60,290 bases of DNA from Moniliella sp. 'wahieum' (taxonomy: Eukaryota): NCBI GenBank assembly GCA_003971905.1, contig RSEE01000084.1:248001-308290 (forward strand). Direction: 5' to 3'. The notes under the pieces were generated by a model. It searched no databases, was not told the DNA's origin, and saw only the letters and a program-made list of their open reading frames with translations. This document shows positions 1 to 60,290 of the stretch, piece by piece. How positions within the stretch are numbered: position 1 is the first letter of the stretch; every line of letters begins with the position of its first letter. The translations under genes were made by a program, and so were the position numbers.

Positions 1-1390
1 AGGAATATAGTAATCGATAACCGAGGATCCATGCACCATGCACGTTGTTGCACGAAGCAGCTTGCATCACCGTCACCATCAGCATCATCAAATTGACCAC
101 TGCAGTGCTGGCCATTCATCATTCGATGAGGCATATCCTGCGGATGACTCTGGGTTTAATGCTACTAGCTGAGCTCGTGCCAACCAAATTAGGAAGTCAA
201 GGGTTTGTCGCCAGTCGGTCAGACCGTCCTCAGGCATCAGGCTAAGGCCTAAGAACCCTTTCGCCCCTTCCATTACTTGTTCCCAAACCGGATGTAATAT
301 GTAACGCGAGTGCTGGATACGAAAAGGAGTCTAAGGTAGGCATGTGAGCAATATCGAGGAACCCCGTCAGTCTCTCCAATGGTGCTCGCAGACTTGAAGC
401 TTGAAGCTTCAACTTGAAGTCTATTTGGAATAGTCGATAGTCCAACGTCCATTAGTATATATGGACCGAAAATCGACGACCACTACTCGGCCCACTTGCT
501 AAGATGACCATGTGACATGTGATTCGTGTGGTGTGTTGTGTGTGACACGGAAGTGATGCATGTGATGTGTGGCAACCGAAGGAGTGATATGTGACAGTGG
601 CTGGTCTGCTAAACGTTACGCGTTACCGCGCGTTAACGTTAAACGCGGTAAACGTTAAAACGAATGATTAATGAATTACTACACTCAATACTCAGTACTC
701 AGTCTGAGTACTCACGTAGTCACTAGTCACCACCATAGTCACTACTGTGCTCTGTCGCGTGTGTGCCACACCTCGTACCTGCCACTACAGTTGGCTTCCT
801 TCCTCTTTCAGCAGTCTGGACCAAAGCCGACAACGCAGCGGCGCCACCAGCCGTACCAGGTTCGTACACGCGATCCACAGTACCCCCTGTGCGCGCTTGG
901 TTGCCCTGTAGTCACTAGGACCACTACTATAGCTCGTCATTAAAATTTAAAGGCGATATAGTCCCTTACAGTATAGCTACTAGAGTTACTCAAGTCTCGC
1001 AGGGAGGCTAAAAAATTACCGTTTCCCAGTACTAGTAGTAGATGTGGGCGTACAGTGCGTTGAGCCCTGTTGAGCCTCCCGGTTGAGCGTTTTCACATGT
1101 AAGGTTAAGCGCGCAGGCATCGAAAACTGTACACATGCATCTCGATAATGCTATAGATATTGGTTACTCGAACCAATCAACAAACGATAAGGGCGCGAGC
1201 GCCCCCAAAGGCCAAGAGGATTGGCCCTTAGTTGAAGGGCTTTAAACTGAAATCCTGTACGCCTTCTTTTTGAAGCGTTAAAACGACTTGGAAGCCTTAC
1301 GCTGTGGCAGCAGCTTATTGAATGATAGTATGACGTGAGTAATGACGTTGCTATATATATATGATCAAGCTGATCAAGATCGCGTCCATT

Positions 1391-1697
1391 TCATTGACAG
1401 AGCTTAAGGCTGTGGGACAGGGGGAACGCTACGTCTAAACCTAACCGTTCACCTTGCGGGGGTTACTTGGAAGCGCCACTAATGTCAAGGAATCAGGGGG
1501 ATCGCCAGGATATCAGGACCCTCCGGTTCTCGCCATCCGGTCCCGTACCCTAGGAAGCGCGTGTGGAGACACGGATGAACGTGGTTGACATCCGAGCGAG
1601 GAACCATTTCCACTGAGACTTCACCAATGCGCAAACAACTTGCCCGCCGTCTCGGTGCCGCAGTATCCTCGCGTCGTCAAAACCAGGGGGAAAAACG
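1391..1697. repeat. Dispersed ~300-bp repeat, copy 1 (probable old LTR/transposon fragment)
   Basis: Collinear similarity to 46135-46450, with shared blocks TCATTGACAGAGCTTAAG, ATCGCCAGGATATCAGGACCCTC, GACACGGATGAACGTGGT, CCGAGCGAGGAAC and CGCGTCGTCAAAACCAGGGG. Confidence 0.85.
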
Positions 1698-4600
1698 ACT
1701 CTTGAGTGCGTCCCTGGTACTTGGATCAAGGTTATATTATTAGTTGACGGTGACGTTGACGTTGAACCTACTTTTAAAGCTCTGTTTTGAAGGGCATCGA
1801 GAGAGTCTTTTATATAAAAGAGAGATACTTGAGATGTGTTCGAGCTCCTATCCCGCGTAAAATGAATGTATGGAAAGTGAATCGACATCACAATACGATG
1901 TCATGCCATGCCTGCGCCTTCGCTCATCGAGCTCATCTTTGTCTGAATTAATATGCATTTTCAGTCAAGACCTCGTCTATCCTCGTCTCTATGCTCTGCT
2001 TCCTCTTCTGCACCCCGTCGTCTGTTGCTTTTCTCGGTCTTCAACGACGCCGTTTGTTTGGTCAGGGTTCTGTACTTTCTCATAGTTATAAGAGCGGGAG
2101 AGTGTAAATCTCAACAATTAGTGAAACCTCTCGCTTTGTGCCACCGTCGGGGCTAAGGTCGCTAAGACGAGGGAGAGACCAATGAGATGAGAGGAAGACA
2201 AATGGAAGAATCCCGTCCTGGTTGCGCTTCCTTTCTCTTCTATACAATTAATATGTTCTCTTCTCTTTTCCCGTTCCCTTGTTCCCCCACACAAGAGTTT
2301 TCAGACGCTATACCTCTCTGAGAGGGCCGATCATTAGTGCACAACGTCCCTTCCCATCTATCCGACCAAGTAAGCCTCTCTTCTGATTCCAGCCAAACCT
2401 CCTTCTCCAGTCAGTGTAGTGCTCTTTTTTCTCCCTTGGTTTTGTTTTCAACAATCCTCTACGCCGCTCCCTGGCCCAAAATCCGTTCTCTGTCATTCAC
2501 AGTGCAGTTATGTCACATATTAGAAAAACACACATATCTCTGATAATGATCCCCCGTCTGAAGCCGACGTGAATCACAGTGGTCAGAGTCACGACCCCAA
2601 TTGATCGAGGTTGGAGAATACAGCTCATCTCGGATCAATCATACGTGGGTGGGAAAAAAACTTCGTATGTGGATGATATGCATTGGGGCATACATGGCAT
2701 ATGACTATTATCGCCGATGGGCCTATAGAGGATTGAGGGAGACGGGTGGGAGGCAAAATACAGGCTCCAGAACCCAACATCATACCCAATTTCAATAGAT
2801 GAAACCAGCCGGAGATGCCAAAGCAGTGGGTATCAGAGAAAATAATCAGGACCCTCCGTTCTCATCATGACGGCCATACATCGCTTAACAAACAGTGATC
2901 AAGTGGGTCTGATCCTGACAATCGAAAACCACCATAGAAGTCCATCGCGGGCGTCCTCTGGTACTCGACGCGCAGCCCGCGCCTTCCTTTTAATTAGACC
3001 TGTGCCTCAGGCTATTCCCATGCCCGATCCAGTCGGCGCACCCACTGCCGCTCCCTCCGTCCTACTTTGTATGTTCTACTCCCTCTAGGGCATAATGTCT
3101 CGATTAGCTGCAGGATGATCACTGACGACCCCCACTACAGCTATTTAAGAACTTTCAACGCAAGAGGGATGATGGGATTGCGTTGCCATTCGTTTTACTC
3201 TGGTTGGAGTGCAATCTTTTTCTGAATGAAGTGCCCCCTTTTTCTGCACGATCCATCGGTCTTTTGCGCCGCACCATAGCAAACATCTGATCCGATTGTT
3301 TTCTTCCCCCCGTAGGGGTCGGAATCTTGATGCAGTGCTGCTTGCGCCCAACCGCATCCTCAAAAGTATACGTTGGTCTTGCTGGGCCACCACAGAGAGC
3401 TACTATGCTATACTAACGGTAGATATATGTACCCCCAAGTAAATGATGCAAGCGTCCCACCCTCAAGTTCTTGACGCGTCCCGTCCATCGTTACTTCTAC
3501 ACCCTCCGCGGGAAGCAGCTCGAGCTCTACGGTGCATAGCCAACTATGGTGCATCCATCATGTATCCCTCTCTCCTATCCGTCTTTTTCTCGGCAGAAAC
3601 TAACATGCCAAAAGTATGTAGGAAAAGACTGTGCGGGTGGACTACTGTTGGGGCTGACAGACGGTACTAACAGAGTATTCGCCTATTTTTCATTGTGTTA
3701 GCAGTGAGTGCAGGATGTGTGGAAGGTGGTTCATGTTTGGGAGCCAGGGCTAGGACAGGCACCGTTTGTGGCTGGTGCAGTTGCACGCAGCTGTGGACTT
3801 ATATCGGCTATTATGATGCCTTGTTTCTACATTTCCTTTTCGCCCCAGAGCCTCACCTGGCCAAGAACGGCTAACAGGAGATGGAGATGGGGAGGAAAAG
3901 GATGTGGATCATATTTATCGAGTGGAAAGAGGGCGGGGTATATATGCCTCGGAGAAGAAGAGATCATGCGAGCTAAATTACGCAGAGAAAGAAAGGGGAG
4001 CATAGGCAAAGGGGGGAAACAGGGTTTAGATTAACAATCAGAGACCAACAGTCAACCCGGTGACTAGAAGGGCGACCATGTGGGTCTGATCCCGACAACC
4101 GCAGGAATCCATATAGAAGTGCGTCAGGTTGGGGGCAGGCTGGGCGCGGTGCTATTTGCTTTTGTCGCGCATCGCATCTTGACCTAAGCGGGTTTTCGAT
4201 TGGGGGGCCTATATGCCCCCATGGACTCGGCGTTACCAAAACGGTCCGGGATCGCAGGCAGTGCGGCATCAGTCCGTTTTGACCTCGTCACCTTCATAAT
4301 TGGGCCCAAGTATGTTGGGCCCAATGCCCCCCACACATGCTGCGCCATATGCAAACGGCAGGCTCACTGGCGAATGTAGCGCTGCCGCCGCTCCATCGAT
4401 TTTGATTCGACGTGATGCGTATCCGTCTCTCTCTCACATGCACGTCCTTGGCTACAGTGGCGCCAAAAGGCCATCGTGCTTGAACAGCCCGGCTTGTCCA
4501 CGGAGTGTTTGATGGTGCAGTGGGCGGCTCTCTCTGCTGTCGTTGCCATTGCCACTGCCATGCCTGTGTATTGGGCCTGGTTCTGGTGTCTGCGTTCAGG

Positions 4601-4925
4601 GTCTCAGGCACCAAGCCTGGCCTCAGCCTCAGGCTGAGGCTGGCGCTGAGGCGCTGGGGGTGATTAATGCTTAATGATTGCAACAGCGCTGGTGCCAGCT
4701 GGACGAGGCGCTGTTGGGCCGTGCTTGGCGTTCTGAAATGTTGGATAGGATGCTGTGTCGGCGTGTTCTGCGAGCAACTTCGGTTAACGTTCAGTTGAAC
4801 CCACACGCGACCTGATCAATTCCTGATCCCTGATTCCTGATCCTGGCTGCTACCACTTACAACACCCCTTTCGTCCCGCTCACACCGAGCCCCTGCCGCT
4901 CCCCCCCTCCCCCCTCCCCGCGCCG

Positions 4926-7381
4926 ATGGCTCTGCCGCCGCCCGCGCTGCTCGCCAGCCTAGCGGTCGTGGGCCAGCTCTTCATCTCTCTCTCCCTCGTC
5001 AGCAGCACCTTTCTGGCCCCCGCCCTCGCCGCCCTCGCCGACGCATTGGCCCTGGATGAACCCACGGCAGGGGTCACTCTACTGGCCTGGGAAACGCCGC
5101 CCCCGATGCCGCGGGTGCGCTGGCTGCCGTCCGCCGTGGTGCCGCTCAGCTGGCGCTCGGCGAGCTCTTGGGTGCCGCCGCCCTCGTATCCACCCTTGTT
5201 GCGGGCGTCGTCATCCTAGCCGCTGCCCTGCTTCCACCACTTCCTACCCGCCTCGCAGGTCCCATTTGGGCTTGCCCCGCCGTGCATTTGCCCGCGATAT
5301 TGCAGCTCTCATTGTGGGCGTGTCGGGCGCCTTGGTGGGGATTATCTGCTTTGCTGGATTTACCCTACGCTCATGCATTGCCTTCTTGGCCCTCTACGCT
5401 CTCTACGCCGCCGATGTGCTGGCCCCTCCCGCGGGACTTCGTTTCTTCCGTCACCTGCTCCGCCCTGGTGGCGCTGGACCGATCCGCCTCCCGCCTGATC
5501 GCGACGATTCTGCGCTGCCCCTGACGCGCTCCCCCGTCCCGTACTGAGCCCGAGCGCTTCTCCCTTTGAGTCCGAGTCAGAGGACAATGGAGCCGATGCG
5601 CGTCACCATGCCTTGGCTCTGGGTGCTCCCCACTCCCTGCTGGCCGCCCTCGAGTTTCGCGACGTGGTGGCTCATCTTGACGCAGAAGCATCCATATCCC
5701 GGAGCGAAACTCAGAGCCTTGATGGGGACTCTACACCGCACGACGAGCTCTCTGATGGGTTATCCCGTCCTTCTCTCCATCGCTTTCCCACCGATAGCGT
5801 TGTGCATCAAAAGCACCCTGGCTGGTCGGATCAGGCATGGAGACACCCGACCCCGCTGATTTCCTCTCTCCCCTCTCCCTCCTCCTTTTCTTCCCTCCAA
5901 CAACCACCTGCTGAGAACCCCGGCTCACCCTTGTCCTCGTCCCCTACCTCCATGCAGGCAGCATCCGACGGAGATAACGCCCCACCAATCTCTGAGCAAG
6001 ACTATGCCCCCCATTCCCGCTGGCGTACATTCCGCCTTGCCCTGTTACCCGCCTTGCCTGTCATCCGCGGCAAGGCAGGCGAGAGCATCAGCACCCGTAT
6101 TCTGGCCCCTTGAGCACCCCTCCTCTCTTCTTTTCTCCTCACCATTCCCATCCCTTCCGCGGCGGCGGAACATGCTCAAGCTCAGGCCGAATCAACATCC
6201 ACTACGGCCGCCACAGAACCAACGAGCGCACGCACCCACAAGCGCCGGGACATTGCTGCTCAGGCGCGTTCCCGCGCCGCCGCTCGTCAGGCAGCGAGGG
6301 CGATTGTACTTCCCCCCCTCCACGCTGGATTTGTGCCCGGGTTTGTGGTTTGGTCCACCTGGCCAGAACATAGCCCGTCGGACACGGCCTATGTGCCTAG
6401 GTGGGCAGGTGCCTACACATCCTCGCTCCGTGCCATGGGCTTGTGGAGTAAATGGGAGGCGGTGACGCAGCGCCTTTCTCCAGTCCAGGCAGCCTTGGTG
6501 GCGGCCATGTTGGGCTGGACCATTTTTGCGGTCCGGTTGGTCCGGAGAAAATGGCTGGCCGCACGAAGCGCTGTCCCTCCCCACCCGCGCCCTGGTAGAT
6601 ACGATCCTCAGCGCACCGCCACTGGCTTGAGCACGCACTCGCTCCAGACCCTCTGGACCGATCGCGACGAGTCTTGGGATTCGGAGCGGACCACCCCGTC
6701 TGGGCAGTTCCCCCCTCCCTCTGAACAGCTCATCCCGCCCCTTGGCGCGATGGAAGAGGGCTATCTTGCTGCTCTCGCGCCTACTGTCAGTCGGTGGCAT
6801 CAGCTTGCCCCCTTAACGCTGGCGTTGTCACAAGTGTCTTGTGGATCACGACGACCGTTGGCTGGCTGGTGGACTTGCTGGAAGATGGGGGGAAGCAATG
6901 GGAGTCTCTCAAGCTGGTACGTCCCTTTTCTCCGTTCCTCCCGCTTGCCCACTGCATGTGCTTGTACTTGGACTCTAACCTTTCTCGTTAGTTCTCGGTG
7001 CGACTGTGTTTGCGCTGGGCAACTCCCTCGGCGACCTGGTGGCCAACCTGGCGCTGGCGCGCATCCACCCGCACATGGCTCTTGCCGCCTGCTTTGCCAC
7101 CCCGTTGCTCAACTTGACGCTGGGGTGGGGCTGGCGGGCAGCTTGACCATCTTCTTCCGCTGCCGGATGGGCCGCACGGCAAGGTGACAGTGCACGCCAC
7201 GCCTCCGCTGCTGATTGCCGGGGGCGGGTGCGTGGTGAGTCTGGTGGTTCTGCTGGGGTATCTGGTGCGGTCCAAGTGGATGCTGGAGCGGCAGACGGGC
7301 ACTGCGCTCCTTGCCTATGTGTTGATGTTTGCCGCGGGCTTGGTGGTGGAGCTGACGGGGCGCTACACGTCGGGGGCGTAG
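4926..7381 (+). CDS. Cation/Ca2+ exchanger (CaCA superfamily, CCX/Ecm27-like); frameshifted in the assembly; intron ~6917-6991
   Basis: alpha-1 motif GVTLLA(L)GNAAPD at ~5070-5107 and alpha-2 motif LGATVFALGNSLGDLVANL...ACFATPLLNL at ~6993-7115; many hydrophobic TM segments; GTACGT..CTAAC..TAG intron; TAG stop at 7379-7381. Confidence 0.85.
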
Positions 7382-7610
7382 CGAAGGACCGAGTGCTGCA
7401 TGGGGGGGAGAGGAGGGTTGTGGGCCACCACGCAAGGTTGGGGCGGGTGGTGGTGATGTTGGAACTGTAAATGTAAGCTACATTGCGTGCGTTGCAATGC
7501 TCTGCCCGTGTTTGTCCATCGTACAGCGATAGTATTACTCACAGAGATCGGGGAGACGCGATGAGATGATAGAAGAGAGAACTCATGCATTGTTTTCGCC
7601 CGACGTATAT

Positions 7611-7708
7611 GTCGGGTTAGCTCAGATGGGAGAGCGTGAGATTGAAGTGTGCTTCAATAAAAATCCTCAGGATTCCTCAAGGTCCCCGGTTCGATCCGGG
7701 ACACGACA
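7611..7708 (+). tRNA. tRNA-Phe (GAA) with intron
   Basis: A box TAGCTCAGATGGG, anticodon loop TTGAAG, an intron containing CTTCAAT complementary to the anticodon loop, T arm CCCGGTTCGATCCGGG, acceptor GTCGGGT/ACACGAC (one mismatch), T-rich terminator downstream. Confidence 0.85.
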
Positions 7709-8015
7709 TTTTCTTTTTCTGGCGGCCCCGCCCGTTAGGCTTGATTTCTGACTGTGCGCCCTGGAGAGCACCGCCGTTGTATGGATCAGTTCCTCTTCCA
7801 AAGCGGCTGCCCCACCCAGTTCTGTGTCAGAGACATCGCGCGCTCTGATCCCAACCCACCAGCATGGCGCCTACAGCTCATGTCGCTCTCATCATCTTAC
7901 CACCTCCATCGCATCGGCGCCTATCGACCTCTGGTTGCATCTGCATGCAGTCATGGCAGACCAAGTAACGTGTGTGTGTACAACTGATGCCGATAGCAGG
8001 GGGGTAACAACCAGC

Positions 8016-9692
8016 CTAGTCGTCCGCCATCAGTGCTTCCAGCTCAGCTTCCTCATCAGCTGTCATGCCAAAGGCTCCCGGCTGATCTCCTTGGGGGGCG
8101 GGGATCGGATCGGCCGGAGCTGGGGCCGGAGTCGGGGCCGGGGCAGGAGGTCGTCCACCTTCCAGCGCCGCACCACGCCATCCAGGCCCGAAGAAACAAT
8201 GTAAGGCACTTCGCTCCACGTCCAATACACGAGTCCCGTGACCTCGTGCCAGTGGGCAGGTACGACCCGACGCAGCCACTGGTCGCTGGGCGTAGTGTCC
8301 AGCTGGTCTGGGCCCGGCGCTGGCACTGACCACACCCTCAGGTCCTCATCCGCCCCAGCCGTTACCACCGCCAACCGATCTCCGTCGCCCACCATTATGG
8401 GCAGCATCAGCGCCGCCCGACCAGCGTCCGGTAGGGGCAGCACATACGACGCATACAGCGGCGCATCCTTGCCCGGCAGCGGCGTCGCCTTTGACGACCG
8501 TTCCGTCCAGCACCATGGCCGCCCCAAGGCCCAGGCCGCACCCCGGCCGGAAGAGGATCCAAAATCCACCCACGGACAGTCTTGTCACCGCTGGCAGACC
8601 AAAGGATGCGGATCGGCACTTCCTCTTCCTCCTCCTCTGCCTCCTCATTGGATTGTCCCACCGCTCTCGGTTTCCACCGCCACCACGCCGATAGACAAGG
8701 CATTGACCGCCGTCTCGTGGCCTCGCAGCTCACGACGCAGGTTCAATTGCAACGCGCCATTTGTGTCCCGGGCCAAGGTGTACCCCGATCCGGCCCATCG
8801 AGTCGGCGGCAAAGAAAGTGGCACGCTGGGTCCGACTGCCCCGCACCTTGGGGGGTGCAACCAAGAGGGCAAGGATGGGGCGGGAGTGAAGACGCAACGC
8901 GGCGACCGGAACGGGGAGAGGAAGCGCTGCGGTGCCTGGGCATGCTGGGCGGGGGAACAGACGGCCCACCCCATGGTTGCGCCAGAACACGCCATGTACT
9001 CGGGGCCATCTTTTGCAGTGCGTCGACCAGAGGAGCAGCATCGTAGACCCGGATTGTAGCGTCGCTGCCTGACACGATGACGGCCTTGGTGTGGGTCCCA
9101 GGCCAACGCCTTGACCAGGTCCGCCGACACGTCGGGAAGGACAATGATCGGCCTGGCAAGAGCCACCTTGGCTGGCGGTTGAGGCGCGGCGTTGGGGCAG
9201 GGACCAACGTGTCGGAGCGTGGGGGAGGGGCAAACGCCTCGTCCACAGGTGGGTCCAGTGCGAAGAACCGCAGCGACTTGTCCCACCCTGATGTGATCAT
9301 CAGTGCACGTCCCGATGTAAGGGGCAACACTGCCGCGACAGGCCCTGCTGGCCGGATAGGTGGCCAAGCTGGCCCCCGAGATGGCGTGCACAGCGCGGAC
9401 GATGCCTGAGGCCTCGGTTACGGCCATCACATCACGTGGGGCTGCGGCAAGGAGAGGGCTTTGAAGCGTCCGCCGTCCAGCGCGGCACCGCGGGTGGGGT
9501 CCAGGGTGTGTTGGGAGGAAAACTTGACCCGAGGATTGTGGCCGGCGGGCACGCCAATGCCGGCCAAACTGATGGGCCAGCCAGATGGGCAGTGAAGCTG
9601 GCAAGCTGTTGGGCACGCTGTGCTCGCCGCTCGCCCGTCGCCTGTGCTGCGCCCGACTGAAAGAGTGTGCGCGGATCGGATGAGTACGACAT
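8016..9692 (-). CDS. WD40-repeat protein (frameshifted in the assembly)
   Basis: Successive WD40 signatures across frames: ITSGWDKSLRFF, DLVKALAWD, VSGSDATIRVYD, LRGHETAVNAL, WSASGDKTVRGW, TAGADEDLRVW, AHWHEVTGL..SSGLDGVVRRW; C-terminus EAELEALMADD*. Confidence 0.85.
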
Positions 9693-9855
9693 GTTCGATC
9701 GGCAGATGGTGGTGAACAAGGGCCAAGAAGAATGGGAAAGAACGCGGTCGATGTTCCACGCGTGCCCCTGGTTGGAGCCATCGCGCAGTCTCCGGCAATC
9801 TGACCGGTGCACTACATTGATCGGTGATTCTGCCTAACTCTTGCCAGCCAAAAAA

Positions 9856-9932
9856 AGGTCCCACTGGGATTCGAACCCAGGTTTCAGGAAATTGATCAAA
9901 TCCTACTTGCTAACCAACTACAATATGGAACC
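9856..9932 (-). tRNA. tRNA-Gln-like gene (probably TTG) with an atypical 11-nt anticodon loop or very short intron
   Basis: Minus strand GGTTCCA-TA-TTGTAGTTGGTTAGCAA-G-TAGGA-TTTGATCAATT-TCCTG-AAAC-CTGGGTTCGAATCCCAG-TGGGACC-T followed by a T run. The body matches eukaryotic tRNA-Gln. Confidence 0.8.
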
Positions 9933-10061
9933 GATATACTCAGAAGCTCCTAGCTCGGGTCTTAACATCATTTTATGCTTCACTCACCCCTTGGCGCCTT
10001 CAATATGCACTGCCTGGGAGTAATGGCTGGGCAGACTCGAGTTGACGTGAAGGCGGTGAAG

Positions 10062-11700
10062 TGTCTGGAAACCCCGTACGAGAGTGTCCAATGCCTGAGA
10101 GGCGGATGAGGCAAAGTGCGACAAGAGTCTTTTCTTCACTTTCACATCTCGTCGCGGCTATACTCTTCTCTTCTCAAAGGGCTCGGGTGCTTCTTAGTTG
10201 CTCTTGAGAAACCTCCCCTGTAGAGAAACTCCTAAAGACGAACGACGTACGGGCCACGCAGCCTAAGACCTATTTGGAGAAGTACTCCACTTTGCCTTGA
10301 GAGCAAGAGCGGTCAGATGCTATAAGATGAGCTGGTATACGAGCCCCCGTTTGCGAAAATCTGAATGAGAACTGGTGTTGGGACCCACCTGTACGTAGGC
10401 CGAGGCGCCATATCTAGGCCCGGTGATCACCCTTGGCCCCTTATTTTGACCTCCGAAGCCTCCACGTGTATACTCCGGCTTGTTCGAACCCCTGTCTCCT
10501 TCACGGGTGTGACAGCAAGCTTTAGACTCATCCCGACCACCACCACCATCGACATCGCATTGTTCTAATCCTCCAGAGGTTCATTACCCACAACCCCATG
10601 GGTTCCTTCGGTCTTACAGAGTCCAATCCTCTTGACGCCAATCCCTGAACTTTGACGATCAATTGATGATGTCCTGGATCAATACCTATCTCCCCCCGGC
10701 GGGCGCAGCGCCACCACTGTTAACGTTGCCGCACAGACTTTTTCTGACTACCAGTATACCTACCAATTCTTTGGGACAATGCGCCCCCCATGCACGCCGA
10801 ACAGCATGGCACGTACATGGCACAGCTGACCGCGTGTACCACCCACATGGATGTTCTCACCACATTGCTACCCCTTTATCGCAATGATGTTTCGGCTGCA
10901 GGCTCCGTTCACAAGTGCCTCATTAAACTGCATAAGCAGATATCGCACCTTATGAGGTTCCATGCGCAAGAGTCTTGGTTCAACTCCTCGACCTCACTTC
11001 TTACCACTCCCATTGCAGAGAACGCTCTCACCCTCGATGAAGGTGCACGCGTTTATTCAGACTCTGAGATTTGTGATCTACTGAGAAAGGCCATCACTAC
11101 CAAAATGGGTACCAACTCGGGCCGCCAATACCTGAATGAGTTCACCATGGCAGTACGCCAGTACGAGATGGCATCACGGCCAAGCTGTGCGATACTGCGC
11201 TGGCCCAAATGTTACGGGCGGGTGTCACTACTGATCGGGGGTGGCTGTACCTCCATCGCAACAGCAGCTACGCCGAGGTGCGCCAGGCGGTGACTCTACT
11301 CGAAGCTTCCAGCACGGAAGTGCCCCAAGTGCAACCTCGGCCCCCTCAATCCCGGCGCCCTCGGAAGCCGCGACGCACAGCCAGACGAGCATGACCGGGA
11401 GAGCGCGGACGAGGCCGCGGTGGCGCCGGCGGCTACCGAGGTCGTAGTTCCGAGGCAGTTACCGTGGTGGCCATCGAGGTGGCTATTTGGGTCGCCGGCT
11501 CACAGCGGTGGGCCAGACCGCTGCATCTGCTCATGCAGTAGCTCTTGCTTGCCATCACACCACCACCGAGTCGGTTACAGTGCCTGAACCGGACTGCGCC
11601 GGATGCAAGATGAGGTGTAGGAGGATAGTGCGGAAGGTACCACACCAGCCAACCTGCCCGTGCCACACGATTCAAGTGAGGGCCATCGGCATTCAAGACC
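10062..11700 (+). mobile_element. Possible degenerate LTR-retroelement remnant (TGTC...GACA segment 10062-10514 followed by a broken gag-like ORF)
   Basis: 453-bp non-coding segment with TGTC/GACA inverted termini, then a frameshifted helical ORF (10598-~11400) of no recognisable host family, ending in a basic low-complexity tail and a decayed Cys/His stretch. No pol seen. Confidence 0.3.
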
Positions 11701-12366
11701 GAAGCGCATTTGTCAATCCGTCCACACCGCGGAGACCTCATAATAGCACAGTGGCAAGGGCGTAGTAGGTCGCATATACACTCGAGTCATCGACACTATT
11801 GGCATGTACATCCAAACACAGAACCCCTATTCGCATCCATCTTCCGGTAGTTTCTACTGCCCTCAGCCTCATGCACATGCCCAAGCAAACCCCTTAGCGC
11901 TTACCATCGCGCTTAACCACCATCGGCTCCCACATGCACACGCCCCCCACCGGCGTGCAGTCCTTAGCGATTGCTCCCCGATCATCGATTATCGATTAGC
12001 GCTGGGGCGAGAGGCGCCGAGTTAAGCTTTAAGCTGCTACAGGGCCCGTTGCCGCCGTGCCGCGGAGTGTGTCTGAGTCGGTGCCTGAGTGAGCGCTCAG
12101 GCTGAGCGCTGATCGACTGAGTACTGATCGATGATCGCTGATTTCTGGCAACCCTGTCGATCTTAAAGCACAGAAGGGTCTGGCTAGTTTTGGCTACATA
12201 CGCCGTTCCCAGCAGGCGCCCCTTCTTGCGCCTCGGCCTTACCCCTTGCCTGGCAGTTACAGCTGGCGCTGCCCCCACGTGCTGCGCTGCTGCTGCTGCC
12301 CTCGCCCAGCCGCTTGTCCGCGCCACTGCCACCACCGCTGCCCTGGCCGCCGCCACGCCCAGCCCC

Positions 12367-13763
12367 ATGCCCACCTTCACCGTGCTCGACGCGCCCTCCG
12401 TCGCGCCCCCGGCCTACGCCACCAGCCCCCCCGCCCCACACCCGCACCCGCAATGGCTCCTTCAAATCGCCCTGGGCCTCGGCTGGCGCTCCCCCGGTCT
12501 CGTCGGCCCGCGCGGCCTGCCCACCGTCGCTGCCGCCTCCTCGCCCGATCCCCAGACGCGGCGGACCCAACCCCCTTCCCCGGCGGCGATGCCCTCCCGC
12601 CAGTCGAGGATGCACCTTCCAGCCTCCGCCGTCGGCCACAGTAGCAGCCACCGATCATCTATACCTGGCTCGGCCACGCTGCCAGCCACATCCAGCTTCC
12701 TACCGGCAAGGGCAAGCGCCTCGTTGTTCTCACCGACCCGGTGTTTTCCCACCGCTGGTACGTCCCCAGCATCCAGCCCCCCTCCCCTCCCCCCCTCCAC
12801 ACGCTCAGATGAACTGACCTCGTTTTCTTTTTATCCCCCCCTGCCTCCTAGCTCACCTTTTACTTTCTCGGCCCCGCCCGCTTTACCCGTTGCCCACTAG
12901 TGTTGAGCAGCTTGCTCAGCTTCCCGGTGCCTGGCCTGACGTTCTCGTTATTTCCCACAATCACTATGATCATACCGACGTTGCCACCCTCTCCGCCATC
13001 TTAGCCCAAGCTAACTCGGAACAAGGCCGATCTGTTCCCCACGTCTTTTGTACTCTGGGTACAAAGCGCTGGTTTGCTTCGCTTGGGTTCCCTTCTGATG
13101 GGATTACGGAGCTGGACTGGTGGCAGGCCCGTATTCTCGAACGCGATGATGGTGCTCGTGTCCGTGTGACGGCTGTGCCCGCCCAACACTTTAGCTCTCG
13201 AGGACTCCTGGACCGCAACAAGACCCTATGGGCTGGGTTTACGGTGGAGGTACTGCAGGACGACAAGCCCACGCCAAGGTCTACTTTGCTGGAGATGTAC
13301 GCAGAATCCTCCTTGCTTTACGTTGGTACTGACCCATCCCCCCTTTCCTTCCGACATTTCCTCTTCAGACGGGTTATCGCTCGATTCCCCAAGGATCGAC
13401 CGAGAAGAAGAGATTGCTACACTCCCCACCTGCCCTGCCTTCCGCGAGGTAGGCGAAACTTTGGGTCCGTTCGACTTGAGCATGATCCCAATCGGTGCCT
13501 ATGGCCCGCGTGGCTTTTCTCCCCATCCATATCGGGCCTGGGAGGCAGTCCAGATGCACCAAGAGGTGCGGTCGCGCAGACGATTGGCATCCATTGGGGG
13601 CGTGTGGAAGTTGACCTCTGAGCCCGCGAGCGAACCCAAATTGGTCCTGGCTCAGAGGCCGATAAGGCCGGCCTCGACCCCGACGAGTTTTACCACGTCT
13701 GGCATTGGCCAGACCATTGTCGTTCCCACCGCGTTTGAGCCAACCTGGCGTTCAGGCGTCTGA
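12367..13763 (+). CDS. N-acyl-phosphatidylethanolamine phospholipase D (metallo-beta-lactamase fold, Fmp30-like)
   Basis: WLGHA, LTDPVFS, VISHNHYDHTD (HxHxDH), ELDWWQ, PAQHFSSRGLLDRNKTLWAGF, GPFDLSMIPIGAY, IGIHWG; probable intron ~12757-12900. Confidence 0.9.
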
Positions 13764-13908
13764 AGTTCCCTGCTCATTATTATTTTCGGCTGCTGAACTA
13801 GCGCTGACCTGTTTTTATCCCCACTCTTTTGCTGCACCGCCCCTTGCAATGAGGAGACGTCTAGCTTACGCTGCATTTCTTGTACACAAGCAAGGACGAG
13901 GCAATGAA

Positions 13909-14681
13909 TCATTGCTTGGGCAGCACTTTTTCAAGCCAAGTTGCGATGTGCTCCACCTCCTCCATACAAACACTGTGGCCCATATTCTTGTAGGTGTGGA
14001 ACTCCAAACCGGCATACTGACCCTTGTGCGGGCCATCGCCAATTTGGCGGAAGGGTCCGAAATGGAGGTCATCCCTGATAAACTTGACGGCACTCGGGGC
14101 AAACGAGTATTGCACTACCGGATCTGCCTCCCCATGGCCATGGAACGCAGGCACCAGGGTGGCGACTCGACATTTTCAAACCATGCCTGGATCTTGCTCC
14201 GCAACAGCAGCCGGCCGATAAGGCAATGAACCCGCCGACCGGCCGTTTCTCCTCTGACACTGAGGAAAGACCGGCGAGATAAGCAGAGCCGCACCCTGAC
14301 TAAATCCCATACACGATCCTTTCCCGCGCGATCTGGGTGCCGGCCAATTCGGGACCAGTCCCTGCTCTTCCGCCCGAGCAAGAGCCTTGATCGCCTCGAG
14401 TGACTTGAGCAGCCCGGCCTCGTCCTCGTTACCGTCGGAGACGTTGAGCTGGCGAATGTCGAACCAGGCCGTCATCTTGCTGCCCCCATTGAGCGTGCGT
14501 GATGGCTGCACTGGAGCTGTGGGCAGGACAAACCGCACGTGGCTCAACGATGGACGACGAGACAGCATCTCACACACATCCACCCACCCGGCCCCCGTGT
14601 CTCCGAGACATGGGCAAAGATGACACTGGCCGTCGGGGCTCCCGATGCTGGGTTGATCACAAGGGTCTTCAAGACGCTCAT
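13909..14681 (-). CDS. Acyl-protein thioesterase/lysophospholipase, tandem copy A (frameshifted; assembly error or pseudogene)
   Basis: ASVIFAH.LGDTGAGW, RFVLPTAP, MTAWFDI, GFSQG, HGHGEADPVV, MGHS motifs spread over three frames; clearly paralogous to 15520-16293. Confidence 0.85.
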
Positions 14682-15519
14682 GCGGCCAGAGGTGGGGTCC
14701 ACGATTGGGGGTACCAGAGACAGAGGTGGTGGTTGTACTCGGTGTGCCGAGGGGATTGGGGCCGTCCATTTGTACCACCACGCGCCGCAATGCCACAGCA
14801 GCGCCGCCTTCCATTCCGTTCCGAGACCCCAGACCCCCAGGGAACGCAGCACGCTAAGCGTGTTTATTACGTGCCCCGACCCGCCGGCCATAAGGCCCAC
14901 GCCCGTTATAAGGCCCAAGGGTAACCGGTAAGCTCTGCAACCCAAGGACAACCGTACTGTGCACTGACATGTACTGACATGCGACACGTGTTGTTGCACC
15001 GATGCACCTATGGCTCTGGCATTCCTGTTGTGCCCCCACATAGTAGAGGGTGCGGCCATCACCATCGGTGACTTATTCGTTGGCGGTACCATGATGCATG
15101 GCGTGGTGTCAATGAAGCCACTGAATTCTGCGCCTTAATCCACTGGGCCATACCCTCGTACAAGCACTGATGATGACAGAACGCTCTTTGGCCCTAGTGC
15201 GCCCACGAGGTGTCAATATTCACCTGGCTCATCCTTGTGATCGCCCATTCGATAGATTCCGATGCATTCCACTGTAATGATCCGGCGCCACTCATCTCGC
15301 GGCCACTTGCAGACAATGAGGATCGCCTAAACAGTAGCAGAGAAGCATGGGGATGGCGGTACCATCTACGTAGGCTAGGATGATGGGTTGGTTAGCGCCG
15401 GAACGTTGTGGCGAAGCACACGGCTTTAGATCTCGGCGACACTTATCTCGCCAAGAGAAGAAACATCTACTACTCCGCCTCCTCCCCCCTATGCACAAAA
15501 GCAAGGGAAACATAGTGAA

Positions 15520-16293
15520 TTACTCATTGGGCACCATCTTTTCGAGCCAAGCTGCGATCGCATCCACCTCCTCCATGCAAGCGCTGTGGGCCATGTGCTT
15601 GTACGTGTGGAAATCGACGCCGGTGTACCGGCCCTTGCGCGGGCCATCGCCAATTTGACGGAACGACCCGAGGCAGAGACCTTCCTTGAGGAACTCGACG
15701 GAGCGCTGGCCAAACGTGTATTGCACCACCGGGTCTGCATCACCATGGCCATGGAACACAGGCAACTGGGGGGGAGCCTCCGCATCCTTAAACCAGCCTT
15801 GGACCTTGGCTCGGAGCGGGAGCCAGCCAGACAAAGCAATGAACCCAGCCACTGGGCGCTTTTCCAACGAAATGGAGGAAAGGCCTGCGAGGTACGACAA
15901 GGCGGCCCCCTGACTAAACCCACCATATACGATTCTCTCCCGGGCAATCTTGCCAGCTGCATCTGTGCCGGTGCCTTGCTCCTCGGCCTGCGCAAGGGCC
16001 TTGATGGCTTCGAGCGACTTGAGAAGACCCGCCTCGTCCTCTTTGCCCTGGATATCGTCGAGAGTATGGATGTCGAACCAGGAGGTCATCTTCATGCCAA
16101 AGTTGAGCGTGACCGGCTGCACAGGGGCGGTGGGCAGAACGAAGCGCACGTGGCTCAGGGACGGGCGACGAGACAGCAATTGACACACATCAATCCACCC
16201 GGCACTCGTGTCCCCGAGGCCGTGTGCGAAGATGACACTGGCCGTCGGCACGCCTGAGGCGGGATTGATCACGATGGTCTTCAGGGCACTCAT
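15520..16293 (-). CDS. Acyl-protein thioesterase 1/lysophospholipase, tandem copy B (intact, intronless)
   Basis: Uninterrupted ORF with HGLGD, PTAPVQPVTLNFGMKMTSWFDI, GGFSQG (Ser), HGDADPVV (Asp) and MAHSA (His). Confidence 0.95.
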   Translation of the reverse strand: MSALKTIVINPASGVPTASVIFAHGLGDTSAGWIDVCQLLSRRPSLSHVRFVLPTAPVQPVTLNFGMKMTSWFDIHTLDDIQGKEDEAGLLKSLEAIKALAQAEEQGTGTDAAGKIARERIVYGGFSQGAALSYLAGLSSISLEKRPVAGFIALSGWLPLRAKVQGWFKDAEAPPQLPVFHGHGDADPVVQYTFGQRSVEFLKEGLCLGSFRQIGDGPRKGRYTGVDFHTYKHMAHSACMEEVDAIAAWLEKMVPNE

Positions 16294-16744
16294 GGCACAA
16301 CCGTTGATGGAGGTAGTGAGCGGCAACAGCAATCCGCACGTCCCCACCTGGCCCGGCTGCGGATTGCGGGATAGCGTGTTGCACCGAAGGGAGTGGGCAA
16401 GCGGTCCCAGATTTTAGATCACCGATCTCAGATCTCAACGAAAATGCTAACTTGACGCGTGGCATTGAATATTGAACGTTTAACTTTCCCATTGATGGAA
16501 CCTGCCGACGGCTCTTGCGTCCGCCGTTCGAATTCCGCCTCCTCGGGGGCGAGTGGAGAAAGACGGGGTGACGCGTGACGGGTTACCGGTTATGCAGAGG
16601 CCGCACTTGTGTTGTCCACTTATCAATGTCCGCTGCCAGTCAGCATCTCCCCGTGTGACTCGGGTTGCTGCCATATTATTGGCCGAGAGCCGCTCCCCCG
16701 CTCAGGCCCTCAGGCCCCACCGCCAGTCCATCCACTCCGTTACT

Positions 16745-17042
16745 ATGCCCGTCGCACACAGTGCTCCTCCCCACACCACCCCTCCCCCCATGTCGACTAC
16801 GCCAGCACGTGGATGAGTGCGGCGCTCAACACATGGCCCTCGCCTGCGATCCGCGGTCTGTTCCCCTACGAGCAGGTGCCCGGCATGGTTTCCTTCTTGG
16901 CCGGCAAGCCCAACCCGGGTGCCTTTCCCGTGCGCGGCATGTGCGTCGACGTCACCAACCCACACACCGGCGTCCCGGACAAGTTGCGCGTTTCCCCCGA
17001 GGACCTAGAAAGCAGCTTGCAGTACGGCATGTCGGCCGGCTT
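16745..17042 (+). pseudogene. 5' part of a class I/II PLP aminotransferase (Aro8/AADAT-like), interrupted by the copia element
   Basis: PSPAIRGLFPYEQVPGMVSFLAGKPNP..FP and SLQYGMSAG are typical N-terminal Aro8/AADAT motifs. The frame continues as LPSLV at 22100 once the element and one TSD copy are removed. Confidence 0.9.
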
Positions 17043-17202
17043 TGTCGGCCTCGCTACTACCACAGAATGTGAGCACTGAACGTCGTATTTGACTAAGAAG
17101 CTTCTGCGACTGACTCGTCCAGAAGACTGGTGCGAGCTCGGAAGGAATGAAAGCTGACTCACGTGACTCAGGGTCCGCGCGGTCCTAGGACGGATGTCAA
17201 CA
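17043..17202 (-). repeat. 3' LTR (160 bp)
   Basis: Identical to 21937-22096 except T17090 versus G21984; element-strand termini TGTTGAC...CCGACA. Confidence 0.97.
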
Positions 17203-20200
17203 CCCCCGCTGACCGGAGGGCCCAGTCATGTGGACTGGATCCATCTCCTCGACGCGGAGTTGAGCAAGATGGCTTGTCAGGGCGGGACGGCCGAGAGGCT
17301 TGGTGAGGACGTCCGCTGGGTTCCTTTCGCCGGGGATGTGTACAAGTATGGCCTCGCCCGAGTCCACGTGTTGCCGTACATTGTGGTACCGGATCTTCAG
17401 CTCTCGGAGCTTGCCGGTGCTGCCAAATTTGTGGGCGAGATCGACGACAGACTTATTGTCGCAATACCAATGAATGGGTGTACCCTCGCCGATGGCCCCA
17501 AGCTCGATCATGATGTTCTTGACATAGTTGGCGTCAACCAGTCCATCATATCCTGCCGTATATTCGGCGGCGGCGGTACTGGTAACGCTCTTCGGCTGAA
17601 GAATGGATCGCCACGACACCGGCACACCGTACACCATCAGTAGGCATCCAGATGTGGAGCGTGCCTGGATGGGATCTCCCGCCAAGTCGGAATCTGTATA
17701 CAGCGCAATGGCCGGTGCATCTGATGTTGGGGTCAACCTCAGGCCCTTTCCTCGAGTATGGTACAGGTAGCGAAGGAAGTCATCGACTGCTTGATGATGC
17801 TGCTGCGATGGGTCGGCAGCGGCTCTGCTGAGGGCCGTGATAGCGAAGAGGGAGTCAGGCCGGCCCATTCGTGCAGCCCACAGTCCCGATCCGATCTTCC
17901 CCTGATATGCCTTGCGCAAGGCTGGGAGGGATGGGGGTTCAGGGTCGGCACGGGGCGGTATCATCCGTACGGGATGTGGGAGAGTCCGGATCCACGGGGC
18001 TTTGATGTGGTGCTTTGCCACCACTTCCTCGATGAACTTTGGTTGGCTCAGGTACAGCTCCCCACCGATCCGATCGTATTGGCATCCCAGGTGGTAGTGA
18101 AGGGGACCGTTACCACGAACATCAATGTGTGTGTTTATCTCGGCCATAAACTCCTCGTACTTTTGGTGTGACTTGCATGCGAGGAGCAGATCGTCGGTGT
18201 GGACCGCCAGGAGGATCTGCTCACCCGGTGGTGCAGCGCGCACGAACAAGCAGGGCTCGGTCAAGCTTTGCGTGAAGCCGAGCTTGTCACGCAGCAGGTT
18301 CCGGATGTATCGTGCCCAGTTTGCTCCGCTCTGATGTAGCCCGTATAGACTCTTCTTGAGACGCCACACGCGACCACCCGCTTCGGGGAAGTAGGGGGGT
18401 GGGCGGATGTAGACTGCTTCTTCGAGGGGGGCGTTCAGGTACGCTGCATTGACGTCCGCCGAGAAGAGGCCAAACTTATACTTCTCGGCCAGCACGACGA
18501 GGGTCAGGATGGCAGGTGTGCGCACCGATGGTGCGAACGTCTGGCCCCAAGTCTCGGCCGATTGTTGGTGTCCGCCCGCGACAAAGCGCGCGCGGTGGCG
18601 CAGGAACCGGCCCTCGGCGTCCGTCTTTGTGGTGATGCGCCATAGTCCTATGAGGATTTGTGCACCCGGTGGTGGGTACGTAGCCTCGTAGGTGCCGTAT
18701 CGCGCGAGTGTGGCCACCTCGTCGGCCATAGCCTGCTTGACCATGGCAAAGGAGGGGTGAGTCTCGAGACCCTTGAGCGTCTTGGGAGCGAGGGGTACGC
18801 CATCCTTGGTGAGCTGAACCGTGTCCGGGTGGATGGGTGCGCTGAGAGCAGTCATGGGGCGTATTGGAGGTTGAACTGTGTCGGCAAACGGGGGGGCGGA
18901 TGTGTCAGGTAGGGGGCGGGCGATGCCGATCTCTGGTGCGGCGCAGTGGGGCGTGGCGGCTGCAGCACGAGCATGGTAGGTCGTGTCGGTGGGGTCGTCA
19001 GCGATTGGGAGTGTGTGCAGGTCGAGGGAGGTGCGGGTGGTGCGCTGGCGGAGGGGGTAGCGGCGCGGAGGGGGGGTGGTGGTGGGAGCGGGTGTCTGGG
19101 GTGTGGCGGCGGTTCGGGGCATGGGTGCTGCCGCGGCTGGCGGAGTAGGGTTAGCGTCTTTTTCACTGTCGATTTTAATTTGAGGTGATTTGGAGATGTC
19201 GGGTGGGAAGTGGTCGGGGTGGAGATGGGGGTAGATGGCGTTGCCCCATTTGTACGGTTTCGACCAGCGGTAGGTGAAGGTACCCAGGGATGGTTGGTAT
19301 GTGGCGAAGAGCCATCCCTTTGATCCGCGCTGATGGTGGTATCCTACCAGCATACCTTCCTCTGCCCGCGCGCTGAGCTTGTGCTCGCGGCGTGACTCGG
19401 GCAGATGGAGGTATGCAACGCGGCCAAAGGGTTGCATCGGTAACGAGTATGCGTGGCCTTTGTATCGCTCAAATCGCGATTTGTTGTCTTCCCCGGATGT
19501 TTTGAGTGGCATTTGGTTTTGGGTGAAGCACGCAGCGTGGAGGCTGTGTTCCCACCAGTCCGACGTCGGAAGACCTGTACCCAAGAGCAACTGCCTTGCA
19601 CGAGTCGTTATGGTTCGGATGGCACGCTCAGCCACACCGTTGCTAGCACTCTGCCCCGGGATTGTCCGTTCTGACGTGATGCCTTGCTCGTCCAGAAAAG
19701 GTTGCAGTGCGCTTGTCAATTCGGGGGCGTTGTCCGTGCGCAAAGTCCGCAGCAGTCTGTCCGGGCCGTAGCGTTGCTCCCGCAATATGAGGTTCCGCAG
19801 TTCCTTCGTTGCAGCGCCCTTTGTCGGGATCGCTGTGGTGAAGACGTACCGCGTGAAGTCATCAACGGCGACGAGGGCGTATCCGTGCCCCATGCCGGTT
19901 ACCCGGGGGAGGTCTACTACGTCGACGTGGAGGACCTCGAAAGGTCTTTTGGATCGGAGGCGGTCCCGGCTCGGATGGGGCGATGCTGTCGCTAGTGCCA
20001 CCGCGCATGTTGGGCAATCCCACTCTGAACGACAGAGGGAGATATGCTTGGCTGTGACGCGGAGGCCTGCGGTTTCCGATCGTGTAAGCCAGGGGAGGAG
20101 GTCGATGGCTGCGTGGTTCCAGCGTTTGTGGGCTTTAGAGACGTGGTCCAGGGCCAGGGATGCTGCGAGGGAGTTTGGGGTTGAGGGTGGGTCGGCCGGT

Positions 20201-20637
20201 TTGATCGGTTTGGTCGCCATGGCCCGCAGGGGTGTGGGTGGCGTTCGCGGGTTGTGTAAGATCGTGAATTGATAGTCACTGCCGGTTACTTTTCGTAGGG
20301 TGGATCCTGGGTTACCAAGCCAGATACCCTTCTGGTGTGGGGCGAAGTATGATGCGATTCCGGTGTTCGACAGGTGTGCTACACTGACGAGATTTCGGCT
20401 GAAACGGGGCATGTATAGGCTGTTGGGGAGTTTTATCTCCATTTGGTGTCCTCCTAAGCATCGGATACGGATTGTGGCCGTGCCTCGTCCTTCCGCCTTT
20501 ACATGTGTCCCGTTAGCAACCTCTATCTCGTCGTCGCAAGGGGTCATGGATGTGAAGACGGATTTGTCTTTCCAAATGGATGGGAATGCCCCACTGTCAT
20601 ATAATGCCCGGATGATTCGCATTTCGCCCCCGAGTTC
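17197..20637 (-). CDS. pol: Copia Pol polyprotein (protease, integrase, reverse transcriptase, RNase H)
   Basis: YDSGA protease; HKRWNH...CPTC integrase Zn finger; LHVD / RTDNAPE / NGVAERAIRT DDE; ADVNAAYLNA, LKKSLYGLHQSG, VHTDD RT; YTDSD, CDNKS, NPADVLTK RNase H. Open from the gag TAG to a TGA inside the 3' LTR. Confidence 0.97.
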   Translation of the reverse strand, partial: ELGGEMRIIRALYDSGAFPSIWKDKSVFTSMTPCDDEIEVANGTHVKAEGRGTATIRIRCLGGHQMEIKLPNSLYMPRFSRNLVSVAHLSNTGIASYFAPHQKGIWLGNPGSTLRKVTGSDYQFTILHNPRTPPTPLRAMATKPIKPADPPSTPNSLAASLALDHVSKAHKRWNHAAIDLLPWLTRSETAGLRVTAKHISLCRSEWDCPTCAVALATASPHPSRDRLRSKRPFEVLHVDVVDLPRVTGMGHGYALVAVDDFTRYVFTTAIPTKGAATKELRNLILREQRYGPDRLLRTLRTDNAPELTSALQPFLDEQGITSERTIPGQSASNGVAERAIRTITTRARQLLLGTGLPTSDWWEHSLHAACFTQNQMPLKTSGEDNKSRFERYKGHAYSLPMQPFGRVAYLHLPESRREHKLSARAEEGMLVGYHHQRGSKGWLFATYQPSLGTFTYRWSKPYKWGNAIYPHLHPDHFPPDISKSPQIKIDSEKDANPTPPAAAAPMPRTAATPQTPAPTTTPPPRRYPLRQRTTRTSLDLHTLPIADDPTDTTYHARAAAATPHCAAPEIGIARPLPDTSAPPFADTVQPPIRPMTALSAPIHPDTVQLTKDGVPLAPKTLKGLETHPSFAMVKQAMADEVATLARYGTYEATYPPPGAQILIGLWRITTKTDAEGRFLRHRARFVAGGHQQSAETWGQTFAPSVRTPAILTLVVLAEKYKFGLFSADVNAAYLNAPLEEAVYIRPPPYFPEAGGRVWRLKKSLYGLHQSGANWARYIRNLLRDKLGFTQSLTEPCLFVRAAPPGEQILLAVHTDDLLLACKSHQKYEEFMAEINTHIDVRGNGPLHYHLGCQYDRIGGELYLSQPKFIEEVVAKHHIKAPWIRTLPHPVRMIPPRADPEPPSLPALRKAYQGKIGSGLWAARMGRPDSLFAITALSRAAADPSQQHHQAVDDFLRYLYHTRGKGLRLTPTSDAPAIALYTDSDLAGDPIQARSTSGCLLMVYGVPVSWRSILQPKSVTSTAAAEYTAGYDGLVDANYVKNIMIELGAIGEGTPIHWYCDNKSVVDLAHKFGSTGKLRELKIRYHNVRQHVDSGEAILVHIPGERNPADVLTKPLGRPALTSHLAQLRVEEMDPVHMTGPSGQRGC

Positions 20638-21882
20638 CTAGTAGTCAGCTGTGCCCGCATCAACGTCAATCACTTCAGACTCGGGAGAGCTCGCTCTCTG
20701 AGCGACGTGAGCGTTGGCTCGGGGGTTGCGCGGAGGGACAACAGGTTTATTAGACGTCGCGCTGCGCCAGGGTTGGTTGGTGCGGTCTTGCCCCTTGGTC
20801 TTTGTGTCCGCGAGGTTGTCGTCGCCGGCTTTGCCCCCGCTGGAGTTTTTTCCCCCGCTGGTGGGTCGTCCCCCGCTGTCGGGTCGAGTCCAAGGCGTTC
20901 CTCCGTTGACCGGCTTGCCTCCGTTTCTCTTCCTTTCTCCACCGGGATACGTGGCGGCTGGTATGTCCATCACGGCCTGCCGTAACTTGTCTAGACTCGA
21001 GCGCTCTTCACGCTGGCGAATGCTCATGTCGCGTAAGCCGAGTAGGATCCCAGTGCGTTCCTGCTCTTCCGTAAGTGGGATGCCCGCTCGCGTCAGGCTT
21101 GCACTGATCTCTTCCATGTAGTCGAGGTAGTCTCGACCCGATCGGTTTCCTTGGTCGGCCGAAAAGTAGCGAATGAGTAGAGGCCCTCTGTTTGCGGTAG
21201 GCGTATATCCATACCGCTGACGCAGCATGTTCAGCGTGTCCTGGGTGCATGATATTTCGTGGTGGGTGCGGATCGTCCGGAAGAGGGTTGACGGCATGGC
21301 TTCCCTAAGAAGGTTGTGCAAGCGTCTGTCGAGGTCCTCGGTGAAGTAGCGGGAGCTGCGACCATTCTGGACGACGTCGCTTGCGTGGGGGTGGGCATCT
21401 GTTATCGCGAAGAGAAATTCGTCTTCCCAAGCGCTGTAGGCGGACGGGTCTTTGTTCAGATCAGGCCACTTGATATTCTTGGTGGGAGACTCGCGTAGTG
21501 ATCTGTAAAGGTCGTACTCGGGTCGCGAGGCTGCGCCTGTAGGTGCCCCCAAAGTTGCGTTGGGTTGAGTTTCCATTTGGTGGATGTTTTGCACCACAAA
21601 ATTCGTAGCCCGTCGAACCCAGTTTGTCGTGATAGACGTAGGTTCGTCCTTCCATCCAAGCCACTCGGCTCTGTCGTGTATAGCTCTGTTGATCTTCTCT
21701 TTAACGACATCGATGTCGTTCGTCTTCTTGAACCACAGGTGCGCTTCGGCGCAAAGCATCATGAGTTCCTCGTTGTCGGTGCCAATCGGTGGCGGATCGC
21801 GACCGGTTGGTGTCCAGTAATCGCGCTTGTTCACCATTGTGGTGTCGCTGACCGAGAGATCGGTGTTAGCGTTGGCGCCCAT
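20638..21882 (-). CDS. gag: Copia Gag (414 aa from ATG 21882)
   Basis: ORF starts 55 nt inside the 5' LTR boundary; capsid-like helical region (YSAWEDEF...LRQRYG...ILLGL) and a basic Gly/Pro-rich tail; ends in a TAG in frame with pol. Confidence 0.85.
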   Translation of the reverse strand: MGANANTDLSVSDTTMVNKRDYWTPTGRDPPPIGTDNEELMMLCAEAHLWFKKTNDIDVVKEKINRAIHDRAEWLGWKDEPTSITTNWVRRATNFVVQNIHQMETQPNATLGAPTGAASRPEYDLYRSLRESPTKNIKWPDLNKDPSAYSAWEDEFLFAITDAHPHASDVVQNGRSSRYFTEDLDRRLHNLLREAMPSTLFRTIRTHHEISCTQDTLNMLRQRYGYTPTANRGPLLIRYFSADQGNRSGRDYLDYMEEISASLTRAGIPLTEEQERTGILLGLRDMSIRQREERSSLDKLRQAVMDIPAATYPGGERKRNGGKPVNGGTPWTRPDSGGRPTSGGKNSSGGKAGDDNLADTKTKGQDRTNQPWRSATSNKPVVPPRNPRANAHVAQRASSPESEVIDVDAGTADY

Positions 21883-21936
21883 GGTTGTGGGTGTAGTTTT
21901 GGCCAGCTCAGGGATGAGCAGATAAGGATGTAACTC

Positions 21937-22096
21937 TGTCGGCCTCGCTACTACCACAGAATGTGAGCACTGAACGTCGTATTGGACTAAGAAGCTTCTG
22001 CGACTGACTCGTCCAGAAGACTGGTGCGAGCTCGGAAGGAATGAAAGCTGACTCACGTGACTCAGGGTCCGCGCGGTCCTAGGACGGATGTCAACA
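21937..22096 (-). repeat. 5' LTR (160 bp)
   Basis: Direct repeat of 17043-17202, followed on the + strand by the TSD GGCTT. Confidence 0.97.
22049..22064. promoter_or_regulatory. Tandem Gcn4/AP-1 consensus sites overlapping a CACGTG E-box in the LTR (also at 17155-17170)
   Basis: TGACTCACGTGACTCA contains two perfect TGACTCA sites; a third TGACTC lies upstream in the LTR. Confidence 0.5.
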
Positions 22097-23308
22097 GGCT
22101 TGCCTTCGCTCGTCAAAACCCTGCATGGATACCAGAAGAAACTCCATGCCAAGCCCGACTTTGACCCGCACAACCCTGGCGTCCACACACCTTGGGCCAC
22201 CATGACAGGCAATGGTTCCCAAGACTTGATTTGCAAGGCGATGACTGTCCTCACGATCCGGGCGATACGCTGCTCGTGGAAGGCCCTACGTTCCCGTATG
22301 TGCTTTCCCTGTATCAGTGTACCCGCAGCTAATGTGTCTATCTTCAGTGAGGCTACAGGCGCCGCTGCACTGTTGGGTAACCAGTTGTATAGCGTCCCTA
22401 CTGATGCCCGAGGTCTGGAGCCCCGCGCGCTGCGCACCACGTTGGAGCAGTGGAACAGTCACCCCAAGTCGAAAGAGATGCGCTACCCCAAGGTGCTCTA
22501 CACCATTCCTACTGGCGGCAATCCCAGTGGTGCCACGGCGGACGAGGAGCGTAGGCGGGAGATCTTGTCCATTACCCGCGAGTTTGGACTGCTCCTTTTG
22601 GAGGACGATCCGTACTATTTCCTCTCCTTTGACGGCTTGGGGCAAGACCCGTCCAGCCGCCCGCGCCCGAAGAGTTACCTTGCCCTTGAACAAGAACAGG
22701 TCACGACCTGGGGGGATGGGCGCGTGCTGCGCTTTGACTCCTTTAGTAAGATCATGGCTGCAGGCATGCGCATCGGCGTCGCTACCGGCCCTGCACCTTT
22801 GATCAAGGCGATGGAGCTCGTTACAGGCACCTACCAACTCCAGCCGTCGTACACGGCGCAGGCCGTTGTCCAAACCGTCCTCCGGCACTGGGGATTCGAC
22901 ACCTTCCTTGTTCATTGCGACAAGGTTGCCCACTTTTATCTCGAGCGGCGCAACTTTGTCGAGGCGGCGTTGGAGAAGGTGCTGGGCAGTGGTGGCGATG
23001 GAAAGCAAGTGTCTGTGGCCACTTGGGTTGTACCCTCGGCTGGTATGTTCTACTTCCTTAAACTGCGTCTGCCCCCTACCCCTGCCAGCAAGGTTGGCGA
23101 CTCCAAAACTTTGATTGAAAAAGTGGCTCGCGATAAGGGTGTCTTGGCCGTCCCAGGCTACGCATTCACCCCGGGCGTGGAGGAGCCGAGCGCACATGTG
23201 CGCATCTCCTTTTCCATTGTGCCCCTCGACCTGGTGGAGAAGGGCTTGCAACGGCTGCGCGAGTCGGTGCTCGAGACCTGGGCCGCAGCCGGCCTGGAGC
23301 TGGCATGA
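22097..23308 (+). pseudogene. 3' part of the Aro8/AADAT-like PLP aminotransferase; intron 22296-22347
   Basis: TGNGSQDLI, DPGDTLLVEGPTFP, PKVLYTIPTGGNPSG, LLEDDPYYFL, RFDSFSKIMAAGMRIG (PLP lysine), PSAGMF, VRISFS. Confidence 0.92.
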
Positions 23309-24438
23309 ATCCACACACTCTACGAGCTACACATGCGAACCTGTTCACCTGGAGCGGACCAGGCCGTATCGGCCGCTTCGCTAGCGCGGTTAATATATAA
23401 CCGTGACACCATCCAGTGTCTGTTCCGCTATGCACCTGCGCCTGAGCGAAGGCGGCACTGACATGGGCACGTGCATACTATAATTCCTTTTCATTCTACA
23501 ATTTGTCGTCTGTACGATCGGACGCAGCTGGATGGGCACCGAAGAGCAAAGCACGTATTCTTCTGGACTAATACAGCGGGCGCTGTCAACTTGCACTGGC
23601 ATTGGTACGGATAGTGGGTTTGGTTGGGGTTCAAAAGCAGGCAGCCCTCCTCCAGTCCGGTCAGGACAGTCCTATATCCTTTTCCGTGATGCTTCGCTGA
23701 CATCTGCATCACTGGTTAATCTATAGTCTTAAGTTTGGGTGAATGGCAGAGTTGGCGAAGTCGTCGGAGGCGTCTCTGCATGGTCAAATCCCCTTCTTAC
23801 GTAGTACTGACCTACCTCGAGAGTGTTGCCATCGCACGACTAGTGGGCGACGACACCATCAAAGCACTTATGCCTTCTCTCTTCGGCGATCAGGCAGCTG
23901 TGGGCTGTCAATGTTCAACGTTCAACGTTCAATATTCAATGCCGTCGGTGGTGCTGAACCGGCGGATGCTTGTGACCGGCGCCGCACATACGCCGGCCGG
24001 AACGGAGCAACCGCAACGGCGGCTATCGCAGGCGGTGGCAGTCGCGGCCGGTGGATACACTCGACGGTTTCCACTGGCTTCTTGCAATTTCAATCGAACG
24101 CCGGTCTCCAAGCAACAAGCAGCACGGAGGAAGTGATCGGTGACCGGTGACTAGGCGACCGTCTGCCATCTGTCACATCACAGCTGCTCTCCTGGCCCGA
24201 ATACGCTACGTCCGAGCCACCATCTGCCATGGATCCGCTCCGGTTACGAGGAGCGCTAGGCTCGACAGTTCTTGCCTTGGTTCGGTAGTCGCCGACACGC
24301 AACGCAGACTGCGTATAAATACCCCCGCGTATTCATTCGCCACCCCACTCATCTCTCATCTCCATCATCCAATCCTCTTCCACTACAACCCATCCCTACC
24401 CAGCAGACTCGGTGACCACCTTGCACTACACATCCGCC

Positions 24439-25475
24439 ATGTCGACTTCTATGGAAACCTCTGCTCCCGCCCCCGTTACGGCTGCCACTGTGCCCGCCAC
24501 GACTAAGCCGGCCACCCTACCCCTGGCTCAGAATGCCAAAGTTGTGGCTCGTAGGTGGAATGAGCGTGGTCACGCTGACCACGACTGGCTCAAGACATTC
24601 CACACCTTCAGCTTTGCATTCTACTTTGACCCTAGGTACGCCCTCGCTTTCAGCCTCCTATTTCTCTTGCAATGCCCATTTTCATTCCACTGACCCTCTT
24701 TCTTCTTCAGCTTTATGGGATTTTCCAACCTGCGCGTGATCAACGAGGATCGCGTTGCGCCCACCCAGGGCTTTGGCACCCACCCGCACCGTGAAGCGGA
24801 GATTTTTCCTACGTCGTCTCGGGTGAGCTGACCCACAAGGATTCGATGGGAAATGTCGAGGTGCTCACGCCAGGAAGCTTGCAGTTCACCTCGGCTGGGA
24901 CCGGCATCCGACACAGTGAATACAACCGCCATCCTTCGAAGGAGTGCCACTTCCTCCAAATCTGGTACACCCCAGACGAGTCGCGCCTTGCGCCCAAGTA
25001 CTACACCAAGTACACGTGCTGAGGAGAAGCGTGACCGGCTCGTGACCCTGATCCGTCCCTACTCAACGTTTACTGCCGAAGAACAGGGTGTGACTGGCTT
25101 GCTGCCTCAAGGCCGAGCTATCCCAGCCCACTCTTCGCTTGTCACACGTGCTGCCATCATCACACCGGGGCTAAGGTGGAACATGCCATTGGGCTCGACA
25201 CGGACCAAGCAGCAAAGGCAGGGGCCGAGCGTTGGCTCTATGTGCATGTGGCTCAGACGTCTGGATACCAGGACCCGGATCTACCTGCGTCGCAGGTGCA
25301 AGTACCAAAGCAAGCAGGTCTGGTGATCAAGACAGCCACCGGTACTACGACCCTGCGGGAAGGTGATGGCGCGTTCATCAAGGGTACTCGGATTGGCGAG
25401 TCGATTGAGTTGGAGAGCACGGGTGAAAACGATGCGGAGGTGATCCTCTTTGACCTGGCTGCACGTGACGAGTAA
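24439..25475 (+). CDS. Pirin-like cupin protein (Prn1/YhhW-like); intron ~24636-24710
   Basis: [85 protein letters not shown]. Confidence 0.92.
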
Positions 25476-26704
25476 GTGAGAGTCTCCCCGTCCCCGCCTC
25501 CCGCTCCCACGCGCCACGCGTTGGGCGCCGAATCCCTCTCCCGCATAGCGTAGCACAGAGACTGACGTTGTCTTTTTTTACCCGGTGTAGCTCACGCCTG
25601 TGATCGTTTTCCAGCTGCAAGCTTTTGCACGCGCCAGCCCTGGCCAGCGGACTAAGAGTCGTGTTTTTTTATTCTGTCCCCCTTTGCCTTTTTTGCCGCA
25701 GTTGTAACACTTTCTGTGCACTGTACAACACATTCCACACTACACTACACACTGTTGTGTCTGACATCTCTTTCTGCTCCACATCCACCGACGTTATAGA
25801 CATAGTTTCGTTCCATACCCATTAAACGTTTTAAACGATGAAGGTACGATGACCGTTGAGCGTTGAACGTTGAACCCAACGTTTATAGGTTGAGCGCCTC
25901 GATACTAGAACTACTGCCCAGCTGGCGCTCTTGTCCAGAAATGGGCGGGACTGATCCCCGCTGGCGCACATCGGCATGAGAAAGGATATTGCCGCTGATC
26001 TGAGGACCCCATGGGCAGGGCCTACTGACGCACAAACCACCCTAATAACCGACCTTGCTACTTGCTTCGCTGAGAGGAAGTATAAGAATGTGCGGATTCT
26101 GGTCTGTGGTAAAACCTTCTCTTCCCCGCGTTCACGACCCGCTCTTCCGTGGCAGTTTTGCCATCGGGGGCAGGGGCAGTTCCCCCTGGCCTGGTTCGGG
26201 GTGATTTTGACGTCCCCCTAGCAAGTGGCGCTGTCTGCAACCCACAAGGTATACTTTTCGACTCCTTTTGACACTGCCACTGGACTATTACGTGGTGGTT
26301 ACACTCACATCCACATCGACACCACTACCTCAGCCTGGTGTTCTTGCTAGGCATCATCCTTCTCCGCCCGGACGCGTCCTCAGGCCTCACAGCTCCCCGA
26401 TACCCTCGGCTATATAAGGCCCTGCCCTTCTCATAGCCTCCTGTATACCTCTCAGAACCACATCCTCCATTCTCCTCCTTCACAGCTAAATCTCTCTTGT
26501 AGCCTGCAGTCTCTCCCACTTGAGCCGAGGCCGAGTTTTGAAGCAGTCACCTAGTCACCCTCTCCATGGTGCGAAGAGTGGCGCAGTGCTCCATCGCCCT
26601 ACGGGTGACCAGTGCTAGTGACTAGTGACTGGCAGCCGGTGGCGTTTATATCATCGCCGGCTTACCTCCAGCATTCGGGCGTAAGCGCTTTTGCGCTCTA
26701 GCCT

Positions 26705-29700
26705 ATGCACGCTGCCTTGCCGAGTGGCCGAGGGTCCACAGCCACCTCCCCGCTCGCCCCCATCTCCATGCACCACGACCAGGCCGTCGAGGGCATCTTG
26801 GCGCTTGGGCGCCCCCTCTTCCAGCGCCGCCGCCGCAAGAAGCCTCTGAGCAGAGCGAACACAGCCAGAGCAAATCCCAATCTCCGTCCCAGTCCCAGTC
26901 CCAGTCCCAGCCGCCGCGCAAGCGCAACCGTCTGGCCTTGAACTGCACCCACTGTCGGTATGTATTGCCCTGTTTCCATCCGGACCACGCCGCTCCAGCT
27001 GATTCTCTTCATAGCCTCCGCAAGATCCGGTGCAGCCGCGAGTCTCCCTGCCAACAGTGCATCAAGCGCGGGAGGAGGACACATGCCGCATCGAGCCTTT
27101 CAAGTACCGTGCCGCAGAAGCGCGCGACGCACTCGCCCACGCTGCCGCCGAGGCTGTAGTCGACACCGAGAGAGAGGCGCCACGTGCGCCAGCTGGAGGA
27201 TCGTGTGCGTCAACTCGAGCAGAGAGGGAGGTAGAGAAGACGCGCTCTCTCGCCAGCTTTCCCCCAACATCCAACTCCCTTCCTCTGCTGCGAGTGTATC
27301 TCCCGATTCTATGCATCCAAGGGAGCGCCGATCCAGCAATGACGACGAATTGAAGGGGATCAAAGATCGCGTGCAACAGCTGGAGGCCTTACTTCGCATG
27401 TCCCAATCACAGGGAAATGTGCCTTCTGCTTCCAACAATCCAGCTCTTTCGCATTCACATCACCCAACGAATCAAACGTCCCAGCCGTCTGTCCGCGGAT
27501 GTGAGGATCCCGTCGCGATGCTAGAAACGCTTGTGCATTCCAGCCAAGTCGCCGCCTCGCGCGAAGCGGTCAGCTGTAGTGAACGTATCGCCGATCGAAT
27601 GACCATGTCCAAGTTGGTTCATCAGCACAACTCAAGTCAGCCTCGCAAGGACCGCGCTTCGTCTCCTGCCCGACACAAGCGCAACTATACCGAATTCTCT
27701 TCTGTGAACCAGGGACAGGAGACCACCTGCAGTCTTGGAGCGAAACACGATGGCTTGCTCAAGGTCTACAACGGATGCGAAACACGGCTCGGGTTCGGGA
27801 TTGGGTGGGTGGGCATATGCGGCTGCGGCGGAGGAGGGCCAGTTTCGTGCGATGCGTCAGACTACCTCCGGTGGAGAAGGGTTGGAAAATGGAGATGCTG
27901 AGCGGAGGCCGTGCTGCGTTCCATTATAAGGACGCTCCTTCCAGGGAACTGATTGACGTTGTGCCGGCAACTACTTCACTCGGGCCAATTTTCTCACCAC
28001 CCACGCCGTTCACCCTGGCCAGTTTAAACGCCAGCTCGATACGCTCATGGCCGGCACTGATGAGGCATCCCGTGCCCACGTCCTTAACACTCTCGATCCT
28101 GGTTGGTTGGCTCTCTTGCTCATGGTGCTAGTTCTAGGTGTCAAGTTCTCCCCTTGTCCGGACGGTACAAATGGCATCGGAGAGGTGGATGGGCTGCTCA
28201 ATGCGTCATGCACAGTCAACTGTTGGTACTCAAGTGCCAAAGCGGTTGTGTCTCTTTGCCGCTTTGGTGTCGCTCGGCCGACACTGCCGTTTATCCAGGC
28301 TCTGATTCTAATGGACACCCATGGTGCCGAAGATGAGTCGACACAATTTGGCTTCAACTTACTGCGGCTCATTGTGCACGCACCCTCGGGATCGATCGAT
28401 TGGGCGAAGTACCAGCCCCGGCGTCAGAGGGGGAGACGGAGCAGGAGGCAATCTTGCGATATGAGATGCAGAAGCGTGTCTGGTGGTCGTTGGTTGTGCG
28501 CGAGTGGTTCCGCGCTGGTGAAACAAAAGGCATCTGCACCATCATGCCCAACCAGTTCACCACCCCCTCCCCAAGAACTATAATGATACTGATTTGCTTC
28601 AAGATCCTGTTCTCCCTCCTCGGCCCATGGACGAACCTACCGACGCGTCTTACTGCTATGGTAAGGCCGCCCTCGGCGAGACGATCCGCCAGGAAATGGA
28701 CCTGATGTCCTCCGAACGCAGGCGCTGGGATGGAAGTCACAGGTCAACATGAGGTGGCGGATGTCGAAAAAATTGACGCCAACTACCGTGGACTGCTAGA
28801 CTCCCGCCTCCCAGAGTTCTACCGTCTTCGGGGCCTACGCCCAAACCCTCGGTCATCCTCGAACGCGCTCTCCTGCATAGCATCATTTTCTCCCAACTGC
28901 TCCGCCTTCCCGCTTCTCCCTTCCTCATGGCCTGAGGCCAGGGACGGAGCTCTGGGGGGTAGAGATACCTGCGTCATGCTTGCGCGCAGCATGCTCACTT
29001 CCCTCAGCACGTTGCAGCAGAACGTGCCGGTGATTGGCCATTTGGCTTGTCTCCGCGGTCATGTGTTCCAGGCCAGTGCAGTGCTTATGCTCGATCTTTG
29101 TCGACAAAAGAAGAACGCCAGCGAACGTAGTAGCATCCGGCAACAAGTCATGCATGCTGTCGTGGCGTTGCATGACACGCTCTACCTCAACCCCCTCGTC
29201 AAGCGCTCCTTGCGCATTCTTCTGGCTCTTCTCGCAGAAGAGCAGGCACAGTGGGAATCTCGCTTATCAGGTATGGCTTCCGCCCCGTCCGCCGGCACTG
29301 TTGTTGGCCCGACTGCAGGAGCAGAGACGATGCTTTCGCTCGCGTCGCGGATCAAGACGGTGATGGACACGGCACAGTCGGACGACCTGACTCCTGATGA
29401 AGTGGCTGTCGTTCAGTCAGCTGTCGTGTCCTATGGAAAGAGTGAAAAACAGAGAGGCGGACCACGGACACCACAGGTGTTGCGTGCACAGCCTCTTCCG
29501 TCCACGTCGGATCCCTCTCAGGTCTTGCGCGACTTTGCCCTGCCCACCCACCCCCTGATCCAATTGCCTTACAATCAACTCGCACAGGCCAATATCTCCA
29601 CTAGCCAACAGTTATTCCTCCCTACCGCCGCTACCCACACGTTTTATTTTGACAATGTTCTTCCTACCCCAACTTTGGGGGGGCAGGAGAATCGGCATTT

Positions 29701-29719
29701 GATCTGTCTGCCTTCTTGA
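26705..29719 (+). CDS. Zn(II)2Cys6 fungal transcription factor (boundaries uncertain, frameshifted)
   Basis: After splicing intron 26958-27014: RKRNRLALNCTHCRLRKIRCSRESPCQQCIKRG..TC; coiled coil IKDRVQQLEALL; middle-homology segment EMQKRVWWSLVVREW. Confidence 0.88.
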
Positions 29720-30242
29720 CCCAACATCAGCCAGCTTCGGATCCATCTCTTCGATCTGACTCGGCTGCTACTATATCGCCTCTTCCCGCGCTTACCACCT
29801 CAGCTTCCACTCTTCCGCGTCCCTGCTGATCTTCACCCCCAGAGTGATTCGCCTCCTTCCCCACAAATCTCACGAGCGTTTCGTCGACGTCGCCCAGCAT
29901 CGAAACGTCGCAGGTGGAGGATGCCGCCGCTCCCCTCGCTGTGCCTGCCCTGGACTACCCCTCTACCACGTCTTCGGCAAACCAGGAGCCCTACTATCGA
30001 CTCGTTTTGGAAATGGATCCTTGAGCAAGGCGGCATCTTCTCTTCCGACTCTACGGCCGCTCCTGTCTGAATATGAATGTTGCTCATGTTACCGCCTAAT
30101 GCGTCGCCCCCCCTTCATTTACCAAAGAATCGGCTGATAGTTGACGTATTTGCTCACCTTATGTGCATGAGTAGCAGTCTGTAGGATGGAGCGCGCATAG
30201 CGTTCATAACACTTCGGTAGAAAAAATTTGTGGCGGAAGCCA

Positions 30243-31135
30243 TCATATCCGTTTCGCCACCTGGATCGCTGCTTTGCACCCGTACCCTACGATTGCAGAG
30301 AGGAGCGCATGATGCGGTGCCTGCTGTGCATCATTCTCCACCGCCGTATCGAGGTGGCCTAGCTCGTCATCCGGAATTCAGTGATGACATCCGACAAGAG
30401 CAGAAGCAGGATGTTCCTCTTTTCTTGGGACTCCGGTGTCCTCCCCAACTGCGGTGGAAGCGTCGGAGGCAGGTGGACGAGCCTCGACGACGCGCTCGGC
30501 AATCGGGTCGGTTTTGACCCCGGTGATATGCCGCAGATGAACAAGTTGGCTGGGCGAAGCGGCGCCAGGTCAATTACGGGACACAACACGCTGGAGCTAA
30601 CGCAGGACAGGCACATACTCATCGTAATGTTCCCCAATCACAGTCTCCACTGCCTCGGTACAGGCCATCGCCGCTTTCTTCCCCAGCACCGCCGTAACGG
30701 CGCCGAGGACACTGCCTGCCACACCCCAAATGGGCAAAAGAACAGAAGGGGAGGCGCCATGTTGGTCGAGCAGCTTTTGAGCCACATACAAATGCTTCTT
30801 CTCCCTCCCACATGTCGAGCATCAACGCTTTGGTCCGATTGTCCCCCAACAGAGCAAACACATTCGCTTGCGCTTCGTAGATCGTGTTGGCTGCCAACTC
30901 GCCGGCATGGTCCACACGCAGCATCCCCTCGAGCCTTGCACGGTCAGCGGGCGAGAGGCTGGTGGGTGTCCCCTGGGTCCCGGCCGCTTGCTGCTGCGGA
31001 GAGACGTAGAAGGGAAGCAAGTGGGGGGGCATGGGCGCTGGTGCTGGTGCTGGTGCTATGGCATCGCACCGCCTGCATGCGCAGGATGCGCATCGGCGTG
31101 CGCAGCCTCCCAAACGCCAGCATGGTGGGCGTCAT
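30243..31135 (-). CDS. COQ7: 5-demethoxyubiquinone hydroxylase
   Basis: [68 protein letters not shown] di-iron motifs. Confidence 0.93.
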
Positions 31136-31456
31136 GTCCAATGGCGGCCTGGGTCGATGTGGTTGGAAGCACGCCTGGCTCCCAGCAACTGGCTCAGCTG
31201 CACCAATCTGACCTGATCGATCGACTCGGTGAGGAACAGGCGGCGGCGGTCACCGGCCATGTCCAGGCATCATGCATCATGGGAGCCGGGTGGGATCGAT
31301 GGGACGGAACTGAAGGTCACGTGAGCGTGCCACGTAACATGCTCACATCGGCGGTGAGCGGCTCAGCTGAGTCGAGGCTTACTCTTCGATTCGGCAAGCT
31401 GGAAGCCCGCCCGTCTGTCTCCCTTTTGCTTCCACCCTGTCGCACGAGCCAAGAGG

Positions 31457-33851
31457 ATGACCAGTACCACCCAGCTTTCGGGCCCGCCCTTGGCTTCGGG
31501 CGCCGCAATCGACTTGTCGTCTGCTGCGGTGGGGGGCAGAATCCAAATCGACGGCCGCAGTTTCCTCGATGCCGCTGGCCGAGTCTTGCTCCTCCATGGC
31601 ATGAATGTGAGTGGAGCAAGCAAGTTGTATGTCTTCCTGCTCCGTTCCCCTACATGGTCGCCACTGACCATAAACCGTGCAAAGGCCGACGAACCCCAAC
31701 GGCCTCACACATCTTACAGATGCATGGGAGACTGACGACCGGAAGGTTACCTTTTATGGCCGTCCATTTCCTCTAGAAGAGGCTCCACGGCGCCTGGGCC
31801 AGCTCAAGGCATGGGGTTACCCGCTCGTCGTCTCATGGTAACATGGGAGAGCATTTCTCATGCTGGCCCGCGGATTGAGGACCTGGACATGGAGTACATT
31901 GCCTATCTGAAGGAGCTCATAACCCTCATTGGCTCCATGGGCATGAAGGCTTTCATCTGTGTCATCAAGATGTGTGGAGCCGATTCACAGGAGGCAGCGG
32001 TGCGCCAGGGTGGACCTCGAGGCGGCAGGAATGGATCGAGCGCTTTCAAGGCCACCGGTGCAGCCTACATCCACTGCCTTGACGATGCTGACCCCCAAGG
32101 AGCCAAGCGGTCCGTTCCTCTGGCCCTGGGGTACCAGAAACTGGGGGCGGCGACGATGGCCACCCTGTTTTGGGGGGCGAAGTGTTTGCACCCAACTTGC
32201 ATTCTCGCCTTCTTCCCAAGGAGATGGAAGGATCCCAGTTTAGGACCAAGGACTCGCAGCAGATCCAGCGCTTTCTGCAGACGGCGTTTATCGATGCGTA
32301 TGGGTACCTGGCCGACCAGCTTGCTGGACTGGATGGTTTCTTGGGGTTCGATCTGTTCAATGAACCCCATCGCGGTCTGATTGGTCTGGGGAGCTTCCAC
32401 AAGTGGAACTACGATACGGACCTACACATTGGTCATTTCCCCAATTTGCTCCAGAGCTTGGCTTGGCTGATGGCAAGGCGCAAAAAGTCCCGTTCTATGT
32501 CAAGACCTGGCCTTTCCCCACGCGCAAGACGCACGACAGTCTCCTCGACCCAGATGGCAAGTCCATTTGGAAGGACGGAGTTTGTCCGTGGAAGTCGCAT
32601 GGTGTGTGGAAGTGGGACGAGGAGAGCCAGCAGGCGCAAGTTGCATCGGAACATTACTTTTCCCAGGACCACGCGGCAAGGAGCCCAAGCCTGTGGAGTG
32701 GTACAAGGACTTTTATCTACCCTTTATCCAGCGTTTCTCGGCCCGACTCCAAAAACAGAATAAGGATCTGTTCATCATGCTCGAGCCCATCCCAAACGAG
32801 TTTTTCCCGCCCTGGCCCCCGAAGTATGTGGCCGAATCCAAGCTGGTCAAGCCCAAGAGGAGAGCAGCGCCACCGCCTGATCCTACCAAGCAAACGTATG
32901 CTGTTCCCCGTCTTGGAGGGAGAACATCCTCCCAATTTGGTCTATGCCCCACATTTCTACGATCTTAATGTCCTGTTTGGCAAGGTTTGGTCTTTCATGT
33001 CGTCAACGTGCAAGGCCTCGCGAGAGGCATGTTTATCCTCAATGCGCTCTACTTTGGCGAAGGAGGGCTGCGGAGAAACTACATTAAGCAATTGACAGCG
33101 CAGGTTTCGTTCGGGCGCCAGTCGGGGAATGTGCCAGTCCTGATTGGGGAGATTGGCCTGCCGTACGACATTAACGGCGCTCACGCGTATCGCGCTGGAG
33201 ATTACCGCAAACATGTCGAGCTTGCGGATGCGATGCTTAATGCGCTCGAAAGAACTGGGCCTCGTTCACCTGGTGGAACTTTAACCCGGATGCTGTTTCT
33301 GCCCATGGCGATGGATGGAACAAGGAGGACTTTAGCGTGATCACTGCTGATGAGCCTCTCGCGACCGGCCAACACCAAAGGTGCGACCAATGACCGGTAC
33401 CGTGGTGGAAGAATCTTGAAGCCCTCATCCGTCCCTATGCCGCTAAAGTTGCAGGCGTTCCGCTTTCGACCAACTGGGATCGGCATCATGGCGAGTTCCA
33501 TCTGAGTTGGATGAACCGTCGTTCCAGCTCGCTTGTCACAGAGATCTTCTTTCCCAAGTATCTGTTTGAAGGGAAGAATGTGCTGATCGAGCTGAGCGAC
33601 GGCAGTTGGCGCCTTGACACTGAGAAGGAGACTTGTATGACCCACGCCCAGAAGGCGCTGGGATACGAACACGATCTTCACATTACCCTTTTGGAACGGT
33701 CGATGCCCTGCGCCGGTGTTGGTTGCGCCACATTTGGCCTATCGTGGCCAACCCTCGCACGTGGCTCGTCCTCTTTTCCCTCGCATTTATCAACGCTGTT
33801 TTCTTCTTCCTCTTGAACAAGAGGAGCAAAAGTGGTTCATGGACGCGTTGA
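31457..33851 (+). CDS. GH5 endoglycoceramidase-related protein (steryl/glucosylceramide beta-glucosidase, Egh1/EGCrP-like)
   Basis: GRVLLLHGMNVSGASKL, GRPFPLEEA, VTWE..SHAGP, DVWSRFTGGSGAP, GFDLFNEP (acid/base), YAPHFYD, PVLIGEIGLPYD (nucleophile), GDGWNKEDFS; C-terminal TM segment. Confidence 0.9.
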
Positions 33852-34884
33852 CATTCCAGTTCAGGGAGCATGAAGACCTCTAAGTATGCTCACAAAGCGT
33901 CAGAATTGTTATGCTTGCACCTCTATCTTCACTTTGGGCTCCCGGTCGCTATTGAGTGTGAAGCGCGTCGGAGGATCTACTGCGCTGGCCGGAAGCTGGT
34001 AGCTTTACTGTCTCAGTCTCTCTTTAGTGTTCTATTCTCCCCCATGAACGTCTGCATTGCTCTCAGGAATTCGCCCGGATAGCGAAAGAATAATGCCGGT
34101 GCTCATTTTTCGCGGGTAAGAGGCGGGACCACCAAGTGCCAGATGGGGGCGCCGCGACCCGACTCTCCGTAGTACGAGGGGGAGTGAAGGCAGCGTGCCG
34201 TTGGGTCCAAGTGGGTACCTGTGAGCGCATCTGTTCGGTGTGTGGACCTGGTGCTGTTCCTGCAATGATGCTCAGCGGCGGCCTGCTTCCTGCTCAGTAC
34301 TAACATAACCTAGGGATCAACCTGAGTCCTTGAGCCGCTGCAGTCCCCAAATCTGGTTGGCCTGGTTAGTGGTCGCTGTTCCTTCAAGCGAGCCCAAGAC
34401 GGCACGCAGCAATGAGATCACAAAGCTGGGGGGAATGGTGCGGCTTGGCTGGGATGCAGGTAAGAGCATGTGATCGTGATCGCACCATCGGAGCAAGCAG
34501 CGGGGGGTGGGGTGGGATGGGATGTTCGATGTGGGCGCCCCAGGCAGACAGACGGCCATGCGTCCTGCTGCCGCGAGAGACTGGTGGGAGCAGTCCTTGC
34601 CCTGGGCGAGGCGAGATGAGCTGGATGGGCATTGCTATGCGTCTGCTGCTGCGAGCTGCGCATGACAGCGGCGCGCGAGTGAGCGATTTATGTGGAGCTG
34701 AGCGGCGCCGGCCAGCTGAAAACCAGCGCCTTGCTGGTTAATGATGCAAAGCGCAATATGAACGGGCGAATGCCCCGTGACGCGTGACGTGCGTAAAGAG
34801 CATGGCGAGTGGCTGCGCCACCACCCGCTCTCAGATCTCACGCCCCTCCAGCATCTCTCCGCCGCCCTGTCCTGCACCACCAGC

Positions 34885-36531
34885 ATGGTGTCCCCAGTGC
34901 CCGCCGCGCGGATGCTTGGCAGGACGACCTCCTACCATCATCCGCCGCCCCCGAACCCCCCCGCGCTGGCCCTGTGCTCTTTGTCCCCGCCGCCTCGGCT
35001 GGAGCACCATTGACATTGCCACCCCACCACTCCCGAGGCTGCGACGGCGGCGAAGACGAGTTCCTCGGACGAGATGATTGGGGAACCCTATCCGCCTTCC
35101 ATCCTTCGGTTCGCCACCGGGACGCTGAACTCGGCCCTTATGACGTACCTTTGCCCCTTCATCGATACTGTCTCCTGCCCGCGCCTCAGGGGCCGTGTGC
35201 TTCACTCTCCTATGGTTTGTCGCCTTGCTCGCCTTAACGCTGGGCACGCTCCTCGAGCTTGGCCGCTACTTGATGCCACCAGTACAGGAGTACGTTTTCA
35301 ACCCAGCCCCCCTCAGGCCTTCTTTTCGTGTATGCTTATGAACAGGGCTGACTTGACCAGGCCCGACCGCTCCTCGCTGAGGTGGCCCACTTCTCGCGCA
35401 GATCTACTAGCTCTCATCATGCTCTGGTTCACTATGCTGCACGTGGCCTTGGCATAGCCGCATTGTGCACCTGGTACTCTTTTGCTTGTATGGTTGCTCT
35501 AACCCCCCTCCTCCTCCTCCTCGCATGCTAACCCGCTTGGCTTCGGCAGCGTTCAGGCATTCTCCCTTCCTGGTACTCTGATCCTCAGTGTGCTTGCTGG
35601 AATCATCTGGGGCCCACTGAAAGGCACCCTCTTCATCCTCTTGGTACGCCCTTAATCCAGCGCCCTGTCCTACTCATACACTTACTTGATATCCTATTTC
35701 TACAGGCGACCGTGCCCAGCACCGCTCTTGCATGCGGTATGGCCAGGCTCCTCCGCTCCTCTCTGGCTGGCGTGGGGCCAGTTGAGCATAGCATTCACGC
35801 TTGGCGAAAAGAAATGATGCGGCCTCATCATCATGCCCAATTGCTGCTGGCCCGGCTCAGCCCTTTGACTTGGGGCGCAAAATCACCTTTGTGTGCCTCG
35901 ACGGGCTTTACCTCTGATCGTCATCCTTTTTACCGTCGTTGGCCGTGTTCCTTATGCTGGGTGCTACGTCCTCCTTGGATCTGCCCTGGCCGCGTACGTC
36001 GAGAGTGGGCCCATTCTTTCCCCCTTGCTGGGCGCCACCATCTTCCTCCTGCCCATTATCCTCGCCTCCCACTACCCGCGCCACGCCAACATTTCTCTCC
36101 CGTCGGCACCGACGAGAGGTTACTATGGAACGATGACACCCCCCTCGCCATCAGCTGTGCTTCCGTCAACGAACCGCGGATCGTTCGTCAGCGCCCCCTC
36201 GCCTACCCCTTGGGCCGAGTCGACTCAGGGCAGCCTAGCGGGGCTGGGGGTCGGAATAGAGGCCGGGGTCGGGATTGGGGGTACGCTCAGCCCGCCTCCC
36301 GAGGTGGACAGTGCGACAGCATGGGGTCCCAGTCCTAACAACACTTCTCGCCTTATGCGACCGAGGAGTGTACGGGCACCCTCGTTGCCCGATGGCGAAT
36401 GGGACGTACGTCCACCCCAATCCACCCGGTCCATGGCCACCCGCCTAGGCACAATCCTTTTTCCGACTCGGACGAGGAAGGTGAGGAGCGTACCACCCCC
36501 CGCGAGGAATTGGAACAACGTGCCGCGATAG
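34885..36531 (+). CDS. Membrane protein, DedA/TMEM41 (SNARE-associated VTT domain)-like; multi-exon
   Basis: Exon ~35550-35643 encodes FQAFSLPGTLILSVLAGIIWGPLKG, resembling the TMEM41 F..PG...LS.LAG..WG motif; further TM segments follow; an intron begins at GTACGC 35644. Confidence 0.5.
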
Positions 36532-37065
36532 AGTGGGGGATATCCAGTCGCATCTCGCATTAACTCCCTTCCCCCCTTCTCGCGTAGGGAAGGTAGTTTT
36601 GTCTTGTTTCTCTGGTCCTTGTTCTTTTTCCTAGCCCACTTCATCCAATTACCTTCCACTTGGGTTTTGGACCGCTATCCGTCAAGGACGGAACGGCGAG
36701 GTTCTCGTAGAGGCTAACCCTACTGTGCATATGCACCTTCACAGTACCGAAGCCGGGGAGGCCTCAGACATCAGCCGACGATGGAGATGGTATGGGGTTC
36801 AGATGGTTAACGGGATATGGCCCTATACGATCCTGAGCTGAGGGCGATAAATACTACTAATATAGAAAACCCCAAACGGGCTGGTGGGAAAGCTCAATGT
36901 GTTAGTGTTGGTAGGATTGAGATCTACAATGGGAAAGCGCGCTACAGAGGAAAGTAAATTATTAAGGAAATGGTTTGGAAACCATCATTGTAGGATGTAC
37001 CAAGAGGGATAGAACAGGAAGGTGAATGGTCGGAAAATAAACATAGGAAAGGAGAGCGAACGCAG

Positions 37066-38484
37066 TCACAACTGAGACTGGACAGGAAGCAAGCGCTGAA
37101 CCGCGCCACGGAGACGGGGCGCTTCCTTCATGGCCTGGATAAAGAGCTCGAGAGCGCGAGCGATCGTGGGGTTCTGCTCGTCGACCCGGCATGGTGAGGT
37201 GGGGGGTACCCGCCTCTTCCGCCGCAATCCGGTCCAAGGCGAGCTGGGCAAGCGTACTGTGCCCAGATTCTTGACTGGCGAGGTGGTAGGCCAGGCCTTT
37301 GGCTTCCTCAAAGGAGCGCTTGCAGGGAAGAGCATGAACGGCGATACTCATGTAGCTCGCATCCTCCTCCCTCTCCACCCCAACTTGGCGTGTGAGTGCC
37401 AAATGGAGCTGGCTGCGCACGTGGCCCAGTTGAGCACCCATACAGATCCATGGTTTGGGAGCAGGCAGATGCGCTCCCTGCTTCTCCATAAACTCCATCG
37501 CCTCTGTCATTGACATGCCCAGAGAGGAGGGGCCAGTGTGGTAGCCCACTTGCTCGCCGTCTTCCTTTCGGAGCGATCCGTGGCAAATGTGCTTAGCACC
37601 CTTGCCGGTGACTTGGATGTGATGCTGGAGGTTCTGCGGCTTGCCGTAGGCCAGGAGGCAGCGGGGAAGGGAGCACATGTACAACGTGTTTTTGACCGTC
37701 GCAACCACACCCGCCTCTTGAGAACAAGAATGCTTCCGTGGCATTGCTGGACATGTTCCTGAAGCTCTTTGGACGTGGCAAACGTGGCCAAAAGCCCGGA
37801 TCGCTCCTCTTGATGAGCGGCCTGCAAGACTGCCTGGGTTTCAGGCGAAAGAAGAGGCAGGCACTGCTCCAGCACCACAATCTCAGGACATTGCGGAGTA
37901 AAGACACGCATCCACTCTAGCTTGCACCACGGTGCGCCACATGCGTACGGACGCACTAATGGGTCCCCCGGGCGTGCCACCACGTCGCTTCGAATACTGC
38001 GGTCCCGGCCCTTTTTGCTCTTAGGTTCATCCTTCTTCTTTTTCTTGCTGGATTTGGTGGTCTGGGAACTAGGATTGCCAAGCACCAGGGCACGGGTCGT
38101 CGGCGATGAACGCTTGGGCTGACGGTTCAGGCGAGACTTGTCCAAACCTGCTCGGTTGCGGGCTTTGGGGCAGGGACGAGAAGGAATAGGGGGAGGGGAA
38201 GCCTCATCTGAAGAAACGGTGAGGCCATCCGAAGTGCTCATAGGATCTTGATTTTGAACGGAAGAAGGGCTGGGAAGTGTGGAACCAGTAACAGCGGACA
38301 ATGAAGCGGAGGAACTCGACTCCTGGCGCCCTTGCCATGCAGCGTAGGAGGCAGGTGGCATCGCGAATGGTTGAACCACAGGAGGGATGCTGCGAGAATG
38401 GACAGGTGGAAGGCGTTGCGTCGACAAGTTGACAAGGATACGGGCTGCTTCCACCACCTCAGAGGAATGGCCCTGGTGGCTCAT
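37066..38484 (-). CDS. Putative C2H2-like zinc-finger transcription factor
   Basis: Ser/Pro-rich N-terminus, basic NLS KKKKK, RPYACGAPWC...FATSKELQEHVQQCH and YMCSLPRC...YGKPQNLQHHIQ finger-like motifs. Confidence 0.55.
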
Positions 38485-40942
38485 CGGCTCGGCTGTAAAA
38501 ATGGGAAGTGTTAGTCGTATCTACGCTCCAGGAATGAAGAGAGGGCATGACGAACCGAAGTGGTGCGGCATCGTTCAGTGGTGAAGGTGTTGGGGGGTGA
38601 AGGTGAAGATGGGAGGGAAGGTGAAGGTGGGGGGGAAGGTGAAGGGGAAGGCGATGGTCGGGGGTATTTATGGCCGGTGCTGCTGGCGGCTTTGGCTGTC
38701 GACGGGACGGACTGGTCTACTGTCAAGTCAAGCCTGGCATTAAGATCGAAGGCAAATAAGAGTGGGAAGGGGGACGGGGCAATGTCTCCCGCCTGGTCTA
38801 CTCTGTGAAACATTCTGAGACCTGCCTTAGGTCTCAGGCAGAGAGGGGGTGGGGGGACGGGGGCAGTGGCTCCCGTGGTGGTCCTCCCTACCGTCAGTTT
38901 GCCGACGCATATACAGGGCTGGTGCGGATCTGTAACTTCAGCGTCTGTACTAATACCATTATTAGTTGCCCGCACAAGGGAGAGGATGCTTGAGTTGCGT
39001 GCATTTTTGTTGGTCACATAAAAATAGTGTGGCCGTCTGACATGGTGGTGGGGGGCGGAATAGACAGGTCGAATGAGTCTACAGTGAGGCCTGAGGACGG
39101 AGGACGCAGTGGGGGAGGCCGATTCGCCTGTGTGGGAGACCAACCACCGACCACGGATCATCGATCATCGATCATCGATCTTTTTTGATCGTCTAACCCC
39201 CTGCGCCTCGCTTGTGTCCGGCCGACTCGTTTCCCCCGCATGTCTCAGATGCACGCCACTCCCCCCGCGGCCTGGCGGCGGCAGTGAGCAAGTGCCCCCG
39301 TGCCTGCTTTTGTTATGCATGATGCATGACGTGGTGCAGCACATGCATAACCCCGGCAACCTCGTCCATCCTGTTGAGGCGTGTGTAAGCCATGCGAGCA
39401 ATAGTCGAAATACTCGATCATCTTCAATGCCGGGCGAGGTTTGGAGTATATGCCAGGGTTAGCGTGGTTGCACATGTGAGCCTGTGAGCTTTCGGATGAA
39501 CGCTGAACGTTCAGTTCAACCCTGAACGTACGCTGAACCATTTCTACTCCAATATGTTGAAGGGGGTAGTACTATTAGGGTTCCCTCATACGGCCCTCGG
39601 TTGATCTCAACAACGGTGACGCGGTGACGCTCGCCTATTAGCCGGGCGGAAGCGCTCCGCTCGCAGGCTGCGCATCACCATATTATGTGCCGTCCTTATC
39701 TCCAACAGTAGCTGCGTCTCGCAGCCTGGCACCTTAGTATATAATTATCCTCTCGACACTCGTCCCTCTCGACTTCTTTCAGATCTCACTCCGCTGCGTC
39801 GGTATCGTAGAATAGCGGTGTCGTACATGCTTTCTGGCATCCTTTTGTGGTCGTTATTACGCGTTGCGCGTTATACAAACCTATTTACACCGTACCATGA
39901 CATTGCAGCATGCCACACAGTCCAGCACAGCGAACCAAAAAAAGAAACCCCACAAGGATCCTCGATCCAACTGCCACGGTGAAATGATGGTGCAGATTCG
40001 CTGAGCGCTGAGGCCTGAGGGCGCGGATGCACGCCACACATGGCAACGTGTCTTCATGATACCAACATACCCAAAACGAGTCACAGAAGAAATCGCAAAT
40101 AGCCACAGTGTAACCTTAGCTCGGTGTCAGACAAATGATACATGATGCCGTGCATGCCATGGAGGACACGCATGGACAAAAGTCACTGGTTGCCATGTGA
40201 GAGCTAATAAGTACTAAGTCCGCAAATGCACCTGCGTCCTTCACGCGTCAATCAATATATTCAATCCAATAATAAAACGTGCAAACAGACCCCAATCTTC
40301 TCAAAAGCTAGAAGGAAGTGAGGCCTGAAGCAAAAGGGGCAGGGGAGTCGTTATGCCCGTAAAAGCAAAAAAAAACAGGTCGTCGGTCGACTGTCATCAT
40401 TCTCAAAAGGCGTTACTATACGCGTTATGCACGTAAAACGTTAAAGTGGCATGCACAGCAAAAAAGAGAAAAGGTCGTCGATCTCATCAGTAAAAAGAAA
40501 GGTAATCATTGGGTGCCTAGCAGACTCAAGTCAGCGACGGTCCGACGGTCCGGTACTGACTTGTTGGGCTCATGATCGCTAATGTTGTCGTCAATGATGG
40601 ATGGTCATGAAGAGTTGTCGATCACGCGTTGGTGCAAGTTAGTGGGCCTCTTCTCCCCCCTGGCCGTCACGGCCATCAGGACCTTTGGAGCACGTATTGT
40701 CCTTCTCCTTGTCCTGTTCCACCGGACTTCCCGCACACACTTGGTCCAGAATCTGGTGCAACCGTACCCGATTGGCATATGCCCTTGTAAGCCTCTTGCG
40801 CATCTTTTGATCCAGCCCACTATGCCCAGTGATCAGGATCTGCATTATGAAGGCTTCGATCGTCATGGGTGGTGGAAGTTGCACAGCAGCTGACCCATCA
40901 TGTTCCAGCGCATCCCCGAAGCACCACAGATCAACCCAAGGA

Positions 40943-41140
40943 TCAAAGGGTCCGAACGGAGCTAGGGGCAGGACAGAGACGCGTCGGGTGGTCATCCGTC
41001 TTCCAAAATAAGCATTGCGGGCAGTTGGCAGCCTTGTGGCCAGGGCGACGGCAGAGGCGGCACAACTCTCGGCGTGGATTGAAGGGACACCGTGTGCGAG
41101 TGTGGTTGTTGGTGCAGCAATGGGGGCAAAGCCAGTGAGC
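40943..41140 (-). other. Isolated array of three CCHC zinc knuckles (gag/ORF1 relic or degraded nucleic-acid-binding gene)
   Basis: CPHCCTNNHTRTRC, CRLCRRPGHKAANC and CLFWKTDDHPTRLC fit Cx2Cx4Hx4C (the third is degenerate). Confidence 0.6.
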
Positions 41141-42323
41141 ATGGGTAGGGAGCATTATAAGGTAGTGGAGGGACGCGTCGACGCGACTCTGTCATATGCC
41201 CGCGATCGTTGGCGTAGCCAGCCCCACCCAGCCGTCACGTGCAGGCGGGCGAACAATACGGTTGTTGGCGGATTCTTGTGCACCTCCGATATAGAAATTA
41301 GAGACCCTCCTCTTTGTCCTGTCTCCTTCCCTTCAGACGTTGCTTGCTTGAAGACTTGCAGTGGCTCACCATTTTCCCTTGACACCTTGTCTGCACAGCG
41401 GATTACGACTGTGCTTTGCAGCTGATCCATACTAGGATCGCGAGAATGCTCTCCAAAAGTCACACTCTACCAGCACAAAAAACAAGAATGAGACTCTAGT
41501 ACTACTAATATACAAGACTTTTCCACTGTGCTTCAACATTTTATTGTGGACGTCTTGGTGGCTTCTGCTTGATGGATAACAGTGCAAGCCTTTTGGTACT
41601 ATCGATCGCTATCCTCTTCATGAGGACAAACGAGACAAACTATGGATTTCCGCCCTAAAAGTTCCTCGCGCTAAACCTGCCATCCCGCCATACCGCCCGA
41701 ACGGGGTTGCCAAACAACAGAAGAAGGAACCTTCGCCTTTATTATAGTTGATGCCATCCATCATCATCGTCTCCCCTGTGCCGCTGGCGGGGCCAAAGTG
41801 GCTAACCCATCCGCCAAACAGTCCAACATATTCGCTGCCACGTTCCTTTTCCCCTTCACCTGGGCCCTGACTTCACTGTCAGTGACCGTCTCACAGAAGG
41901 CCCACACTCTGTGGCATCGGATCTGTCGCAGGAACTACAAACACTAATGGATTTCGGACCCCGCCGGACGAACTCCAGTTTTTTCCAAGTCTCTCTGCCC
42001 TTGCCTCTGACCCCACCCAGTGAGGGACGCCGGCAGATAGCAATGAGGCTCTCGAAGTATAGAAGGACGATGATGATCTTCTCTATAAGCGCCTCTCCTT
42101 TTCGTCAGTACTGCAGATGGGATGGGAACCGCAACTGCGAACGCTTCTGATGTGAGCCGCATCGCTAGCAATAGCTATCAGACACATAAAGTAATACACA
42201 TGGTACATTCTACTCTGTAAGTGTTCTGAACGAGGACGCCAAACTTGTATAGCGTCAACCGGCGAAAAGGATGGGGATTCCGCTCCATCGACGCGACGCA
42301 AAGTGTGGGAAGTGCGGGCATGC

Positions 42324-44645
42324 TTATGCGCCATCGGGAGCACTGGGCGAGGAACGCATCGCTTCAGTTGCAGGAAGAGGGGAGAGAAGTTCCCCCTCCC
42401 GATCGGGCTGGAGGAACTGCTGAAACAACAGCATATCGTCTGCCGTAGGCTCGCCCAAAGGCGCCTCAGTTGGGGTTGCAGTATGCGCAGAGACAGAGGT
42501 AGGACCAGCAACGTGCGACGGGTCCTCTTTGTGCAGGCTCTGGGCAAGAGCAGCGATGGACTGTTGCAACGCTTGCGCATCGGCGTCTGTCGAGTTCAAT
42601 GCTTCTTCCAAATGAGCTGGCGTGGGCATCGGGGACGACGGCGCTGTCCCGGCGGGCGAACCAGGCTGGTTTAACAATTGTTGAATCCACGACGCGACCT
42701 GGCCTTTACTTAGCGACGCAGGCTTAGCTCCTCTGAGTGAAGGGCTCGCCTTGCGCACCTGGGTGCTGGAGGAGTTCGATCGTACTAGGCTCGGCCGTTC
42801 CTCCGATGGGCCTGTCGGGCTGGGCGAGCGCAACCGGGTAAACGGGGGCCAAGAGGGAGTTCAGGAGGGGACACCGCCGAATACAAAGGATGCTCATCTC
42901 CTTTCCACCCACTTGGGCCTTCAATCATCACCCCCGTCGGGCGGGAGGAAAGACAGAGCCGCTCCCTGACGGGGTGGGGTGAGACTCAGCAGGCGGGCTT
43001 GGTGTTGGTGCTGCTGGCGTACCCATATCGGTAACTGAGTCCAGCAGTTCCTCAATATTTGCCTCTTGCGGGTAGGGGGCTCGGTCTGCGTCAAAGGAGG
43101 ACGTGCGAGGGCGCTTGGACGCATGCCCGCTCTCGTTTTCTTCCCCTTGGCAGGCAAATCCGAATCCAAGTCGCTTTCAGGTGGCAAAAGAGCCGGCACG
43201 GCTCCAAACCCCCCTAAGAAGCGAAGAATACGTTGAAGTACATCCTGATGTTTCCGATACCGTTTCTTTTCTTCTTGACTGTCTTGCCAAAGTCGGTGTT
43301 GGCAGTGCGCAGATGAGCAATCTCGCGCACCAGGTCGCTCTGTGTGTTTGCAGTGTTTGCAATATCGCCCCCAGGTTCACATTCATATTCCAAGCCCCGC
43401 CGGGCGGAATGCGTTCGTGGCACCATCGGTGTGAAGGACATATTGGGCATAGCTTCCTGCGGAGTAATTCCGGTTGAAGCCCCTGCAGCTGCCTTCTTGG
43501 GCGACCCAGGCGGATTTATCGAGGAAGAAAAGGAGTTGGTTTGGGCACCAGGAGCGGATGGTTAGGGGGCATAGGAGTAGGATTTGGGCTAGGTACAGGT
43601 GGTGGTGATTGCGAAGTCGAAGGGGTGTGGGTGTGTGGGTGTGGGTGCGGCAGGGTTGATTGCTGCCATATGCGGGTTGTTCCCCGTTAACGTTGCAGCG
43701 ACCGCAGCGACCGCGGCGGGGGTGCTGTGGAGTCCGTTGGCAACTAAGATGGCTTCGACCAACGAAAGAGGGACGTCGGAAGGAGGACGCCCATAATACG
43801 GGAAACCGCATTCGGCATACCCGGGGGCGGTGGGGCTCCAATAAGACCTACTGGCTGCCACGGAACAGAGCCTGGTGGGACCGAAGTTCGTTCTCCCGGT
43901 TCTTCGATCGTGGGTACAGAAGAGTCTTCTTCATACACTTTACGGCGCCTTTTCAGATCAGCGCTGTTGTGAGGAGTGGACTTTTGCGGACAACAAGGTT
44001 GAGCCATTCGGGATGGGCTCGCTGAAAATACTCATGCATAAATTCGCAGCAGCTCCAAGTCCTCCGATCCGACTTCTCCTGATGCGTGGAACTCGTTGAT
44101 GGCCTGATCGTCTTGCTGCTGTTCGATGGGGGTGCGAGTGCTGGGCAAGGACCCCAAGGAAGAGGCCAAGGGCTGGGTGGTGCTCGCCCTGCCCAGGTCG
44201 GGGCGAGGGCACCAGCCTGCAAGTGCGGTACCTTGTGGAAGCCATACATATTGAGCTGCCGCTCGAAGCTGCTGAGCTTGCGGTGGAGGAAGTAGCGTGG
44301 AAGCAGCTGCTCAGAAAAGCGGGCTGGGGTGCAGATAAAGATGGACTTGCCGGAGGGCTCCAGCGGATAAGGTCATGGTCGTGGGGTCATCAACCATGCT
44401 GGCAACTTGTTGACAAATGGGTGGTTGCGGTTGGTGGCTGTTGGGGAGAGAGAGGGAGGTGGGGGGGTGGGCAGTGGAAGGTATGGTGGAAGGGGCGACA
44501 GTAGTTGCATTCGGGAGTACGGAGGGTGCAGCGGTGTTGGTGGCGGCGAGAGAGCTGCCAAGGCGACTGCGGCTGGATCGGAGGATGACGGCATGGCGCC
44601 CACGGGCGGCGGTGCCGAAGCTGTCATGGGCATCGATGGCATCAT
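42324..44645 (-). CDS. Heat-shock-factor (HSF) family transcription factor
   Basis: DBD read across frames at ~44430-43985: PFVNKL..MVDD..DLIRWS..GKSIFI..FSEQLLPRYFLHRKLSSFERQLNMYGFHKVPH ... EFMHEYFQRAHPEWLNLVVRK; HR-A/B coil QSDLVREIAHLRTAN...QDVLQRILRFL at ~43340-43215. Confidence 0.9.
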
Positions 44646-45054
44646 GGCTTGTTTTCGTGTAAGTGTGGGACTGAGAGGGTGGTGGTAGCAGCGGACACGC
44701 AGCGGCGCGTTGGCGGCGACGACGGAGGAGGATGGGCTGGCGATCGGCTGCCAAAAATTAAAAAGCAGCTGAGCGGCCCCAGACTGGCTCGTGGGCGATA
44801 AAACCGTACATTTCAGTAATTCGCTGTCCCGTCCGCTGACCGAAGCTTGATGCCGCTCGCCTCATCGTGCCCACGACCGCCCGCACCAATCACTGACTGT
44901 CCATCACCTTACTAGACCTCCCCAGCCAGCACTCAGCCTCAGGCATCTGCAACATGCATCACCCTCGCCCGCTCATCGCGCGGGACACCGACCCCCACCG
45001 CCAGATGCATGCGTGCCAAATATACACTTCTCTTGAGTTACTCATGGCGGAGGC

Positions 45055-45290
45055 CCAGTGTGAGAGCCCTCAGCCGCTGAGGGGCTGAGGGCGCTGAAGG
45101 CGCTGAGGGCCGGTGAGCTGTGAGCATATGTGAGCACATGTGAGGTCCCGCCTCTCTCAGAGATCTCAGCTGAGCCGCTCAGGCTGAGGCGCTGAGGCAA
45201 GCTTGAGCTTGAGGCTATGACAGCGACTAATAGTGAGGCACTGGGGCCCGAGGCCCACAGTTACACCGCTCACGCTGAGCATCCTGCGCT
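45055..45290. repeat. Cluster of CTCAG/CTGAG quasi-palindromic short repeats upstream of the HSF gene
   Basis: More than a dozen CTGAG/CTCAG/GTGAG units, e.g. CCCTCAGCCGCTGAGGG and CTCAGCTGAG. Confidence 0.7.
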
Positions 45291-46134
45291 GCGGAGCGGT
45301 TGGGGAGTTGGGCGAGGTTGAATATTGAATGTTAGATAGTCCAGGCCCTATAGATCGCCTCTTGCGCCGCGACCCCTATAACCGCTTCTGTTTCTAGGTG
45401 GAGCGTGTGGGCAATGCGTTAACTTGACGGCGTTGAAGACACGCTCAGGCTGACAAGTTCAGTAAGCCTCATCCTCTGTTGCTGGGGCACTGGCGGGCAA
45501 TTGTGGGGAAGGCTAGGATACGATGAGAAGTGGCCTTAACATATCTCTTCTGGGCGAGGCCACGTCTGACGTCTGACGTCTCTGACCTCTGACCCGAGGG
45601 CGGCTGCGCCGAAGGGACCCAGATGCTATACATGCTGTTGGTAGCAGGCCGTAACGCGTAGCCACGCACTTCTATTTGCCAAGGTAAATCGAGCGATAGT
45701 GTTGCGCTGAACACGTTGAACGTTGACGTTGACATATGCATGACACATTGACATGCGACATGTGACAGTCACATGTGTGACAAGATAGAGACACAAGTTG
45801 CTGCGGGCCGCTTGAGCGCACGGTCCATCAATTGCATCAATCCACAACCACGGGACCGATTCGATCCGTTTGCTCTCGCATGGTCACACATGAAGTAGAC
45901 AGAAGCACCAAAGTGATCTTATTGATCCTGTATGTATCATGGCACGGATTAGTACTAGACAAAACACACCTCAATGTCTTCCGCACACGTCAGTGTGTTC
46001 GCGTCATTTGGCCCGCCCCTCACGCTCAAGCTAGTATCAAGCCTGATCGATCATTGATCCCCAGCAGTAGAAACGCTGTACATGCCACACACTATCTTCA
46101 TTTTTGGGAGGCTCCTCTCTTATCTGCATCCGTA

Positions 46135-46450
46135 TCATTGACAGAGCTTAAGTTAAGACTGGGACAGGGAAACACTACGCCTAAACCGACCCGCTCATCT
46201 TGCGTATGTTGCTTGGTAGCGCCACCCCTGTTAAGGAACCAGGGGAATCGCCAGGATATCAGGACCCTCTGGTGCCCGCCATCCGTTCCCATAACCGAAG
46301 TAGCGCGTGTGGACACGGATGAACGTGGTAGACACCCGAGCGAGGAACTATTTCCATTGAAAGTCAGTAGTCCTTCCAGTGCGCAAGCATCTTGCTCGTT
46401 ATCTTAGTGCCGTAATAGTATCCCCGCGTCGTCAAAACCAGGGGAAAACG
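46135..46450. repeat. Dispersed ~300-bp repeat, copy 2
   Basis: Same orientation and collinear blocks as 1391-1697. Confidence 0.85.
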
Positions 46451-47679
46451 GAATTATAAACTACCGGTCTTTCCGTGGCCACCTCAGGCTAAGGCACAGA
46501 GTGTGAGGCTTGGGAGCACGCCGGGATCCCATGGGATCACAACGGCAATAAATTAAGCAGCCTTCAGACAAAAGGCGTGAATGTTAGCTGTTTGATCCTC
46601 CGGCTCCCAGTCGGTAGACCAGATTCACCTCGGTTCTCCATCGGCTTCCGCGCTGCAGGTATCGTCCCAACGTGTGGCACTGTCCCTGTGCCCTGCACCC
46701 TCTCCTATGTGCCTCACTAGTGAAGGCAAAGTGGTGAGCCACAACTGTATTCAACCAAAATGTTCGATGAAGGGAAGGAGACATGATACAGAGAAAAGGG
46801 ATATAGGGCGAGCAGGGGTGCGTAGCTTGCGAGCGGAACGCTTCCACGCCACTAGGCGAGTGTGTCAGGGATCCACTTGAAGCTTGATGGCCGTGCGGGG
46901 GAACCCTGGCACTCCCTCCACACAACTAGACACCCCCACTCTATATATGATATCCATTTTGCCATTTTTATTAGCTGTCTTCTGTAGTGTGTATACATGT
47001 AGATGCCTTGTTCCTGCAGACTACTTCGCGCACCCCACGCAGCAAAATCCTGTAATCCACTCCCACGTCCGATGTCCATTCGAGGTTCCTTTTTACGCGT
47101 TGTTTCCTTTTGTGGCCGAGCCGCGGATTCATATGGGGAGATGTCTCTCATGGGGTCAATAGGGAAGAGACAGGGGGCAGCTCTGTTATCAACCTAGGGT
47201 GTTCGGTATAAGGGGACCTCTTCGCTTCGTTTTCCGCTTTCCATGTTCTCGATACCAACTCTTGGATCCGATAGGGCAAGCTGTTCAGGCCACCCGAAAG
47301 GAGGTTCGCCCCGTGTTGGGGTCTCCGGAGAGTGTCTATATTTTTACAGTGGTAATCAATGAAGGACGTGATACGAACGTGATATAGACGTGACTCCTAT
47401 GTCCCATTGATCATCGATCAGATCTCAGAGGGCGTGCTGCTGGCCCACTGCTACATGGGACGTGCTAATCAGCGAGTTACCGGTGACGTGTGACGGGTGG
47501 CGGCTCCCTTTGTTACCCGTCAGGCCTCAGGCCGGCCTCAGGGTGCAGTGGCCGAGGGAGAGAGATTTACTCCACCCCACTCCCAACACAGGAGCCAGTC
47601 CTGCATCCGCCACTCCACCTTGTCTGTCCTGAGGCCACCACCTTCATCTTCATCTCCCCCCCGCTGCACACCCGCCTCC

Positions 47680-48741
47680 ATGTCGGTCGCCCAGGTTCAG
47701 GCAACCGTCGCTGCGGCCGTGGCGCCGTGGTGCACCGCTGCCGGCCTGCCCCGCATGCCCGAGCACGTCCTAACCATTATCGTCAGTGCCCTATCTTGGT
47801 TTTCCCTCCAGTTACTCTCCAGTCTCGTTCCCCCCTCCTCTTCCCTCGCACCATCGAGACCTTCGATCGCCGTAGCCGTCGCAACTGGGACGTGCATTTT
47901 GTTGCTCTAGCTCACGCCGCCTTAATCGCACCCCTTGCTGCACGCGTTTGGCTTGACGTGTACAACAACCCAATCGGTTCTCTGTTGATCCCCACCCTCT
48001 CGCCATTGACCGTCTGCGCGGGTACAGCTTCGATGCCGGTCAGTATTGCCATTTCGTTGGGATATTTTACGTGGGATATGTACATATCCCTTCGCGTACG
48101 TCCCCATCCCCCTGACTGCACCGATCACTGACAAAAGTCGGTTGCATGTCAACGTTCACAGTACGAAGGCGTTGCATTCATCGCCCATGGCCTGGTCAGT
48201 TTTGTTGCGTTTATACTCATTTACTCTCCCATTTTCATGTACGATGGCCTCGGGTTTCTTTTCTGGGAAGCATCTTCGCCGTTCCTCAACATTCATTGGT
48301 TTATGGACAAACTCGGCATGACCGGCTCCATCTGGCAGCTGATCAATGCCGTCTTCCTGCTAGGAACATACGTGGTTGTGCGTCTTGTTCTGGGTGTATA
48401 CAACTCCATCTCCTGGTTTAACATGACCCTTTTTGTACCTCATACCCCACCTATCCCCATCGGCATTAAACTCTTCTACTGCACGGGCAACGTCGTGCTC
48501 AATTCGCTCAATTTTATCTGGTTCCGTGCCATGGTCCGCGCTATCACCAAGCGGTTCCAGCACAAGACAGTGCCCAAGAAGGAGACGTGCCCACTGCGGA
48601 GCGCATCGTCACCGGCGAACAAAAGTTGTTCAACGTTGTCCCAGGGGAGGAGGACGATGTCTACCTGACCGAGGCGGGGTCATCCGCAAACGCACAGTGA
48701 CTGAGGAGGCGGTCGACGTCAAGCAATCGAGAGAGGTGTGA
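47680..48741 (+). CDS. TLC (TRAM/LAG1/CLN8) domain membrane protein, Tda4/TMEM56-like
   Basis: NWDVHFVALAHA, SLGYFTWD, FIAHG, FLFWEASSPFLNIHWFMDKLGMTGS..QLINA, LNSLNFIWFRAM; intron ~48096-48161. Confidence 0.88.
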
Positions 48742-49273
48742 TCCTTTTCCTCCCCCCTTTACTTTGAGGGAGTTGATCGCTGTAAGTCCTAAGTGAGAGT
48801 GCGGACCCATGTCCCTAGAGCCGGCAATGGTGTGCTGGGAGCTGTACAAACGGGCCCATGCCGTTTCATGCTGTGTAATAGTTTTCTTATATTCCCTGTG
48901 TTTGTGAACCGCCCCGTTCCAGCGATGCGATGCATGATGGATTGTGTGCTTTATATGGTGCTCGCGATTCAGGACCATAACTATTTCCCCCCCTTCCCCT
49001 ATACCATCTGCCCTGGGGCGCTCAAAGGAATGATCTGCGGAGCATGTTACCGGCAGAGCACTTAGTACTTGGATGCAGACGCGGGACAGCAACTGATTTC
49101 GCTTGATAGGAGGACGCGGCCTTGTCGATACCAGTCATTACCTAAGCGGCCGTCGCCACAGCCTAATCTGTGCGGTTGGCCGACGTCCCACCAGTCCCAA
49201 TCCTTTTGGCGGAATACAGTGTGGGGGGCTGCACCACACCACACCACCACCACCAACCGTCTTTGTCGCCGCC

Positions 49274-51545
49274 ATGGCTGAGCGCCGAGCACCTGCCGCT
49301 CCTCCTGGTTCCGGTGACGTTCCGACAGAGTCGCGTACGAGTGCGTATGTCCCCTCCTCTCCTCCAAGCAGCTGCTGACACCAGCTCTCCTTCACATCCC
49401 ACAGTCACCTTTGACTGGGTATGGCTTGTCGTCGAACCGCCCCCTTCAGAAACCAGACGTGCACTGACCCGATATCTGACCTGCCATACTGACATGTTTC
49501 CAGCCGCTAACCGGTATCAAGTCCCTCATCAATGAGCCCAACGAGGCGGTCAAAAACAAAGCGGTGCAAAGCGCCCACTTTTATAATGGATGCTGGACCA
49601 TCCTCTTCTACACCCCCCCCTGGCGTGGAGCGCAACCGTCTCTCCATCTACCTCTGTGCTGAACCGCAAGAATACGAGTGGATAAATCCCTTGCTCATGC
49701 AGACAAGCGCAAAGCCCAGCCCCGCTCGTGTTCGCAACACTCCTACTTCCACCCCGACGAAGGATGCCACTGAACCCAGCGGTGCCGCCTCCCCTACTCA
49801 GCCTAAGCTCACCTGGATCCGCAGAGGCAGTGTGCAATTCACCATCAGTCTCCTTGCACCTGTTACAGGCAAGCTCCAACAGCTGGCGTCCAAGGAGGCG
49901 TCGGATCACACTTTCTCCAGCCAGTCACCCAATTGGGGGTGGAGCAAGTTCTGTTCCCATGACGTTGTCCTTTCCTCCCTGCCTGTCATGGAGCTGGATA
50001 AGATAATTGTGAGCGTATCCATAACAACTCAGTCTGTGCCAGCGCGCTCTATGGTGCCATCCACCGCCGTTGTGCCCCATCAACTTCTGACCGCCCTGGG
50101 CAAGATGCTGGACAATCCCTTGTACAGGTGTGTGCTGCCCGCTGTCACATGATCGTCCCGATACTGATACATTGGCAGTGACATTGTCTTTTCTTTCCCT
50201 TCACAGACCAGTCGAAATGGTCCTCTGATTCAAAGACAAGAGGAAGAGACGATCTATGCCATCAAACAGTTGCTCGTCACCCGGTCTCAATACTTTACCA
50301 ACCTCCTCTCCGGTGACTTTCTAGAGGCCGGCGAGCGCCCTGCGCAACCGCCATCTACACTTTCGCCTCAACTTGGTGGTATGTTACTGGACGAGGAGCG
50401 GGTTGAGAACCAGGCGTCACCGGACGCTCTGCTCGATTTGGAAGGAGAAGAGAGCGTTTCGCCCTACATGCACCGAGCCCCGTCCCCTGAATACCTCACC
50501 GAGATATCTGTCCTACGCGTACCACCCCGAGATGGATGCGTTCCCCGATTCGGATGCGGAGTACGACTTTGATCCCGACTGGATTGACCCGGAAGTACGA
50601 TCGGGCAGCTTTACTCCAACTACTATTCCCAATCCCGAACGCCTGGAAGAGGACCTTCCTTCTCCGGGTCTCCATGGCCAGTCCAAAAGGGCGTTGAACG
50701 GGCGTTCGACACCCGAGATGGATACGCATCATGACAGCGGCTCTCTCGATTGGAACCGGTCCACACCCCTCGGCACGACCTCCGAAAGGCCGCAAGCGCA
50801 TCCAACCCCCCACCCCGAAGGTATCTCCTCGAGGAAAATCATCGTACGTCATCCCTCTTGATCCATGTTTTGCCTACCTTGCACGGAAGATGTACTAACT
50901 GCCATTCCAAGACTATCCCTGGAGTCACGCCACGGACTTACCGCGCACTTCTTCATTTCCTCTACACGGGCCAAGTCGAATTTGCTCCGTTGACGTCGAG
51001 CTATATATCCAACTGGAATGAGGAAACACTGTATGCCCCCCTGCCAGGGGAGGGATCGCTGGGATCGTCGATGTTTGTTCCGAATGCAGTGCGAGCACGG
51101 GTGAATGGGCTACGGATGTTGTATGCGGCGCACATGGAGCGACGCCTACAAATTGACGCATATTGCGCCCAGAACAAGGGGAAGCTAGAACCGTGCAGTG
51201 CCAAGTCTCTTTTCCGCTTGGCCGACCAACTCAACCTACCTGACCTACGGGAGCGCGCTATGACCCATATTCTCAACAACCTTACTGTCGACAACATTGC
51301 CTGGGAGCTCTTTTCTCACTTCACCTCCTCCTTCCCAGCTGCCGATCTGAAAAAGGCAGAGATGGCCTTCTTTTGTCTGTCTGGAGCAAAGCCAAATCAA
51401 CCGCCGTGATGAAAACCATTTTTTCGTCCTACCTCTTCCACCCGGGCTTGGGACAAACCTTCCCCTCGTCTTGGAGCACCTGGATTATCGCGGCACCGAA
51501 CCCGATTCTGACCCACCTTCTAGCCTCCCTGACTTGCCTCTTTAA
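49274..51545 (+). CDS. MATH-like/BTB-POZ domain protein (multi-exon)
   Basis: LSIYL and NWGWSKF (MATH-like); LDNPLYSDIVF after splicing, IYAIKQLLVTRSQYFTNLLSGDFLEA, TYRALLHFLYTG, CSAKSLFRLADQLNLPDLRERA. Confidence 0.8.
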
Positions 51546-52951
51546 CTCCATCCGCCGCTCCCGTGCCAGCCCCCCTACAAGCAGTACATCCCGCTGGCTG
51601 CCCGCCATCCATCTCATCCATCCATCCCACCTATTATTCTCACCTGTACACTACACCGCAACTTGGCCGCCTGGCCCATCATAGACCTATGGTATACTTA
51701 TCAACCCACTCCTTGAGGCATCGTAGAGGGTTGTGCCACCTGACACTTCTGTGGTCGAAGACATGTAGGAAGGGGTACAGAAGGTATGGTCGTTGAGCCA
51801 TGGCGGGCTGGCACATGGGAGGCAATAATGTGTGCGTCCAAGCGCATAGAAGAACGGGAAGATGTGGCCAACAAAACTGACGTCGTTGACGAGTGGGGCC
51901 AGGGCTGAAAAAGGAGGAGAGTTGGGGGGGGGGGGGGGTGCAGGCTCGCCTGCGTTGGTGTGCGTGGGGGTGCGTGTGGCGGTAAAAAGTACGAAAAGTG
52001 GCTGCTGGCTTGGGTGCCAGGGTGTGCCTCTCACAATGTCAAACAGCCGAGTCGATGACGGCAGTTCGGGGCACGCGCACGCCACCCTATCGCAGCAGGA
52101 GATCAACGGTTCAGGTTCAGTACGTTCAAGTTCACTAGTTCAACTTGCGTTAATTAACGCGTAACGGTAATAAACTGCCGCCGTCCCTTGGCTCTGCCCG
52201 CCGCCCCAGCAGCAACCGCAGCCACAGCCCCCCGAACAGCTTCCTCTTTCCTCTGGGCTCGTCTTCTCGCCCGCGCACCGCGAGCGTCCGCCCCCCCCCC
52301 CCGCAAGCCCTGGACCCATGGCGTGCTCTGCACTCGGCCTTCAAGCTTCAGCTCGGCTGATCCGCTGATGATTGATGCGCTGATGTGCCGAAGCACTGCT
52401 CACACTCATGTGCTAACCCACGTGCAACAGAAAAGCCCCCTTTGCATTCGCAAAAGGCCGAGCGAGTGTGTGCCACGCCCCCGCGCCAACCATTTGGCCG
52501 TCCTGACCGCAAAATTCCCTAGTCTGAGCACTTCTCCTCTATGCTGCCGCGCAGTGCTAAGCTTGAATTCCTCGTCCCCACTGAAGAGGTAGTGGTGCTG
52601 CGGGGCACAGGGGTACGGGGACTCTGATATCCTAGTGGAACCGGTCTGAGAATCTGAGGTCTGAGACCCTGAGGCCTAAGGCTCAGGCGCTCAGGACCCA
52701 ACAGGAGCACCACACTGTCAGGAACATTGCGCCGACGTAGCCAGGGTGCGTAGCAGCAGCTAGCGGAGTGCGTGCTCCTCTACTTCTTGCGTTGTTTGCT
52801 GTTATGATGTTCATCAGAACCCGGAATGTGTGCGCGTCAGCGTTGAGGCTCGTCTATGGCATCCTTATTAAGACCTGCACCTCTTCTTCGCCCGTTGGAC
52901 GCCGTTTTGCCACATCATTTTCCCTTCTCCAAAATTCCCCACCACTACACC

Positions 52952-54963
52952 ATGTCAAGATTCTTCCGTCGAGATCGCGCATCCGCTCCGTCCTCTGTCA
53001 CTCCCACGTCTACCAGGCCTTCTTTGCCCTCCCATGACGAGTTCGTGCCGGACACTTTTTTATCCTCACAACCCATCCCTCCCTCTTGGTTCCACGACGA
53101 AAAAAAGGTTGATGGCAAAGACACAGACTACCCCCCAGAGAAGATCACGGGCGGAGAGACGGTGAATGTCAAACAAGGCAAGTTGGACCAGTTTGCTGGG
53201 AAGGTCAAGTCGTATGGCGATCTCTCCAATATCGATCCTCAAGTGGCCAAGGAACTCTTTGATCAAGATGAGGTACGAGAGGCATTCACCTCTCGACAAC
53301 TGGCAATGATCTCGCTGGCGGGTATATTACATTCTATACAAGGAGAAGAGGGAGGTATTACCTTTATAATTGACCTACTTTTTCTCGTGACTCGCAGGTT
53401 CTATTGGTACGGGTGTCTTCTCGGAGTGGGCAAAGCCTTGGCACATGCTGGTCCCTTGTCGCTTTTCCTTGGATACTTGGTCGTTGGCGTCTTTGCCTGC
53501 GCGATGCTTTTTTGCCAAGCGGAAGTACGTGTTGCTCCTGATCTAGGTGATGCTGTTGGGGCTAATATTCAGCAAACATACAAACACAACTAACACCTCT
53601 TTTCCCCATTTAGCTTGCCACACTCCGCCCCCGTGAGTGGGTACTATGTCCGTCACAGTGGCATGTTTGTTTCCAAGTCGTTGGCCTTTGCAAGTGGCTG
53701 GTCCATGGTTTACAGCCAGATCGTCTCTATTCCCGGCGAGTTCAGCGGTGCCGCAATTCTGATCCAATTCTGGACAGAGAGCATCTCCCCCCGGTGTTCA
53801 TTACCATCTTTGGTGTGGTCCTACTCGTCACGAATCTCGCGTTTACTCGTATTTTTAGCGAGACGGAATACGCGTTTTCCATCATCAAGCTCACCACTGC
53901 CATCGGCCTTGTGATTTTCTGCATCTGCATCGACCTTGGTGCAGGACCGCACGGCATATGACGGGCTTTCAGTACTGGCGGAATCCCGGACCAATGGTCT
54001 CCTATCTTGCTAAAGGCGCGGCTGGGCGATGGTATGGCCTATGGTACACGCTAACGAACGCTGCCTACAGCTACCAGGGAATCGAGACGATCTGTGCCGC
54101 GGCGGCCGAAACGCGCAATCCGCGTCAGGCGCTGCCGCGGGCAGCCAAGCGCGTCTTTGTCCGTGTCGGGTTGATTTACATTTTGCTCGTTTTCTGTGTC
54201 GGGCTCATCGTCCCGTCCAACGACGAGCGATTGGTCAGCTCGTCTGGAACTGCATCCGCATCGCCCTTTGTCGTCGCCGCTTCTAATGCTGGCGTTCGCG
54301 TCTTGCCGAGCATCATTAATGCCATCACGCTCACCTCGGCATACAGTTCTGCAGCCTCCGGCGTTCTATCAGGCTCTCGGTCCGCCATGGCTTTGGCCAA
54401 CATGGGTTTTGCCCCCAAAGCATTCCTCAAGACCCATCGCTGGGGCGTGCCGTACATTGCTATCCTTGTCGTAACCGCCGGCTGGCCGTTGGGGTATACG
54501 GTGGTCAGTTCCAGCGCAACCCAAGTATTTGGTTACTTCCAAAGCATCACTTCTTCTCTCTGGCTCTGTATCAGTGGTTTGTTACCTGCCTTATCTTTTT
54601 GCGGGTATACTATGCTATGCGGGTCCAGGGTATCCCACGCTCTGCCTTGCCTTGGCAAGCGTGGGGTCAGCCCTATCTCGGCTGGATTGGCCTGGTGGGC
54701 TCTTTCTTCTGCCTTTTCACTGGTGGCTTTGAGTTCTTTATCCCGGGCAACCAGGAACCTCAAACCTTCATCTCAGCCTACTGTGCCCCCATCATCAACA
54801 TCTCCCTTCTCCTCGGGTTAAGTTCTACAGTGGCACACCGTTTTGGATTCCTCTTGAGGACGTGCCAATCCAACCCTGGCTCACTCAGTATCGGCAAAAC
54901 CCGGAACCACAAGAAGTTCCACCCAAGGGCTTGATTCGCATCATTAGTTGGATTTGGTTCTAA
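52952..54963 (+). CDS. Amino-acid permease (APC superfamily, YAT family)
   Basis: RQLAMISLAG/SIGTG, AGPLSLFLGY, GFQYWRNPG, AAYSYQGIE, ETRNPRQALPRA.KRVF.R, SASPFVVA, LPSIINA; two introns. Confidence 0.93.
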
Positions 54964-55399
54964 CAAAAGCCACACCCTCAAAGGGTGAGAGGCACACCGG
55001 GTCCCACCCACTCCATGTTGTATGTGGCTGTCAAGTCCACAAGCAACGTCTTTCGCAAGGGGTTCTCTATCGAATCTTGTCTATTTATGAAGTCCCTCTG
55101 TCACGTCCCGTGTCTCTCATTCGAATATGTCCGTGATGATAGAAGGAGGTTCACAACCATAGGGCATGTCCCCATAGTGGCACGCTATACTTCCCGCCGC
55201 TGGGACGTTAATCGATTATCTCGCCAATAGTTTTGGTATTTCATCTTTCGTTACTCAGACTTCCGCCTTGTCGCCATGGACCCGGATTCGCTCCACCAAT
55301 AATCCACTGGGGGAAGGAAGGCGGAGGCGGAGGAGTCGTGTGGGATCCATCTCGGGCACAGGTAGGAATATGGTCCTTGGCTCTTGGGTGTGATGATGG

Positions 55400-56680
55400 C
55401 CATGGGCGACAGGCACAAATTGCCCCTCTAACAAAAGATCGACGTGCCACTCGCACCACCCAGCAAGGCTCAACGTGATTCCTCTCACATGAATCGCATC
55501 AGAGAGCACAACGCCCACCCTGCCCTGGGCAGGGGTAGACCCCCTCCGCTTGAAGGAGAAAGGCCGGGTCCACGCCCGGAGGTTGCGAGGGGGATGTCAT
55601 GCTCCCGACGATGGAGTGAGCAAAGTCGCGCTCTCGCCTTGGTGGTAGCAGGGCAAAAAGTTGGGCGATACGGGTGCCGTGGAGTACACGTGGTGGGATG
55701 GAGGGTAGGTCGGAGCGCAGCCGGGCGCGAACGCGGGTAAGCAGTAGACAGGTCTGTCCCGCCCTGCGCGAGGTATGTTTCCGCGATCCAGGACCAAGCA
55801 CCAGGCTCGGCCTGCAGCAGGCGGAGTAGGATCGGTTCCAGATAAGAGGTGAGTTGGTATGTATCGCTTGGAAGGGTGGTGCGGAGGTGCTCCATCGCCT
55901 CTTTGGTCAAAGAAGGGGAATCGGGGTCGAGTTGCGAACACCTCGGACCAGGTAGGAAGCGGGTCGGGCGGAGTAGGAGGCTGGGGTTCCTGCAAAGGTA
56001 GTTCCCCAGGACTAGGGGGGTCAACTGCGGGACCAATGCATCGTCTTGCAGAGTAAGTCGGCTGCTGGGTTCTCAAACGCCGGTGAGATGGGGATCTGCT
56101 CTTCTGAGGAGATGCCCAGCAGTTCACCGTCATCGTAGACATGTTCATCCAAGGGCAGAGAGGTGGGAGCTGAGGTAGCTGTCCTCGCAGCATATTGAAT
56201 TTCTTCAACTCCAGTAGAGTTCCCTTGGGCAGCGGTATGAAAGGGCTTGGAGCGCGGCAAGAGCCAATATAGGCCCAGCCCCAACAGAACGAGGGCCCAA
56301 ACACAGATGCGCTCCCAGCGTCGACGCGCAGGGTGATGGTGGGATGGAGTCGAAGCTAACTCATGTGCAGTGCGCGTCCTGTCAAGCCGCTGCGGTATGG
56401 GTGATGCATAGGAGCCGGAATGGGGGTCGGTGCGGACGCGAAGCAATGGCGACGCGTCCACTTCGGAATCTGAGTCAGGTAGAGAGGAGGCTCGAGTTCG
56501 CGTACGCGTACTACGCGCGCGCGTCGTCGCCCGCCGCGTCGGTAAGGGCGTCGAATGGAGCGGCACACCTGGAGGGGGCGCGTTGGGGTGAAGACGTTGG
56601 GGCGTGCGGCGCGCGGTGGGGTGGTTGTGGTGGCATAGAATGAGAGATGGTGGGGGGGTAGGAAAGCAAGACAAGCCGAG
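55400..56680 (-). CDS. Hypothetical single-pass membrane protein (fragmented ORFs)
   Basis: Chain of minus-strand ORFs with one TM segment (ICVWALVLLGLGLYWLLP) followed by a Thr/Pro-rich and then globular region; no family recognised. Confidence 0.4.
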
Positions 56681-56896
56681 CAGCTACGCGGTGATCGACA
56701 TTAATTAATGTTCACATTCAGCAGTGCACAACATGCGTGCAATATCCGATCATCGAGATCATCCTTCATCATACCCTGTCCGCTGGCGCTCCAGCAACCA
56801 TCTGCCTCTGCATATTATTGATCGACATCACGCCCATCATCGACGCTCCGCGATAGCTCCCAGGGTGAAGGCCAAGGCCTAGTATGCTTTTAGTGT

Positions 56897-58247
56897 CTAG
56901 TGCTCCGCCGTGAGCTGCTCGTTCAAGCAGAGCCGCATGCCCCCCTGCTCTCGCCCACGGGCCATTCCTTCCCATCCCAAGCGGCCCTTTGGTCGAGAAG
57001 GGCAATCTGCAACGCCCGCTCGAACAGCCCCTCAATCGTCCCAACCAGCCGCTGGCCCGTCTGGGCAAAGTCGGGTTGGGCATTGACCTCGAGCAACTGG
57101 ACGTGCAGCTGATCATCCACCAGTAGATCCACCCCGAAATTTCCCACGCATTCGGCCAAAGCTGGAGGTGTACGCTACCACCCCTTGCAGCGGCCGCAAA
57201 CACCAGCCCGATCGTTTCAACAGCGCGGGTGCGGACGAGCTCGATAGCCTCCTCGGTCAGAGGGCCAGTCGGGGTCGCCGTCCCAGCCAGGTCGGACCAG
57301 AGATGCACATTTTCTTCCTTGGGCCGACCCTGATTGATGTGACGCTCCTCTTGACGACAGGTGTTGGTCAGGTGAGCATCGAGGCTGGCATGCTCATCCG
57401 GTGGGGCGTAGGGTACCGGTGCAAACAGGGCCAGCATTTCGTCCCATAGGTAGACTTGAAAGGCGCCCAACACAGCACATACGCACGAAGATGGAACTTG
57501 CGCCCACCTGCACTGGCATCGAGCGGGGACAGGAGTAACGGGTTGGCTAGGTAGTCCTGCATTGCGTCAGTCTTGCACTCTCACACGCGTAAAATGACAT
57601 ACTTGGATAACAAAGTGCCTCAGTTGACCCAACATCCCGCCCTCCTCATCTCCTTCGTCTCTGGCCTCTTCCTCCCCGTCCTCCTCCTCCTCCTCGGCCA
57701 GATCCTCTTCCTCGTACTGGTCGAAAATGGCACGCAGAGTTGACAACGAGTTGAACAACCGAATCCCGCGACCTCGATCAGCCATGCCTGGTTTGAGAAT
57801 AAACCATGATCCACTTCTAGGTCGTCGTTGAGGTCATACAGGTCGTCCATTAACAACTCGTCCAGCTCGTCGGCAAATTGCAGTTCGAAGTCCCATGTCC
57901 GTGGGGTGGCTTTGCGGATTAAGTCGGAGCGCTCCGAGCGTTGGCGGCATCGAGTCGTAGGGCATGGGCAAGATGGTGTTTGCGAATGAGCGCCTTGCGG
58001 ATGACATAGCTGCTACAGCGTGCTTTTGAACGCAAGTAGACGTTAATGGGATCCAGTCGTAGTCTCCCACATAGGCTTCGTACTCCTCCTCGGCCGAGCC
58101 AGAGTGGCCATCGACCACTCCCACCCTTGGGGGAGCAGCACGGAACGTGCAGCCTTGAGCACAACAGTGTGTGTAGTTTTCGTAGGTAGCAGGTGCGTCG
58201 CTGCCGGGCGCAGTGGGAGTAGGGAAGTTGATCCAGGCGGTGGGCAT
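56897..58247 (-). CDS. Tubulin-tyrosine-ligase family ATP-grasp protein (Pby1-like TTL domain)
   Basis: SSYVIRKALIRKHHLA, DELDELLMDDLYDL, WFILKPGMADRGRGIRLF, FVIQ|DYLANPLLL, RKFHLRAYVL, HLTNTC, FGVDLLVD....LLEVNAQPDF. Confidence 0.9.
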
Positions 58248-58476
58248 CGCTGGGGTTGTTGGTGTGGTGCTGGCGAAAGAGCAGTGGAAAATGAAGAAAA
58301 GGAAAAAAAAGAGAAGAGCAAATAGATCGATCCGATGATCCAGAAGCGGTGATGCAGGTGATGACAGCGAGTGATTCCGAATCACCACAAGCTTGCAGCC
58401 GCACCAGAAGAAGCGGCCTTCACCCACTTGGCCGTTCCGGGCGCCTCTCCTCCAGTCACCTTCCCCACCACCAACC

Positions 58477-59154
58477 ATGTCCGAGCTGTTCAGCACATCG
58501 CAGCATGCGGTGCGTGTGCCAGCCACCCACTTACGCACGACCGCACCACCCTGCTTAGTGTCCAGGTTACCCGCATGGCGAACGCAGCCTGGGTCTGGGT
58601 GGGGCCAGCAAGCCAAGCTGCTCAGGAGGCGTTTGCACCGCCACCCGCTGCCTCCGCAGTGAAAGATGCGACGTCTGCAGTGGACCAAGAGTTGGAGAAT
58701 GAGTTGCAAGAGGCACTTCGCGCGGCAGGAAGGGACACGCCCACGATGCATCGCACATTTGGTGTGCCCATCGCCCCCCTGGGGAGGGCGAGGCGAGTGC
58801 TAAGCCGGACAGCGATGCGGGACTGTGGGCGCCTCCTTCAGCGCCCACAGGTGCGCTGGGTACCGACATGGCGCTTGCTCTGGGGTCTGTGGGGAGCGAG
58901 GTGCTGCATGGTGGTGGGCCTAGGTTAGCGCGGGACATGGCACAGCGGATCGGTTCGTTTCCTTCCTGTATGCGTGCGTACAAGATTAAGGGACACTAAC
59001 GCCTGGACAGCACGCAAGGCTTCTCTGGGACAGGTGTACCTCTCATCGACGTGCCGAGCCTGGCGCCGTCAACGATGGAGGTGCGACCAGATTATACCCG
59101 CTTTGTGCTGGAGCGTGCTTTGGTCCAAATCCTTGCCCCGCCGGGAAGAATTGA
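58477..59154 (+). CDS. Small protein, possibly proteasome assembly chaperone 4 (PAC4/Poc4)-like
   Basis: VQVTRMANAAWVWVG ... DMALALG ... GQVYLS.DVP ... LERALVQIL layout resembles the PAC4 family; recognised by eye only. Confidence 0.45.
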
Positions 59155-59632
59155 TCAACCATTGCTGCTTCTACCTTCCCTGCTGTTTGTTCTGGATACA
59201 TGTATGAAGGGTAAGTTTACCGACTGTAGCTACGTCCGGATGTGATGCTACTAGGCGCATCTAGCTGAAGAGGGGGATGCTCTACGCAATAGTTCGGTAG
59301 ATCTGTTCGATCCTATCCAGCAGCAAGACCTTTCTTTGTGGCTCGTAGAATCCGTGTTCAGCAACGTGGTCCACAGCATCGCAGGCGCAGCCTGGTGGTG
59401 AATGCATGTAGCGCAAAGTACATGATTGTTGAAATTCGACGCTGAAGGTCATCTGGCATAACCAGTGTGGGGTACTACGAGGGGTCGTATGTTAGCGGGC
59501 CATGTAGACTGGAAGGAGAGGTTGGCAGGCAGAACTAGAGGTTTTAGAAGTGGCCCGTCATATGCTGTTTGGGGCTCAGATTGCTCCAGAAGGGGACTAT
59601 CAGTCAAGAAGAGAAGATGGGTAGGTACTGCG

Positions 59633-60290
59633 TTACGAGCCCAACGCTTCTCACGCCGCATCACACTTGGGTCGACCTTGATCAAGATCGTGGTTCTCTG
59701 AGGAAAGTCAGGGGGGGGACCGAGTGGGCAGTGACGCGAGCTGCGAATCCGAGTCCGTCCAGGGCAGCTTCGACGATGCCGGCTGTGACGCCTCAATCGA
59801 GAGAGAAGAGGTCCTTGGGATGGAGATGCGTCGAGCAAAGATGGGTTCGTTCATCGAGATCATGTCTGGGTCAAAGAAGGGGTTAGATACAAGGGAGCAA
59901 CGACGAGGGATGGTCGTACACTCATCATCGCGCTCAGTGGAGCGTTCCAGGGAGTCGGCGGGCCGCCCGAAGGCTTGGCGGTAAATGTGAGTGTGGACAA
60001 AGAGGAGGCAGGCACCAGGCGTGTCTCCCGCTTGGGTAGCTTGGGGTTGTTGGCCATCTCAAGGCGGTGGTGGTGAGGAGCAAAAGACGTTGGCCGATAC
60101 TGTACCCAATCAGGCTCAAGCGGCGCTCGAGCTGGGCCACACCACTGACGCGCGCCTGGTACGTCGACACCTCTCTGAAAACAAGAAGGACAGCGATGCG
60201 AGACTCACTTCGCATGACGAGTTCGATCGCGAGGACGGTCGAGCGGTCTGGACCAGCGGCTGGGACGTGGCATGGCCCGGCCAGCTGAAA
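59633..60290 (-). CDS. TRS31: TRAPP complex subunit Trs31/TRAPPC5 (5' end beyond window)
   Basis: QARVSGVAQLERRLSLIGYSIGQRLL, KRETRL, HTHIYRQAFGRPADSLERS, AGIVEAALDGLGFAARVTAH, PQRTTILIK. Confidence 0.9.

Follow-up and report, generated by a model that had tools for sequence, protein, structure and literature searches.

We report a complete Ty1/copia retrotransposon of 5,054 bp (minus strand, 22096..17043) in which gag and pol lie in one reading frame and are separated by a single in-frame TAG codon. The element was found in a 60,290-nt stretch of DNA from a basidiomycete-like fungus, referred to below as the window. The reading that we tentatively prefer, giving it a probability somewhat short of even, is that this UAG is the native gag terminator of a recently active Ty1/copia family and that it is bypassed at low frequency to give Gag-Pol, most likely by readthrough. 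Most ribosomes would halt at the UAG and produce Gag, while a small fraction would pass it and produce Gag-Pol as a fusion; the protease, the integrase and the reverse transcriptase (RT)/RNase H would be released from this fusion, and the bypass of the UAG would set the ratio of Gag to Pol. The likeliest form of bypass would be translational readthrough of the UAG by a near-cognate tRNA, a mechanism that we consider plausible. We infer an ancestral stop, its bypass, and bypass by readthrough, and the points that speak for a native terminator are the single frame, the lone stop, its position in a linker, the youth of the copy and an otherwise intact Pol.

The element is bounded by two LTRs of 160 bp in direct repeat, the 5′ LTR at 21937..22096 and the 3′ LTR at 17043..17202 (both minus strand), each reading TGTTGA...CGACA, with one mismatch between them over the 160 bp. 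An identical 5-mer, GGCTT on the plus strand, stands at both ends as a target-site duplication (TSD), one copy upstream of the 5′ LTR at 22097..22101 and the second at 17038..17042. A putative primer-binding site directly follows the 5′ LTR (21919..21936, minus strand) and a polypurine tract candidate, AGCGGGGG, adjoins the 3′ LTR while still within the coding part of pol (17203..17210, minus strand), both assigned from position only; no tRNA gene matching the putative primer-binding site was found within the 60,290-nt window. The gag gene occupies 20641..21882 (minus strand, 414 codons, with its ATG at 21882) and is ended by the in-frame TAG (UAG in the RNA) at 20638..20640 (minus strand), the next base being G. 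It is followed by pol at 17197..20637 (minus strand), which comprises 1,146 codons and a TGA at 17199..17197 that takes up nt 4-6 of the 3′ LTR.

Pfam searches placed these domains along Pol, all in the orientation of the element: a retropepsin-like protease domain (Pol_BBD, pol residues 13-93, 20359..20601, minus strand) with the motif YDSGA at 20587-20601, an integrase core (rve, residues 230-329, 19651..19950, minus strand), a retroviral SH3-like domain (SH3_retrovirus, residues 401-443) and a reverse transcriptase (RVT_2, residues 655-879, 18001..18675, minus strand). Near the Pol C-terminus, ADVLTK fits the ADxxTK-type motif named in PMC5445492. The order protease, integrase, RT, with an RT of the RVT_2 type, is the copia order, and together with the TG..CA ends of the LTRs and the 5-bp TSD it identifies the element as a Ty1/copia (Pseudoviridae) LTR retrotransposon. 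An open frame of 1,146 + 414 codons carrying Pfam protease, integrase and RT domains in DNA of 57-60% GC is far beyond chance. For Gag, Pfam gave no match at thresholds as lax as E 10, and no CCHC knuckle is present in its 414 codons. A language-model feature search (Atlas) gave as leads Ty1 TYA (0.90) and copia-type gag clusters (Retrotran_gag_2, 0.87-0.88). The single-sequence AF2 model of Gag, which is of low confidence (pLDDT 39), shows helices to about residue 305 and, in the Gly/Lys/Arg/Pro-rich stretch that follows, one 3-residue helix only and none of at least 4 residues.

Re-reading of the minus strand gave the junction as ...GCT GAC TAC TAG GAA CTC GGG GGC GAA ATG CGA ATC ATC CGG GCA TTA TAT GAC AGT GGG, with the letters and coordinates that the first-pass annotation had given. 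That annotation had also described a 414-aa Gag that shares its frame with Pol, a TAG that is the only stop in 4,686 nt, and a position of this TAG at the Gag/protease junction, 14 codons before the Asp of YDSGA, and all of this was confirmed. Gag and pol form one frame in which the TAG at 20640..20638 is the sole internal stop, and neither a frameshift nor another stop occurs across 1,560 codons. Counting on from the TAG, which is codon 415, homology to the protease begins after 12 codons and the catalytic Asp of YDSGA comes as codon 14. When the polyprotein was compared by BLASTP with 19 distant library matches, the homology began at polyprotein residue 427-429 in 10 of the 19, three of which (P0016, P0082 and P0065) themselves start only 6-16 residues before the homology. 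Because the homology starts at residue 427-429 and the Pfam protease at pol residue 13, the TAG is located in the linker just before the protease. The layout is that of the gag-stop-pol retroelements Tca2, MLV and Tj1, namely one in-frame stop at the Gag/protease boundary and no change of frame across it.

This is a young copy that stems from real transposition, as seen from the single mismatch between its LTRs, the 5-bp TSD and the host gene that it splits. The element interrupts a host Aro8/KAT-II-type aminotransferase gene, of which the right flank (P0166) aligns with residues 142-423 of kynurenine/alpha-aminoadipate aminotransferase and Aro8 chains (E 1.8e-50) and carries the Pfam domain Aminotran_1_2. 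The left flank, a stretch of 154 codons, shows a weak match to residues 1-85 of the KAT-II/Aro8 family (best E 0.014), and all eight of its matches at E up to 1 belong to this family. The two gene halves thus match collinear parts of KAT-II/Aro8 chains, and when the element and one copy of the duplication are taken out, a single frame of 556 codons is obtained. It is because the element splits this aminotransferase gene that we consider the insertion recent.

We searched for relatives and for other copies of the element at several levels. Self-BLAST of the 60,290-nt window returned only the LTR pair and no second copy. Among the best 150 of 40,437 protein-library matches, the sole close relative is P0002, a protein of 1,004 aa with 61-64% identity over about 980 residues, a conservation within the family that we count in favour of a native terminator. 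Its alignment runs from polyprotein residue 584 onward, and P0002 therefore starts after the protease. The remaining matches among these best 150 are generic copia proteins of about 26-36% identity, and gag-only relatives would score under the best 150 of the 40,437. Word-indexed protein searches with the junction (residues 200-640), with gag and with the protease (residues 1-175) gave no match, and no related loci were found in metagenome contigs, viral contigs or genome contigs. No RNA run was listed as containing the element. One of three runs listed, from a food metagenome, contains 0.18 of its words and yields four near-identical low-depth fragments, at 17108-17570, 17579-17888, 19575-19767 and 20030-20282; they derive from another sample, leave 20283-22101 uncovered and agree with the element at 1,212 of 1,219 overlapping bases (7 differences). 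At higher depth, this run also yields pieces of a diverged contig of 5,089 bp.

The first-pass annotation had further proposed a stimulatory hairpin or pseudoknot 3′ of the TAG, and this part of its proposal did not hold up. Each fold was compared with dinucleotide shuffles as the baseline. The 121 nt from the stop fold at -25.6 kcal/mol, against -31.4 for the shuffles (z +1.57); folds of 60 nt and 72 nt of the junction gave z +0.60 and z +1.25, a 103-nt fold covering the upstream region and overlapping the stop gave z +0.75, and a 181-nt fold centred on the stop gave z -0.02. No stable hairpin was thus found at the junction, as no fold of 60-181 nt beats the dinucleotide shuffles. In the 181-nt fold, the stop is enclosed by a long-range helix of 8 bp between CCCCCGAG (20725-20718) and CUCGGGGG (20634-20627). 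When H-type pseudoknots beginning 4-13 nt past the stop were crudely enumerated, the best reached -8.4 kcal/mol, a value that 51 of 300 shuffled sequences equalled. No recoding element of Rfam matched the junction at E up to 10. A more specific pairing that had been suggested, GGG..AAUGC with GCAUUCCC, stands as far as the complementarity of its letters is concerned, but the minimum-free-energy folds choose otherwise and show no gain over shuffles. Of the nucleotides around the stop, neither the G after it nor the C before it is known to favour readthrough in yeast. The 6 nt past the stop (GAACUC) fit no named readthrough hexamer and depart from the TMV-type CAR-YYA consensus, which is quoted in PMC2194720. 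In these single-sequence folds, a strong local RNA stimulator is not detectable, and a signal, should it exist, would be weak, or else non-canonical or distant, as concluded for Tca2.

The gag-stop-pol layout is rare and has already been described. The closest known case is Tca2 (pCal) of Candida albicans, a copia element with a gag-UGA-pol arrangement, in which the stop is followed by a purine-rich spacer of 8 nt and then by a predicted pseudoknot; like our element, it has one frame with a single stop, and its Pol must, as we propose here too, be made from the full-length RNA by some bypass (PMC2194720; PMC7175516). Tca2 carries a UGA and resides in an ascomycete yeast, whereas our element carries a UAG, belongs to a basidiomycete-like fungus and shows no outstanding structure; the likeness that we draw is one of layout. 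In S. cerevisiae, 300 nt of the Tca2 junction gave background readthrough only (PMC2194720), a point against our preferred reading. Moloney MLV shares with our element an in-frame UAG followed by G just upstream of the protease, and makes its Gag-Pol fusion at a few per cent (PMC2194720). It is, however, a retrovirus that needs a spacer and a pseudoknot, unlike this Pseudoviridae element, where no comparable structure and no Rfam match were found. Tj1, Tosmo1-3 and Tcry1 are fungal LTR retrotransposons in which an in-frame stop likewise stands between Gag and Pol, and Tj1 reportedly cannot transpose without its stop (10.1101/2022.12.06.519325). These are Ty3/gypsy elements of fission yeasts with a strictly conserved GAA-TGA-CT that fits known readthrough-favouring rules; the TAC-TAG-GA of our element, in contrast, fits no known rule of this kind. 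Elsewhere in the copia superfamily, the need for excess Gag from a single RNA is met by splicing in Drosophila copia and in the plant elements EVD/BARE, and by a +1 frameshift in Ty1 (PMC5580714; PMC2194720). Those elements have a single ORF with a spliced gag RNA, or two frames, whereas here there is one frame with a stop. A full-text literature search found no description of a basidiomycete copia with a UAG gag-pol junction. By analogy, the precedents of Tca2 (UGA), Tj1/Tosmo/Tcry1 (UGA) and MLV (UAG-G) would support a native terminator.

Against this stands the possibility that members of this copia family normally have a single ORF and that our copy is dead, the nonsense change having arisen after insertion, by an error of reverse transcription, or in a defective RNA that was mobilised in trans; we consider this unlikely, though it deserves serious weight. 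Most library proteins (about 30% identity) that align across the gag/protease boundary run continuous there, and no relative with a stop at the boundary was found among the protein-library matches listed, both as expected for a dead copy. The near-identity of the LTRs, which the first-pass annotation had invoked against a random nonsense mutation at the junction, turns out to be a weak argument. Under a model that gives transitions twofold weight, a substitution in the coding sequence creates a stop in 3.35% of cases, and the expectation from the one LTR mismatch in 160 bp, whose error is very wide, is about 14.6 substitutions over 4,686 nt, of which about 0.49 would be nonsense changes, so that a nonsense mutation somewhere in the coding region is not unlikely. 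What makes the accident improbable is location. Codons 403-426 hold 1.0% of the nonsense-capable weight, codons 390-440 hold 3.4% and codons 365-465 hold 5.7%, and an accidental nonsense mutation at exactly the Gag/protease boundary is improbable. Because merely 1-3% of the nonsense-capable sites fall in the gag/protease linker, the native gag terminator is favoured, and location favours it over accident by roughly 30- to 100-fold in likelihood. The absence of any further stop or frameshift from the 1,560 codons also speaks against a dead copy, and the insertion into a host gene argues that very little time has elapsed. An error of assembly or sequencing, behind which the real element would have a sense codon, is far less probable and in our view remote. 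The metagenome fragments do not extend over the TAG and leave room for such an error, but it would have to be a frame-keeping substitution, which is an unusual kind, in 4,686 nt that hold no frameshift, and the four low-depth fragments from another sample agree with the element at 1,212 of 1,219 bases. There is no evidence that the host reassigns TAG when the codon is considered against the stop usage of the 22 long frames in the window. As a separate observation, TAG ends 5 of these 22 long stop-to-stop frames.

A programmed stop could also be bypassed with no readthrough at all, by reinitiation at the AUG at 20622, by a weak internal promoter that gives a pol-only RNA, or by splicing of a short intron, and we hold this to be unlikely. 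The first in-frame ATG of pol (20620..20622, minus strand) is the 6th codon after the TAG, 15 nt past the stop and with a purine at -3, and is a possible restart codon. Termination-reinitiation cassettes pair a restart AUG near the stop with a motif upstream that tethers the ribosome, or with a pseudoknot. No UGGGA-type motif is seen in the 120 nt upstream of the stop, which argues against reinitiation; the fold covering the upstream and overlapping region is no better than shuffles (z +0.75). Splicing has a candidate in an in-frame mini-intron of 36 nt (GTGATT...CTGAC TAC TAG, 20638..20673, minus strand), which ends in the AG of the TAG and whose excision would remove the stop. We mention it as a rival reading only, as it is very short and has a weak donor. 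The usual fungal introns are longer than 36 nt, and none of the 28 in-frame GT..AG candidates that span the stop, of which the mini-intron is the best, has a full GTRNGT donor. That neither the folds nor the pseudoknot scan show a readthrough stimulator counts in favour of such routes; against them, Pol made free of Gag would have to reach the particles by a separate route. Tca2 bears on both sides of the question, as its junction has a weak, minor promoter and the authors discuss splicing of the stop codon, yet Pol tracks the LTR promoter rather than that of the junction, and the bypass was termed non-canonical (PMC2194720). Any UAG bypass other than structure-stimulated readthrough, whether a tiny intron, coupled termination-reinitiation, or a trans factor specific to the host or the element, we regard as improbable.

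The evidence here for a native gag terminator with low-frequency bypass comes from one copy. The manner of bypass in gag-stop-pol copia elements is unsolved even for Tca2, the best studied of them, and a bypass of the UAG by a route other than classical structure-stimulated readthrough, if true, would also bear on how Tca2 passes its stop. Elements of this kind call for caution in annotation, as an internal stop alone should not lead to their being scored as pseudogenes. A compact 5-kb, recently transposed element that carries a UAG and no evident stimulator would add a second and independent system for addressing the question of bypass.

The copia element, a 5,054-bp Ty1/copia insertion on the minus strand, interrupts a host gene for an aminotransferase of the Aro8/kynurenine-aminoadipate type, whose two parts lie on the plus strand at 16579-17042 and 22102-23308. 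When the element and one copy of the duplication are omitted, the host frame comprises 556 codons; the right part matches residues 142-423 of the aminotransferase chain (E 1.8e-50), and the left part gives a weak match to residues 1-85 (E 0.014). Elsewhere in the window, same-strand pairs of long overlapping frames in differing phases occur at 12142-13621 (+), 30363-31776 (+) and 36962-38520 (-), one of which carries a Lactamase_B_2 domain, and these pairs could be explained by introns in host genes or by single-base errors in their assembly. The GC content is 48-49% at positions 1-4000 and 55-63% over the remaining window.

Around the in-frame TAG that ends gag, the 8-nt sequence CCCCCGAG (20718-20725, minus strand) is perfectly complementary to CUCGGGGG (20627-20634, minus strand), and the pair encloses the last 26 gag codons together with the stop. 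This pairing is used in the minimum free energy fold of the 181 nt centred on the TAG, a fold which is not better than those of shuffled sequences.

Directly 3′ of the 5′ LTR lies a putative primer site (21919-21936, minus strand) starting with GAGTTACATCC, which differs from the usual type corresponding to a tRNA 3′ end. Its complement contains U-GUA-A, which we take to resemble an anticodon loop with the tyrosine anticodon GUA. The tRNA gene search found no tRNA-Tyr gene within the window, the sole tRNA gene there being a tRNA-Ile with anticodon GAU (9856-9932, minus strand).

Parts of the element itself occur in X1, a food-metagenome sequencing run, where comparison over 17038-22101 recovered four near-identical fragments at low depth. 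A 5,089-bp contig from the same run carries a diverged relative, the depth of which is roughly tenfold higher than that of these fragments. Among library proteins, the close relative P0002 shares 61-64% identity with the Pol of the element. At the opposite end of pol from gag (17197-17210, minus strand), the polypurine candidate AGCGGGGG lies inside the coding sequence and the TGA stop occupies nt 4-6 of the 3′ LTR; the 3′ end of this copia element is very compact.
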